From Mustelus asterias (taxonomy: Eukaryota): a DNA stretch of 64,000 nt. The notes beneath the pieces were generated by a model, which had not been told where the DNA came from, did no database searches, and worked only from the letters and a program-made list of their open reading frames with translations. Positions 1 to 64,000 of the stretch are shown piece after piece; within the stretch, counting starts at the first letter, position 1; the number at the start of each line of letters is the position of its first letter. A program made the translations under genes and the position numbers. Where the stretch lies: positions 1,054,001 to 1,118,000 of the forward strand of contig NW_027590138.1 in assembly GCF_964213995.1 (NCBI RefSeq), written 5' to 3'.

Positions 1-68
1 CCAGGGAGCGGCGCGGGCTTGGAGGGCCGAAGGGCCTGTTCCTGTGCTGTATTGTTCTTTGTTCTTGT
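1..68 (+). mobile_element. CR1-type LINE 3' end
   Basis: GGGCCGAAGGGCCTGTT...TGTGCTGTATTGTTCT matches the 3' end of the full-length CR1 at 30901-30958. Confidence 0.6.
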
Positions 69-1456
69 TCATGAATATTTCCAGCGTTTTCCGTTTTATG
101 TCAACCAGAGAATGTGCAAGAATTGTCACACCCGGAACAGATGTCTCTTCCTCAGGACACCCCAGCTCGGGTCTGGGGGGTGCGGGGGGGGGGGGGGGGG
201 GGGGGGTGCGGGGGAGGGCTGCGGGTAACGTTCACAATTTTGTGTTTGTGTCTGGTGCGAATAATACTTCAGATTAAACGGAGAAGTTTTTTAAACTGAG
301 GAAAGTAGCTGCGTTTGGGCGCTGACTTTAAACAACGTGAACAAGCCCGGGCTGCTGGAGAAACATTTAGGGATTTGTGAGCAGTCAGTTCCGGCTGGTT
401 TGAAGTGAAATCCTGTCGGTGCTGCGGCAAATCTGAACTCAAACCAGACAAACTGGAACCGCTGGGTTAGAGATTCCGGGTGTTGGGATGTGGGAGCTGG
501 GGGAGGGGGAGATGGCGGTAAAACTCTGAGCCTGAGTTTAGACAGGGTGAGCGGGGTAAAGGGGAGGAATGACAGAGTTAATGTGGGAGTCAGGGACAAT
601 AGCAGAAAGTGGGAATCTCTGGAAAGGAGCAATGGGGGGAAAGGCCATCAAAGAATGCTTGTTTAAATGAAGATAAAAGCAAAATACTGTGGGTGCTGGA
701 ATCTGAAACAGAAACAGAAAATGCTGGAAATCTCAGCATCTGTGGAGAGAGAATAGAGTTAATGCTTCCAGTCTGGATGATCACAGATGCTGTCAGACCT
801 GCTGAGGTTTTCCAGCACTTTCTGTTTTTGATTAACTGAAGGTTCAGCAGGGAAAGAAGCAGCGAACTGAACACACTCAGTGAGGCTCTGCAATGTCCAT
901 CAACACATCCACATTGAGAGCGCCAAGGGGGAGGGGAAGGAGAAACTACTTGGGGCACAGCAGGAGGTCACCCCTACCCCCACTCTGTGGTTCCACATCC
1001 CTCCCTCACCTGGGCAGGGTTGGCTCGAGGTGCAGGAAGCTGCAAGCTGAGAGGCTGAGCTGTGAACTGGGCCGGGTTGGGGGTTTGAGTGACAGCCCTC
1101 GGGCTATATCAGGACAGGAACTGCCACAGATTCCCTCTTTTTTCCGTGGAGCTGTGTTGGTGAGTGTTTGTGCACTCTGGTTTCTCTTGATCCTATACAT
1201 GGATAGGATCTCTTGATCCTATAAATATTTTAGTGTAACCTCTGTCTCGCTGTCTTGGTAATGGGGGTGGGTTGTAGATTGCTGTGCGTGTTGACGAGAT
1301 AACCTGTCCTCAGCTAGTTTCGGTCTGCAGACTCCATTTCTCAGTCCAGTCTGCTGCTCTGTCTCTGTCTCTCTGTACTTTGCTGCAGTGCTCCACATTC
1401 TGAGCAACATCCAGCCCATTGTTATCTCCTGGAAAAAGCGGCAAACTGCCTTCACT

Positions 1457-1658
1457 GGTTAACATTTTTGCCTCACAGCGCCAGGGACCCGGGTTCAATT
1501 CCAGCCTCGGGTTACTGTCTGTGTGGAGTTTGTGCATTGTCCCCGTGTCTGTGTGGGTTTCCTCCGGGTGCTCCGGTTTCCTTCCACCGTCCAAAGATGT
1601 GCAGGTTAGGTGGATTGACCATGCTTACAATTGTCCCTTAGTGTCCCACCATGTATAG
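1457..1658 (+). mobile_element. tRNA-derived SINE (HE1/V-SINE-like), 5' part; its 3' part resumes at ~2596-2725
   Basis: GGTTAAC..GCCTCACAGCGCCAGGGACCCGGGTTCAATTCC box-A/B head, CTGTCTGTGTGGAGTTTG core. Confidence 0.8.
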
Positions 1659-1805
1659 GTTCTAATCTGATTTATTATTGTCACATGTACTGGAATAGAG
1701 TGAGAAGTAATATTTCTTCCGTGCTATGCAGGCAAAACGTACGTTGAGAAAGTACATGGGGGAAAGGAAAAACGTAGGGTGCAGAACATATTGTTGCAGT
1801 TACCG

Positions 1806-2528
1806 GTGGAGAGAGGGTTAAGCACAGGTTAAAGAGATGTGTATTGTCTCCAGACAGGACCGTTCATGAGATTTTGTAAGTCCAGGCAAGTCGTGGGGAT
1901 TACAGATAGTGTGACATGACCCCAAGATCCTGGGTGAGGCCGTCCTCATGTGTGCGGAACTTGGCTATCAGTCTCTGCTCAGCGACTCTGCGCTGTCATG
2001 TGTCGTGAAGGCCACCTTGGAGAACGCTTACCCGAAGATCAGAGGCCGATGATCTTCAGGTAAGCATTCTCCAAGGCGGCCTTCATGACACACGACAGCG
2101 CAAAGTCACTGAGCAGAGACTGATAGCCAAGTTCCGCACACATGAAGATGGCCCCAACCGGGATCTTGGGGTCATGTCACACTATCTGTAACCCTCACGA
2201 CTTGCCTGGACTTGCAAAATCTCATGAACTGTCCTGTCTGGAGACAATACACATCTCTTTAACCTGTGCTTAACCCTCTCTCCACTCACATTGTCTGTAC
2301 CTTTAAGACTTGATCCCCTGTAAAGTCTCGCATTCCAATCATTATTTTGTAAATTGAGTTTGTGTCTTTATATGCCCTGTTTGTGAAAAACTCCCACTCA
2401 CCTGATGAAGGAGCAGCGCTCCGAAAGCTAATGGATTTTTTAACCAAATAAACCTGTTGGACTTTAACCTGGTGTTGTGAGACGTCTTACACTGTTTACC
2501 CCAGTCCAATGCCAGCATCTCCACATCA
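1806..2528 (+). mobile_element. Penelope-like element 3' end with inverted (fold-back) pLTR
   Basis: 1806-2040 is the reverse complement of 2051-2285; encodes the GIY-YIG C-terminus (AEQRLIAKFRTHEDG) and ends in GCATCTCCACATCA. Confidence 0.85.
2398..2434 (+). ncRNA. Minimal hammerhead ribozyme motif (Penelope-associated), helix I mismatched
   Basis: CTGATGA-A-GGAGC-AGC-GCTCC-GAAAGCTA. Confidence 0.6.
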
Positions 2529-3032
2529 CTGCTGAATATCTCCAAGATTTATTCTCTTTATTCCAGATACAATCTCTACAGAGTTTTGTTCCAGTACATG
2601 TAGGTTAGGGGGATTAGTGGGTAAATATGAGGGATATGGGGTAGGGCCTGGGTGGGATTGTGGTTGGTGCAGACTTGATGGGCCAAATGGCCTCTTTCTG
2701 CACTGTAGGGTTTCTATGTTCTATTGTTTTATTGTATCGAGATTAGAAACACAGGCTGACTAGTTCGGAGCCAGTTTGAATCAGGCTGCGTGTTGGATGC
2801 AGAACTCGGTCCCTGGCCTCCTATGAGTGTTTTTGTTATTGTTGCTTCAGTCTGAACTCTATTTATAACCTGTCTCTGTGGGCTCTCTCTCAATCCACTT
2901 TTTCTCTGTTTCAAATCAATTTCACAGGAACTAGGATGAGACGATTTGCAGTGAGGAAACAAGAAATAAATATCATATCAGAATCTGACAGTCATCTCAT
3001 TTATCGTAACTGAATATCAGTGGATTTTGAAC

Positions 3033-3734
3033 ATGGAAGGAAAACGCACCGTTCACAGTGGAGAGAAACCATACATGTGTTCTGTGTGTGGACGAGACTT
3101 CAGCCGATCATCTGGCCTATCGAGACACAAGTGCAGTCACTCCATGGAAAAACTGTGGAAATGTGTGGACTGTGGAAAGGAATTCAATTACCCATTCCAG
3201 CTGAAAATTCATTGGCGCATTCACACTGGGGAGAGGCCATTCACCTGCTCTGAGTGTGGCAAAGGATTTACTGAGTCAGGAAATCTGGTGTCACACCAGC
3301 GCATTCACACTGGGGAAAGGCCATTCATCTGCTCAGAGTGTGGGAAGGGCTTCACTCGGTCATCCAACCTGCTGACACATCAGCGAGTTCACACTGATGA
3401 GAGGCCTTTTAAATGCTCAGACTGTGGGAAGTGCTACAAAAGTTCTGATGCACTCATGTCCCATCAACGTATTCACACTGACGAGAGACCATTCAGGTGT
3501 TCTCATTGTGGGACTAGGTTCAGGCATTCATGTAACCTCATTGTACACCAGCGCACCCACACTGGGGAAAGGCCATTCACCTGCTCTCAGTGTGGGAAGG
3601 GATTCAGTCAGTCCTCCAATCTGCTGACACACCAGCGAGTTCACACTGGGGAGAGGCCATTCATCTGCTCTGAATGTGGGAAGGGATTCACTCGGTCATT
3701 CCACCTGCTTAGACACCAAATAATTCACAAGTAA
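3033..3734 (+). CDS. C2H2 zinc-finger protein, ~8 fingers, no KRAB seen (ZNF-A)
   Basis: Open ORF from MEGKR; CxxC..H..H repeats with HTGERPF linkers; acceptor TTTCACAG near 2927. Confidence 0.85.
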
Positions 3735-4782
3735 CCACAGTGATTGGAATCTGCTGTTAATCCTATCCATGACTGTAATGTGTTAATTGGATTTTTGCTG
3801 ATAATGAACTCCAGCCAGTTGTGTGGTTTAATATTCTGAATAGAAGTCAAAATAAACTAGCTTTGTGTTTAATACTGTGTTGAATCTTTTTCACATCATC
3901 AACATATCTGAATTCCTTTTTGAAGTGCTCTCTCATGTCGGAATACTTTTAAACTTTAGGTTGAAATTGCGATTGGGAAATTAGATTAAATTTGTTTATT
4001 CCACAATTGCTTCTCTGAAATTCCCCAGAACACCCAACTTCTGCCTTCCCGCATTGTTGCTGTCCGTTCTGTAAAAGGGAAGATGAAACAAGAGGAGTCT
4101 CAATCTAATCCGCACTCTCATTAATCTGTTCTAGTGTCATTGCATTCTCTCACGTCATTTACATGTTTCCCAATGTTGGAGACCTGCCTTTCAGTGAGCA
4201 GAAGTATCCCAATCTGGGATTTAATCAATGTGCCAATTAGGAAAATCACTTTATTGTTAAGGGCACGGGTGGGAATGAATTCCTTGGTCTTGTTATTGTC
4301 AGGCGGAAGCACTGGCTTACGAATTGTGTCAGAAAACATTTCACAGATATTCAAAATGAGAATGAACATTGATGGTAACTTGTTCCCAGGGATTGTTTTA
4401 AATAGCACAATGGCAACCTTGCGAAATGCATATGTTATATAAGCTGTCCGTTAGGCAGCAAAATACTCTGACCAAACAGACCCTTTGAGCAAAGCGACCT
4501 CGAAACGGACAGTCAAGATGGGGAAAGTGCTACACAGTAATTACACGAGCAAGGAAATATCATCAAAGGACGAAGCGCGAGTGAACGAAGCATAACTGTA
4601 TTTTTAGTATAGTTGCAAGTTAAAAACCCAACAGCGGCACAGCTGTTCAGGTTGCGTGTTCTGTTTTGATTTGATATTTCATTTATGATCCTGTGACTCT
4701 TACTGTGGACACGATATCATTGTTTCTGTTTATCGGTGCGGGAGCGCCCTCTGCTGATCTCTAACCGGAACCCCCAGTCTGG

Positions 4783-4822
4783 GGTTTTTGTGCGGGGTTC
4801 GCTGTATTTCTGCACCAGTGTG
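4783..4822 (-). promoter_or_regulatory. Recombination signal sequence (23-type, 24-nt spacer)
   Basis: Heptamer CACACTG (4822-4816), 24 nt, consensus nonamer ACAAAAACC (4791-4783). Confidence 0.85.
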
Positions 4823-5126
4823 GGCTCCATGGCACAGAAATACACGGCGCTGTCAGGCAGAAGAGCCCTGGCGATTTTTAAAGGAACAGTGTTGTTTCCT
4901 TTGTGCAAAGCAGCCGAGAACCTATCTGACAAATCCGGAGACGTATTGGTATTGCCCGAGCTATATATCTTCATCAAATATCGCAGAGCTTGCCCGGGAT
5001 AGTGGATGCACCAGAACGCAGTTTGAAAAGCAGCTGTCGAGTATTTACAGTCCAACAATATGCTCTGTCCTTCCAGAACACTTCATTTAGATCGATCTTG
5101 AAACACTGAAGCTTCAACATTCATCC
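4823..5126 (-). pseudogene. T-cell receptor alpha/delta-like V segment pseudogene
   Basis: Acceptor TTACAG then GMNVEASVFQDRSK*SVLEGQSILLDCKYS..FWCIHYPGQALRYLMKI..RFSA..TVPLKI..DSAVYFCAME; in-frame TGA at 5083-5085; followed by an RSS. Confidence 0.85.
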
Positions 5127-5234
5127 CTGTAACTAAACACAGAAGATATTAAATATCTCAGAGCGAAGAGAGCCCATGGAACAGACACTGATCATTCAAA
5201 CATTGGCTTAATGCTGGAAATTTTCAGTCACATC

Positions 5235-5480
5235 AACACTTCAATGAAGTTAATGTGAAAATCCCCTAGTCGCCATACTCTGGCGCCTGTTCGGATACAC
5301 TTAGGGAAAAGTTAGCATGGCCAATGCACCTAACCAGCACATCTTTCGGACTGCGGGAGGAAACCGGAGCACCCGGAGGAAACCCACGCAGATACGGGAG
5401 AACCTGCAGACTCCACACAGACAGTGACCAAACCAAACCCAGTGCTGTGAGACAGCAGTGCTAACCACTGTGCCACGATG
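5235..5480 (-). mobile_element. tRNA-derived SINE with alternative 3' tail
   Basis: SINE core plus tail GACTAGGGGATTTTCAC..ACTTCATTG. Confidence 0.7.
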
Positions 5481-6496
5481 TCAGATTATTCTTGCCAGTA
5501 CTTTTATTATTACAATGTAATTTAGTGCAGTCGAATGTATACATGAGAGATGATCCCAACTTTATTTTGTTGCTGACGATTCACTTCATTCAATTAATAG
5601 TGGTTATAAAAGCCCATTTTAAACTATATGAAGCCATCAAGATTCCGATAAGATGCCTACTCTAAAATAACAACACAAGATGCAAACATGACCCTGGATT
5701 CACATTCATTCCCGATATTGTTTAGTTATTTGCATTTAAATCTTTCCATCATAATGTTACCCCATAAGTTCTGGTTGTTAACTTTATCAATTATTGCTGC
5801 CCGAATATAACGAGTAACTTGGTGGACTTTTTGAAATGGGAGAGTGGGAGAAATCGGATTGTCTCAACCCTGAACTTGAGGAAAAAGGGGAGAAAGAGAA
5901 GAATGTAGAGCCAGTGTGAAGACAGAGACAGTCAGAAGCAGGGCAAAGGGAGATGGAGAAACCGAGGCGGAATGGCAGAACGAGATACATCGGTCCCAAA
6001 CGAAAAGAGAACCGGAGAACCCGACAAATACAGTCCTTTTAGTACTGGATATCAGACAAGTCAGGATTGTGTGCGAGTTGGGGGAGAGAAACTCGGAGGT
6101 GATGGCGTTCACATCTACCTGCTACCTTGGTCCTTCTCGGTGTTGGAGGTTGAGGATTTGGGAGATTCTGTCAAAGTTCTCATTGAGTTCCAGATGTATA
6201 AAATCCCTCTCCTTCACCCCGGCCCCTTCTACTTCTCTCTGTCTCCACTCGAGACCAGGTGTCAGATTTCCTTTCTTGACAGACATCAGCATACCACTTG
6301 GGTTTTTATGACAATCCAGCAGCTTTCCTCCATGTCTGTTTGGGTTCAAAGACAAATCAAAGACAACATATTTGATTTTTGTCCAGAATATTAGCCTCTA
6401 TAACTGACCTGAAGTTTATTAACATCAGCAGAATCAGACCCTAATGGATATAGCTCAGTTCTCAATCTGATTGACAACACAATCCAATCTCTGGAG

Positions 6497-7633
6497 TTAA
6501 TTGTGAATTTGCTGGTGTCTCAGCAGGTTGGATGTCTGAGTAAATCCCATCCCACACTCAGAATATGTGAATGGTCTCTTCCCAGTGTGAACTCGCTCGT
6601 GTGCCCGCAGGTTGGATGACTGAGTGAATCTCTTCCCACACTGAGAACACGTGAATAGTCTCTTCCCAGTGTGAATTCGCTGGTGTGTCAGCAGGTTGGA
6701 TGACTGAGTGAATCTCTTCCCACAATCATTTAGGGGCGGCACGGTAGCACAGTGGTTAGCACTGCTGCTTCACAGCTCCAGAGTCCCGGGTTCGATTCCC
6801 GGCTCGGGTCACTGTCTGTGTGGAGTTTGCACATTCTCCTCGTGTCTGCGTGGGTTTCCTCCGGGTGCTCCGGTTTCCTCCCACAGTCCAACGATGTGCA
6901 GGTTAGGTTGATTGGCCAGGTTAAAAATTGTCCCTTAGAGTCCTGGGATGCGTAGGTTAGAGGGATTAGCGGGTAAAATATGTGGGGTGAGGGCCTGGGT
7001 GGGATTGTGGTCGGTGCAGACTCGATGGGCCGAATGGCCTCCTTCTGCACTGTAGGGTTTCTATGTTTCTATGTTTCTATTGCAGATGAACAGTCTCTCC
7101 ACAGTGTGAACTCGCTGGTGTCTGAGCAGTGCTGATGACTGAGTGAATCTCTTCCCACACCTTGAGCAAGTGAATGGTCTCTGTCCAGTGTGAACTCGCT
7201 GGTGTGTCAGCAGGATGGATTGGTGAGTGAATCCCTGCCCACAGTCAGAGCAGGTGAATGACCTCTCCCCAGTGTGAATTTGCTGGTGTGTTAACAGCGT
7301 GGGTGACTGAGTGAATCCCATCCCACACACAGAGCAGGTGATTGGCCTCTGCCCAGTGTGTGTGCGCTGGTGTGTCAGCAGGGTGGATGACTTCGTGAAT
7401 TCTTTCCCGCAGTCCGAGCAGGTGAACGGCCTCTCCCCAGTGTGACCACGCTGATGAGTTTCCAGCTGGGATGGGTAATTGAATCCCTTCCCACAGTCCT
7501 CACATTTCCACAGCTTGTCCCCATCATGACTGCATTTATGTTTTGACAGGTCAGGTGATCGATTGAATCCTTGTCCACACACAGAACACGAGTATGGTTT
7601 CTCTCCGCTGTGAACGGTGCTTTTTTCTTCCAT
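6497..7633 (-). pseudogene. C2H2 zinc-finger gene interrupted by a SINE (ZNF-B)
   Basis: ORF 7061-7633 fingers continue in 6497-6730 after the SINE insert. Confidence 0.85.
6731..7078 (+). mobile_element. Full-length HE1/V-SINE-like SINE in the ZNF coding exon
   Basis: GGGGCGGCACGGTAGCACAGTGGTTAGC head, CR1-like tail with (GTTTCTAT)n. Confidence 0.9.
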
Positions 7634-7989
7634 GTTTAAAAGATGACAATATTCAGGTTACGATAAATTGGCCGATGGTATCATTCCCTGATGTGATGTT
7701 TGGTTTCAGTTTCCCAACTGCAAATCGTCCCCTTCTAGAACCCTGTGAAATTGATTTAAAACAGAAAAAAGGGAGTGAGAGAGACCCACAAAAGCACAAA
7801 GACAGGTTGTGAAATTGAGCTGAATGAATCTGGTCATTTGTGGGGCCGGCACTAGGAAAAAGTGACCATGAAAACTGCTGGATTCAATTGATTCACTCAT
7901 GTCCTTCAGGGAAACCTGCCAACTTGTCTGGACTCTGCACCCAGGTCCTATCCCCGGAGCCCCACGTATCCTGTTACTTCCCGAACCTA

Positions 7990-8180
7990 CACATCTTGGG
8001 GCACTAAGGGGCAATTTAGCATGGCCAATCCACCAAGCCTGCACATCATTGGACTGTGAGAGGAAACAGGAGCGCCCAGATGAAAACCCACGCAGACACG
8101 GGGAGACACAGTCACCCGAAGCTGGAGTTGAACCTGGGTCACTGGAGCTGTGAGGCAGCAGTGCTAACCACTGTGCTACA
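7990..8180 (-). mobile_element. SINE fragment
   Basis: Reverse-complement SINE head and core. Confidence 0.7.
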
Positions 8181-8654
8181 CTTTTTCAAAGAACTGTAAC
8201 AATTTTGTGAAATGTCTGGGACTATTTTATTTTGTTAAAGACACAGTATGAATACAAATTATCTTCGCTGCCCTGATTTTGTTGTTCTGCTCATCAGTAA
8301 GAAATTGGAAGTGAAAGAGGGAAGTAGTTTGATAGACAAGTTGTTCAAATTCAGTCACTGGGAAGAATTTCAAAACATTGCCCCTAACAAACATGGCGGC
8401 TATGCATGCGCCCTACTGTTCCACCTCTTTCTCCAATTCCTCTCCGTTCTCCCATCCGCCAAGGAACAGCAGCCGGGCCGGAGCGGGAGAGAGGTGACAC
8501 CAGGAGGAGCAGCAGCCGAGAGGGTTACAGCGAACCCTGGTGGACTGGAGGGGAAACAGCAGCAGCACAGTCTCTGCCCAACGGCTTCCGCTGTTCAGCT
8601 GCTCAAAGACTCTGAGAACCTCTTCAAATGTAAACTTCAGCTTCTCACATTCAC

Positions 8655-9070
8655 CTATCCATCCCTTCCTCCATCCATCTCGCCCTCCCTCCCTCTCTCC
8701 ATCCATCCCTCTCCCTCCATCCACCCCTCCTTCCATCCATCTCACCATCCCTCCCTCTCTCCATCCATCCCTCTCCCTCCATCCACCCCTCCTTCCATCC
8801 ATCTCACCATCCCTCCTTCTCTCCATCCATCCCTCTCCCTCCATCCACCCCTCCTTCCATCCATCTCACCATCCCTCCCTCTCTCCATCCATCCCTCTCC
8901 CTCCATCCACCCCTCCTTCCATCCATCTCACCATCCCTCCCTCTCCGTCCATCCACCCCTCCTTCCATCCATCTCACCATCCCTCCCTCTCTCCATCCAT
9001 CCCTCTCCCTCCATCCACCCCTCCTTCCATCCATCTCACCATCCCTCCCTCTCTCCATCCATCCTTCCCG
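8655..9070. repeat. Polypyrimidine (CCAT/CCCT) minisatellite
   Basis: Reiterated CCATCCATCCCTCTCCCTCCATCCACCCCTCCTT units. Confidence 0.9.
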
Positions 9071-9355
9071 ACAACAAGAACCATTCACTCTGCACAGCAG
9101 TTTCACCCTCATTCCCACAGTCTGTATTCCAGCCTTCATCACATCCACTCTGCTACCAGATATTTTAGACCAATAGATATTACAATTCAAACTTCACAAT
9201 CTCTACAATTTAATATTTGTTCAGTAACCTTATAGACAGCAGAGAAATCATCAATTCCAAACCAACCCGAGCGAGAGGATATATATATACATTTTCTCAT
9301 TTCACAATAAAACCCACACACTGAGTTTCAGATTTGCTTCTGTCATTATTTTAGT

Positions 9356-10100
9356 GATGATGTGGAGATGCCGGCGTTGGACTGGGGTGAACACAGTAAG
9401 AAGTCTCACAACACCAGGTTAAAGTCCAACAGGTTTATTTGGTAGCAAAAGCCATTAGCTTTCGGAGCGCTGCCCCTTCGTCAGGTAAGTGGGAGTTCTG
9501 TTCACAAACAGGGCACAAAGACACAAACTCAATTTACAAAATAATGGTTGGAATGCGAGTCTTTACAGGTAATCAAGTCTTAAAGGTACAGACAATATGA
9601 GTGGAGAGAGGATTAAATACAGTTAAAGAGATGTGTATTGTCTCCAGCCAGCACAGTTAGTGAGATTTTGCAAGCCCAGGCAAGTTGTGGGGGTTAGAAA
9701 GTGTGACATGAACCCAAGATCCAAGTTGAGGCCGTCCTCATGTGTGCGGAACTTGGCGATCAGTCTCTGCTCAGCGACTCTGCACTGTTGTGTGTCTTGA
9801 AGGCCACCTTCGAGAACGCTTACCCGAAGATCAGAGGCCAAATGCCCGTGACCGCTGAAGTGTTCCCCAACAGGAAGAGAACACTCTTGCCTGGTGATTG
9901 TCAAGTGGTGTTCATTCACCCGTTGTCGTAGCATCTGCATGGTCTCCCCAATGTACCATGCCTCGGGACATCCTTTCCTGCAGCATATCAGGTAGACAAC
10001 GTTGGCCGAGTTGCAAGTGTATGTATCGTGCACCTGGTGGATGGTGTTCTCACGTGAGATGATGCCATCCGTGTCGATGATCCGGCATGTTGTCCAGAGG
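9356..10100 (-). mobile_element. Penelope-like element, GIY-YIG endonuclease 3' part plus terminus with hammerhead motif (9453-9488)
   Basis: SANVVYLICC..WYIGET..LRQRVNEH..PVGEHF..AEQRLIAKFRTHEDGLN. Confidence 0.9.
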
Positions 10101-10620
10101 TTGCTGAACAAACAAATAAACTTTATACAGTGAGAAAGGGAAAACAAGTTACAATATGTGGAAGGTAAAACATTCAAGGACTTTAGAGAGGAAAGGGAGA
10201 TGGGATGGTAGTTTACAAGGGCATGTGTCAAAGATATTTTATTGAGAAGTGGGTGATGATATCGGATTTGAAGGAGAGGAAGATATTGGCAATATCAGCT
10301 GATATGGAGAAGTTGTGCTGTCAGTAGGACAGTGGGAATAGGATTGAGGGATCAGGAGATGGGTCTCATGGGCAAGATGAGCTCTAAGAGGACATGAGGG
10401 GAGGCAGGAGAGAAACTGCAGCAAGATGAGAGTTCAGAGCTCAGACAAAGGGGAGCGTTAGAGGAGGTTTGTTCCAGTGGGTTAGGGGAAGGAGGGAAGC
10501 AGGAGAGACAGCTGATTGGATTGTCTCAAACTTAGTGACAAAGAAGATTGTGAGTTTTATTCCCAATGAGCACTTGCGGGGAAGTGAAGCTGGAAGAGGG
10601 ACAAAGGGAGAGCAACTCAA
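10100..10620 (-). mobile_element. Degenerate LINE (L2-like) fragment
   Basis: Decayed RT-like reading (NYHPISLSSLKSLNV). Confidence 0.45.
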
Positions 10621-10810
10621 AAGGAATTCAGTTGTGCTGATGATATTAAAAAGATTCACAGTACTGAACACAAAGATAATTTATTTGACTTTTATTCAGA
10701 ATATTAAACCGTATAACTGGCTGGAGTTCATTAACATCAACAAAAACAAACGCAATGAACGTATTACAGTCCTGGATAGGATTAACAGCAGATTCCAATC
10801 ACTGTGGTTA

Positions 10811-11509
10811 CTATTGAATTCTTTGGTGTCTAAGCAGGTAGGATGACTGAGTGAATCTCTTCCCACTCTCAGAGCAGGTGAATGGCCTTTCCCCAGTGTG
10901 AGCTCGCTTGTGTCTCAGCAGGCTGGAGGACTGAATGAATCCCTTCCCACACTCGGAGCAGGTGAATGGCCTCTCCCCAGTGTGAATTCGCTGGTGTACA
11001 GTAAGGTTATGTGAATGCTGGAACCCAATCCCACAGTGAGAGCACCTGAACGGTCTCTCATCAGTGTGAACACGTTGATGGGACATCAGTCCCCAAGAAC
11101 TTTTGAAGCACTTCCCACAGTCTGAGCATTTAAAAGGTCTCTCATCAGTGTGAACACGTTGATGGGACGTCAGTTCCCAAGAACTTTTGAAGCACTTCCC
11201 ACAGTCTGAGCATTTAAAAGGTCTCTCATCAGTGTGAACTCGCTGATGAGTAAGTAGGTTGGATGACTGAGTGAATCTCTTCCCACACTCAGAGCAGGTG
11301 AACGGCCTCTCCCCAGTGTGACTGCGCCGATGAGTTTCCAGCTGGGATGGGTAATTAAATTCCTTCCCACAGTCCACACATTTCCACAGTTTTTCCATGG
11401 AGTGACTGTACTTACGTTTTGACAGGCCAGAGGATCGGCTGAAGCCTCGTCCACACACAGAACCCGTGTACAGTTTCTCCCCACTGTGAATAGTGCTTTT
11501 TCCTTCCAT
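10811..11509 (-). CDS. C2H2 zinc-finger protein, ~8 fingers, first and last degenerate (ZNF-C; inverted paralog of ZNF-A)
   Basis: Open [25 protein letters not shown].. Confidence 0.75.
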
Positions 11510-12049
11510 GTTCAAAATCCACTGATATTCAGTTATGATAAATTGGACGACTCTGGCAGTTCCTGATATGATATTTACTTTCAGTTTCCTGACTGCAAAT
11601 CGTCCCCTTCTAGTCCCTGTGAAACTGATTTAAAACAGAAAAAAGGGGATTGAGAGAGAACCCATAGAGACAGGTGATGAACAGAGTCCAGACCGAAGCA
11701 ACAGTAAAAAAAAAACACGCAGGAGGCCAGGAACCGAGTTCTGCATCCAACACGCAGCCTGATTCAAACCGGCTCCTAACTGTGTTTCTAAATTCGAACC
11801 TATAAAACAATAACACAGAAAACTCTGTGGAGACGGTATCTTCGACAAAAAACAAATCCTCGAGATATTCAGCAGACTAGGCAGCCTGTGAGAGTTACAA
11901 ACAGAATTGAGGGCTCAGATTGCTGACTTGCCTTCAGTCTTTAATGAAACATCTAGAGTCAGGCACTGACTAATGGCGGTCACAATTCCCACAATGCTCT
12001 GCGCCCCAGGAACCCCTCTATTCAAAAGTTGTTCACCGTAATTCACTAA

Positions 12050-12318
12050 TCATAGAATCCTTCCAGTGCAGAAAGAGGCCATTTTACCCATCGAGTCTCT
12101 ACTGACTCTGAGAGCATCTTTCCCAGGCTCACCTCCTATCCCAGTAACCCCACGCACTTACTCTGCTAATCCCCATCCTGACCTTTTTCTTCATCCTGCC
12201 TGCAACCGCAACAATATATTCTGTACCCTTACTGTGCAAACTCCACAGAGACAGTCACCCACCGCTGGAGTCGAACCCTGGCGCTGTGAGGCAGCAGTGC
12301 GAACCACTGTGCCACAGT
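12050..12318 (-). mobile_element. SINE (degenerate)
   Basis: CATAGAATCC..GTGCAGAAAGAGGCC tail and SINE head on the minus strand. Confidence 0.65.
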
Positions 12319-13859
12319 GAAGGGAGTTTGCCGCAAATTTCGGGTGATAACAATGGGCTGGATGTTGCTCAGAATGTGGAGCACTGCAGCAAAGTACAGA
12401 GAGACAGAGCAGCAAACTGGACTGAGAAATGGAGTCTGCAGACTGGAACTGGCAGCATGAGGAGAGGTTATTTAGTCTAACACTCACAGCAATCTACAAC
12501 CCACCCCCATTACCGAGACAGTGAGACAGAGATTACAAACACTCACCAACACAGCTCCACTGAAACGTCCCAGGAAAAAGGGGGAATCTGTGGCAGTTCC
12601 TGTCCTGATATAGCCCCAGGACTGTCACTCAAACCCCCAACCCGGCCCAGTTCACAGCTCAGCCTCTCAGCTTGCAGCTTCCTGCACCTTGAGCCAACCC
12701 TGTCCAGGTGTGGGAGGGATGTGGAACCACAGAGTGGGGGGAGGGGTGACCTCCTGCTGTGTCCCAAATAGTTTCTCCTTCCCCTCCCCCTTGGCGCTCT
12801 AAGGTCTGAATGTGGATGTGTTGATGGACATTGCAGAGCCTCACTGAGCTGCGCCTGTCCCTTATCCTGGGTCACCCCCTCCCCCTGGGTTCAGTGTGTT
12901 CAGTTCCCTGCTTCTTTCCCTGCTGAGCTGAACCTTCAGTTCATCAAAAACAGAAAGTGCTGGAAAACCTCAGCAGGTCTGACAGCATCTGTGATCATCC
13001 AGACTGGAAGCATTAACTCTGTTCTCTCTCCACAGATGCTGTCAGACCTGCTGAGATTTTCCAGCATTTTCTGTTTCTGTTTCAGATTCCAGCACCCGCA
13101 GTATTTTGCTTTTATCTTCATTTAAACAAGCATTCTTTGACGGCCTTTACCCCCATTGCTCCTTTCCAGAGCTTCCCACCTTCTGCTATTGCCCCTGACT
13201 CCCACATTAACCCTGTCATTCCTCCCCTTTACCCCGCTCACCCTGTCTAAACTCAGGCTCAGAGTTTTACCGCCATCTCCCCCTCCCCCAGCCTCCACAT
13301 CCCAACACCCGGAATCTCTAACCCAGCGGTTCCAGTTTGTCTGGTTTGAGTTCAGATTTGCCGCAGCACCGACAGGATTTCACTTCAAACCAGCCGGGAC
13401 TGACTGCTCACAAATCCCTAAATGTTTCTCCAGCAGCCCGGACTTGTTAGTGTTGTTTAAAGTCAGCGCCCAAATGCAGTTACTTTCCTCAGTTTAAAAA
13501 ACTTCTCCGTTTAATCTAAAGTATTATTCGCACCAGACGCAAACACAAAATTGTGAACGTTACCCCCCCCCCCCCCCCAGACCCGAGCTGGGGTGTCCTG
13601 AGTAAGAGACATCTGTTCCAGGTGTGACAAGTCTTACACATTCTCTGGTTGGAAATATTCATGAATGAAAGCAAGTTGCTGCTTTTGTCAAAAGGGTCAC
13701 CTGAATTCGAAACCTCAGCTCTTTTTGTCTCCTTACAGATGCTGCCAGACCTGCTGAGATTTTCCAGCGTTTTCTCTTTTGGCTGGAAATGCTCAACAAG
13801 TCAGGCAGCCTCTGTGGAGAGAGAAACAGACTGAATGTGACCTGTCATCGGAACTGGGA

Positions 13860-14310
13860 AATATAATATTATTTCTCGCAACTGAAAGAGACACTTTACA
13901 GCCTTCAGAACAAAACTGAGCTCAACAATTTTACACCACAATCTCTGCCCCCATTGTGTTCTGTGTTTCGTTGCTGCTTTTTTCACCTCATTTCCCACTT
14001 GTTTTCTTTACATTCAGACTATCGCTCACCAGCTATTCACACCTCACCCAGAACATCTTTTGTGTCTTTACTTGTTCAATTACCACTCGTTTTGGTCTTG
14101 GGCCGTGAAACATTTGTCAGTTTGCAGATCTTTCATTTTGTCTCCTCCCTCTCTCAATTCTTCAGAGGTCAGTATTTGACAAAGGGTCATCTGGACTCGA
14201 AACGTCAGCACTTTTCTCTCCTGACAGATGCTGCCAGACCTGCTGAGATTTTCCAGCATTTTCTCTCTTGGTTTCAGATTCCAGCATTCACAGTAATTTG
14301 CTTTTATCCT
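13860..14310 (+). mobile_element. Second Penelope-like family 3' terminus
   Basis: TTGACAAAGGGTCATCTGGACTCGAAACGTCAG..CAGATGCTGCCAGACCTGCTGAGATTTTCCAGC terminal module, repeated many times in the window. Confidence 0.55.
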
Positions 14311-14879
14311 GATTTTCTCTGTGTGGCTCTGGAGAGCGCATTGGACTTGAGACATTAGGGACAGAGAGAACGAGATTTTTCTCTCTCTCTCTCAGAGGGT
14401 CTTTGGTCTGTGGAATTCTCTTCCCCAGAGAGCAGTGGAGACAGAGTCATTGAATATTGTTAAGGCTGAATAAATGGCTTCCTGATTGACAAGAGAGTCA
14501 GAGGGTCTGGGGGTGGGGGGGGGGGGGGGGGGGGTGCGGGGAGCGGGGTGGTTGGTGGGTGGCGGGGGACAGAAAACTGGAGTTCTGGCCACAATCAGAT
14601 CAGTTGGGATCTTGTCAAATGCTGCAGCAGAGGGGCCCAATGGTCCACTGCTGCTCCTCATTCATATGGATGTTTGGCTATATGTTTCACTCTGTTTCTG
14701 CCTTCATAGAAGCTGCTGGGCCTGTTGACTATTTGTGGCATTGACTGTTTTATTTCAGATTTTAAGACTCTGTAACATATCACTGTGTAATCCAACAATT
14801 AATCCCGTTCCCCTGGATTTCTACTCTGTAACATGTCACTGTGTAAACCAACAATTAATCCAGTTCCCTGGATTACTGC

Positions 14880-15197
14880 ACTGTGACATAGTGGTTAGCA
14901 CCGCTGCCTCACAGCGCCAGGGACCCGGGTTCGATTCAAGTTTCAGGTCACTGTCTGTGTTCAGTTTGCACATTCTCCCCGTGTCTGCGTGGGTTCCCTC
15001 TGGATGCTCCAGTTTCCTCCCACAGTCCAAAGATGGGCGGATTATGTGGATTGGCTATGCTAAATTGCCCCTTAGTGTCAGGGGGACTAGCTAGGGTAAA
15101 TGCATTGCGTTAAGGGGATTGGGCCTGGATAGGATTGTGGTCAGTGCAGACTCAATGGGCCGAATGGCCTCCTTCTGACTGTTGGATTCTATGATTT
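14880..15197 (+). mobile_element. SINE
   Basis: Head, core and CR1-like tail. Confidence 0.85.
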
Positions 15198-15697
15198 TAG
15201 TTAGAAGTCTCACAACACCGGGTTAAAATCCAACAGGTTTATTTGGTATCATGAGCTTTCAGGGTGCTGCTCCCTCATCAGGTAAGTCAATCGCCCATTA
15301 TTCTAGATGCAAACAAACTCACAGATGCACACATACATTCGCAGACACGCATATATGGGGCTAAAGGGATATGGGAGGAAGGAAGGGATCAGGATATTGA
15401 ATTCGATGATCGGCCATGGTCAAGGTGGATGGTGGGGCAGGCTCGAAGGGACACATGGCCTACCCCTGCTTCTAGTTTCTATCTGTTTATGTGAACACGC
15501 CCACCCACGCACACACACACGCACACAGTTGATGTCAGTCTCAGTCTAATCCACTAGCTGGGCACCAAAATAATAACAGAAGCCAATCTGAAACTCAGTG
15601 TGTGTGTTTTATTGTGAAATGAGATAATGTATAAATACATCCCCATAGCTCCGGGTGGGAGTGGAATTGATGATTTCTTGACTGTCTGTCTGCATGG

Positions 15698-15960
15698 TTG
15701 CCTCATAGCGCCAGGGACCCGGGTTCAATTCTCGGCTTGGGTCACTGTCTGTGCAGAGTCTGCACGTTCTCCCCGTGTCTGTGTGGGTTCCCTCCGGGTG
15801 CTCCGGTTTCCTCCCACAGTCTGAAAGATGCGCTGTTTAGGTGCATTGACCTGAACAGGTGCCGGACTGTGGTGACTAGGGGAATTTCACAGTAACTTCA
15901 TTGCAGTGTTAATGTAAGCCTTAATGTGACTAATAAATAAATTTAACTTTTAACTTTAAT
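15698..15960 (+). mobile_element. SINE with alternative 3' tail
   Basis: SINE core followed by GACTAGGGGAATTTCACAGTAACTTCATTGCAG..AATAAA. Confidence 0.75.
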
Positions 15961-15969
15961 TTTGTGATC

Positions 15970-16297
15970 TCATAGAATTGTAGAATCTTACAGTGCAGAA
16001 GGCGGCCATTCAGCCCATCGAGTCTGCACCAACCACAATCCCACCCAGGCGCTACCCCCGTAACTCCACATATTTAACTTGCTAATCCTCCTGACACTAG
16101 GGTCAATTTTGCATGGCCAGCCAACCTAAGCAGCACATCTTTGGACTGTGGGAGGAAACCGGAGCACCCGGAGGAAACCACGGAGACACAGGGAGAATGT
16201 GCAGACTCTGCACAGACAGTGACCCAAGCCAGGAATTGAACTCAGGTCCCTGGCGCTGTGAGGCAGTAGTGCTAACCACTGTGCCACCATGCCGCCC
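15970..16297 (-). mobile_element. SINE
   Basis: Full reverse-complement SINE. Confidence 0.85.
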
Positions 16298-16765
16298 TTA
16301 TCTCCTTGAACAAATAGTAAATTGTAGAGATTATAAAGTTTGAATTGTAATATCTAATGGTGTAAAGTATCTGGGAGCAGAGTGGATGTGGTAAAGGCTG
16401 GAATACAGACTGTGGGAATGAGGGTGAAACTGCTGTGCTCAGTGAATGATTCTTATTGGAGGGAGGGATGGGAGGAGGGAGGAAGGGATGGATGATGAGA
16501 GGGAGGGATGGAGAAGGGAGGGAGAGTGAGGTGGACGGAGGGAGAGAGGGATGAATGGGGGTGAATGTGAGAAGCTGAAGTTTACATTTGAAGAGGTTCC
16601 CAGTCTCTCTGATCAGCTGAACTGGGGAAGCTTTTGCGCAGACTGCACTGCTGCTGTTTCCACTCCTGTCCTGATGTGGAGATGCCGGCGTTGGACTGGG
16701 GTAAGCACAGTAAGAAGTCTCACAACACCAGGTTAAAGTCCAACAGGTTTATTTGGTAGCAAATA

Positions 16766-16802
16766 CCATAAGCTTTCGGAGCAGAGCTCCTTCATCAGAT
16801 GG
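16766..16802 (-). ncRNA. Minimal hammerhead ribozyme motif
   Basis: CCAT-CTGATGA-A-GGAGC-TCT-GCTCC-GAAAGCTT-ATGG. Confidence 0.75.
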
Positions 16803-17136
16803 AGTGGATATCTGTTCTCAAACAGTGCGAACAGACACAGAAATCAAATTACAGAATACTGATTAGAATGCAAATCTCTACAGCCAGCCAGGTCTTAAAT
16901 GTACAGACAATGTGGGTGGAGGGAGCATTCAACACAGGTTAAAGAGATGTGTATTGTCTCCAGACAGAACAGCTTGTGGAATTCTGCAAGTCCAGGAGGC
17001 AAACTGTGGGGGTTACTGATAATGTGACATAATAATGTGACACAATAATGATAATGTGACATTAGAATTGCATTCTAATCAGTATTCTGTAATTTGATTT
17101 CTGTGTCTGTGCACTGTTTGAGAACAGATATCCACT

Positions 17137-17173
17137 CCATCTGACGAAGGAGCTCTGCTCCGAAAGCTTATGG
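17137..17173 (+). ncRNA. Minimal hammerhead ribozyme motif
   Basis: CCAT-CTGACGA-A-GGAGC-TCT-GCTCC-GAAAGCTT-ATGG. Confidence 0.75.
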
Positions 17174-17384
17174 TATTTGCTACCAAATAAACCTGTTGGA
17201 CTTTTACCTGGTGTTGTGAGACTTCTTACTGTGTCCACTCCTGTCCACCAGGGGTCGCTGTAGGCCTCCCAGTTGCTGCTCCTCCCAGTGCCACCACTTG
17301 CCCACTCCAGCCCCTCCAGTACACCTCACTGGAGCCCCGGGCCATTCTTGCCATCCTGCCAGGTCTCGGGTACTGAGGCCAACA

Positions 17385-17687
17385 GTAAAGTTTATTTATG
17401 AGTCACAATAAGGTTTACATTCACACTGTAATGAAGTTACTGTGAAAATCCCCTGGTCGCCACACTCTGGCACCTGTTCGGGTACACTGAGGGAGAATTC
17501 AGTTTGGCCAATGCACCCTAACCAGTACATCTTTTGGACTGTGGGAGGAAACCGGAGCACCCGGAGGAAATCCACACAGACACGGGGAAAATGTTCAAAC
17601 TCCACACAGTGACCCAAGCCGGGAATCAAATCCAAATCCCTGGCGCTGTGAGGCAGCAGTGCTAACCACTGTGCCACTGTACCACCC
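17385..17687 (-). mobile_element. SINE with alternative 3' tail
   Basis: Reverse complement of the 15698-15960 type. Confidence 0.8.
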
Positions 17688-18153
17688 AGTGCTCGAAGGT
17701 TAAGTTTCTTCTGCAAACCTAAGACGATTCAGTGTCACATCAGGACGGGGAAAAAGGAGTCCATTGGCTTCAGATGGATAATGGTAAAAGTTAATATCCC
17801 AATTTATTCACTTTATTCCTTCAAGCTGAGGTTTACAAAGTGAAAATTCCGCTGTTTATAGCAGTGACTAAATAAACAATGACACTCATCCTATATTTAA
17901 ATTAGTCTGTAATACACCTCAATTTCACACAGGTTAACATTTTTCAAGCATTTGGAACCCCAAATGTCTGCTGATGTGTCATCCAGAGCTGTTTTCCTGG
18001 CAGTTTGTGTCAGTAGTAGGCTGCCGTTACCATCCACTCTTGGGCAGGGTGAGGAGACAGCTCCGACACCGACCTCAGCTGGAATGGGAATTGAACCATA
18101 CATTAGTTCATCCATACATTGATGAACCATACATTAGAACCATACATTAGTTA

Positions 18154-18497
18154 TGGGGCGGCACGGTAGCACAGTGGTTAGCACTGCTGCTTCACAGCTC
18201 CAGGTACCTGGGTTCAAATCCCGGCTCGGGTCGCTGTCTGTGTGGAGTTTGCACATTCTCCCTGTGTCTGCGTGGGTTTCCTCCAGGTGCTCCAATTTCC
18301 TCCCACAGTCCAAAGATGTGCAGGCTAGGTTGATTGGCCATTCTAAATTGCCCCTTAGTGTCCCGGGATGCATAGGTTAGAGGGGTGAGTGGGTAAATAT
18401 GTAGGGATATGTGGATAGGGCCAGGGTGGGATTGTGGTTGGTGCAGACTCGATGGGCCGAATGGCCTCTTTCTGCACTGTAGGATTCTATGATTCTA
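18154..18497 (+). mobile_element. Full-length SINE
   Basis: Head, core and tail GATTCTATGATTCTA. Confidence 0.9.
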
Positions 18498-18716
18498 TTA
18501 GTCCGCATGGCCAGAAATGCTGCAGGAATTGCAAAGGGGTTGCACAGAGGTCCAGAATTAGAAGAGGGGGTTGTGGAGATGGAGGAAGCGTCTGCAAGAC
18601 ATGAGGACATTTTGGATTATCTCAAAATTACAGAATGTGGGAGACCAGTCAGGAATGTGTTGAAATTGTCAAGTCTGGCGGTAATGTGTGGATGTGGGAT
18701 TCAGCAGCAGATGAAG

Positions 18717-19020
18717 GGCTGCACGGTGGAACAGTGGTTAGCACTGCTGCCTGACAGCAGTGGGTTTCTGTGTGGAGTTTGCACGTTCTCCCTGTGTCTG
18801 AGTTTCCCCTGGGTGCTTCCGTTTCCTCCTTCATTCCAAAGATGTGCAGATTAGGTGGATTGGCCATGTTAAATTATCCGTTAGCATCCAAAGATGTGTA
18901 GGTTAGGGGGGGTTAGCAGGGTAAATGCACAAGGGTGCAGGGCCCATCGAGTCTGCACCGACTCTCCAACAGAGCATCTTACCCAGGCCCTATCCCAGTA
19001 GCCCCACATATTTATCCCGC
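18717..19020 (+). mobile_element. Degenerate SINE plus inverted SINE tail fragment
   Basis: GGGCTGCACGGTGGAACAGTGGTTAGC head. Confidence 0.6.
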
Positions 19021-19510
19021 TATTCCACTGTGTTACTTATTCATTACAATAGGGACCAGAGTCTGAGGTTATAAATGGGTGAGTTTACTCCAATAGTAAT
19101 TCTTTCGACACCTGACAAGTTTACAGCTATTAACATCCTGCCTATCAAATAGCTCCAGCCTACATATGAGGTTACCAACATTCAGAGCTTTCACATCCTT
19201 ATCCTGAAGTTACAAAACAGACTTTAGTCATCGGCCTTGCTGATACATCGGCACATTCACACAGGGGTGGATTGGACTGTGATCTGTTTATTATTCATCT
19301 TTAGTTCAATACAGTTTCTGAGTGATTTAAATTTAAAACAAGGTCTGCAGGCGTGAAGATTTATTGACACATGAATGAGAGATGCTGTGGGGTATTCTAC
19401 AAGTCCAACAGGGCTGATTTACATCAGAAAAACTCCAACTATCAGTATAAACATTATTTAGTTGGGATGTAATTAACAGCAGCAATAACAGCAGAATCAC
19501 ACCCCTGTGA

Positions 19511-20232
19511 TCACTGGTGAACCCGCTGGTGTCTCACCAGGTTGTATGACTGGATGAATCTCTTTCCACACTTTGAACAAGTGAATGGCTTCTCCTCACT
19601 GTGAACTTGTTGGTGTCTCAGCAGAATGGATGACCGGGTGAATCCTTTCCCACACTCAGTGCAGGTGAACGGTTTGTCCTCAGAGTGATTTCGCTGGTGT
19701 GCGAGCAGAAGTTTTCTGCTTTTAAAGCTCTTCTCACAGTCAGAACATCTGAACGGTCTCTCATTTGTGTGAACAAGTTGGTGTGAAGTGAGAGAGGATA
19801 AACAAGTGAATCCCTTCCCGCACATAGGGCAGGTGAACGGCCTCTCCCCAGTGTGAAATCGCTGGTGTACAGTGAGGTCGCCTGATCGCCTGAAGCCAGT
19901 CCCGCAGTGAGAACACATGAATGGTCTCTCGTCAGAGTGAACACGTTGATGGTGACGCAGTTCCTCAGAACTTTTATAGTCCTTCCCGCAGTCTGGACAT
20001 TTAAACGATCTCTCTTCACTGTGAACTCATTGGTGTTTCTGCAGGTTGGATGATCGGTTAAATCCCTTCCCACATTCAGAGCAGGTGAATGGCCTCTCTC
20101 CAGTGTGAATGCGCTCATGTGCCACAAGATGGAATGATGTCCTGAACCCCTTCTGGCAGTGGGAGCAGCTGAACGGTGTGGAACCGTTGTGAATGTACTG
20201 GTGCTCCCGCAGTGTGCGTGGAGTTTTAAAAC
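19511..20232 (-). pseudogene. C2H2 zinc-finger pseudogene (ZNF-D), 5' end replaced by a minisatellite
   Basis: Fingers run to ~20232; in-frame TGA at 20027-20029. Confidence 0.8.
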
Positions 20233-21063
20233 TCTGTGTGTGTGAAGTTTGAGACTGTGGTGAAGTTTGAGTCTGTGGTGAAGTTTGAGTCTGTGTGTGA
20301 AGTTTGAGTCTGTGTGAAGTTGGAGTCTGTGTGTGAAGTTTGAGTCTGTGTGTGAAGTTTGAGTCTGTGGTGAAGTTTGAGTCTGTGGTGAAGTTTGAGT
20401 CTGTGTGTGAAGTTTGAGTCTGTGGTGAAGTTTGAGTCTGTGTGTGAAGTTTGAGTCTGTGTGTGAAGTTTGAGTCTGTGTGTGAAGTTTGAGTCTGTGT
20501 GTGAAGTTTGAGTGTGTGGTGAAGTTTGAGTGTGTGGTGAAGTTTGAGTCTGTGGTGAAGTTTGAGTCTGTGGTGAAGTTTGAGTTTGTGTGTGAAGTTT
20601 GAGTCTGTGGTGAAGTTTGAGTCTGTGTGTGAAGTTTGAGTCTGTGTGTGAAGTTTGAGTCTGTGTGTGAAGTTGGAGTCTGTGTGTGAAGTTTGAGTCT
20701 GTGTGTGAAGTTTGAGTCTGTGTGTGAAGTTTGAGTCTGTGTGTGAAGTTTGAGTGTGTGGTGAAGTTTGAGTCTGTGGTGAAGTTTGAGTCTGTGTGTG
20801 AAGTTTGAGTCTGTGTGTGAAGTTTGAGTCTGTGGTGAAGTTTGAGTCTGTGGTGAAGTTGGAGTCTGTGTGTGAAGTTTGAGTCTGTGTGTGAAGTTTG
20901 AGTCTGTGTGTGAAGTTTGAGTGTGTGTGTGAAGTTTGAGTCTGTGGTGAAGTTGGAGTCTGTGTGTGAAGTTTGAGTCTGTGTGTGAAGTTTGAGTCTG
21001 TGGTGAAGTTTGAGTCTGTGTGTGAAGTTTGAGTCTGTGGTGAAGTTTGAGTCTGTGGTGAAG
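20233..21063. repeat. 19/20-bp minisatellite (GTGAAGTTTGAGTCTGTG[T/G])n
   Basis: About 40 tandem near-identical units. Confidence 0.95.
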
Positions 21064-21169
21064 CTACAAACAGAAGCTGTTCTGTTTCAAATCAAACTGC
21101 GGGACTTGGAAGAAAATGATGGGAAGAGATTTTGCAAAGTCCCCTCCCCCACTCCCTCAGCTGGCAGCC

Positions 21170-21560
21170 CAGCACGCAGGCGCAGAGAGCGCTGCTGAGC
21201 CCAGCTGTCCGGAGCAGGCGCAGTGCGGCTGCCGCCAGCTGTCGCTCTCGATCTCTTTTTGGAGCAGCAGCCGCCGGAGAGAGAGGGGGGAGGGGGAGAT
21301 CACCGAGCGGCTTCTCGCTCTGGCTGGAGCCGCCAGACGGTTGCCTGGAAACCTTGGCTCGATGAGGTGCAGGGGAGGGGAACAATGGATGGGGGCGGGG
21401 CTCCCGGGTTTGCGCGCCCGGGCCTGCGCGCCCGAGCCTGCTCACTGGAACCCAGAGACGTCACCGCGGAGCAGAGTGATTCCTATTGGCTGATTCAGGC
21501 AGGGCTCCATTGTGATGTCACAATGCGGAAGTTGGCCAATGAGCTTCAGAGTGAAACTTC
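21170..21560 (+). promoter_or_regulatory. CpG-rich promoter module of ZNF-E
   Basis: GC box GGGGCGGGG, ATTGG/CCAAT boxes, GACGTCA; paralogous to 39990-40260. Confidence 0.6.
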
Positions 21561-22314
21561 CTCCTCTGTGTTTCCCCCTTTCCATTTCTTTTCTCATTCT
21601 GGGGGAAATTGCTGACTTGCAGCAACTGAAGGGAAAGGAAGTGAATCCAGTCTGTATATTCTATACATTTTTAGTTCAGTCGTTTCGACATATATCTGTC
21701 TGGCAGCCTGCATGGAGATTTTCAGCTCTCTGTGTCCAGGACAGGAAGCAGTGAGCATGGATCTGTCAATCAGCCTCAATCAGCACCTTCAGGAGAATTG
21801 GGAGGGTGAATATTAGATACAGCAGAGTGAGAATGGAGGGAGAGTGTGTGGGATGGAGATTTACAGCTTTTGGGGAATAAGCGAGGAAAGAATGCGTTAT
21901 AGAAACTAAAATGATGTGTTCTGAATTTCTATCTTATACTAACTGTGATGTCTGTTGTAAATTTATATTACAGGCTATCAGGAGGTGAGGATTTACAGTC
22001 AAAAATCTCAAGCCAAACGTCATGTCACGAACTGACAAAGTCACTCAATTTGATAGAACCTGAATATCATCTACCTTTGAATCTCTGTTCTGTCATCTTC
22101 AAAAGATTTTAAGCATGAGTGAGAGTGGAAAAGCACTGAAACATGCCCACACCCAAGTGAGCGCATTCCAGTGTAATGACTGTGGAAAGAGCTTTAACCA
22201 GTTACACAGCCTGAAAATACATCGCAGCATTCACAGCGGGGAGAGACTGAACGTGTGTTCTGTGTGAGATTTAACTGATTGTTTAACCTGGAGAGTTACA
22301 AGGACACCCGCACC

Positions 22315-23577
22315 ATGGAGAAACCGTGGAAATGTGGAGACTGTGGGAAGGGATTCATATCCCCATCTCAGCTGGAAATTCATCAACGCAGTCACACTGG
22401 GGAGAGGCCATTCACCTGCTTTGTGTGTGGGAAGCGATTCACTCACTTACCTAATCTGCAGAGACACCAACGAGTTCACACAGGGGAGAGGCCATTCAGG
22501 TGCTCTGACTGTGGGAAGGGATTCGCTCATTTATCCAGCCTATGTGCACACAAAGTCACTCACACCCAGGAGAGACCCTTTAAATGCTCTGACTGTGGGA
22601 GCAGATTCAAAAGCTCTGGTGAACTGGTATCCCACCAGCGCATTCACACTGAGGAGAGACCGTTCAGCTGCTCTCACTGCACAAAGAGGTTTAAAATGTC
22701 ATCCAAACTGCGGATACACCAACGAATTCACACTGGGGAGAGACCATTTACCTGCTCTGTGTGTGAGAAGGAATTCACTCATTTATCCAGTCTGCGCGCA
22801 CACAAAGTCACTCACAGCAATGAGAGACCCTTTAAATGCTCCAACTGTGGGAACAGCTTCAAACTCGCTGGAGATCTGAAGTCCCACCAGCGCAGTCACA
22901 CTGAGGAGAGACCGTTCAGCTGCTCTCACTGCACAAAGAGGTTTAGAAATTCATCCGACCTGCTAACGCACCAGCGAGTTCACACCGGGGAGAAACCATT
23001 CACCTGCTCTGTGTGTGGGAAGGGATTCATTCATTCATCCCACCTGCTGAGACACAAGTTCACTCACACCAATGTGAGACCCTTTAAATGTTCTGACTGT
23101 GGGAGTGGCTTCAAAAGCTCTCGGGAACTGATAATCCACCAGCGCATTCACACTGAGGAGAGACCGTTCAGCTGCTCTGTCTGCACAAAGAGATTTAGAA
23201 TGTCATACAACCTGCGGAAACACCAGGCAGTTCACACCGGGGAGAGGCCATTCACCTGCTCCGGGTGTGGGAAGGGATACATTCAGTTATCCAGCCTGCT
23301 GAGACACAATGTCACTCACACGCAGGATAGATCCTTTAAATGTTCTGACTGTGGAAGTGGCTTCGAAAGCTCTGGAGAACTGGTGTCCCACCAGCGCATT
23401 CACACTGAGGAGAGACCGTTCAGCTGCTCTCACTGCTCAAAGAGATTTAAAACATCGTTCACACTGCGGGTACACCAGCGAGTTCACACAGGGGAGAGGC
23501 CATTCACCTGCTGTGTGTGTGGGAATGCATTCACTCAGTTATCCCACCTACAGAGACACCAGCGAGTTCACAAGTGA
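22315..23577 (+). CDS. C2H2 zinc-finger protein, 15 fingers (ZNF-E)
   Basis: Open ORF from MEKPWKC. Confidence 0.9.
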   Translation: MEKPWKCGDCGKGFISPSQLEIHQRSHTGERPFTCFVCGKRFTHLPNLQRHQRVHTGERPFRCSDCGKGFAHLSSLCAHKVTHTQERPFKCSDCGSRFKSSGELVSHQRIHTEERPFSCSHCTKRFKMSSKLRIHQRIHTGERPFTCSVCEKEFTHLSSLRAHKVTHSNERPFKCSNCGNSFKLAGDLKSHQRSHTEERPFSCSHCTKRFRNSSDLLTHQRVHTGEKPFTCSVCGKGFIHSSHLLRHKFTHTNVRPFKCSDCGSGFKSSRELIIHQRIHTEERPFSCSVCTKRFRMSYNLRKHQAVHTGERPFTCSGCGKGYIQLSSLLRHNVTHTQDRSFKCSDCGSGFESSGELVSHQRIHTEERPFSCSHCSKRFKTSFTLRVHQRVHTGERPFTCCVCGNAFTQLSHLQRHQRVHK

Positions 23578-23849
23578 TGACAGGGGTTGGATTCTGCTGT
23601 TATTGCTGCTGTTAGTCACATCCAGGACTGAACCATGTTCATTCGGACAGTTGGTGAAGTGGGAGGGTTGGAGGGTTTCTTTCTGCTGGACTGGCCAGTC
23701 TCACAACTTTGCCTCCAGTGGGCTGATGCTCTTTGAACCTGGGAGAGCACATTTCCACTGAAATGATCCACAAAACTAATGAAGGACATTTATTTTATCC
23801 TTGATCATAAATAGTGTTTTTTCCTACGACTACTGGTCGATCTAAAATA

Positions 23850-24462
23850 AATACAGAAAAAACTAGAAAATCACAGCCAGTCTGGTAGCATCTCTGGAGA
23901 GAGAAACAGAGATAACCTTTTATGTCCAATGTAACTCTACTTGAGAACGAAAGCGAGGGAGAAATGTGATGGGTTTGATGCTGGTGAGAAAGAGGGGAGG
24001 GGCAGGTAGAACAAAAGGGAAAGTCAGGGATTGGTTAGAGGGTGGGTGAGATTAAATGACAAAAATATGCTGGAACAAAAGGCAAAGGGAGAGGTAATGG
24101 TTGTGGTAAAGAAACAAATCATTGGTCCAGAGTAAGTGTTAATGGCAGAATAAATGACAGCTCTGTCTGGAAGCAAAAAAACATGAAAACAAGATACAGA
24201 CTGGCACTCAGCAAAAAAAACCATCAAAATGGAGGAGAGAGTTCAGGGTGTGAAGTTGTTGAATTCGATGTTGAGTCCAGAAGGCTGTAAAGTGCCTCAT
24301 CGGAAGATGAGGGGCTGTTCGTCCAGCTTGTGTTGGGCTTCTCCGGAACATTGCAGCAGGCCGAGGACAGAAATGTGAGCGTGAGAGCAAGGTGCTGAAT
24401 TCTAATGGCAAGCAAGTGGAAGGTCAGGGTGATGCTTGTGGACTGAGCGGAGGTGTTCCACA
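23850..24462 (-). mobile_element. Penelope-like element 3' end (second family)
   Basis: Decayed GIY-YIG C-terminus (..KLDEQPLIFR*GTLQPSGLNIEFNNF) plus terminal module. Confidence 0.65.
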
Positions 24463-25934
24463 AAGAGGGCAGGGAACAGGCTACAGATGAATTAAAGAGA
24501 AACCATTTGTGTCCAGAACATTGTGAACATCCTTTTACTCTGGTTGTCTTTGATCCTCAAGTCATTTTCTGTTTGTTTTAACCATGTTCTGTTTCATTAA
24601 TAAACTTTTATCAGTAAAAATATTTGATTTTTCTGGATTTTTTTCTGATTATATTGATGCACTTTAGGGAAAGTGGGTGAGAGGGGTTGGCAGGCTCTTT
24701 AACAGAAAGTGATCCCTCTAAGGTAATTGGCAAAGGAGCCAGAGGGGGAGATGAGATTATATTTTATATTTTTGACACAGCGAGGTGTTCTGATCTGCCT
24801 GAAAGCAGATTCAATAGAATCTTTCCAAACGTTAAAGACTTGAAAGGGAAGAATTTGCAGGGCTGTGGGGAAAGAACAGAGCAGTTGGATGAATCAGAGT
24901 CCTTTCAAATAGATAGCAGAGGCACAATGGGCTGAATGGACTCCTCCTGCAGCCTGTCAATCTCAGCCTCCTGCTTCTGTGCAAGTTAAAAGGGACAGAT
25001 TTCAGTGCAGCCTTTTCCCTGTTTATGTATTTAAAGAGACGGGTTTCTCTTTAGCTCTGAGTGACCGATATAACAATTGGTTGGAGGCCCATTTCCCACT
25101 CAGTCCTCCAGCACCTTCCTGTCTCTCCATTAGTGCGACACCCATGGCAGTTTCCCAACTGGGGCGTAGGCCCCATTATTCTCAGCGAAATTCAGCCCTC
25201 AGCTCCGTCGCCTGGCTGTCATTAACACGAGCAATAGAGAGACAGAAAGGTGCCCCAGGCTCAAATGGGAATCGAAACTTGTGGCTTTAAATGAACTGTT
25301 AGAATTTCTGTGACATTCAATAATTTAAAAAGTGAATTTAAACCCAGTGAATAAATTAAAGAATCACATGACAAAACTTCAAGTTTTTTGACATTTATTC
25401 CAACAAACTGGAAGCAACAATGACTAAATACTGTTCTTTGTAGGGAACATTGCCCTTAAACTGTAAAATTGAACTTTGCCCTTTTACTCTTAACACAATC
25501 AAATATCCCACTCAACGGTTATATTTTACTCTGTCTCCAAAATTTTCCAAAAACCAGTCCAAAGTGATTCTTCACTCCCCGAGTGTTTATTTCCTTTTCC
25601 AGTCTGGCAACCTTTAATCCCAGAACTGTCCTTCACAGTGATGGTTCTCCTGGACATTTTCCCACTAACACAAGCAAGGCGAATCTTCCAGCCTTGTTAC
25701 ACAATCCTCAGGAATTTGTGACCAACATTCAACATCAGAGCAGAAGTAGCCATTTGGCCCTTTGAGTCTGCTCCACCATTTATTTAGATCATGGCTGATC
25801 TTTTTGTGTTGAGTTCCACATTCTCGTTCTACACCCAATACTTTTGATGTCCTTATCCAAAAGAATTGGTATGAAGGCAAAATTCTGCTGTTGCTGGAAT
25901 CTGAAACAGACACAGGAAATGCTGGACAATCTCT

Positions 25935-26898
25935 TTGATCCACTGGAGCAAGCTGAGAGGGGTGATTGAAAAGCAGCAGTGCTGGTAAGAGATTAATTGG
26001 ATTAATTGAATTGTTTATTTATTTAATTAGTCAGCTAGTGTGTGTATTTTTTTGGCCTTTACTTTAACAGCAGTTTTTCAAGTTTAAAGTGAAAACTAGA
26101 AGTGGGCAGCAAAGGAGTCTGGGAAGGGTTTTTATTTTAACTTTAATAGTCAGTTACCTGGGAGGTGCCCCCTCATTGATCCACTGGAGCAAGCTGAGAG
26201 GGGTGATTGAAAAGCAGCAGTGCTGGTAAGAGATTAATTGGATTAATTGAATTGTTTATTTATTTAATTAGTCAGCTAGTGTGTGTATTTTTTTGGCCTT
26301 TACTTTAACAGCAGTTTTTCAAGTTTAAAGTGAAAACTAGAAGTGGGCAGCAAAGGAGTCTGGGAAGGGTTTTTATTTTAACTTTAAAAGTCAGTTACCT
26401 GGGAGGTTCCCCCTCATTGATCCACTGGAGCAAGCTGAGAGGGGTGATTGAAAAGCAGCAGTGCTGGTAAGAGATTAATTGGATTAATTGAATTGTTTAT
26501 TTATTTAATTAGTCAGCTAGTGTGTGTATTTTTTTGGCCTTTACTTTAACAGCAGTTTTTCAAGTTTAAAGTGAAAACTAGAAGTGGGCAGCAAAGGAGT
26601 CTGGGAAGGGTTTTTATTTTAACTTTAAAAGTCAGTTACCTGGAAGGTTCCCCCTCATTGATCCACTGGAGCAAGCTGAGAGGGGTGATTGAAAAGCAGC
26701 AGTGCTGGTAAGAGATTAATTGGATTAATTGAATTGTTTATTTATTTAATTAGTCAGCTAGTGTGTGTATTTTTTTGGCCTTTACTTTAACAGCAGTTTT
26801 TCAAGTTTAAAGTGAAAACTAGAAGTGGGCAGCAAAGGAGTCTGGGAAGGGTTTTTATTTTAACTTTAAAAGTCAGTTACCTGGGTGGTTCCCCCTCA
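25935..26898 (+). repeat. Four tandem 241-bp monomers at the 5' end of the CR1
   Basis: GATCCACTGGAGCAAG recurs at 25937, 26178, 26419, 26660. Confidence 0.95.
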
Positions 26899-27045
26899 GT
26901 AGTAGTTTTTTTTCTCTCGGGCCCCGAGCCCTATAAATTGGTGCAGAGGAGATACCCGATCCTCTACACTGGTAGAGGATCCCACCCTTCCATCCTCCTC
27001 TAACCTAATTATAAGTGTGGGGAAGTTTTTTGTTTTCTTTTTTTC

Positions 27046-27984
27046 TTGCTGGTAATGGCTTCAGGGATGGCAGTTCAGGCAGTATGCTGCATCTCCTGTG
27101 GGATGTATGTGGTGAGGAAATCCAGTAGTGTTTCAGGAGATTTTAGTTGTAAGAAGTGCATTAGATTGCAGCTTCTGGAGGAGCGTGTAAAGGAGCTGGA
27201 GGGGGAGGTAGAGGAACTCCGCATAATTCGGGAGGCGGAGGTGGAAGTTGATAGGAGTTATAGAGAAATAGTAACTCCTAGAAATGAGGCTTGGGTCAAT
27301 GCCAGGAGGAGGGGTAAGAAGCAATCGGGAAGACAATCCCCTGGGGCGGTTCCCCTCCATAATAGGTTTTCGGTGCTGGAGGCTACAGTTGAGGAGGAAT
27401 CAACTGAGCATAGAGAGCAGATCTCTGGGGGTGAGCCGAGTGAGAAAGCTCAGGTGGTTAGGGGCTGTAAAAGACTGGGCCTTGTGATTGGGGACTCCAC
27501 AATTAAGGGGACAGATAGGAGGGTCGGAACTAAAGGTAGGGACTCAGGGTTGGTGTGTTGCCTACCAGGGGCTGGGGTCCGGGATGTGTCTGACAGGGTA
27601 TTCAGGACTCTTAGGGGGGAGGGAGATAAACCACAAGTTATTGTACATGTGGGGACACACGACATAGGGAGGATAGGGGAAGGGGATATTAGGCAGGGAT
27701 TTATGGAGTTGGGGTGGAAACTAAAGGCCAAGACTGACAGAGTGGTTATCTCTGGACTCTTGCCTGTACCACGGGATAGTTTAGAGAGGAATAGGGAGAG
27801 GGAAGGTTTGAATTCATGGCTGAGGGGATGGTGCAGGAGGGAGGGGTTCAGGTACTTAAGCAATTGGGGCTCGTACTGGGGAAGGTGTGACCTCTATGAG
27901 AAGGATGGTCTACACCTTAATCAGAAGGGGATTAATATCATGGGGGGTAAATTTGCTAAGGCCATGCAGGGAGGTTTAAACTGA
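27046..27984 (+). CDS. CR1 ORF1 (Cys zinc finger, coiled coil, SGNH esterase-like)
   Basis: CISC..CKKC, LEERVKELE, VIGDS, VHVGTHD, DGLHLN. Confidence 0.92.
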   Translation: MLVMASGMAVQAVCCISCGMYVVRKSSSVSGDFSCKKCIRLQLLEERVKELEGEVEELRIIREAEVEVDRSYREIVTPRNEAWVNARRRGKKQSGRQSPGAVPLHNRFSVLEATVEEESTEHREQISGGEPSEKAQVVRGCKRLGLVIGDSTIKGTDRRVGTKGRDSGLVCCLPGAGVRDVSDRVFRTLRGEGDKPQVIVHVGTHDIGRIGEGDIRQGFMELGWKLKAKTDRVVISGLLPVPRDSLERNREREGLNSWLRGWCRREGFRYLSNWGSYWGRCDLYEKDGLHLNQKGINIMGGKFAKAMQGGLN

Positions 27985-28034
27985 TTCGGGGGGGGGGAGG
28001 GATCCTGAGTAGTGGGGCTGAAAGTGAGGGATGC

Positions 28035-30855
28035 ATGGATGGGGACTGCAATGCACGGCATTGCAGAGGTGGGGTGGAGCAGGGTTTGAAATGTGTATAC
28101 TTCAATGCCAGGAGTATTCGCAATAAAGTGGGTGAACTTGCAGCGTGGATCAGTACCTGGGACTTCGATGTTGTGGCTATTTCAGAGACATGGATAGAGC
28201 AGGGGCAGGAATGGATGCTGCAGGTCCCGGGGTTCAAATGTTTTAGTCGAAGTAGGGAAGGAGGTAGAAGAGGGGGAGGGGTAGCATTATTGGTCAGAGA
28301 TTGTATCACAGTGTCAGAGAGGAGGTTTGATGAGGACTTATCTGTTGAGGTAGTATGGGCGGAGATTAGAAATAGGAGAGGAGAGGTCACCCTGTTGGGA
28401 GTCTTTTATAGACCTCCTAAAAGTTCTAGAGAGGTTGAGGAAAGGATTGCGGAGTCAATCCTGCTTAGGAGTGAAAGTAATAGGGCAATTGTTATGGGGG
28501 ATTTTAACTTGACTAAAATTGACTGGAATTGTTATAGCTCTAGCTCGTTAGAGGGGTCAGTTTTTGTTCAAAGCGTGCAGGAAGGTTTTTTGACTCAGTA
28601 TGTAGACAGGCCAACTAGAGGTGAGGCTATATTGGATCTGGTGCTGGGAAATGAGCCAGACCAGGTGCTAGACTTGGAAGTTGGTGTGCATTTTGGTGAT
28701 AGTGACCACAATTCGGTTACGTTCACCTTAGTGATGGAAAGGGATAGGCATGAACCTCGGGCCAGTGGTTTTAGCTGGGGGAAGGGTAATTATGAGGCTA
28801 TTAGGAGAGAATTAGGAAACATAGGTTGGACTAGGAGATTACAGGGACTGGGAACGTCCGACATGTGGAGTTTTTTCAAGGAGCAGCTACTGCGAGTCTG
28901 TGATAGGTATGTCCCTGTCAGGCAAGGAGGAATTGGTAGGGCTAGGGAACCGTGGTGCACCAAAAAAGTTTCTTTGTTGGTTAAAAAGAAAAAGGAGGCT
29001 TATGTTCGGATGAGACGTGAGCACTCGGGTAGTGCACTAGAAAGCTTTAGATTGGCTAAGAGGGAGTTGAAGAGCGAGCTTAGAAGGGCTAAAAGGGGAC
29101 ATGAGAAGACTTTGGCGGATAGGGTTAAAGAGAATCCTAAGGCGTTCTATAGGTATGTCAAGAACAGAAGGTTGGTTAGGGCAAGTTTAGGGCCAGTTAT
29201 AGATGGCAGAGGGAAGTTATGTGTGGAACCGGAGGAGATTGGTGAAGCATTGAACCAATATTTCTCTTCGGTGTTCACGCAAGGGGACATGAATATAGCT
29301 GAGGAGGACACTGGGTTGCAAGGGAGTAGAATAGACAGTATTACAGTTGATAAGGAGGATGTGCAGGATATTCTGGAGGGTCTGAAAATAGATAAATCCC
29401 CTGGTCCGGATGGGATTTATCCAAGGATTCTCTGGGAGGCAAGAGAAGTGATTGCAGAGCCTCTGGCTCTGATCTTCAGGTCGTCGTTGGCCTCTGGTAT
29501 AGTACCAGAAGATTGGAGGTTAGCGAATGTTGTCCCATTGTTTAAGAAGGGGAACAGAGACTTCCCCGGGAATTATAGACCGGTGAGTCTCACTTCTGTT
29601 GTCGGCAAGATGTTGGAAAAAATTATAAGGGATAGGATTTATAGTTATTTGGAGAGTAATGAATTGATAGGTGATAGTCAGCATGGTTTTGTGGCAGGTA
29701 GGTCGTGCCTTACTAACCTTATTGAGTTTTTTGAGAAAGTGACCAAGGAGGTGGATGGGGGCAAGGCAGTGGACGTGGTATATATGGATTTTAGTAAGGC
29801 GTTTGATAAGGTTCACCATGGTAGGCTTCTGCAGAAAATGCAGATGTATGGGATTGGGGGTGATCTAGGAAATTGGATCAGGAATTGGCTAGCGGCTAGG
29901 AAACAGAGGGTGGTGGTTGATAGTAAATATTCATCATGGAGTGCGGTTACAAGTGGTGTACCTCAGGGATCTGTTTTGGGGCCACTGCTGTTTGTAATAT
30001 TTATTAATGATCTGGATGAGGGTATAGTTGGGTGGATTAGCAAATTTGCTGATGACACCAAAGTCGGTGGTGTGGTAGACAGTGAGGAAGGGTGTCGTAG
30101 TTTGCAGGAAGACTTAGACAGGTTGCAAAGTTGGGCCGAGAGGTGGCGGATGGAGTTTAATGCGGAGAAGTGTGAGGTAATTCACTTTGGTAGGAATAAC
30201 AGATGTGTTGAGTATAGGGCTAACGGGAGGACTTTGAATAGTGTGGAGGAGCAGAGGGATCTAGGTGTATGTGTGCATAGATCCCTGAAAGTTGGGAATC
30301 AAGTAGATAAGGTTGTTAAGAAGGCATATGGTGTCTTGGCGTTTATTGGTAGGGGGATTGAATTTAGGAGTCGTAGCGTTATGTTGCAACTGTACACAAC
30401 TCTGGTGCGGCCGCACTTGGAGTACTGTGTGCAGTTCTGGTCCCCACATTACAGGAAGGATGTGGAGGCTTTGGAGAGGGTGCAGAGGAGGTTTACCAGG
30501 ATGTTGCCTGGTATGGAGGGGAGATCCTATGAGGAGAGGCTGAGGGATTTGGGATTGTTTTCGCTGGAAAGGCGGCGGCTAAGAGGGGATCTTATTGAAA
30601 CATATAAGATGATTAGAGGTTTAGATAGGGTGGATAGTGATAGCCTTTTTCCTCTGATGGAGAAATCCAGCACGAGGGGGCATGGCTTTAAATTGAGGGG
30701 GGGGTAGTTATAGAACCGATGTCAGGGGTAGGTTCTTTACCCAGAGGGTGGTGAGGGATTGGAATGCCCTGCCAGCATCAGTAGTAAATGCGCCTAGTTT
30801 GGGGGCGTTTAAGAGATCCGTAGATAGGTTCATGGACGAAAAGAAATTGGTTTAG
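28035..30855 (+). CDS. CR1 ORF2 (APE endonuclease + reverse transcriptase); one extra G in G8 at 30697-30704 truncates the frame at 30707
   Basis: NARS, ISETW, MGDFN, SDH, GVPQGSVLGP, FADD; corrected frame ends at TAG 30853-30855. Confidence 0.92.
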
Positions 30856-31847
30856 GTTGGAGGGTCACAGTTTTTTTTTTTAACTGGTCGGTGCAACATC
30901 GTGGGCCGAAGGGCCTGTTCTGCGCTGTAATGTTCTATGTTCTATGTTCTATGTTCTATCTCAGCAAGTCTGACAGCATCTGTAAAGAGAGAATGGAGGC
31001 AACATTTGGAGTCAGGATGACCCTTTATCAGAGCTGAAAACAAAGAAAATCAGACAAAATTCATCCCGTGAGGGTCAAGAATTGGGAAGCAATCTATTAA
31101 ACCTCCTCTGAACCACTTTCAATGCATTTGTATCATTTCTTAAATAGGAGACAAAGCTACACCCAGTGTTCAAGATGCAGTCTCAGCAATGCCCTGTATA
31201 ACTGAAGCAGAACATCTTTACTTCTATGTTCAATTTCTTTCGTAATAAAGGATAACATTCCATTTGTAAGAACTTTGATTTATGTGAATGAAGATTTATG
31301 AGGGTTCTCTTGTTTACAATAACCTCCCCAATCGTAAATCACACCAGGTTCCAGTGACTTAACCATGTGGCAAGAAAGAAAGCAAGCTTTAAATGGTGAA
31401 ATCAGAAAGTTTGTTAACCATTAAAAATGTAACAAGTCAGAAAGATAAAAAGCAAAGTGTCGATTAACAGTTAATAGAGAAAGTTTAACTTTAACAATTG
31501 AACAGACTTCTCTCCATCCCTCAGACCAGGACATGACGTGACGGCTCCGAAAACGTGGATAACTTGTAAAACCAACAGCTCACCACACCTCTCTGTAAAC
31601 ATATCTCCCTCCACCTCTCTCTACCAAGTTGGCTTCTCAAGACCACTTTTTTATACTTTAAAAATGCTGAAAGCCCATCTTAGCCAATTCCCATAAATCT
31701 TCAATTATGAACTAAAATAGACACGAGTTTTCGGGTGATTTAAAAACAAATGAACTGTCTGCTGAAAGGGTTAACTTTTCTACAGAACCTAAAGGGGTGG
31801 AGAGTGAGCAGCAAAAACTTGGCACACAATTACATCACTTTACACAA

Positions 31848-34311
31848 CCATAGAACCATAGAAAATTACAGCTCAGAAACAGGCCTTTTGGCCCTTCTTG
31901 TCTGTGCCGAACCATTTTTTGCCTAGTCCCACTGACCTGCACTTGGACCATATCCCTCCACACCCCTCTCATCCATGAGCCCGTCCAAGTTTTTCTTGAA
32001 TGTTAAAAGTTAAATGTTAAATTTACCACTTTATCCGGCAGCTCATTCCACACTGCCACCACTCTCTGCGGGAAGAAGCCCCCCCCCTAATATTCCCTTT
32101 AAACTTTTCTTTCACCCTTAACCCATGCCCTCTGTTTTTTTTCTCCCCGAGCCTCAGCGGAAAAAGCCTGCTTGCATTCACTCTATCTATACCCGTCAAA
32201 ATCTTATACACCTCTATCAAATCTCCCCTCAATCTTCTACGCTCCAGGGAATAAAGTCCCAACCCATTCAATCTCTTTCTGTAACTCAGCTTCTCAAGTC
32301 CCGGCAACATCCTTGTGAACCTTCTCTGCACTCTTTCAACCTTATTTACATCCTTCCTGTAACTAGGTGACCAAAACTGTACACAATACTCCAAATTCGG
32401 CCGCACCAATGCCTTGTATAACCTTACCATAACACTCCAACTTTTATACTCGATACTCCGATTTATAAAGGCCAATGTACCAAAGGCACTCTTTACGACC
32501 CTATCCACCCTTGACGTCACTTTTAGGGAATTCTGTACCTGTATTCCCAGATCCCTCTGTTCAACTGCACTCTTCAGAGTCCTACCACTTACCCTGTACG
32601 TTCTACTTTGGTTTGTCCTTCCAATGTGCAATATCTCACACTTGTCTGCGTTAAATTCCATTTGCCATTTTTCAGCCCATTTTTCTAGTTGGTCCAAATC
32701 CCTCTGCAAGCTTTGAAAACCTTCCTCACTGTCCACTACACCTCCAATCTTTGTATCATCAGCAAACTTGCTGATCCAATTTACCACATTATCATCCAGA
32801 TCATTGATATAGATGACAAACAACAATGGACCCAACACCGATCCCTGCGGCACACCACTAGTCACAGGCCTCCACTCAGAGAAGCAATTCTCCACAACCA
32901 CTCTCTGGCTTCTTCCATTGAGCCGGCATCTCCACATCACGTTCTTCCATTGAGCCAGTGTCTAATCCAATTTACTACCTCCCCATGTATACCACGCGAC
33001 TGAACCTTCCTAACTAACCTCCCATGAGGGACCTTGTCAAAGGCCTTGCTGAAATCCAGGTCGACAACACCCACCGCCTTCCCTTCATCCACTTTCCTGG
33101 TAACCTCCTCGAAAAACTCTAATAGATTGGTCAAACATGACCTACCACGCACAAAGCCATGTTGACTCTCCCTAATAAGTCCCTGTCTATCCAAATATTT
33201 GTAGATCCTATCCCTTATCACACCTTCCAATAATTTGCCCACCGACGTCAAACTTACTGGCCTATAATTTCCCGGATTTCTTTTGGAACCTTTTTTAAAC
33301 AACGGAACAACATGAGCCACCCTCCAATCATCCGGCACCTCCCCCGTGAATACTGACATTTTAAATATGTCTGCCAGGGCCCCTGCAAGTTCAACACTAG
33401 CTTCCCTCAAGGTCCGTGGGAATACCCTGACCGGTCCTGGGGATTTATCCACTCTGATTTGCCTCAAGACAGCAAGCACTTCCTCCCCTTTAATCTGTAA
33501 AGGTTCCATGACCTCCCTACCAGTTTGCCCTATTTCCGTAGACTCCATGTCCGTTTCCTCAGTAAATACGGATGCAAAAAAACCATTTAGTATCTCCCCC
33601 ATCTCTTTTGGTTCCATACACAGTCTACCACTCTGGTCTTCAAGAGGACCAATTTTATCCCTATCCTTTTGCTCCTAACATACCTATAGAAGCTCTTTGG
33701 ATTTCCTTCACTCTGTCTGCCAAAGCAACCTCATGTCTTCTTTTAGCCCTCCTGATTTCCCTCTTAAGTAGCTTCTTGCACTTTTTATACTCCTCGAGCA
33801 TCTGATGTGTTCCTTGCTGCCTGTACATTTCATACAACTCTCTCTTCCTCTTAATCAGTGTTACAATCTCCCTCGAGAACCAAGGTTCCTTATTCCTATT
33901 TACTTTGCCTTTAATCCTGACAGGAACATACAAACTCTGCACTCTCAAAATTTCTCCTTTGAAGGCCTCCCACTTTCCATTTACATCCTTACCAGAGAAC
34001 AGCCTGTGCCAATCCACACTTCCCAGATCCCTTCTCATTTATCAAATTTGGCCTTTTTCCAGTTCAGAGCTTCAACCCGAGGACCAGATCTATCCTTATC
34101 CACGATCAGGTTGAAACTAATGGCATTATGATCACTGGATCCAAAGTGTTCCCTCACACTCACATCCATCACCTGCCCTAACTCATTTCCCAATAGGAGA
34201 TCCAATATCGCATCCTCTCTAGTTGGCACCTCTATATACTGATGCAGAAAATTCTCCTGAACACATTTTACAAACTCTACCCCGTCTAAACCTTTAACAG
34301 TATGCGAGTCC
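31848..34311 (-). mobile_element. 5'-truncated CR1 LINE with frameshifted ORF2
   Basis: RT/endonuclease peptides in ORFs 32023-34370; (TTCTATGG)n tail. Confidence 0.9.
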
Positions 34312-35552
34312 CTTCTTACAAGTTTAAAAAACTTCCCTAAGAACAAAACAAACTTGATGTTAAACTGCATCCATTAATTTTTTTGTTCTATTCATCAACC
34401 TAATTATTTTAATTTGATCAGTTATTGTGAGGGATGATTAACTTCTGTTCTTTATAAACTGGTTCACTCATTTTGTTAATTCTACATGGGCTCGAGAATC
34501 AGAACCCAGACTTTACCATCCTTATTTTTTCTCCCTTTGCCACCACTCCCTCTGTTTTGCGGGAGGGTCGTGGGGATTCCAATCAGAACTAATCAAATTA
34601 TCATAAAAGTAATGCTGGAAGATCTCAGCAGGTCTGACAGCATCTTTGGAGAGAGAATAGAGCCAATGTTTTGAGTCTGGATGAGCTTCTTACAAAGTGT
34701 CATCCAGAATCGAAACGTTGTTTCTATTCTCTAATCATTTTATCTATAAGCTTCTTGTTCTTAGTTTCCAAATGGCAGGTAAGAGACCTGTCCGGTCCCC
34801 ACTCGAGCTCTGGTTTTTCACTGGCCATGCGTGGATAGGATTATAACTGTTAGAATCTACTCTCAGAGATCTGCTTTTCAGACCAGTGCTACTTGGAGAA
34901 TACCATCACTTCACCAAATATCGGGTCACAAGTCCCTCACAGTTCTTATCACAAATTGACGATAGGTTAAGCAATGCCTCAGAACGCTTTTTAACTTCTT
35001 AACCAACTACCTACCACTGTTTGTTGATTGGTCGGACCCCTTTTTTACAGATTCAGGTCTCTCAGCCGCTGAACACCAGCCGGTCCTGGAATAAGTTTAA
35101 TTTGAACTCATTCTGAGTCAATATTCTCACCAGGTCCTCTGTTGGGACCCTGCTAAGCAGCTTTAATGGTCCATGATTGCAGAAACTGAGAAGTTACAGG
35201 AATGTGGTCAAGATAGTCCAGTCCCATTATGCCTCACATTCAATCTGCTGTCCTTCAATTATAACAGAATATGTGGCTGTATGTAGCTGCCTCGGCCATG
35301 GTCAACCCCAACACTGCCTTCCTGAACTGCTTCAATGCCTGAGGTGTAAGTACACCCACAGTGCTGTTAGAGAGGGAGAATGTAGATGGATACCAGATTG
35401 ATATATTCCATTCAACCACACCCAAGATGAGTTATTCCAATTTCTTTATTGTCCAGGACAATATATTCACAATATCTTTAAAACAGAAATTAAACATTCC
35501 CATTTGATTTCAGGTAGTAACATATTCTGTTAGTTTGTTCTTTATTGTCAAT

Positions 35553-35850
35553 GTCAGGCTGGGGTTGTTCCCCTTGGAGCAAAGGAGGTTGAGGGGAGAT
35601 TTGATAGAGGTGACAAGATTCTGACAGGTTTAGATAAGGTGGACAAAGAAAAGCTGTTCCCATTAGCTGATGGGACAAGGATGAGGGGGAGACAGATTTA
35701 AGGTTTTGGATCAGAGATGCAGTTGAGGGGGGGGGGGTGATGTGAGGAAGAATATTTTGATACAGCGAATGGTAATGACCTGGAACTCGCTGCCTACGAG
35801 GGTGGAGGAAGTGGAGACAATAAACAATTACAAAGGAAATTGGATGGGCG
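35553..35850 (+). mobile_element. Old CR1 3' fragment
   Basis: GLFPLEQRRLRGDLIEV-type decayed reading. Confidence 0.6.
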
Positions 35851-36119
35851 TTTGGGGGGTTTCAAACAGAAATGCTGCCTAAATATCTCTGAACTTCCTC
35901 ACACCCTGTCACTCTGTGATCTGTGTGAAATTTGAAACCAGGTATTCGCAACAAGACTCAAGGAGCATCAGCCCACTGGAGGCAAAGTTGTGAGACCGAC
36001 CAGTCCAACAGAAAGAAACCCTCCGACCCTCCCCATTGACCAACTGTGAGAATGAACAAAATGCAGTCCTGGGTGTAATTGAGAGCAGAAACAGTAACAG
36101 CAGAATCCAACCTCTGGAA

Positions 36120-36710
36120 TCACTCGTGAACTTGTTGGTGTCTCAGCAGGTGGGATGAAACTCTGAATCTCTTCCCACACACAGAGCAGGTGAATGGCCT
36201 CTCCCCAGTGTGAACTCGCTGGTGTGTGCAGAGGTTTGAGAGGTCAGTGAATCCCTTCCCACACTGAGAGCACATAAATGGTTTCTCCCCAGTGTGAACT
36301 CGCTCGTGTGTCCGCAGACTGGATAACTGAGTGAATCCATTCCCACACTGAGAGCAGGTAAATGGTCTCTCCCCAGTGTGAACTCGCTGGTGTCTTCGCA
36401 GGCCTGATGAATTACTGAATCCCTTCCCACACTGAGAACAAGTGAATGGTCTGTCCCCAGTGTGAACTCGCTGGTGAGTCCGCAGGTTGGATGACTGAGT
36501 GAATCCCTGCCCACACTGAGAGCAGGTGAACGGTCTCTCCCCAGTGTGAACTCGCTGGTGTCTTTGCTGGCCGGATGAATCACTGAATCCCTCCCCACAC
36601 TGAGAGCAGGTGAACGGCCTCTCCCCCGTATGGCTGCGCCAATGCGCTTCGAGCTCAGATGGGTATCCATATCTTTTCCCACAGTCCGCACACTTCCATG
36701 GTTTCTCCAT
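36120..36710 (-). CDS. C2H2 zinc-finger protein, 7 fingers (ZNF-F)
   Basis: Open ORF from [10 protein letters not shown]. Confidence 0.88.
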
Positions 36711-37379
36711 GGTGCAGGTGTCCTTGCCGCTCTCTTGGGTGGACAATTAGTTGAAACTTTGTCCACACACACAACACGGGTACAGTCTCTCCCCGCTGTG
36801 AATGGTGTGATATTTATTCAGGCTGTGTGACTGGTTAAAGCTCTTTAGTCAGTGCACTGGAACACTCTCACTCGAGTGTGACAGTGTGTTGCTGCTTTTC
36901 CAGTCACACTGATGTTTGAAATCTTTTCAAATCAACAGACCGGACAATCATTTCTCCTTCTAGATTCAAAGTCCGATGATATTCAGCTCCCAAGGAATAT
37001 GACTGTCAGATCTAGACGTGACGTTTGAGATTTCAGCCTGTGATTCCTCTTTCAATATCCTGTAAAATGAGTTTACAAAAGTCATCAGTGTCAGTACAGG
37101 ATAGAAATTCAGAACAGACAATTTCTATGGAACATTCTTTCCTCTCTCATTCCCCAGAAGCTGTAAATCTCCATTCCACACACTCTCTCCCCATTCTCAG
37201 CACGTCTGGTAGCATCTGTATGGAGAGAAAAGAACTGATGTTTCAGCGCTTTGACAAAGGGTCATCGAGACAAGAAACATCAGCTCTTTTCTCTCCTTAC
37301 AGATGCTGCCAGACCTGCTGAGATTTTCCAGCATTTTCTCTCTTGGTTTCAGATTCCAGCATCCGCAGTAATTTGCTTT

Positions 37380-39092
37380 TATAAGGCTGCAGATACCTCC
37401 TCCCAAGTAACATGCGTGTGCCCAAGACATCACCACTTGTTTCCCTTATTTCTTTCGCACCCATGGTGCTCTCCGCAGTAAACACAGAGGAGAAGTATTC
37501 ATTAAAAATCTCACCCATCTCCTGTGTCTCCACACACAGATGGCCATACTGATTTTTAAGGGGATCTATTCTCTCTCTAGCCACCCTTTTACTCTTAATA
37601 TAGCTATAGAACCTCTTGGAATTTTCTTTAATCTTTAAACCCAATGTATGCTTCCTTCTTTTACCTGACCAGAGCCTCAATGTCCCTTGTCTGCCAGAGA
37701 TCCCTAAATTTACCATTCTTTCCCTGCATCTTAACAGGAATATACTGCCCTGGATTCTTGATATCACACTTTTAAAACCTTCCATTTGCCAGTCATTCCT
37801 TTCCCTTCAAACAAACTCACCTAATCAACATCTGCTCGATCCTGCCTAATGCCCACAAAAGTGGCCCTGCTCATCCATCCTCTGGATTACCTCTTCGGAA
37901 AACAATAAAAGATTTGTCAGACATGACTTCCCGTGCACAAAGCGGTGCTGACTATCCCTAATCACACCGTCAGAATCCAAATGTTGGTAGATTCTGTCCT
38001 TCACAATCCCCTCCAGTAACTTACCCACCACTGATGTCAGACTACCGGCCTATAATTCCCAGGCTTCTCTTTGCTACGCTTCTTAAACAACAGAACAACA
38101 TTAACATGTTCTATTCTTCCAGAACTTCACCAGGAGAAAGAGATGAAACAAATATCTCTGCAAGGGGCTCTGTAATTCCTTCCTGAGCCTCCCACAAGAT
38201 CTGAAGATATAATTGATCAGACCCAGGGGATTTATCCACCTTAATGCACTTTAAGGCTGCAGATACCTCCTCCCGAGTAATATGCATGTGGTCCAAGACA
38301 TCACAGCTTCTTTCTCTTATTTCTTCAGCATCCATCATGTTCTCCTCAGGAAACACCAAGGAGAAATATTCATTAAAAATCGCACCCATCTCCTGTGACT
38401 CCATCCTCAGATAGCCATGCTGATTTTTAAGGGGACCTATTCTCTCTCTCTCTAGCCACCCTTTTACTCTTAATATCGCGATAGAACCTCTTGGGATTTT
38501 CATAGAATCCATACAGTGCAGAAAGAGGCCATTTGGCCCATCGAATCTGCACCGACCACAATCCCACCCAGGCCCTACCCCCATATCCCGACATATTTAC
38601 CCGCTAATTCCTCTAACCTACGCATCTCAGGACACTAAGGGGCAATTTTAGCATGGCCAATCAACCTAACCCACACATCTTTGGACTGTGTTAAAGTTAA
38701 ATTTTCTTTAACTTTACCTGCCAGATCCATATCATACCCTCTTAAGTGTTCTCTTACACTTTTAAGAGACATCGAGTGATTCACTTGTCCCCGATTGTCT
38801 AAACCCAATGTCTGCTTCCTTCTTTTACCTGACCAGAACCTCAATGTCCCTTGTCAGCCAGGGATCCCTAAATTTACCATTCTTTCCCTTCATCCTGACA
38901 GGAATATACTGCCCCTGGACTCTTTATCACACTTTTAAAACCTCCCATTTGCCAGTCATTCCTTTCCCTTCAAACAAACTCATCTAATCGACATCTGCTA
39001 GATCCTGCCTAATGCCCACAAAAGTGGCCCTGCTCCAGTTTAGGGCCTTGATCTGTGGACCTGTCCTATCTTTTTCCAGAACTATTTTGAAA
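37380..39092 (-). mobile_element. Rearranged, internally duplicated CR1 ORF2 fragments with a SINE insert (~38500-38690)
   Basis: EMGEIFNEYFSSVF and VDKSPG peptides; 37380-37870 duplicated at 38250-39035. Confidence 0.75.
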
Positions 39093-39159
39093 CTATTGGT
39101 GCTCCCAATAGTGCTCCACGACTGACACTTCAGTCACTTGCTCTACCTCATTTCTTAAC

Positions 39160-39630
39160 TGTTTAATAGAAAGTGAGTCCAGGAATTGATAATGAAAAAT
39201 AAGGAGCTGGGAGATGAATTGAACAAGTATTTTGCCTCGGTGTTCACAATAGAGGATACAGTTAAAACTCAGAAACAACTGGAAATCAGAAAACAGAAGT
39301 GTGGGATGAACTCTGAAAAAGGGAAGTGGTCCTCAGCAAACTGTTGGAGCTGTGGGATGACGAGTCCTCGGGTCCTGCTGGGCTTCATTCTCGGGTCTTA
39401 ACAGAGTGAGATAGTTGATGTGTCGGTCAATTTTCTAAAATTCCCCATCGGGAATTGGATAAAGGGAAACCAGTGGATGCGCTGTACTTAGATTTCCAGA
39501 AGACATTTGATGAGGTGCCACATCAAAGGTTATTGCAGCAAATAAAAATTCATGCTGCGGGGATGACATATTGGCGTGGATAGAAGATTGGCAAACAGCA
39601 AACAGTGGGCAGAAATGGATCATTTTCTGG
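39160..39630 (+). mobile_element. Old CR1 ORF2 fragment
   Basis: DELNKYFASVFT; YLDFQKTFDEVPHQRLL. Confidence 0.65.
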
Positions 39631-39829
39631 TTTAAGAGAGAGAGAGAGACCTGGGCCAACCTTTCCAGAGTCTGCACCCTCCCTGGATTCACTTCCTTTC
39701 CCTTCAGATGCTGCAAGTCCCCAATTTCCCCCAGAATGAGAAAAGAAATGGAAAGGGGGAGAAAAGAAAGTGTTTTACTCACAGATATTAGCGACAGGAG
39801 GAAGTTTCAGTCAGTCTGAAGATCAATCT

Positions 39830-40260
39830 TCATTCACACAAAGCCTGCGCTCAGATTGGCCGGAAGACCAGAGTCCTTCCGGTCCTCCAACTCTTCCCAT
39901 TGGTCAAGCCCTCAGCATGAAGATCAGAGGGTGGGTTCTCCCCCGCACATGCGCAGCTTTCCCTCTCCCCCGCACATGCGCAGTCCCGGGCCAGGGGGAG
40001 GGGGAGATCACCGAGCAGCTTCTCGTTCTGGCCGGAGCCATCAGCCGGTTGCCTGGAAACCTTGACTCAAGGAGGTGTAAGGGGAGGGGGAACAATGGGT
40101 GGGGGCGGGGCTCCCGGGTCCGCGCGCCCGGGCCTGCGCACTGGAACCCGGAGACATCACCGCGGAGCAGAGTGACTCCTATTGGCTGATTCAGGCAGGG
40201 CTCTATTGTGACGTCACAATGTGGATGTGGTCCAATGAGCTTCAGAGTGAAACGTCCTCC
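39830..40260. promoter_or_regulatory. CpG-rich, probably bidirectional promoter
   Basis: Two GCACATGCGCA (NRF1-like), GC box, CCAAT/ATTGG, TGACGTCA. Confidence 0.6.
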
Positions 40261-40489
40261 TCTGGACAACATCTGGGAGGAAATCAATGTTTCCCCCTTT
40301 CCATTTCTTTTCTCATTCTGGGGGAAATTGGGGACTTGCAGCAACTGAAGGGAATGAAGTGAATTCGGTCTGTATATTCCACACATTTTTACTCCACTAA
40401 TGTAGACATTTATCTGTCTGGCCGCCTGCATGGAAAGTTTCAGCACTCTGCGTCCAGGGCAGGAAGCAGTGAGCATGGATCTGTCAATC

Positions 40490-40871
40490 ACACATGAGGA
40501 CGGCCTCAACTGGGATCTTGGGTTCATGTCACACGATCTGTAACCCCCACGACTTGCCTGGGCTTGCAAAATCTCACTAACTGTCCTGGCTGGAGACAAT
40601 ACGCATCTATTTAACCTGTGCTTAACCCTCTCTCCACTCACATTGTCTGTACCTTTAAGATTTGAATACCTGTAAAGACTCGCATTCCAACCATTATTTT
40701 GTAAATTGAGTTTGTGTCTTTGTGCCCTGTTTGTGAACAGAACTCCCACTCACCTGATGAAGGAGCAGCGCTCCGAAAGGCTTGTGCTACCAAATAAACC
40801 TGTTGGACTTTAACCTGGTGTTGTGAGACTTCTTTCCGTGCTTACCCCAGTTCAACGCCGGCATCTCCACA
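40490..40871 (+). mobile_element. Penelope-like 3' terminus with hammerhead motif (40751-40786)
   Basis: Same sequence as 2140-2528. Confidence 0.85.
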
Positions 40872-41289
40872 CTCTGAGTGGAAACAGTGGGAAGTAGGAG
40901 GCCGGAAGTGAGGAGAGAGATTTTATACATCAACAACTCAACAGGAACTTTGACAGAATTTCCAAACCCTGTGAACAGCATCAGCTCCAAGTTCCTCTCC
41001 AACCCACACACCATCCGGACTTGTCTGACATCCAGTACTGAAAGAACAGAAATTTATTTCATATAAATACTGGGAAGACTGAACCCATTGTGTTCAGTCC
41101 CCACTACAAACTCCACTCCCTCGCCAACAACTTTATCTCTCCTCCTGGTAACTGTCTGAGGCTGAACCAGGCTGTTCACAACCAGGGTGAAATAGTGCAT
41201 CCCAAGATGAGCTTCCAGCCACGTCCACATCATCATCAAGACCACCTTCATTCAAAGAAGTAATTAATTTATAAGAATGAATAATAAAA

Positions 41290-41582
41290 TACAGTGTAGA
41301 AGGAGGCCATTCAGCCCATCGAGCCTGCACCGACAACAATCCCATCCAGGCCTTATCCACATATTTACCTGTTAATCCCCCTGATACCAAGTGGCAATTT
41401 ATGATGGCCAATCCGTCTAACCAGCACATCTTTGGACTGTGGAAGGAAACCGGAACACCCGGAGGAAACCCACACAGACACGGGGAGAATGTAGAAACTC
41501 TGCACAGACAGCGACCCGAGGCTGGAATTGAACCCGGGTCCCTGGTGCTGTTAAGCAGCTGCACTAACCACTGTGCCACCGG
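41290..41582 (-). mobile_element. SINE
   Basis: Reverse-complement head, core and tail. Confidence 0.8.
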
Positions 41583-41639
41583 GCCACATGTCAGTGCCAT
41601 CGCCCGACTCCAGCCCAGTCTCAGCTCATCTGGAACCCT

Positions 41640-41790
41640 CACCCATTCCATTCTGACGTCACACCCACACCCATTCCATTGTGACGTCACACCCTCACCC
41701 ATTCCATTGTGACGTCACACCCTCACCCATTCCATTGTGACGTCACACCCTCACCCATTCCATTGTGACGTCACACCCTCACCCATTCCA
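41640..41790. repeat. 28-bp tandem repeat x5 carrying TGACGTCA
   Basis: CCCATTCCATTGTGACGTCACACCCTCA units. Confidence 0.9.
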
Positions 41791-42600
41791 TGATAATTGT
41801 GAGGTGATTCATTTTGGTAGGACTAATTTAAATGTGGATTACAGGGTCAAAGGTAGGGTTCTGAAGACTGTGGAGGAACAGAGAGATCTTGGGGTCCATA
41901 TCCACAGATCTCTAAAGGTTGCCACTCAAGTTGATAGAGCTGTGAAGAAGGCCTATAGTGTGTTAGCTTTTATTAACAGGGGGTTGGAGTTTAAGAGCCG
42001 TAGGGTTATGCTGCAACTGTACAGAACCTTGGTGAGACCACATTTGGAATATTGTGTGCAGTTCTGGTCAGCTCACTATAAGAAGGATGTGGAAGCGCTG
42101 GAAAGAGTGCAGAGGAGATTTACCAGGATGCTGCCTGGTTTGGAGGGTAGGTCTTATGAGGAAAGGTTGAGGGAGGTGGGGCTGTTCTCTCTGGAGCGGA
42201 GGAGGCTGAGGGGGGACTTAATAGAGGTTTATAAAATGATGAAGGGGATAGATAGAGTGAACGTTCAAAGACTATTTCCTCGGGTGGATGGAGCTATTAC
42301 AAGGGGGCATAACTATAGGGTTCGTGGTGGGAGATATAGGAAGGATATCAGAGGTAGGTTCTTTACGCAGAGAGTGGTTGTGGTGTGGAATGGACTGCCT
42401 GCAGTGATAGTGGAGTCAGACACTTTAGGAACATTTAAGCGGTTATTGGATAGACACATGGAGCATACCAGGATGATAGGGAGTGGGATAGCTTGATCTT
42501 GGTTTCAGATAAAGCTCGGCACAACATCGTGGGCCGAAGGGCCTGTTCTGTGCTGTACTGTTCTATGTTTTCCATTGTTTTTCTATGTTCTCTATGTTCT
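41791..42600 (+). mobile_element. 5'-truncated CR1 LINE
   Basis: CEVIHFG..VRPHLEYCVQFW..; TTCTATG tail. Confidence 0.9.
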
Positions 42601-42649
42601 AAAATCAAGTTACAGAATACAATCCTGCTGATGCCAAGGGTTAATTTAA

Positions 42650-42830
42650 TTTATCATGGCCAATCCGTCTAACCTGCAGATCTTTGGACTGTGGGAGGAA
42701 ACCAGAGCACCTGGAGAAAACCCACACAGACACAGGGAGAATGTGCAAATTCCTCACAGCGACCCGAGGCTGGAATTGAACCCGGGTCCCTGGCGCTGTT
42801 AGGCAGCTGCACTAACCACTGTGCCACCGG
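42650..42830 (-). mobile_element. SINE fragment (duplicate of 41400-41582)
   Basis: Direct sequence match. Confidence 0.75.
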
Positions 42831-43441
42831 GCCACATGTCAGTGCCATTGCCCGACTCCAGCCCAGTCTCAGCTCATCTGGAACCCTCACCCCTTCCATT
42901 GTGACGTCACACCTTCACCCATTGAGATGGGTTTGGATTTCAGCCCAGGGAGGAGGGAGAGTGTGTGGGACAGTGATTTACAGATTTTGGGGAACAAGAG
43001 AGGAAAAAATGTCCCAGAGAAACTAGAATTGTCTGTTCAGAATTTCTATCCCGGACTGACGCTGATGACTTTTCCAAATTTTTTTTACAGGATATTGGAA
43101 GTGGAGGATTGGCAGACAGAAAACTCAAACCGAACATCATGACTCGCAAAGTCATTTTGTTCATTCGGAGCTGAATATCATTGGTCTTTGAATATGGGAG
43201 GAGAAATGTTTGACTCTTCTGTCTGTCGGCAAAGATTTTAAACATCAGTGTGACCGGAAAAGCAGTGAAACAAACACACACCCGATTGAGAGTGTTCCAG
43301 TGAACTGACTGAGGAAAGATCTTTAACAGTCTGAAAGAACATCACACAATTCACAGCAGGGTGAAACTACGTGTATGTTGTGTGTGTGGACGAGGTTTCA
43401 ACTGATCATCCAACCTGGAGAAACACAAGGGCACCAGCACC

Positions 43442-44760
43442 ATGGAGAAACCGTGGAAATGTGTGGAGTGCGGGAAAGGATTCGGTTTCCCATCACAACT
43501 GGAAGTTCATTGCTGTAGTCACACTGGGGAGAGACCGTTCACCTCCTCCGTTTGTGGGAAGGGATTCACCCATTCATACAACCTTCTGACTCACCAACGG
43601 GTTCACACTGGGGAGAGGCTGTTCACCTGCCCTGTGTGTGGGAAGGGATTCACTCGCTCATCCCACATTGTGACACACCAACTTGTTCACACTGATGAGA
43701 GACTGTTTCCATGTTCTGACTGAGAAGAGTTTTAAATGCAAAAAAGATCTGCTGACACACCAATGCATTCACACTGGGGAGAGACCGTTCACCTGCTCTG
43801 TGTGTGGGAAAGGATTCATTCAGTCATCCCACCTGCAGACACATCAACTTGTTCACTCTGATAACAAACTTTTTAATTGTTCTGACTGTGAGAAGGGCTT
43901 TAAAAACAAAAAGGATCTGTTAATGCACCAATATACTCACACTGGGGAGAGGCCATTCACCTGCTGTGTGTGGGGGAAGGGATTCAGCCGCCCATCTGCC
44001 CAACTGAACCACCAGAGAATTCACACTGGGGAGAGGCCCTTCACCTGCTCAGACTGTGGGAAGGGATTCAATAATTCATCCAACCTTCTGATACACCAGC
44101 AGCTCCATACAGGGGATCGACCGTTCACCTGCTCTGAATGTGGGAAGGGATTCACCCGTTCATACAACCTTCTGACACACCAGCAGGTTCACAGTGAGGA
44201 GAGGCCATTCACTTGCTCCGTATGTGGGAAGGGATTCACTCTTTCACCCAACCTATTGAACCACCAGTGAGTTCACACTGGGGAGAGGCCGTTCACCTGT
44301 AACGTCTGTGGAAAGGGATTTATTCAGTCATCTAACGGTAGCACGGTAGCACAGTGGTTAGCACTGCTGCTTCACAGCTCCAGGGTCCCGGGTTCGATTC
44401 CCGGCTCGGGTCACTGTCTGTGTGGAGTTTGCACGTTCTCCCTGTGTCTCCGTGGGTTTCCTCCGGGTGCTCCGGTTTCCTCTCACAGTCCAAAGATGTG
44501 CGGGTTAGGTTGATTGGCCAGGTTAAAAAAATTGCCCCTGAGATGCGTAGGTTAGTGGGATTAGCGGGTAAATATGTGGGAGTAGGGCCTGGTTGGGATT
44601 GTGGTCGGTGCAGACTCGATGGGCTGAATGGCCTCCTTCTGCACTGTAGGGTTTCTATGATTTCTATGATTTCTAACCTGCTAACACACCAGCAAGTTCA
44701 CAAACGACTGCAAGGTTTGGATTCTACACTTATCGATGCTGTTAATCATATCCAGGTCTG
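43442..44760 (+). pseudogene. C2H2 zinc-finger pseudogene (ZNF-G)
   Basis: Frameshift near 43720, TGA at 44268-44270, SINE inside the last finger. Confidence 0.85.
44337..44671 (+). mobile_element. SINE with 6-bp TSD TCTAAC
   Basis: TSD at 44331-44336 and 44672-44677. Confidence 0.9.
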
Positions 44761-47700
44761 AATCATGTTCTCTCTGACTTTTTTCCTCTGTTGAGGTTTG
44801 ATATTCTGAATAAATGTGAAATAGACATTTGATTGAATCATTGTTGTAGATTTTTGTCTTTTCCATTTGAGTGTTTAACGTCACCAGGCTGGAGCTCAGA
44901 AAGGGCAATCTGAGGGAGGATCATACAGTAGGAACAGAACTTCATTCTTGACACAGTCCTTCAGGGTCACGCTGAGAGGGACAAACAGCACTTTGGTCTT
45001 TTTCGTCACTTTTCACTGACAGCAAAGTCCCCGTGTGGGTGAATCCTGAGGTGTGTAAGAAATGTGTCCCAGTCGTTCTTTTCCATGGTTCAGAGCTCCT
45101 AGACCCGGAACAGAAGCTCCTTTACAACTGTGTTTAGAGTCAGGAAGAACAACGGTGAATGCTGGAAACGTGCTGTCAAAGATTGGTGTAAAACTGGGAT
45201 CTATTCCTGACTGAGAGTGAAACGGCAGGTTTAGGTTTCCAGACTAAAAATGAAAAAAAGTGTAAAACATTTTAATGTGTGTGTGTGTCAGTCCTGGTTT
45301 ATTGAACAGAAACTGGCTTCAAATAAATTGGTTGAAGTCTGCATTAAAGGAGGAGCTGGAGACGTTCAAAGGAGCCTGTTAACTGCTGGGACAATGAGAC
45401 AACAATTTGATTCCCAGATAGAGAAGGAGCTGCAGTGTGTGTCCAAGAATTCTCAGTTTTGTTGATGTGTGCTTCCCATACACTATCCTTTTAAATAAAC
45501 CTCACTCCTATCAGCCTTTAACCATTATGAACAGAACAGAGAGAAGCTGAGCAGCATCAGAGCCCTGACTGATCATTTAAGAATGAGTGATGTGTTCAGC
45601 TGAAGTTTCCTGTTGGTAGTTTTCTGGGTGATCTCCTTATTTTGATCATTCTCAGTGACCCCTGGGTGTGAACCTCCTCTCCTCTCTTTTAGACAATCAC
45701 TCACTTAACATCTCCTCTCTCTCAGAAACTCAATCGCTCAACATCTCTCTCACACTCACTGAACGTCTCTCTCTCTCTCTCTCTCCAGGCATTCACTCAC
45801 ACCTCACCTTCCATCTCTCTTACATTCTAACCTCGTTCCTCTCTCACATTTACTTAACCTCTCTCCTCTCAGATACTGTGTTCATCACTTAATGTCTCTC
45901 TATCTTTCTTTCAAACACTCACTCATTTAACCTTCCTATTTCAGATCTGCTCAAACTTATTCATTCTTTTCTCTCTCTCATTACCTCTCTCTGAAAAAGC
46001 ACAAACAAACTTCATCTCTCTTCGCTGTCTGAGAAAACATCTAATTAATGGAGATTCAATCCTCTCTGTTTCTCTCTCCCACTGCCTCTGACAGGCCCTG
46101 ACTCACTTTAAATCTCCTCTTTTCTAATAACCCTCTTTGGGAAAATTGATTTGTTCTCTAATTCCTCCTCATTTCTCCCAGTGATGACCCTCAGTCCATC
46201 TCCCAATTCAGTGAATGTGTTAAAAATCCAAATAATCTCCTTTCTTTATTGTTTAAAATGGGAATGGAGGTGAATGTAATGCTGAGACCAGTAGCAATCT
46301 GTGTGGTTGTTCTTGGTGCTGTCAGAGTGAGTTCACCCTCACAGGCAGGAAGACTGTTCATGGTGATAACATCAAACTGACGCCGGCTGTTTCATTCTCA
46401 GGTAACACAACTTCCTGTTTCTCTGCTGCCGGTTCCAAACCTCACATCTCACTTCTGAGCAGAAAATAAATCCAGGGACCACAATCTGGTGAGAACATCT
46501 GTCAGTGCGGCCGATATCTGTCCACAGAGTCAGGGCAGAGTCACACAGGTCACATTGTGGTGACATTTACAAATGAGCCAGTTATTTCTGTTCAGAGTTT
46601 CCATTCGCAGATATAACCAGCTGTGTCTGTGGATCAGTTACTGAGTTCCCTCTGCTCCCCACAGCTGGGAACTGATAGCCTGCTCCCTTATATTTTATAT
46701 CATTCTCTCTGTATTGCTTGTTTCCTCTATTTCTCAGCTTTTATCTTTGACCTTCCTCATCTTTCTGCTTTTTAAAATCTTCCTCAATTTTTCTCTCAGT
46801 CTTTCCGTCTCTCTCTTCCTCTGTAACTTTCTCAGGCTCTGTGTGTTCCTATTTAATCGACATGTTCAAAATCATGAAGAGTTTCTGATTGATTATAGAA
46901 GGAAAAACAGGGAGAGAAGCAGAAAAACCCAGCAGATCCGGCGGCATCTGTTGAGAGAGAAACAGTTAACATTTTGAGTCCATATAATTCTTCAGGGCAG
47001 GAAAAACATGGGTTATCCATCTTAGATTAGGGAATGTGATGGGGCGATTTAATAGAGATGTTTCAAATGACAAATGATTTATGATAGTTTCTCTCCATTG
47101 ACACTATCTCCCAGGAGCAGGAAGTCTGTCGATGGTGAGAATCTATTTCCCAGGTGCAGGAGGGTCTGTAAGCAGAGGATACAGAGATTTAATATAATTG
47201 ACAACAGAACTGGAGGGGGTGATAAGGAAAATTTTTTACACAATAACTGGATATGATCTGGAATGCACAAACTGACAGGTGCTAGAAGCAGGTTTAATAG
47301 CAACTTTCAAAGGGAATTGGATAAATACTTGCAGAAGGTAAATTGGCAGAGTTATGGTCAATGGGATTAATTGGACAGTTCACTCATCTTTGTGACATTC
47401 TGAATGTTTCTCTCCTGAGGTTTTAATGTTTGATCTTTTCAGTCACAATGTGTCTCAAACAGAAGATTAAACCATTGGGTTTGATGAGCCTTCAGATCTG
47501 TTTCCTGTGTGTAACTTGAGAACTGCAGATAACCATGAGAAGGAACTGATTATTATCAGTTCCTCGAACAGATACACCTCAGATATCAGAAATCCCTGGA
47601 GTTCCCCATGTCCTCATTATTCTCCCCTTGAGTATAACAGCTCTCAGTCAGGCCGAGTCAGTCGCATGTGCCTCTGTCATGATGTTTCCACTTGTATTTT

Positions 47701-48218
47701 ATCACTCACCTCCCAGTGACACTCACCATAACACAGACACCTTAAAATATCATTGTTCCCTTACACTTTGTCCTCCTATTATAATCAAATGTTTGTTGGG
47801 CCTCTTGTCTCCCTTAATGTCAGATTATCTGCAGTTAAAATGACCTCAGAGACACTGAAACCGACCTCAGTGATTATTATACCAGACTCCAATCAGCCCC
47901 AGGAGCTGCAGTTGTAAAATACAGTAAGAGTTTTAACAACACCAGGTTAAAGTACAGCAGAAATACAGCAGAATGTAAAATACAGCAGAATTGGAATAAC
48001 AGCCAGGTTATTGTCTGATACTGACAGTGGCAGAGTAACACACACCGGAATCTAAATACATTATATCAATGGACCATGACTCACTCACACTATCAAATGA
48101 AACCTAAACTTTGGTTCTGGTGCACGTGATACTGACTGTATTACCATTACATTGGATCTAATGCTGTGTTTACTAACAGACTGCAACGTGACTCTTATTA
48201 TTTGAACAAACATTGTAT

Positions 48219-48490
48219 CTGTTACACTCAGAGTAAGTCAGTGCTTTGCTGTGTTGTCTCTGTGCTCCATCCCCACTCTGATTGTATTGGAGCCTGTGTG
48301 TGTCACTGTTACACTCAGAGTAAGTCAGTGCTTTGCTGTGTTGTCTCTGTGCTCCATCCCCACTCTGATTGTATTGGAGCCTGTGTGTGTCACTGTTACA
48401 CTCAGAGTAAGTCAGTGCTTTGCTGTGTTGTCTCTGTGCTCCATCCCCACTCTGATTGTATTGGAGCCTGTGTGTGTCATTGTTACACTG
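48219..48490. repeat. 87-bp tandem repeat x3
   Basis: TGTTACACTCAGAGTAAGTCAGTGC.. units. Confidence 0.9.
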
Positions 48491-48524
48491 AGACTCTGTC
48501 ACTGTGATTATTGGACAAACAGCA

Positions 48525-48960
48525 AGTTACCGTCACAATGCCCAGCTGATTGACGGCAGCGCGGACCAATGGGAAGAGGGGGCAGTACTGGAGGCCCGAT
48601 CTGGAGCGGTCGGTCCTCCAACCAATAGAAGTGAATGAGGGGCGGGGCCAGCTTTGACTTGAGCATGCGCAGTGTGAGTAATGGCAATGGAGGCGGCTTT
48701 TGTTTTGGGCTCGGAAATCTGTTCGAGGTGATTGGCGGTACGGAGAGAGCAATGGATCGCCCAGGTGGGTGGAAACGCTGCGTAAGCATGTTGTGTAAGC
48801 CGCAAACCGCGGAAGAGAGCTTCCCGGACCCAGTTTGTATCGAGCAGGAATGCAGCTCCTCATGTTCGTTAACGTTCGCCATCTTTATTGGGGGCAATAT
48901 GCAGCAGTGCGCACGTGCGGCCGCCATGTTTGTAGAGGGCAATGTTGTCAATCAGTGGGA
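48525..48960. promoter_or_regulatory. CpG-rich promoter-like region
   Basis: CCAAT boxes, GGGGCGGGG, GCATGCGCA, YY1-like CGCCATCTT and GCCGCCATGTT. Confidence 0.55.
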
Positions 48961-49119
48961 GGCGCTTGTTCCCCAGTGTTCAGAATGGAGACAACTTGTC
49001 CATCAAACTGCATCAACCCTCTGAGTCCCAATGTCTTATTGATGAGGCAGAGCAGTGACAGAGAAGGAAAAAGAAAGGGAAAGTAAAACAGAAAATGCTG
49101 GAAAATCTCAGCAGATTTG

Positions 49120-49500
49120 ATAGCATAGAACATAGAATGTTACAGCGCAGTACAGGCCCTTCAGCCCTCGATGTTGCGCCGACCTGTGAAACCAATCTAA
49201 AGCCCATCTAATCTACACTATTCCAATACCATCCATATGTTTATCCAATGACCATTTAAATGCCCTTAATGTTGGCGAGTCCACTACTGCTGCAGGCAGG
49301 GAATTCCACACCCTTACTACTCTCTGAGTAAAGAACCTACCTCTGACATCTGTCCTATATCTATCACCCCTCAATTTAAAGCTATGTCCCCTCGTGCTAG
49401 CTATCACCATCCGAGGAAAAAGGCTCTCACTGTCCACCCTATCTAATCCTCTGATCATCTTGTACGCCTCTATTAAGTCACCTCTTAACCTTCTTCTCTC
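49120..49500 (-). mobile_element. CR1 3' fragment
   Basis: ERRRLRGDLIEAYKMIRG..; TTCTATG tail. Confidence 0.85.
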
Positions 49501-49511
49501 GAATGAAAAAT

Positions 49512-49605
49512 TACACCATAGATAAGTAAGCCCCACCAACGCCTCTACTTTCTCAGAAGACTAAGGAAATTCGGCATGTCCGCTACGACTCTCACCAACC
49601 TTTAC
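49512..49605 (+). mobile_element. Rex1/Babar-like LINE RT fragment
   Basis: QRLYFLRRLRKFGMSATTLTN reading. Confidence 0.5.
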
Positions 49606-50199
49606 GGCTCCCGAGTCAAGGTCAGGGTCGGAGGATAAACATTCTCTCCACCTCCGGCACCACCCCCGCGCCCCCCCCTCCCCCCGTCCCCGCACGCCCC
49701 CAAAGGTCTGCACTCACTGGGGAGTGAGAATAGAACCAACGTTTCGAGACTGGACGACCCATAGTCAGAGTGTACACGCGTAAACAGAGCATGTAAACTT
49801 CAACACCCTCCACGTACCCTTGTACACCTCTATCAATCTACTTTGCTCCAAGGAGAACAACCCCAAGTTATCCAGCCTAACATTGTAACTATAATTCCTC
49901 ATCCCTGGAACCATTTTGATAAATCTCCTCTGCACCCTGTCAAGGAGCCTCGCATCCTCCATAATGTGTGGTGTTCACTGGTTTGCACAGACCCAGGTAT
50001 TCTGTGTTCCTGTCTGTGATCTCATCACATACTTACAATTGCACAGTGACACCACCCCCACTCCCTGGGGATTTCCCCAACTGGGAGATTTTTCTCTGAT
50101 GCCAATGCTTCTGATATCTTTCCAGCTGCAGGCTCCAGCAGGAGATTTTAATATTAAAATCAGTTAAATTGTTTCAGAGGTGAGTGTTTGTGACCATTC

Positions 50200-51712
50200 A
50201 CAGGCACGGGTTCTCGTCATAAACCAGCTGGTCGCCTCCATGCTGTGGTACCGGCTGGTCCCTTTGACCCCTCCCCCTGGCTTTGTCGCTGATATCCAGA
50301 AAACCCTCCTGCGGTTCTTCTGGGGCAATCGACTGCACTGGGTCCCTGCTGCGGTTCTGCATCTCCCGCTTGAGGAGGGCGGACAAGGTCTGGTGTGCCT
50401 CCGCACTCAGATAGCGACCTTCCGCCTCCAGGCCCTGCAGAGGTACCTTTACGTTGAGCCCCCTCCACAATGGTGAGCCATGGCGACGTATTTCTTCCGC
50501 CAGTGGCACAGCCTCAATTATGACGTGCAGCTCCTGCATATCGAACTGGGGCGTGCTCCGACCGCCCTGCAGGAGTTGCCCGTCTTTTCCAAGGACCTCC
50601 TCACTGTCTGGAACAAGGTCGCCTCGCGACACAGCTCTCCCCCGTCAGGAGTAGCAGCTCTCGTGCGAGAGCCGCTGCTCAGGAATCCGCTCCTCCAGCC
50701 GTATAACTTCAGGTGGCTGGCGGAGAGGGGGGCTGTGGACGCCGGGGTGACCAGAATCGGGGACGTGCTCGATGGCGGAGGAGCGGGCTGGATGAGCCCC
50801 CACGTGCTGGCTGAGCGCGCGGGGACGTCCGTCCGGCACGCGGCCAAAGCCATCCTAGACCTTAGGACGGTCGTGCTCGGCCCCAAAAGTGCACGCAAAC
50901 TTGAGGCGGCGCAGGCGTGCGGTGGGATCCCGCCCGAGCGTTCCCCTGTTCGGGCGGAATTCCACATTGGCCCAAAACTTCAACCCTCCTCCTCGGGTCA
51001 GGTGCCCCACAGCCTGAGCCGTCTCGCGGAAATGTCCTCCGTGCCTTTTTCTACCGCGCGGAGGCGTTTCCTGTGCGGGCTGCTGCTGCACACCTTCCAC
51101 TATCGCCTGTCGCCCGGATACACCTTGGCGGGCCTTGTTTCCGTAGAGGTCCCTCTATGGAGAGATTGCCCCAATTACATCGGGGACCTGGGGTGAAGGG
51201 TGATGCATGCAGCAGTTCCGCACAACTGTAGGATTCACTGGTTCACGGGCTATGAAGCTTGCCCTTTCTGTGGCCTTGTGAAGTCCGTGGACCATGTCTA
51301 TGTTTGGTGCCTTAGGTGGCACTCTCTTTTTGTTGGGGTCGGGATGGCGACCTCCTCGTGAACCTGCTCCTGGGCCTGGCGAAACGCGCCATTTACCGGT
51401 CCAGGCAGCGGGCGATCGAGGGGGCCGTCCATCCTGACTGTCTGCCCCTCTACCGCAGCTACGTTCGCGGCCAGGTGTCCCTGGAGAGGGGGCATGCGGT
51501 GTCCACGGGCGCGGTTGACGCCTTCCGTGCCCGTTGGGCACCGCAGGGGTTGGGGTGCGTTATTGACCCGAATAATCACATTTTAATTTGATGTTTTTAA
51601 GTTTCCTTTGTACTTTGATTTTGTTCGGGCTGTTCCCCCTCCTTTTGGGGAGCTGCCCCTTTTACTTTGTCCTGATTTAACTTGAGTTTGTTTATTTGTT
51701 TTGACCTAAAAG
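50200..51712 (+). mobile_element. Tx1/L1-clade LINE ORF2 C-terminal fragment with 3' UTR
   Basis: RVLVINQLVASMLWYRL..FFWGNRLHWV..LPLEEGGQGL; LLLGLAKRAIY; CPFC; T-rich 3' UTR. Confidence 0.85.
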
Positions 51713-51864
51713 AGGCCAACATTCGTGAGTAAAACACTTTCTTTTCTCATTCTGGGGGAAATTGGGGACTTGCAGCAACTGAAGGGAAAAGACGTGAATC
51801 CAGGGAGGCTGCAGACTCTGTGAAGATTGGCCCAGGTCTCTCTCTCTCTCTTAAAGACATTGAT

Positions 51865-52345
51865 ATAGAAACATAGAAGATAGGAGCAGGAGGAGGCCAT
51901 TTGGCCCTTCGAGCCTGCTCCGCCATTCATTACGATCATGGCTGATCATCCAACTCAGTAGTCTCATCCTGCTTTTTCCCCATAACCTGTGATCCCATTC
52001 GCTCCAAGTGCTTTATCCAGCCGCCTCTTGAATACCTTCAATGTTTTGGCACCAACTACTTCCTGTGGTAATAAATTCCACAGACTCACCACTCTTTGGG
52101 TGAAGAAATGTCTCCTCACCTCCGTCCTAAATGGTCTACCCTGAATCCTCAGACTGTGACCCCCGGTTCTGGACTCCATCGGGAACATCCTCCCTGCATC
52201 TATCCTGTCTCGACCTGTTAGAATTTTATCAGTCTCTATGAGATTCCCCCCTCATTCATCTGAACTCCAACGAAAACAATCCTAACCTGGTCAATCTCTC
52301 CTCCTACATCAGTCCCGCGATTCCCTGAATCAGCCTGGTGAACAT
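51865..52345 (-). mobile_element. CR1 3' fragment
   Basis: SRTGGHSLRIQGRPFRTEVRRHFFTQRVV. Confidence 0.8.
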
Positions 52346-54020
52346 CCTTTGCTCCCTCAGCTTGACACATTTATTTGTCTGTCTAAAAGGATGGTCTTTT
52401 TCCTCATGTTCACATTAAAGGACAGCTTTCCTCAGGAGATGGCTGACATTTAAGGGGACAGAACGTTAATATAGGACAGAGATATGTCTGGTGTTATTAT
52501 ATGGTACCCAGATTAGATATATTATTTATGTTTCTGTAATAAAATACTTTTATTATTAGTTCTTGCATTGTAATATAATGCTGTAGCGATGTTATACATT
52601 TCCAGTCATAAAGTCATTACAGCACAGAAGGAATCCATTCGGTAACTCGAGTCCATGCTGACTCTCTGTATAACATTCCAGTCCCAATCCCCCTCTATAT
52701 CCCCATTCTCCTGAAAGTTTATTTCCTTCAAATGCCCAACCACTTTCATTTTTAAATAGAATCCATAGATATGGATGGAGAGTTACAACTTTTTGGGAAT
52801 GAAATAGGAAAGAATGTTCCATAGAAACTAGAAATGTCTGCTCTGAATTTCTATCCTATACTGACTGTGATGACTTTTGCAAACTCATTTCAGAGGATAT
52901 TGAATGAGGAATCAAAGGCAAAAATCTCAACCGTCACGTCTAGACAGAGTCATATTCCTTGGGATCTGAATATCTTGTAATATGGAACTGTAGTTACGTT
53001 ATATATTTCCAGACATCTCTTCCCTCAGAGGGTTGTTAGTCTTTTGGATTTCTCTTCCACAGGGACCAGTGGAGGCTGAGGATCATTGAATATATTCCAG
53101 TTAGACAGATCTTTGACTGACAAAGGTGTCAAGAGTTATGGGGAACAGACAAGAAGATGGAGCAAAAGCTAATATGTGAGGGGATTTCTTCACTCAAGGA
53201 TGTGCTAAAGCTTTGGAATTCTCAACCCCTGAGGACAGTGAAGCCTCAGTCATCAACTATTTTCAAGAGAGAGATTGATTGGTTTCTAGATATTGAAGCT
53301 ATCAAGGGATATGGGTTTAGTGTGGGGAGAATGATGCTGAGGTAGATGAACGAATTATCTCATTGAATAGTTTAAAAGGCTCGATGGACCAAATGGCCGA
53401 CTGCAGCTCCAATTTGTTATGGTCTCTGTGTCCAGGACAGGAAGCAGTGAGCATGGATCTGTCAATCAGCCTCAATCAGCACCTTCAGGAGAATTGGGAG
53501 GGTGAATATTAGATACAGCAGAGTGAGAATGGAGGGAGAGTGTGTGGGATGGAGATTCACAGCTTTTTGGGACTGAAATAGGAAAGAATGTTCCATAGAA
53601 ACTCGAATTGTCTGTTTTGAATTTCTATCCTGCACTGACACTGATGACTTTTGTAAACTCATTTTCCAGGATACTGAAAGAGGAATCACAGACTGAAATC
53701 TCAAACTTCACGTCTAGATCTGACAGAGTCATATTCCTTGGGAGCTGAATATCATCGGCCTTTGAATCCAGAAGGAGAAATGATTGCCCGGTCTGTTGAT
53801 TTGAAAAGATTTCAAACATCAGTGTGACTGGAAAAGCATCGACACACTGCCACACTAGAGTGAGAGTGTTCCAGTGCACTGACTAAAGAGCTTTAAGCAG
53901 TTACACAGCCTGAATAAATATCACACCATTCACAGCGGGGAGAGACTGTACCCGTGTTCTGTGTGTGGACGAGGCTTCAACTGATTGGTCACCCAAGGGA
54001 GAGGCAAGGACACCTGCACC

Positions 54021-54779
54021 ATGGAGAAACCATGGAAATGTGTGGACTGTGGGAAGAGGTACAGAGTCCCATCTCAGCTGGAAGCTCATCGGCGCAGCCA
54101 CACTGGGGAGAGGCCGTTCACCTGCTCTCAGTGTGGGGAGGGATTCACTCGGTCATCCGAACTGCAGAGACACCAGCGAGTTCACACTGGGGAGAGACCG
54201 TTCACCTGCTCTCAGTGTGGGGAGGGATTCACTCAGTCATCTGACCTGCAGAGACATCAGCGAGTTCACACTGGGGAGAGGCCGTTCACCTGCTCTCAGT
54301 GTGGGAAGGGATTCACTCGATCATCCTACCTGCAGTCACACCAGCGAGTTCACACTGGGGAGAGGCCATTCACCTGCTCTCAGTGTGGGAAGGGATTCAC
54401 TTGTTCATCCAGCCTGCGGATGCACCAGCGAGTTCACACTGGGGAGAGACCATTCACCTGCTCTCAGTGTGGGGAGGGATTCACTTGTTCATCCCACCTG
54501 CGGAGGCACCAGCGAGTTCACACTGGGGAGAGACCATTCACCTGTTCTCAGTGTGGGAAGGGATTCACTCGGGTATCCAACCTGCGGGCACATCAGCAAG
54601 TTCACACTGGGGAGAAACCGTTCACCTGCTCTCAGTGTGGGAAGGGATTCACTCGGTCATGCAACCTGCGGACGCACCACCGAGTTCACACTGGGGAGAG
54701 GCCGTTCACCTGCTCTCAGTGTGGGAAGGGATTCAGAGTTTCATCCGACCTACTGAGACACCAACAAGTTCACAAGTGA
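54021..54779 (+). CDS. C2H2 zinc-finger protein, 9 fingers (ZNF-H; inverted paralog of ZNF-F)
   Basis: Open ORF from [10 protein letters not shown] with homogeneous CSQC fingers. Confidence 0.9.
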
Positions 54780-54872
54780 TTCCAGGGGTTGGATTCTGCT
54801 GTTATTGTTTCTGCTCTCAATTCCATCCAGGACTGCATTTTGTTCATTCTCACAGTTGGTCAATGGGGAGGA

Positions 54873-55277
54873 TGCTCTGATTGTGGGAAGGGATTCACTG
54901 ATTCATCCAACCTGCTGAAACACCAGAGAATTCATAACGGGGAGAGGCCATTTATCTGCTCCGAGTGTGGGATGGGATTTACTCAGTCATTCAACCTGCT
55001 AAAACACCAGCGAGTTCACACTGGAGAGAGGCCATTCACTTGCTCCAGTTGTGGGAAGGGATTCATTGATTCATCCACCTTGCTGAGACACCAGCGAGTT
55101 CACACCAGGGAGAGACCATTCACCTGCTCTGATTATGGCAAGGGATTCAGTCAATCATCCAACCTGGTAAAGCACCAGCAAATTCACACTGGGGACAGGC
55201 CATTCACCTGCTCCGTGTGTGGGAAGGGATTCACTCAGTCACCTCACCTGCTGAAACACCATCATGTTCACGAGTGA
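54873..55277 (+). pseudogene. 5'-truncated zinc-finger array (5 fingers) fused into the ZNF-H 3' UTR
   Basis: [14 protein letters not shown]; in frame with ZNF-H. Confidence 0.7.
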
Positions 55278-56299
55278 CTGCAAGGACTGAATTTTGCTGT
55301 TAATCACATCGAGGTCCCAACCATTTTCATTGGTGTCTGTTTCTGCTGATGTTAATAAACCCTGGCCCAGTTGTAAGATTTGTATTGTGGATTGTCTTGT
55401 CTGAGTCCTGAACTCGTAAATAAAAACAAGAAGTGCTGTAAAAACTCAGCAGGTCTGACAGCATCTCTGGAGAGAGAAACAGAGCTAATGTTTTGACACT
55501 GAAGAAGAGTCACATTCAACTGGAAACATTAACTGTTCCTGTCTTTACAGATTCTGTCAGACTTACTGAGATTTTGCAGCAACTTCTGTTTTTAGAATGA
55601 CGGTGAATGCTGGATACATGAATCAGAGATTGGTGTAAAACTGGGATCTGCTCCTAAATCAAAGTGAAACAGCAGGTTAAAGTTTCCAGTCTGAAAAGTA
55701 CTTTGGTTATTATACTATATCTACCATTTTAAGGCTGGTTTTAACTCATTTAAAATAAACCTATTTAAAATATATTTGTTCAAGTCAGTATTAAAATACG
55801 AGTTGGATGAGTTCACAGGAGCCTGTTAACCGCTGGGACAATTATTCAACAAACATTGGATCTCCAGATAGAGAAGAAGCTGCAGTTTGTTTGCAGGAAT
55901 TCCCTGTTTTATTGATGTGCGTGTGTTAGACATCAGGATAACTAAAACTACACAAACCTGGACATCAATGGTGATCTGATTGACAGTTACTCTGGGAATC
56001 ACTCCCACTGTGAAACTTCAGCACTGACACTGCTGAATTTTGTCGGCTCAGGGAGTGGGACCTCCAGGAGTGGACTGTAAGAAAAGCTGGGTTTCAGTAT
56101 CCTGACTAATATATGGTGAGGAACCAGAAAAATCCTTACTGAGGAACTGTCTGGGGTTTTACCAGTGTAGGTTCAGGGGCGAATGATTCCTGACTCCCTG
56201 AAATGTCTGATATTGAACCCAGTTTGGAACAAGATTCATTCAGTTTCCAGGAGAATAGGGACAAATATCACCCACAACTGAGAGAGAGAAAAACAGCCA

Positions 56300-57100
56300 C
56301 CTTGATCAATGACTTGGATGAAGCCAGAATTGATGATACAAAGATAGGTAGAAAAGCAAGTTGTGAGGGTGTTACAAAAAATCTGTAAGGGACACAGATA
56401 AGTTACCTGAATGGACAGAAAAATGGCAGATGGAGTATAGTGCGGGAAAGTGGGAGCTTTTCCACTTTGGCAGGAAGAATAGAGAAGCAGAAAATTGTTT
56501 AAATATACAGAAACTGAAGAATACTGCCGTAGAGAGGAATCTGGGTGTCCTTGTACATGAATCGTGAACAAGTAGGATGAAGGTACAGCAAGTAAAGAAG
56601 AAGGCAAATGGAGTGTTGGACTTTACTGCAAGGGGGTGGAGTTTGAAAAAGGGAACTTGCTGCACCTACACAGGACATTGCTGAGATAGCAGCTGGAATA
56701 CTGTGTACGGTTCTGGTCTCCCTACTGATGGAATGACATGTTTTCATTGGAATGAGTTCAGAGAAGGTCCATTCCTCAGATGAAGGTGTTGTCTTTTGAG
56801 GAAAGATTGTAAGGTGTAGGTGAGAATTCTCCCATCCCGCCCACCACAGGTATCGTCGCGGGCAGAGGGGCGGGACCACAAAGGCCCATTGACCTCGGGC
56901 AGGATTGTCCAGTTTTGGGGTGAGCGCGGCCGGAGAATCCAACTCATTGTCTTTTGAGGAAAGGTTGCACCTCTAATCATTAGGTTTAGAAGAATGAGCA
57001 GTGAACTTTCTGAAACATATAAGATTCTCATGGGGGGTTGACAGGCTAGAGGCCAAGAGGATGATTCATGAAGGAGTCTTGAACTTGGTGCCACAGATCA
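56300..57100 (+). mobile_element. Old CR1 RT fragment
   Basis: LINDLDE..DDTKIG decayed reading. Confidence 0.65.
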
Positions 57101-58479
57101 ACAAGAGTCAAGGGTATTGTTTCAGCCCTTACAGACACCAATACTTTATCCTCAGTTTTAGTCATGTTAGCTGGTGTTGTCCACCCAATGGGACAGGCTC
57201 TGTTTCACGTGAGAGTTTTTGATTTGATTTGATTTACTATTGTCACATGTATTGGGATACAGTGAAAGGTATTGTTTCTTGTGCGCTATACTGACAAAAC
57301 ATACATTCTAAAGTACATCGGGGAAAAGGAAAAAAGAGGGTGTAGAATATAGTGTTACAGTCATAGCGAGGGTGTAGAATAAGATCAATTTAATATACGT
57401 TGGTCCATTCAAAAGTCGGATAGCAGGGAAGAAGCTGCTCTTGAGTCAGTTGGTACATCACGTGGGTGGGTGGGTGGGAGGATGGCTGCGTGTGTTAGTT
57501 TTTGTGCATGAGGATGTTGGTATCTGAGTGAAGCTGCTTCTCATCAGCTGCAACACAACCTTCGTCCAAGCAGACAATGATAGGTCTCTGATTTTCCAAC
57601 TGAGTGATTTGAGTGATCCAGAGATTCTCCATCCAGGCTGACTGTGTGCTGCGTAAAACCTGACATCTACACAACCTGACCCCACTTCTCCTGCAACAAT
57701 ATGAAGTGTCGGCTGCTTTCCTGATCCCTTCCTTTCCCCTCACCATTATCCTCAGATAGTTCACAAATTCCATTGTACCTCATCCTCCAATGGTCTCCAT
57801 TTTAAATATTTCCATCAGTCTTGCCAACAGATAGCAATGGGATTGCTGCTATCACAGTGATAAACTCTGAAATACTGCCTCTCTGATCTAGATCTCCCCA
57901 CCATATCATCATGTGTTCCACTTTTTAATATGAGGAAATTAATATAATTTAACTTTCAACAGTACCTTCCAACACTGCGACCTTTACCTTCCAATCCTAC
58001 AAACTCTACCACCTCGAGACAAGGGCAGCAGATAATTGGCAACATGGACAACTGACGTTATCAAAGAATGAAGAACAGTACAGCAGAGGAACAGACCCTT
58101 CACCGAAAAACAATGGCACCCAAGACATAAACAATCCTGACTTGGAATCATGTTGCTGTCTTTTCACTGTCGCTGATCAAAAATCCTGGAAATCCCTTCC
58201 TAACAGCATCTTCGACTGCGGCAAACTTATAAATATAGGAGAGAAGATCATTCAGTCCCTTGACCCATTTAATTAGATCACGGCTGATCTGACAGTAACT
58301 TCAAATCTGCAGTTCAAGAAGGCAGCCCCAACCACCTTCTCAAGAATAATTTGGGGTGGGCGACTGATGCTGGTTGAGTCAGCAATGCCCACATTGTATA
58401 AACAAATATAAAACCCCATTAAAACTGATTCAGCGCACCCCCTCCCCACAGAATGAAAAAGATTGGCTTTAAGATCAGT

Positions 58480-59460
58480 TAGAACCACAGAACCGTAGGA
58501 CATTACAGCACAGAAACAGGCCATTTGTCCCTTCTTGGCTGTGCCGAACCATTTTTCTGCCTAGTCCCACTGACCTGCACCTGGACCACATCCCTCCACA
58601 CCCCTCTCACCCATGTACCTGTCCAAGTTTTTCTTAAATGTTAAAAGTGAGCCCACATTCACCACTTCATCTGGCAGCTCATTCCACACTCGCACCACTC
58701 TCTGTGTGAAGAAGCCCCCCCCCTAATATTCCCTTCAAACTTTTCCCCCCTCACCCTTAACCCATGTCCTCTAGTTATTTTCTCCCCTAGCCTCAGTGGA
58801 AAAAGCCTGCTTGCATTCATTCTATCTGTACCCATCATAATTTTATACACCTCTATCAAATCTCCCCTCATTCTTCTACGCTCCAGGGAATAAAGTCCTA
58901 ACCTTTCTCTGTAACTCAGTTTCTCAAGACCCGGCAACATCCTTGTAAACCTTCTCTGCACTCTTTCAACCTTATTAATATCCCTCCTGTAATTAGGTGA
59001 CCAAAACTGCACAAAATACTCTAAATTCGGCCTCACCAATGTCTTATACAACTTCACCATAACATTCCAACTCCACACACAGCCTTTCTATTTGTGATTT
59101 TGCATGAACTATTAACATCATTTATTTTCACCAACGCTCCACTATCTGCTCTGGCACTCTGGTTCCCATCCCCCTGCAAATCTAGTTTAAACCCTTCCCA
59201 ATAACACTAGCAAACCTTCCTGCAAGTATATTGGTCCCCTTGTAGTTCAGGTGTAACCCATCTCTCTTGTACAGGTCCCACCTGCCCCAGAAGAGGTTCC
59301 AATGATATAGAAATCTGAAACCCTGCCCCCTACACCAGTTCCTCAGCCACGTGTTCATCCGCCTGAGCATCCTACTCTTACCCTCACTGGCACGTGGCAC
59401 AGGTAGCAATCCTGAGATTACTCCCCTCGGGGTCCTGCTTTTTAACTTCCCACCAAGTTG
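58480..59460 (-). mobile_element. Internally deleted CR1 (ORF1 end and ORF2 start joined to the ORF2 3' end at ~59075)
   Basis: ISGLLPVPR..DGLHLN..GLN* then LYKTLVRPNLEY.. Confidence 0.85.
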
Positions 59461-59503
59461 TTCCTTTGTAGTCACTGATATTTAACTGATATTCCTTTAT
59501 AGT

Positions 59504-59538
59504 CACCTGATGAAGGAGCAGCGCTCCGAAAGCTAGTG
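59504..59538 (+). ncRNA. Minimal hammerhead ribozyme motif in a short Penelope terminus
   Basis: CAC-CTGATGA-A-GGAGC-AGC-GCTCC-GAAAGCTA-GTG. Confidence 0.75.
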
Positions 59539-59667
59539 GCTTTTGCTACCAAATAAACCTGTTGGACTTTAATCTGGTGGTGTGAGATTTCTTACTCTAT
59601 TCTCTCTCCACAGATGGTCAGTCCTGCTGAGATTTTCCAACATTTACTGTCTTTATCTCAGTGATAA

Positions 59668-60483
<816 letters not shown>

Positions 60484-60559
60484 ATATGATGTAAAGAAAA
60501 TCAGCCGCAAAAAATCCTTTGTGAACAGACAAAACAAAAACAGCTTTCACAATGATGCA

Positions 60560-61195
60560 GTTTCAGCCAATGAGGGAGACCCGGACTCAGCCCCGCCCCC
60601 ATTCACTCTGGTTGGTTGGAGGACCAGCTGCTCCTGCTCGATCCTCCAGCCCCGCCCCCTTTTCCTTGGTCCGGAACCGCTGTCAATCACTGTCCGGTCA
60701 TTGTGATGTGGAGCATGCGCAGTGCCGCTGGGAGCTCAGGATTGCGGCGGTGGGAATTTTCAGCTGATCCGACACCGCCGGGTGGGGAATGAGGGGGGGA
60801 TGGAGCCGGCGGGTGGGTAATGAGGGGGGGATGGAGCCGGCGGGTGGGTAATGAGGGGGGATGGAGCCGGGGGGTGGGTTCGAGGCTTCATAAACACCCC
60901 GAGTCGGCCCCAAGCACCGAATACAAAGCTCGGGTGCGGGTTGTGAAGCGGGGAAATCAGCTCCCGCTTTTCCCCGGAACAGGCCCAGAATCCCCGCCGC
61001 CGTCTTCATCGGGAGCCTCTCCGGCTCGACGCATGCGCACTGAGGAAGCCTCGAGCGAGGCTCCTCCCCTCATTCACTCCGATTGGTTGGAGGACCAGCC
61101 GCTCCCGCTCGGTCCTCCAGCCTCGCCGCCTCTTCCTATTGGTCCGGACCTGCTGTCAATCACCCCGGGGCATTGTGATGTGGGCGGGGAGGATT
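60560..61195. promoter_or_regulatory. Duplicated CpG promoter modules flanking a G-rich ~31-bp repeat
   Basis: 60590-60725 resembles 61060-61185; GCATGCGCA, CCAAT/ATTGG, GC boxes; repeat at 60780-60875. Confidence 0.55.
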
Positions 61196-61284
61196 CACAA
61201 ACACCCGCTGGAGGCCCCAACACCCCCAATAAGACCCATTGGTATTATTGTCAGTCTGCAGACAGGAGCTGGAGAACTGTTCAC

Positions 61285-61430
61285 AATAAGAAGTCTCAAC
61301 ACCAGGTTAAAGACCAACAGGTTTATTTGGTAGCAAATGCCATAAGCTTTCAGAGCGCTGCTCCTTCGTCAGATGGAGTCTGACGAAGGAGCAGTGTTCA
61401 CCCCAGTCCAACGCCGGCATCTCCACATCA
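61285..61430. mobile_element. Collapsed palindromic Penelope terminus with decayed hammerhead motifs
   Basis: CCATAAGCTTTCAGAGCGCTGCTCCTTCGTCAGATGG then TCTGACGAAGGAGCAG..CATCTCCACATCA. Confidence 0.7.
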
Positions 61431-61930
61431 GAACTGAACACAGGCAGAGGAGAGGGAGGGAGAAAACTGGGGGTGGAGGAAAGAAATGGTGGAGATGGGT
61501 TTGGATTTCAGCCCAGGGAGGAGGGAGAGTGTGTGGGATGGGGATTTACAGATTTGGGGGAACAAGAGAGGAAAAAATGTTCCAGAGAAACTAGAATTGT
61601 CTGTTCAGAATTTCTATCCTGGACTGACGGTGATGACTTTTGTAAACTCTTTTTACGGGATCTTAGAAACGATGATTGCAGATGGGAAACTCAAACCAAA
61701 CTTAAGTTTGACAGTCAGTTGGTTCATCATGACCTGAATATCATCACCTTTGAGGTTGAAAGGATAATTGTTCGTTTGTTCTGTCTGAGGGAAAATATTT
61801 TAAACATCAGTGTTACTGGAAAAGCACCAAGAGACACACGCACAGCTGAGTGAGAATGTTCCAGTGAACTGATTGCAGAAAGAGCTTTAACCAGTTCCAC
61901 AGCCTGATAAAACATCACACCATTCACAGT

Positions 61931-62915
61931 GTGGACGAGCCTTCAACTAATCATCCAACCTGGAGAGACACAAGGACACCGGCACCATGGAACTGTGAGG
62001 ACTGTGGGAAAGAATTCAGTTATAGATCCCAGCTGGAATATCATAGACACAGTCACAGTGGGGCCGATGCCTTGGAGAAACCGTGGAAATGTGAGGATTG
62101 TGGGAAAGGATTCAATTACCCATCCCTGTTGGACAACCACTGGCGCACTCACACTGGGGAGCGGCCATTCACCTGTTCTGTGTTTGGAAAGGGATTTACT
62201 CAGCCAACTGGCCTCATGTTACACCAGCGCATTCACACTGAGGAGAGGCTGTTCAGCTGCACTCACTGTGGAAAAAGGTTCAGGTCTTCATCAGACCTCA
62301 GTCAACATCATCGCGTTCACACTGGGGAGAGGCCATTCACCTGCTCCATGTGTGGGAAGGGATTCACAAAGTCCTCCAACCTGGTGACACACCAGCAAAT
62401 TCACTCTGAGGAGAAGCTGTTCAGCTGCACTTTCTGTGGAAAGAGGTTCAGGTATTCACACAGCCTCGAAGAACACCAGCGAATTCACACTGGGGAGAAG
62501 CCTTTCACCTGTTCAGTCTGTGGACAGGGATTCACTCAGTCATCCAGTCTGGTGAATCATCAGCGAGTTCACACTGGGGAGAGGCCATTCAGCTGCACCT
62601 CCTGTGGGAAGAGTTTCAAGCAGGCATATGCCCTCATTGAACACCAGTGAGTTCACACTGGGGAGAGACCATTCACCTGCTCGGTGTGTGGGAAGGGATT
62701 CACTGTGTCATCCAGCCTCAAGGCATACCAGCAAATTCACGCTGAGGACAAGCCATTCAGCTGCTCTGACTGTGGGAAGAGTTTCAGGACTTCATCTGCT
62801 CTCTTTGTACACCAGCGAGTTCACACTGGGGAGAGACCATTTGCCTGCTCTGTGTGTGGGAAGGGATTCACTCGGTCCTGCAACCTCGTGACACATGAGT
62901 GAATCCATATGTGAC
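61931..62915 (+). pseudogene. C2H2 zinc-finger pseudogene (ZNF-I)
   Basis: MEKPW start lost by deletion; TGA at 62648-62650 and 62900-62902. Confidence 0.8.
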
Positions 62916-63559
62916 TGAGAGATTGGATTCAGCTGTTTCTGCTAATGTTCATTACATCCAGGATTGATAGTTGGACAATTTTAAGTTTGTTCCTGTTGAT
63001 GTAACAACCCTATAACTGGCTGAAGTTTAATATTCTGTAGATGTCACTGACCTTCGAGGCTACAGTGTCCCTTTTTAAAGGCACCATCTGTGATCTTTCA
63101 GCTGAATTCAAGAACTCTCAACGGAAATTTGGTTGCAATAAGACTGAACTTTTTACTTCAATCCTAAATTGACCTTTGATGCAAAATCTACAATTCATTG
63201 TCTCCCAAGAATGTGGGTTCTCATCAAGTGGAGGTGACTTTGCCAGCTTGGGTACATTCACAGGATAGAGGATGGTCACTCCAGCGGCTCAGCAACAAGA
63301 GCCAACATCGAAAACAACAACCCACAACCAGACCTGAGAACCACTTCATATGTGGCACTTGAAGCAGAACCACCTCTCACAGATTGGTCTCTGCAGCCAA
63401 CAGTATCAGTGAACCAGGGAGTGGGTGGGCCTTGAGGGTGCCAGTGACCAGGAGAGAAAACAATCTTCTTGATTTTGCACAGAGGGGCAAGAGAACTGAA
63501 GCCAGACAGACTGGAGGGAGGGAGGAAACAGGGAGTGGAGGACAGAAATGGTGGAGATG

Positions 63560-64000
63560 GTGAGATGGGTTTGGATTTCGGCCCAGGGAGGAGGGAGTGT
63601 GTGTGAGACGGGGATTTACAGATTTGGGGGAACAAGAGAGTAAAGAATGTTCCAGAGAAATTAGAATTGTCTGATATGAATTTCTATCCTGGACTGACCC
63701 GTGATTAATTTTGTAAACTCTTTTTACAGATCTTACAAGGGAAAGATTTTTAGATGCAAAACTCAAAACGAACATTTTGGTTTAACTCAATTATTCATCA
63801 ACCTTTCAATGTGGAAGGAGAAATGTTTATCTGTGGAAAATATTTTAAACATCAGTGCAACTGGAGAAACACCGAGACACACACACCCGGGTGAGAGTGT
63901 TCCAGTGAACTGATTGCGGAAAGAGCTTTAACCAGTTACACATCCTGAAAAAAACATCACACCATTCACAGTGGGGAGCAAACTCGTGTTCTGTATGTGG
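63560..64000 (+). other. Intron, acceptor and 5' decayed-finger part of another ZNF gene running off the window
   Basis: Same module as 61495-61930 and 42925-43380. Confidence 0.65.

Follow-up and report, generated by a model that had tools for sequence, protein, structure and literature searches.

A CR1 element and its ORF1/ORF2 junction

The window analysed here is a 64,000-nt stretch of the Mustelus asterias assembly GCF_964213995.1 (contig NW_027590138.1, positions 1,054,001-1,118,000), and all coordinates below refer to it. Its forward strand carries a retrotransposon flanked by a 5-bp target-site duplication, ATCTC, with a left copy at 25929..25933 and the same bases at 30958-30962. The 5′ UTR begins with a tandem array of 4.0 copies of a 241-bp monomer that are 99% alike (25931..26898), followed by a hairpin and a C-rich motif common to several families (26958..27005), which together likely form a promoter element; an Rfam search of 25900-28300 found no match (E cut-off 1). 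ORF1 (27055..27984) encodes 309 aa, lying within a stop-to-stop frame of 27004-27984 whose first Met is at 27055. Cysteine pairs mark its Cys-rich N-terminus, with a coiled coil predicted as judged by eye. An SGNH/GDSL esterase is indicated by PF13472, at 32.6 bits against a cut-off of 32.9, and by a match to the ORF1-encoded protein of PDB 4c1b (E 6.7e-21). The body of ORF2 (28092..30707) matches Exo_endo_phos and RVT_1, placing an APE endonuclease at ~28098-28709 and a reverse transcriptase at ~29547-30200. ORF2 of this copy ends 49 codons early because of an extra G in a G8 run (30697..30704), which has one G more than 100/100 copies of the window family among the matches listed. Short repeats, (ATGTTCT) x 4.3 at 30930..30959, stand in place of poly(A).

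Judged by its sequence, the element is a young esterase-type vertebrate CR1 LINE: the domains and tail fit, and the CR1 label derives from a published consensus table in which junctions of the same layout sit in CR1-labelled rows. Canonical vertebrate CR1 (type IVB, subgroup 7) likewise combines an esterase ORF1, APE, RT, a short-repeat tail and a 5-bp duplication (PMC4120745, PMC13343379), and CR1-group elements are described as predominating among retrotransposons in most vertebrates (PMC13343379). No relatives were found in prokaryote and viral collections. The window also holds a second, divergent CR1 fragment on the minus strand, where TTTAAAC TAG (59182..59191) is followed by a G-box and, downstream, an internal deletion.

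The junction between the two ORFs was the subject of the original prediction, which proposed that a programmed -1 frameshift fuses ORF1 to ORF2. Its description of the site proved accurate. ORF1 ends in GGT TTA AAC TGA (Gly-Leu-Asn-stop), so that a slippery heptamer of the form X XXY YYZ, T TTA AAC (27975..27981, +), the candidate shift site, is properly phased where the two ORFs overlap and lies directly 5′ of the stop codon (27982..27984), which is TAA, TAG or TGA in relatives. The -1 frame opens after a TAA at 27957..27959 and remains open for 915 codons (27960-30707), reading GHAGRFKLIRGGGGILSSGAESEGCMDG... into the endonuclease and reverse transcriptase. Its linker from the proposed slip site to the endonuclease (27981..28091) contains a pair of ATGs at 28031..28037, the first (28031) out of frame and the second (28035), 50 nt past the ORF1 stop, in frame and with no other in-frame ATG ahead of the endonuclease. 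The original prediction mentions neither ATG, nor the extra G near the end of ORF2. Ten Gs occupy 27988-27997, the first of them 6 nt past the heptamer. The length of this run also holds in other data: each of three further runs has a single contig that spans the junction without gaps, so the G10 is real and not an assembly artefact. The motif by itself is non-diagnostic, since the window contains 4 instances of TTTAAACTRR where 0.73 would be expected and only 2/4 sites (27975 and the minus-strand site at 59182-59191) are ORF1 ends; conservation at the junction is, in contrast, far beyond chance.

Conservation of the heptamer and of the downstream frame

Conservation was assessed in 120 loci of the same genome, chosen solely by upstream DGLHL-type patterns, 85 of which were in register. 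At the fixed offset these 85 copies read TTTAAAC in 71 cases and TTTAAAT in 5, while the ORF1 stop that follows varies (50 TAA, 31 TAG, 4 TGA). The residue ahead of Leu may be G, C, A, S, D, T, V or I, but the final base of its codon is T in 84/85. Codon usage in the same sample offers no parallel, with TTA at just 2/98 Leu codons at positions 12-23 and AAC at 2/59 Asn at codon 11. Comparison of 17 representatives, 11 from this genome and 6 of bird type with 29% identity between the groups, gave xxT in 17/17, TTA in 16/17 and AAC in 17/17, whereas none of 16 other conserved residues had one fixed codon. The heptamer is thus kept at synonymous positions beyond what the protein needs, as the original prediction had asked of it. 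The families are related, and four-fold sites within the genome are incompletely saturated (mean identity 0.47). A sample drawn through the 5′ UTR motif contained the exact heptamer in 20/22 loci and an open -1 linker in 20/22, 4/22 of these duplicating earlier places and 8/30 having no anchor. The window family's own junction has 2,646 matches in this genome.

The same junction also occurs beyond this genome. Among bird-type metagenome loci the exact heptamer was present in 13/20 that were readable, and in the published consensus table the junction appeared in 18/23 motif matches, a motif-selected set of rows without a denominator. The rows concerned were taken to be crocodilian, lizard, frog, coelacanth, bowfin and ray. 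Visual inspection placed none of the other Leu-Asn-stop spellings in that table (24 of 33 listed) at a CR1 junction, one L2 row being equivocal. In the part of the Suh 2014 supplement that was searched, motif matches lay solely near the ORF2 3′ end. A search among longer proteins for a natural in-frame fusion yielded 2 weak matches, neither with listed EN/RT domains, which says little for or against a fusion.

The downstream reading frame follows the heptamer. Among 86 decayed copies the endonuclease lies in the -1 frame in 58 and in the other frames in 12 and 16, and stops within the linker number 17 in 3102 codons of the -1 frame versus 205 and 275 in the other two. Upstream of the heptamer the -1 frame contains 107 stops in 2900 codons and is typically shut 5 codons before the site, the distance seen in the window copy (42/58 unbiased copies). 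Modal linker length ranges from 117 to 360 nt by family, yet is a multiple of 3. The expectation that ORF2 is always in -1 was borne out for the modal copy of 10/11 families as sampled; in the eleventh, the window family, it holds for 77/100 copies among the matches listed (a positional listing), the other 23/100 being off-frame at the G-run. No substitution shared by these off-frame copies defines them, which suggests repeated slippage without proving it.

Start codons show no comparable constancy. Met is absent through the NARS motif in 28/58 copies in the -1 frame, a shared Met before the endonuclease is missing in 5/11 families, and one further family also lacks it (6/7 open copies). Neither an ATG nor a near-cognate start shared between the families was found, and a SART1-type AUG at or near the ORF1 stop is not conserved; a sister family has an in-frame ATG at linker codon 26, and a TAATG stop-start overlap is present in 2/11 families and absent in the window copy. 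The downstream ORF therefore lies in -1, is open from the heptamer onward and has no conserved start of its own.

The G-box and candidate stimulators

Most -1 frameshift sites carry a 3′ hairpin or pseudoknot. At the CR1 junction the corresponding place is taken by a short G-box, G10-A-GGG in the window copy (27988..28001, +) and G5-6-N-T-GGG-like in other families, which is a candidate stimulator. Its Gly codons are GGG in 18/19 cases versus 28/91 in the background, indicating conservation at the nucleotide level. The original prediction had offered a G-quadruplex for this role, and here it fared poorly: a three-tier quadruplex with loops of 1-7 nt is possible in 4/118 copies outside the window family and in 0/7 bird-type loci, and in the G10 copy it would need a 12-nt loop. 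Such a stimulator is family-specific at best and does not generalise. A two-tier pattern is found in 61/118 copies versus 185/1242 control windows. No shared 3′ hairpin was detected over 27 junctions (mean z ~0).

Several other candidates were rejected. A conserved hairpin was considered on the grounds that some families can pair post-stop bases with bases beyond the G-box, but the mean z of ~0 spoke against it. Long-range pairing of the G-box with the C-rich 5′ UTR motif gave its best duplex in long copies of the window family and was dismissed because mismatches persist in other families and one family has no partner at all. A G11 norm for the window family (21/31 loci) came from the ordering of the sample, G10 being present in 76/100 copies among the matches listed by position, and a G11 master lineage was abandoned in turn, G11 copies carrying no marker substitution and minor sub-lineages mixing G10, G11 and G16.

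The stimulator is accordingly the least certain part of the model. The G-box and the adjacent stop most likely constitute the pause signal, which probably depends on a protein bound there or on a weak quadruplex of two tiers, rather than on a fixed hairpin. Candidate readers of the G-box are a host G-tract binder or the ORF1 protein itself. Viral stimulators of this type resemble the CR1 arrangement in having a short 3′ motif and no stable structure, as with arterivirus nsp1beta and PCBP and in cardiovirus. The arterivirus-type stimulator motif is located ~10 nt beyond the slip site; it is C-rich where that of CR1 is G-rich, and a CR1 binder is hypothetical. Trans-activation of frameshifting by proteins is documented for both arterivirus and cardiovirus, and the same 2016 review describes natural frameshifting stimulated by a quadruplex as expected but not yet known (PMC5009743).

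Probable frameshifting and other possible routes to ORF2

Taken together, a conserved slippery end, an ORF2 lying one base back and the frequent lack of a start codon make a fusion produced by slippage likely, and we consider it very probable that programmed -1 frameshifting at U UUA AAC yields an ORF1-ORF2 fusion in esterase-type CR1 LINEs. Most ribosomes would stop and release the ORF1 protein, while a minority would slip -1 at the heptamer to make one ORF1-endonuclease-reverse-transcriptase fusion, whose length in an intact copy of the family would be ~1,270 aa. Tandem slippage would move tRNA-Leu from UUA to UUU and tRNA-Asn from AAC to AAA, the codon read next being C-U-R (Leu), which overlaps the ORF1 stop; the ORF1:ORF2 ratio would thereby be fixed, as with Gag:Gag-Pol. 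Observations counting against frameshifting are the lack of a shared 3′ hairpin, the off-frame copies of the window family, the in-frame AUG and the TAATG of two families.

Known systems offer close parallels. Heptamer and phase are identical to those of the coronavirus 1a/1b site, and there, as in retroviral gag-pol, a structural protein lies upstream and a polymerase downstream in -1. On mammalian ribosomes, U_UUA_AAC belongs to the heptamers that shift most readily (PMC5009743). CR1 differs from viral X_XXY_YYZ sites in being a chromosomal non-LTR element, in placing a stop directly after the heptamer and in presenting a G-box where a pseudoknot or hairpin would be expected. A precedent among APE-type non-LTR elements is found in Dictyostelium TRE5-A and TRE3-A, whose ORF2 requires a -1 frameshift (PMC5911963), although they differ from CR1 in clade, host and ORF1. 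How ORF2 is translated in LINEs is considered an open question, and the tested cases use reinitiation (PMC3894237, PMC3708506). Our literature search turned up no description of a -1 frameshift in CR1; the words 'frameshift' and 'overlap' do not appear in the main text of two papers on canonical CR1 (PMC4120745, PMC13343379), and 1997 work on chicken and turtle CR1 may hold an early remark on overlap or frameshift.

The principal alternative is termination-reinitiation as in L1 and SART1, which share a bicistronic LINE RNA with CR1: some ribosomes, having finished ORF1, would resume close by, on AUG or another codon, and translate ORF2 as a protein of its own; the heptamer would then belong to a termination or tethering signal. 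L1 ORF2 translation can be AUG-independent, which favours this route, as do ATG 28035 of the window copy, its counterpart in the sister family and the two families with TAATG. A further precedent is SART1, which uses UAAUG with downstream structure (PMC3708506, PMC10275272). We nevertheless judge reinitiation improbable. In CR1 the AUG or overlap is unconserved and the heptamer conserved, no start position is common to the families, about half of them show no shared Met ahead of the endonuclease, and in the window copy the out-of-frame ATG 28031 precedes the in-frame one. Reinitiation also leaves unexplained why the -1 frame is kept between heptamer and Met, and why X XXY YYZ is frozen exactly while the stop varies.

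Two further explanations dispense with slippage on the ribosome, and both seem to us very unlikely. Dual coding supposes that Leu-Asn of ORF1 and Phe-Lys-Leu of an ORF2 begun upstream jointly fix the seven bases. Frame-0 Leu-Asn with frame -1 Phe-Lys does permit almost only TTTAAAY, and another Phe-Lys-Leu stretch exists near the ORF2 C-terminus; with the -1 frame closed 5 codons upstream in most copies and just 5 copies in the 11 families having an upstream Met in that frame, no start is available for reading Phe-Lys, and this explanation is already largely refuted. The frame might instead change in the RNA, through polymerase slippage in T/A or G runs or through splicing. The length of the G10 run differs among genomic copies, which shows that long runs slip as they are copied. 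T3A3, however, is shorter than the runs known to cause transcriptional slippage, the G-run of other families is only 5-6 Gs long, and the genomic G-run is in the ORF2 frame, so that slippage there would break ORF2 and not open it; variation of the stop among TAA, TAG and TGA leaves no fixed splice acceptor.

The gag-pol-like fusion first proposed for this element thus gains support from these comparative sequence tests as the predicted product of -1 frameshifting, a fusion and not a separate ORF2 protein. The fuller proposition, that CR1 of jawed vertebrates makes a Gag-Pol-like fusion and that slippage is triggered either by an unstructured G-box that a protein recognises or by a two-tier quadruplex, we put forward only tentatively, as less likely than not. 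If frameshifting occurs as proposed, the CR1 enzyme would bear a membrane-associated esterase domain at its N-terminus, a 25-base signal would set the ORF1:ORF2 ratio, database ORF2 starts placed at the first Met would be wrong, and few -1 frameshift signals would be as widespread in vertebrate genomes as the CR1 junction. The fuller proposition, if true, would add a naturally occurring, chromosomal example to a class of stimulators hitherto known from viruses or synthetic constructs.

The CR1 element and its ORF junction

Re-reading of the window sequence and its ORFs confirmed all coordinates claimed for the junction. ORF1 ends GGT TTA AAC TGA, with the heptamer T TTA AAC at 27975-27981, and the -1 frame opens after the TAA at 27957-27959 and continues into the ORF2 endonuclease. 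A G10 run starts 6 nt after the heptamer in this copy, and the original prediction's concern that this length might not hold in other data was allayed by three other runs, each with one contig that spans the junction gap-free. The ten-letter motif of heptamer plus stop occurs four times in the window and alone proves nothing, because only two of these occurrences are ORF1 ends.

The junction belongs to a nearly full-length young LINE spanning about 25934 to 30957, with a 5-bp duplication on both flanks. Its 5′ UTR comprises four tandem 241-bp monomers (25931-26898), an array resembling the promoter monomers of rodent L1, and its 3′ tail is an (ATGTTCT) repeat. ORF1 encodes 309 aa with an SGNH esterase and has named relatives among shark and ray proteins, while ORF2 contains both an APE endonuclease and a reverse transcriptase. 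The family is large (2,646 genome matches to its junction and 13,163 to its 3′ motif) and very young, since copies differ from the column majority at 0-7 positions each over roughly 2 kb. The window copy itself is probably defective; it carries G8 at 30697-30704, versus G7 in 100 of 100 family copies among the matches listed, and the extra G ends its ORF2 49 codons early.

Several neighboring features were also recorded. Near the ORF2 end, Phe-Lys-Leu followed by a G-run (30684-30704) looks junction-like; it is in frame, lacks the slippery phase and is not conserved in a neighboring element. A 5′ UTR hairpin (26958-27005, and loci L236-L265) has arm sequences that vary between families and precedes a conserved C-rich motif with CCCACCC, which has 267 matches outside the spelling of the window family; hairpin and motif are possibly a promoter element. 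On the minus strand at 58746-59460, a divergent CR1 has lost an internal segment, so that about 120 nt beyond its ORF1 end and junction the sequence passes into C-terminal ORF2, and more decayed CR1-type ORF2 fragments lie at 32110-34310 and 37411-39094 (minus) and 41792-42331 (plus). Two copies of one repeat, at 140-500 (plus) and about 13290-13650 (minus), carry a long G-run and T-run before TTTAAACTGA; ORF1 similarity was not found in either.

Conservation of the heptamer

Avoiding circularity, 120 loci of the same genome were picked by patterns covering only the DGLHL region of ORF1, upstream of the junction. The anchor is followed by 24 open codons in 105 of the 120 and by a stop at codon 27 in 85. 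At a fixed offset, these 85 in-register loci read TTTAAAC in 71, TTTAAAT in 5 and another sequence in 9 (mostly single changes), bearing out the synonymous conservation proposed for the heptamer in loci chosen without junction sequence. Eight residues occur at the position preceding Leu, yet the final base of that codon is T in 84/85. Nearby Leu codons of the same loci are TTA in just 2/98 and nearby Asn codons AAC in just 2/59, and the ORF1 stop varies freely (50 TAA, 31 TAG, 4 TGA). The loci L150, L156, L166, L167 and L168 are old divergent copies with TTTAAAT, on which ribosomes could still slip.

Because copies are kin, one natural copy was taken from each of 11 families and combined with 6 bird-type metagenome loci, 3 of 9 such loci being left out for short open frames. 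Across these 17 representatives the ORF1 end reads xxT in 17/17, TTA in 16/17 and AAC in 17/17; at 16 other conserved residues the codon always varies among them. Within the shark genome saturation is incomplete: 4/30 control columns show no variation, and identity at four-fold sites is 47%.

The Leu-Asn ending recurs in most ORF1 homologues whose end covers the junction region, and in 73/120 hits of another search, many of the rest being truncated or chimeric predictions. A bird-rich alignment found 55 metagenome loci; 22 extend to the end of ORF1, and the junction can be read in 20 (exact heptamer 13, changed 5, unclear 2). Within the first 400 nt of each row of a consensus table (PMC13343379), a motif search gave 23 matches, 18 at such a junction as judged by eye, a share without a denominator; the labels of those rows, read from abbreviations, cover alligator, crocodile, bearded dragon, bullfrog, coelacanth, bowfin, teleost, chimaera, rays and sharks. 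One protein record, P0011, is a shark-type CR1 ORF1 with a bacterial source label, probably reflecting contamination of that record.

Origin of the ORF2 frame

The endonuclease could be placed relative to a near-intact heptamer in 86 unbiased copies from the same genome. Of these decayed copies, 58 have it in the expected -1 frame, 12 in frame 0 and 16 in +1. In the 58, the linker between heptamer and endonuclease has 17 stops in 3102 codons in -1, versus 205 and 275 in the two alternative frames. On the upstream side of the heptamer, 107 of 2900 codons in the -1 frame are stops, and in 42/58 copies this frame closes at a distance of 5 codons. Linker lengths range from 117 to 360 nt between families, with modes at multiples of three. 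Met is absent through the first endonuclease motif in 28/58 copies, five of the 11 families lack a shared Met before that motif, and no ATG or near-cognate start common to the 11 families was found. An independent sample picked by the 5′ UTR motif has the exact heptamer in 20/22 and an open -1 linker in 20/22. From the linker stop counts, upstream closure, Met-less copies and this sample, the ORF2 coding frame therefore starts at the heptamer rather than at a start codon.

We consider -1 frameshifting very probable here. The majority of ribosomes would terminate once Leu-Asn is read, and a fraction would shift back by one base as their tRNA-Leu and tRNA-Asn pair anew with UUU and AAA; these would read a Leu codon overlapping the stop, then the linker, endonuclease and reverse transcriptase. 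Reinitiation is improbable as an alternative. Against frameshifting stands the ATG at 28035, which is in frame with ORF2 in the window family, though an out-of-frame ATG precedes it. In two families (L061-L090, family 2; L206-L235, family 5) TAATG places the stop over an ORF2-frame ATG, as in SART1, with the heptamer kept; there reinitiation may contribute, and both routes might be used. Dual coding of the junction is very improbable, and a change at the RNA level no more credible. A further point against frameshifting is that, among the matches listed, 23/100 copies of the window family are off-frame at the G-run. Slippage of this long run during copying or assembly fits these copies more than loss of constraint, because they form no clade and the G7 run in ORF2 is stable in length.

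Candidate stimulator and precedents

The suggested G-quadruplex stimulator did not generalize across families. A three-tier short-loop pattern occurs only in window-family copies with G11 or longer and in 4/118 other copies; in the G10 copy, one loop would have to be 12 nt long. Two-tier patterns are enriched, at 61 of those 118 copies versus 15% of control windows, but are absent from four families, and no shared hairpin was found at 27 junctions (mean z about 0). A short G-rich box 10-19 nt after the heptamer is conserved as nucleotides, with GGG in 18/19 Gly codons versus 28/91 in the background, and is also visible in bird-type and crocodilian rows. The candidate pause signal, in which a bound protein or a weak quadruplex would act jointly with the neighboring stop, is the weakest step of the proposed mechanism. 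Pairing between the G-box and the 5′ UTR was examined and discarded.

Titles and abstract openings listed by literature searches yielded no report of a CR1 frameshift junction; older subscription papers, Repbase reports and bioRxiv supplements may mention the overlap. 'Chicken repeat' occurs 0 times in the first 300,000 of the 449,034 characters of PMC5009743. The non-LTR precedent for -1 frameshifting is TRE5-A/TRE3-A, as stated in a review figure legend (PMC5911963). Overall, the CR1 junction is real and deeply conserved, and by all sequence tests except that for a stimulator it behaves like a -1 frameshift site, to which we assign it putatively.
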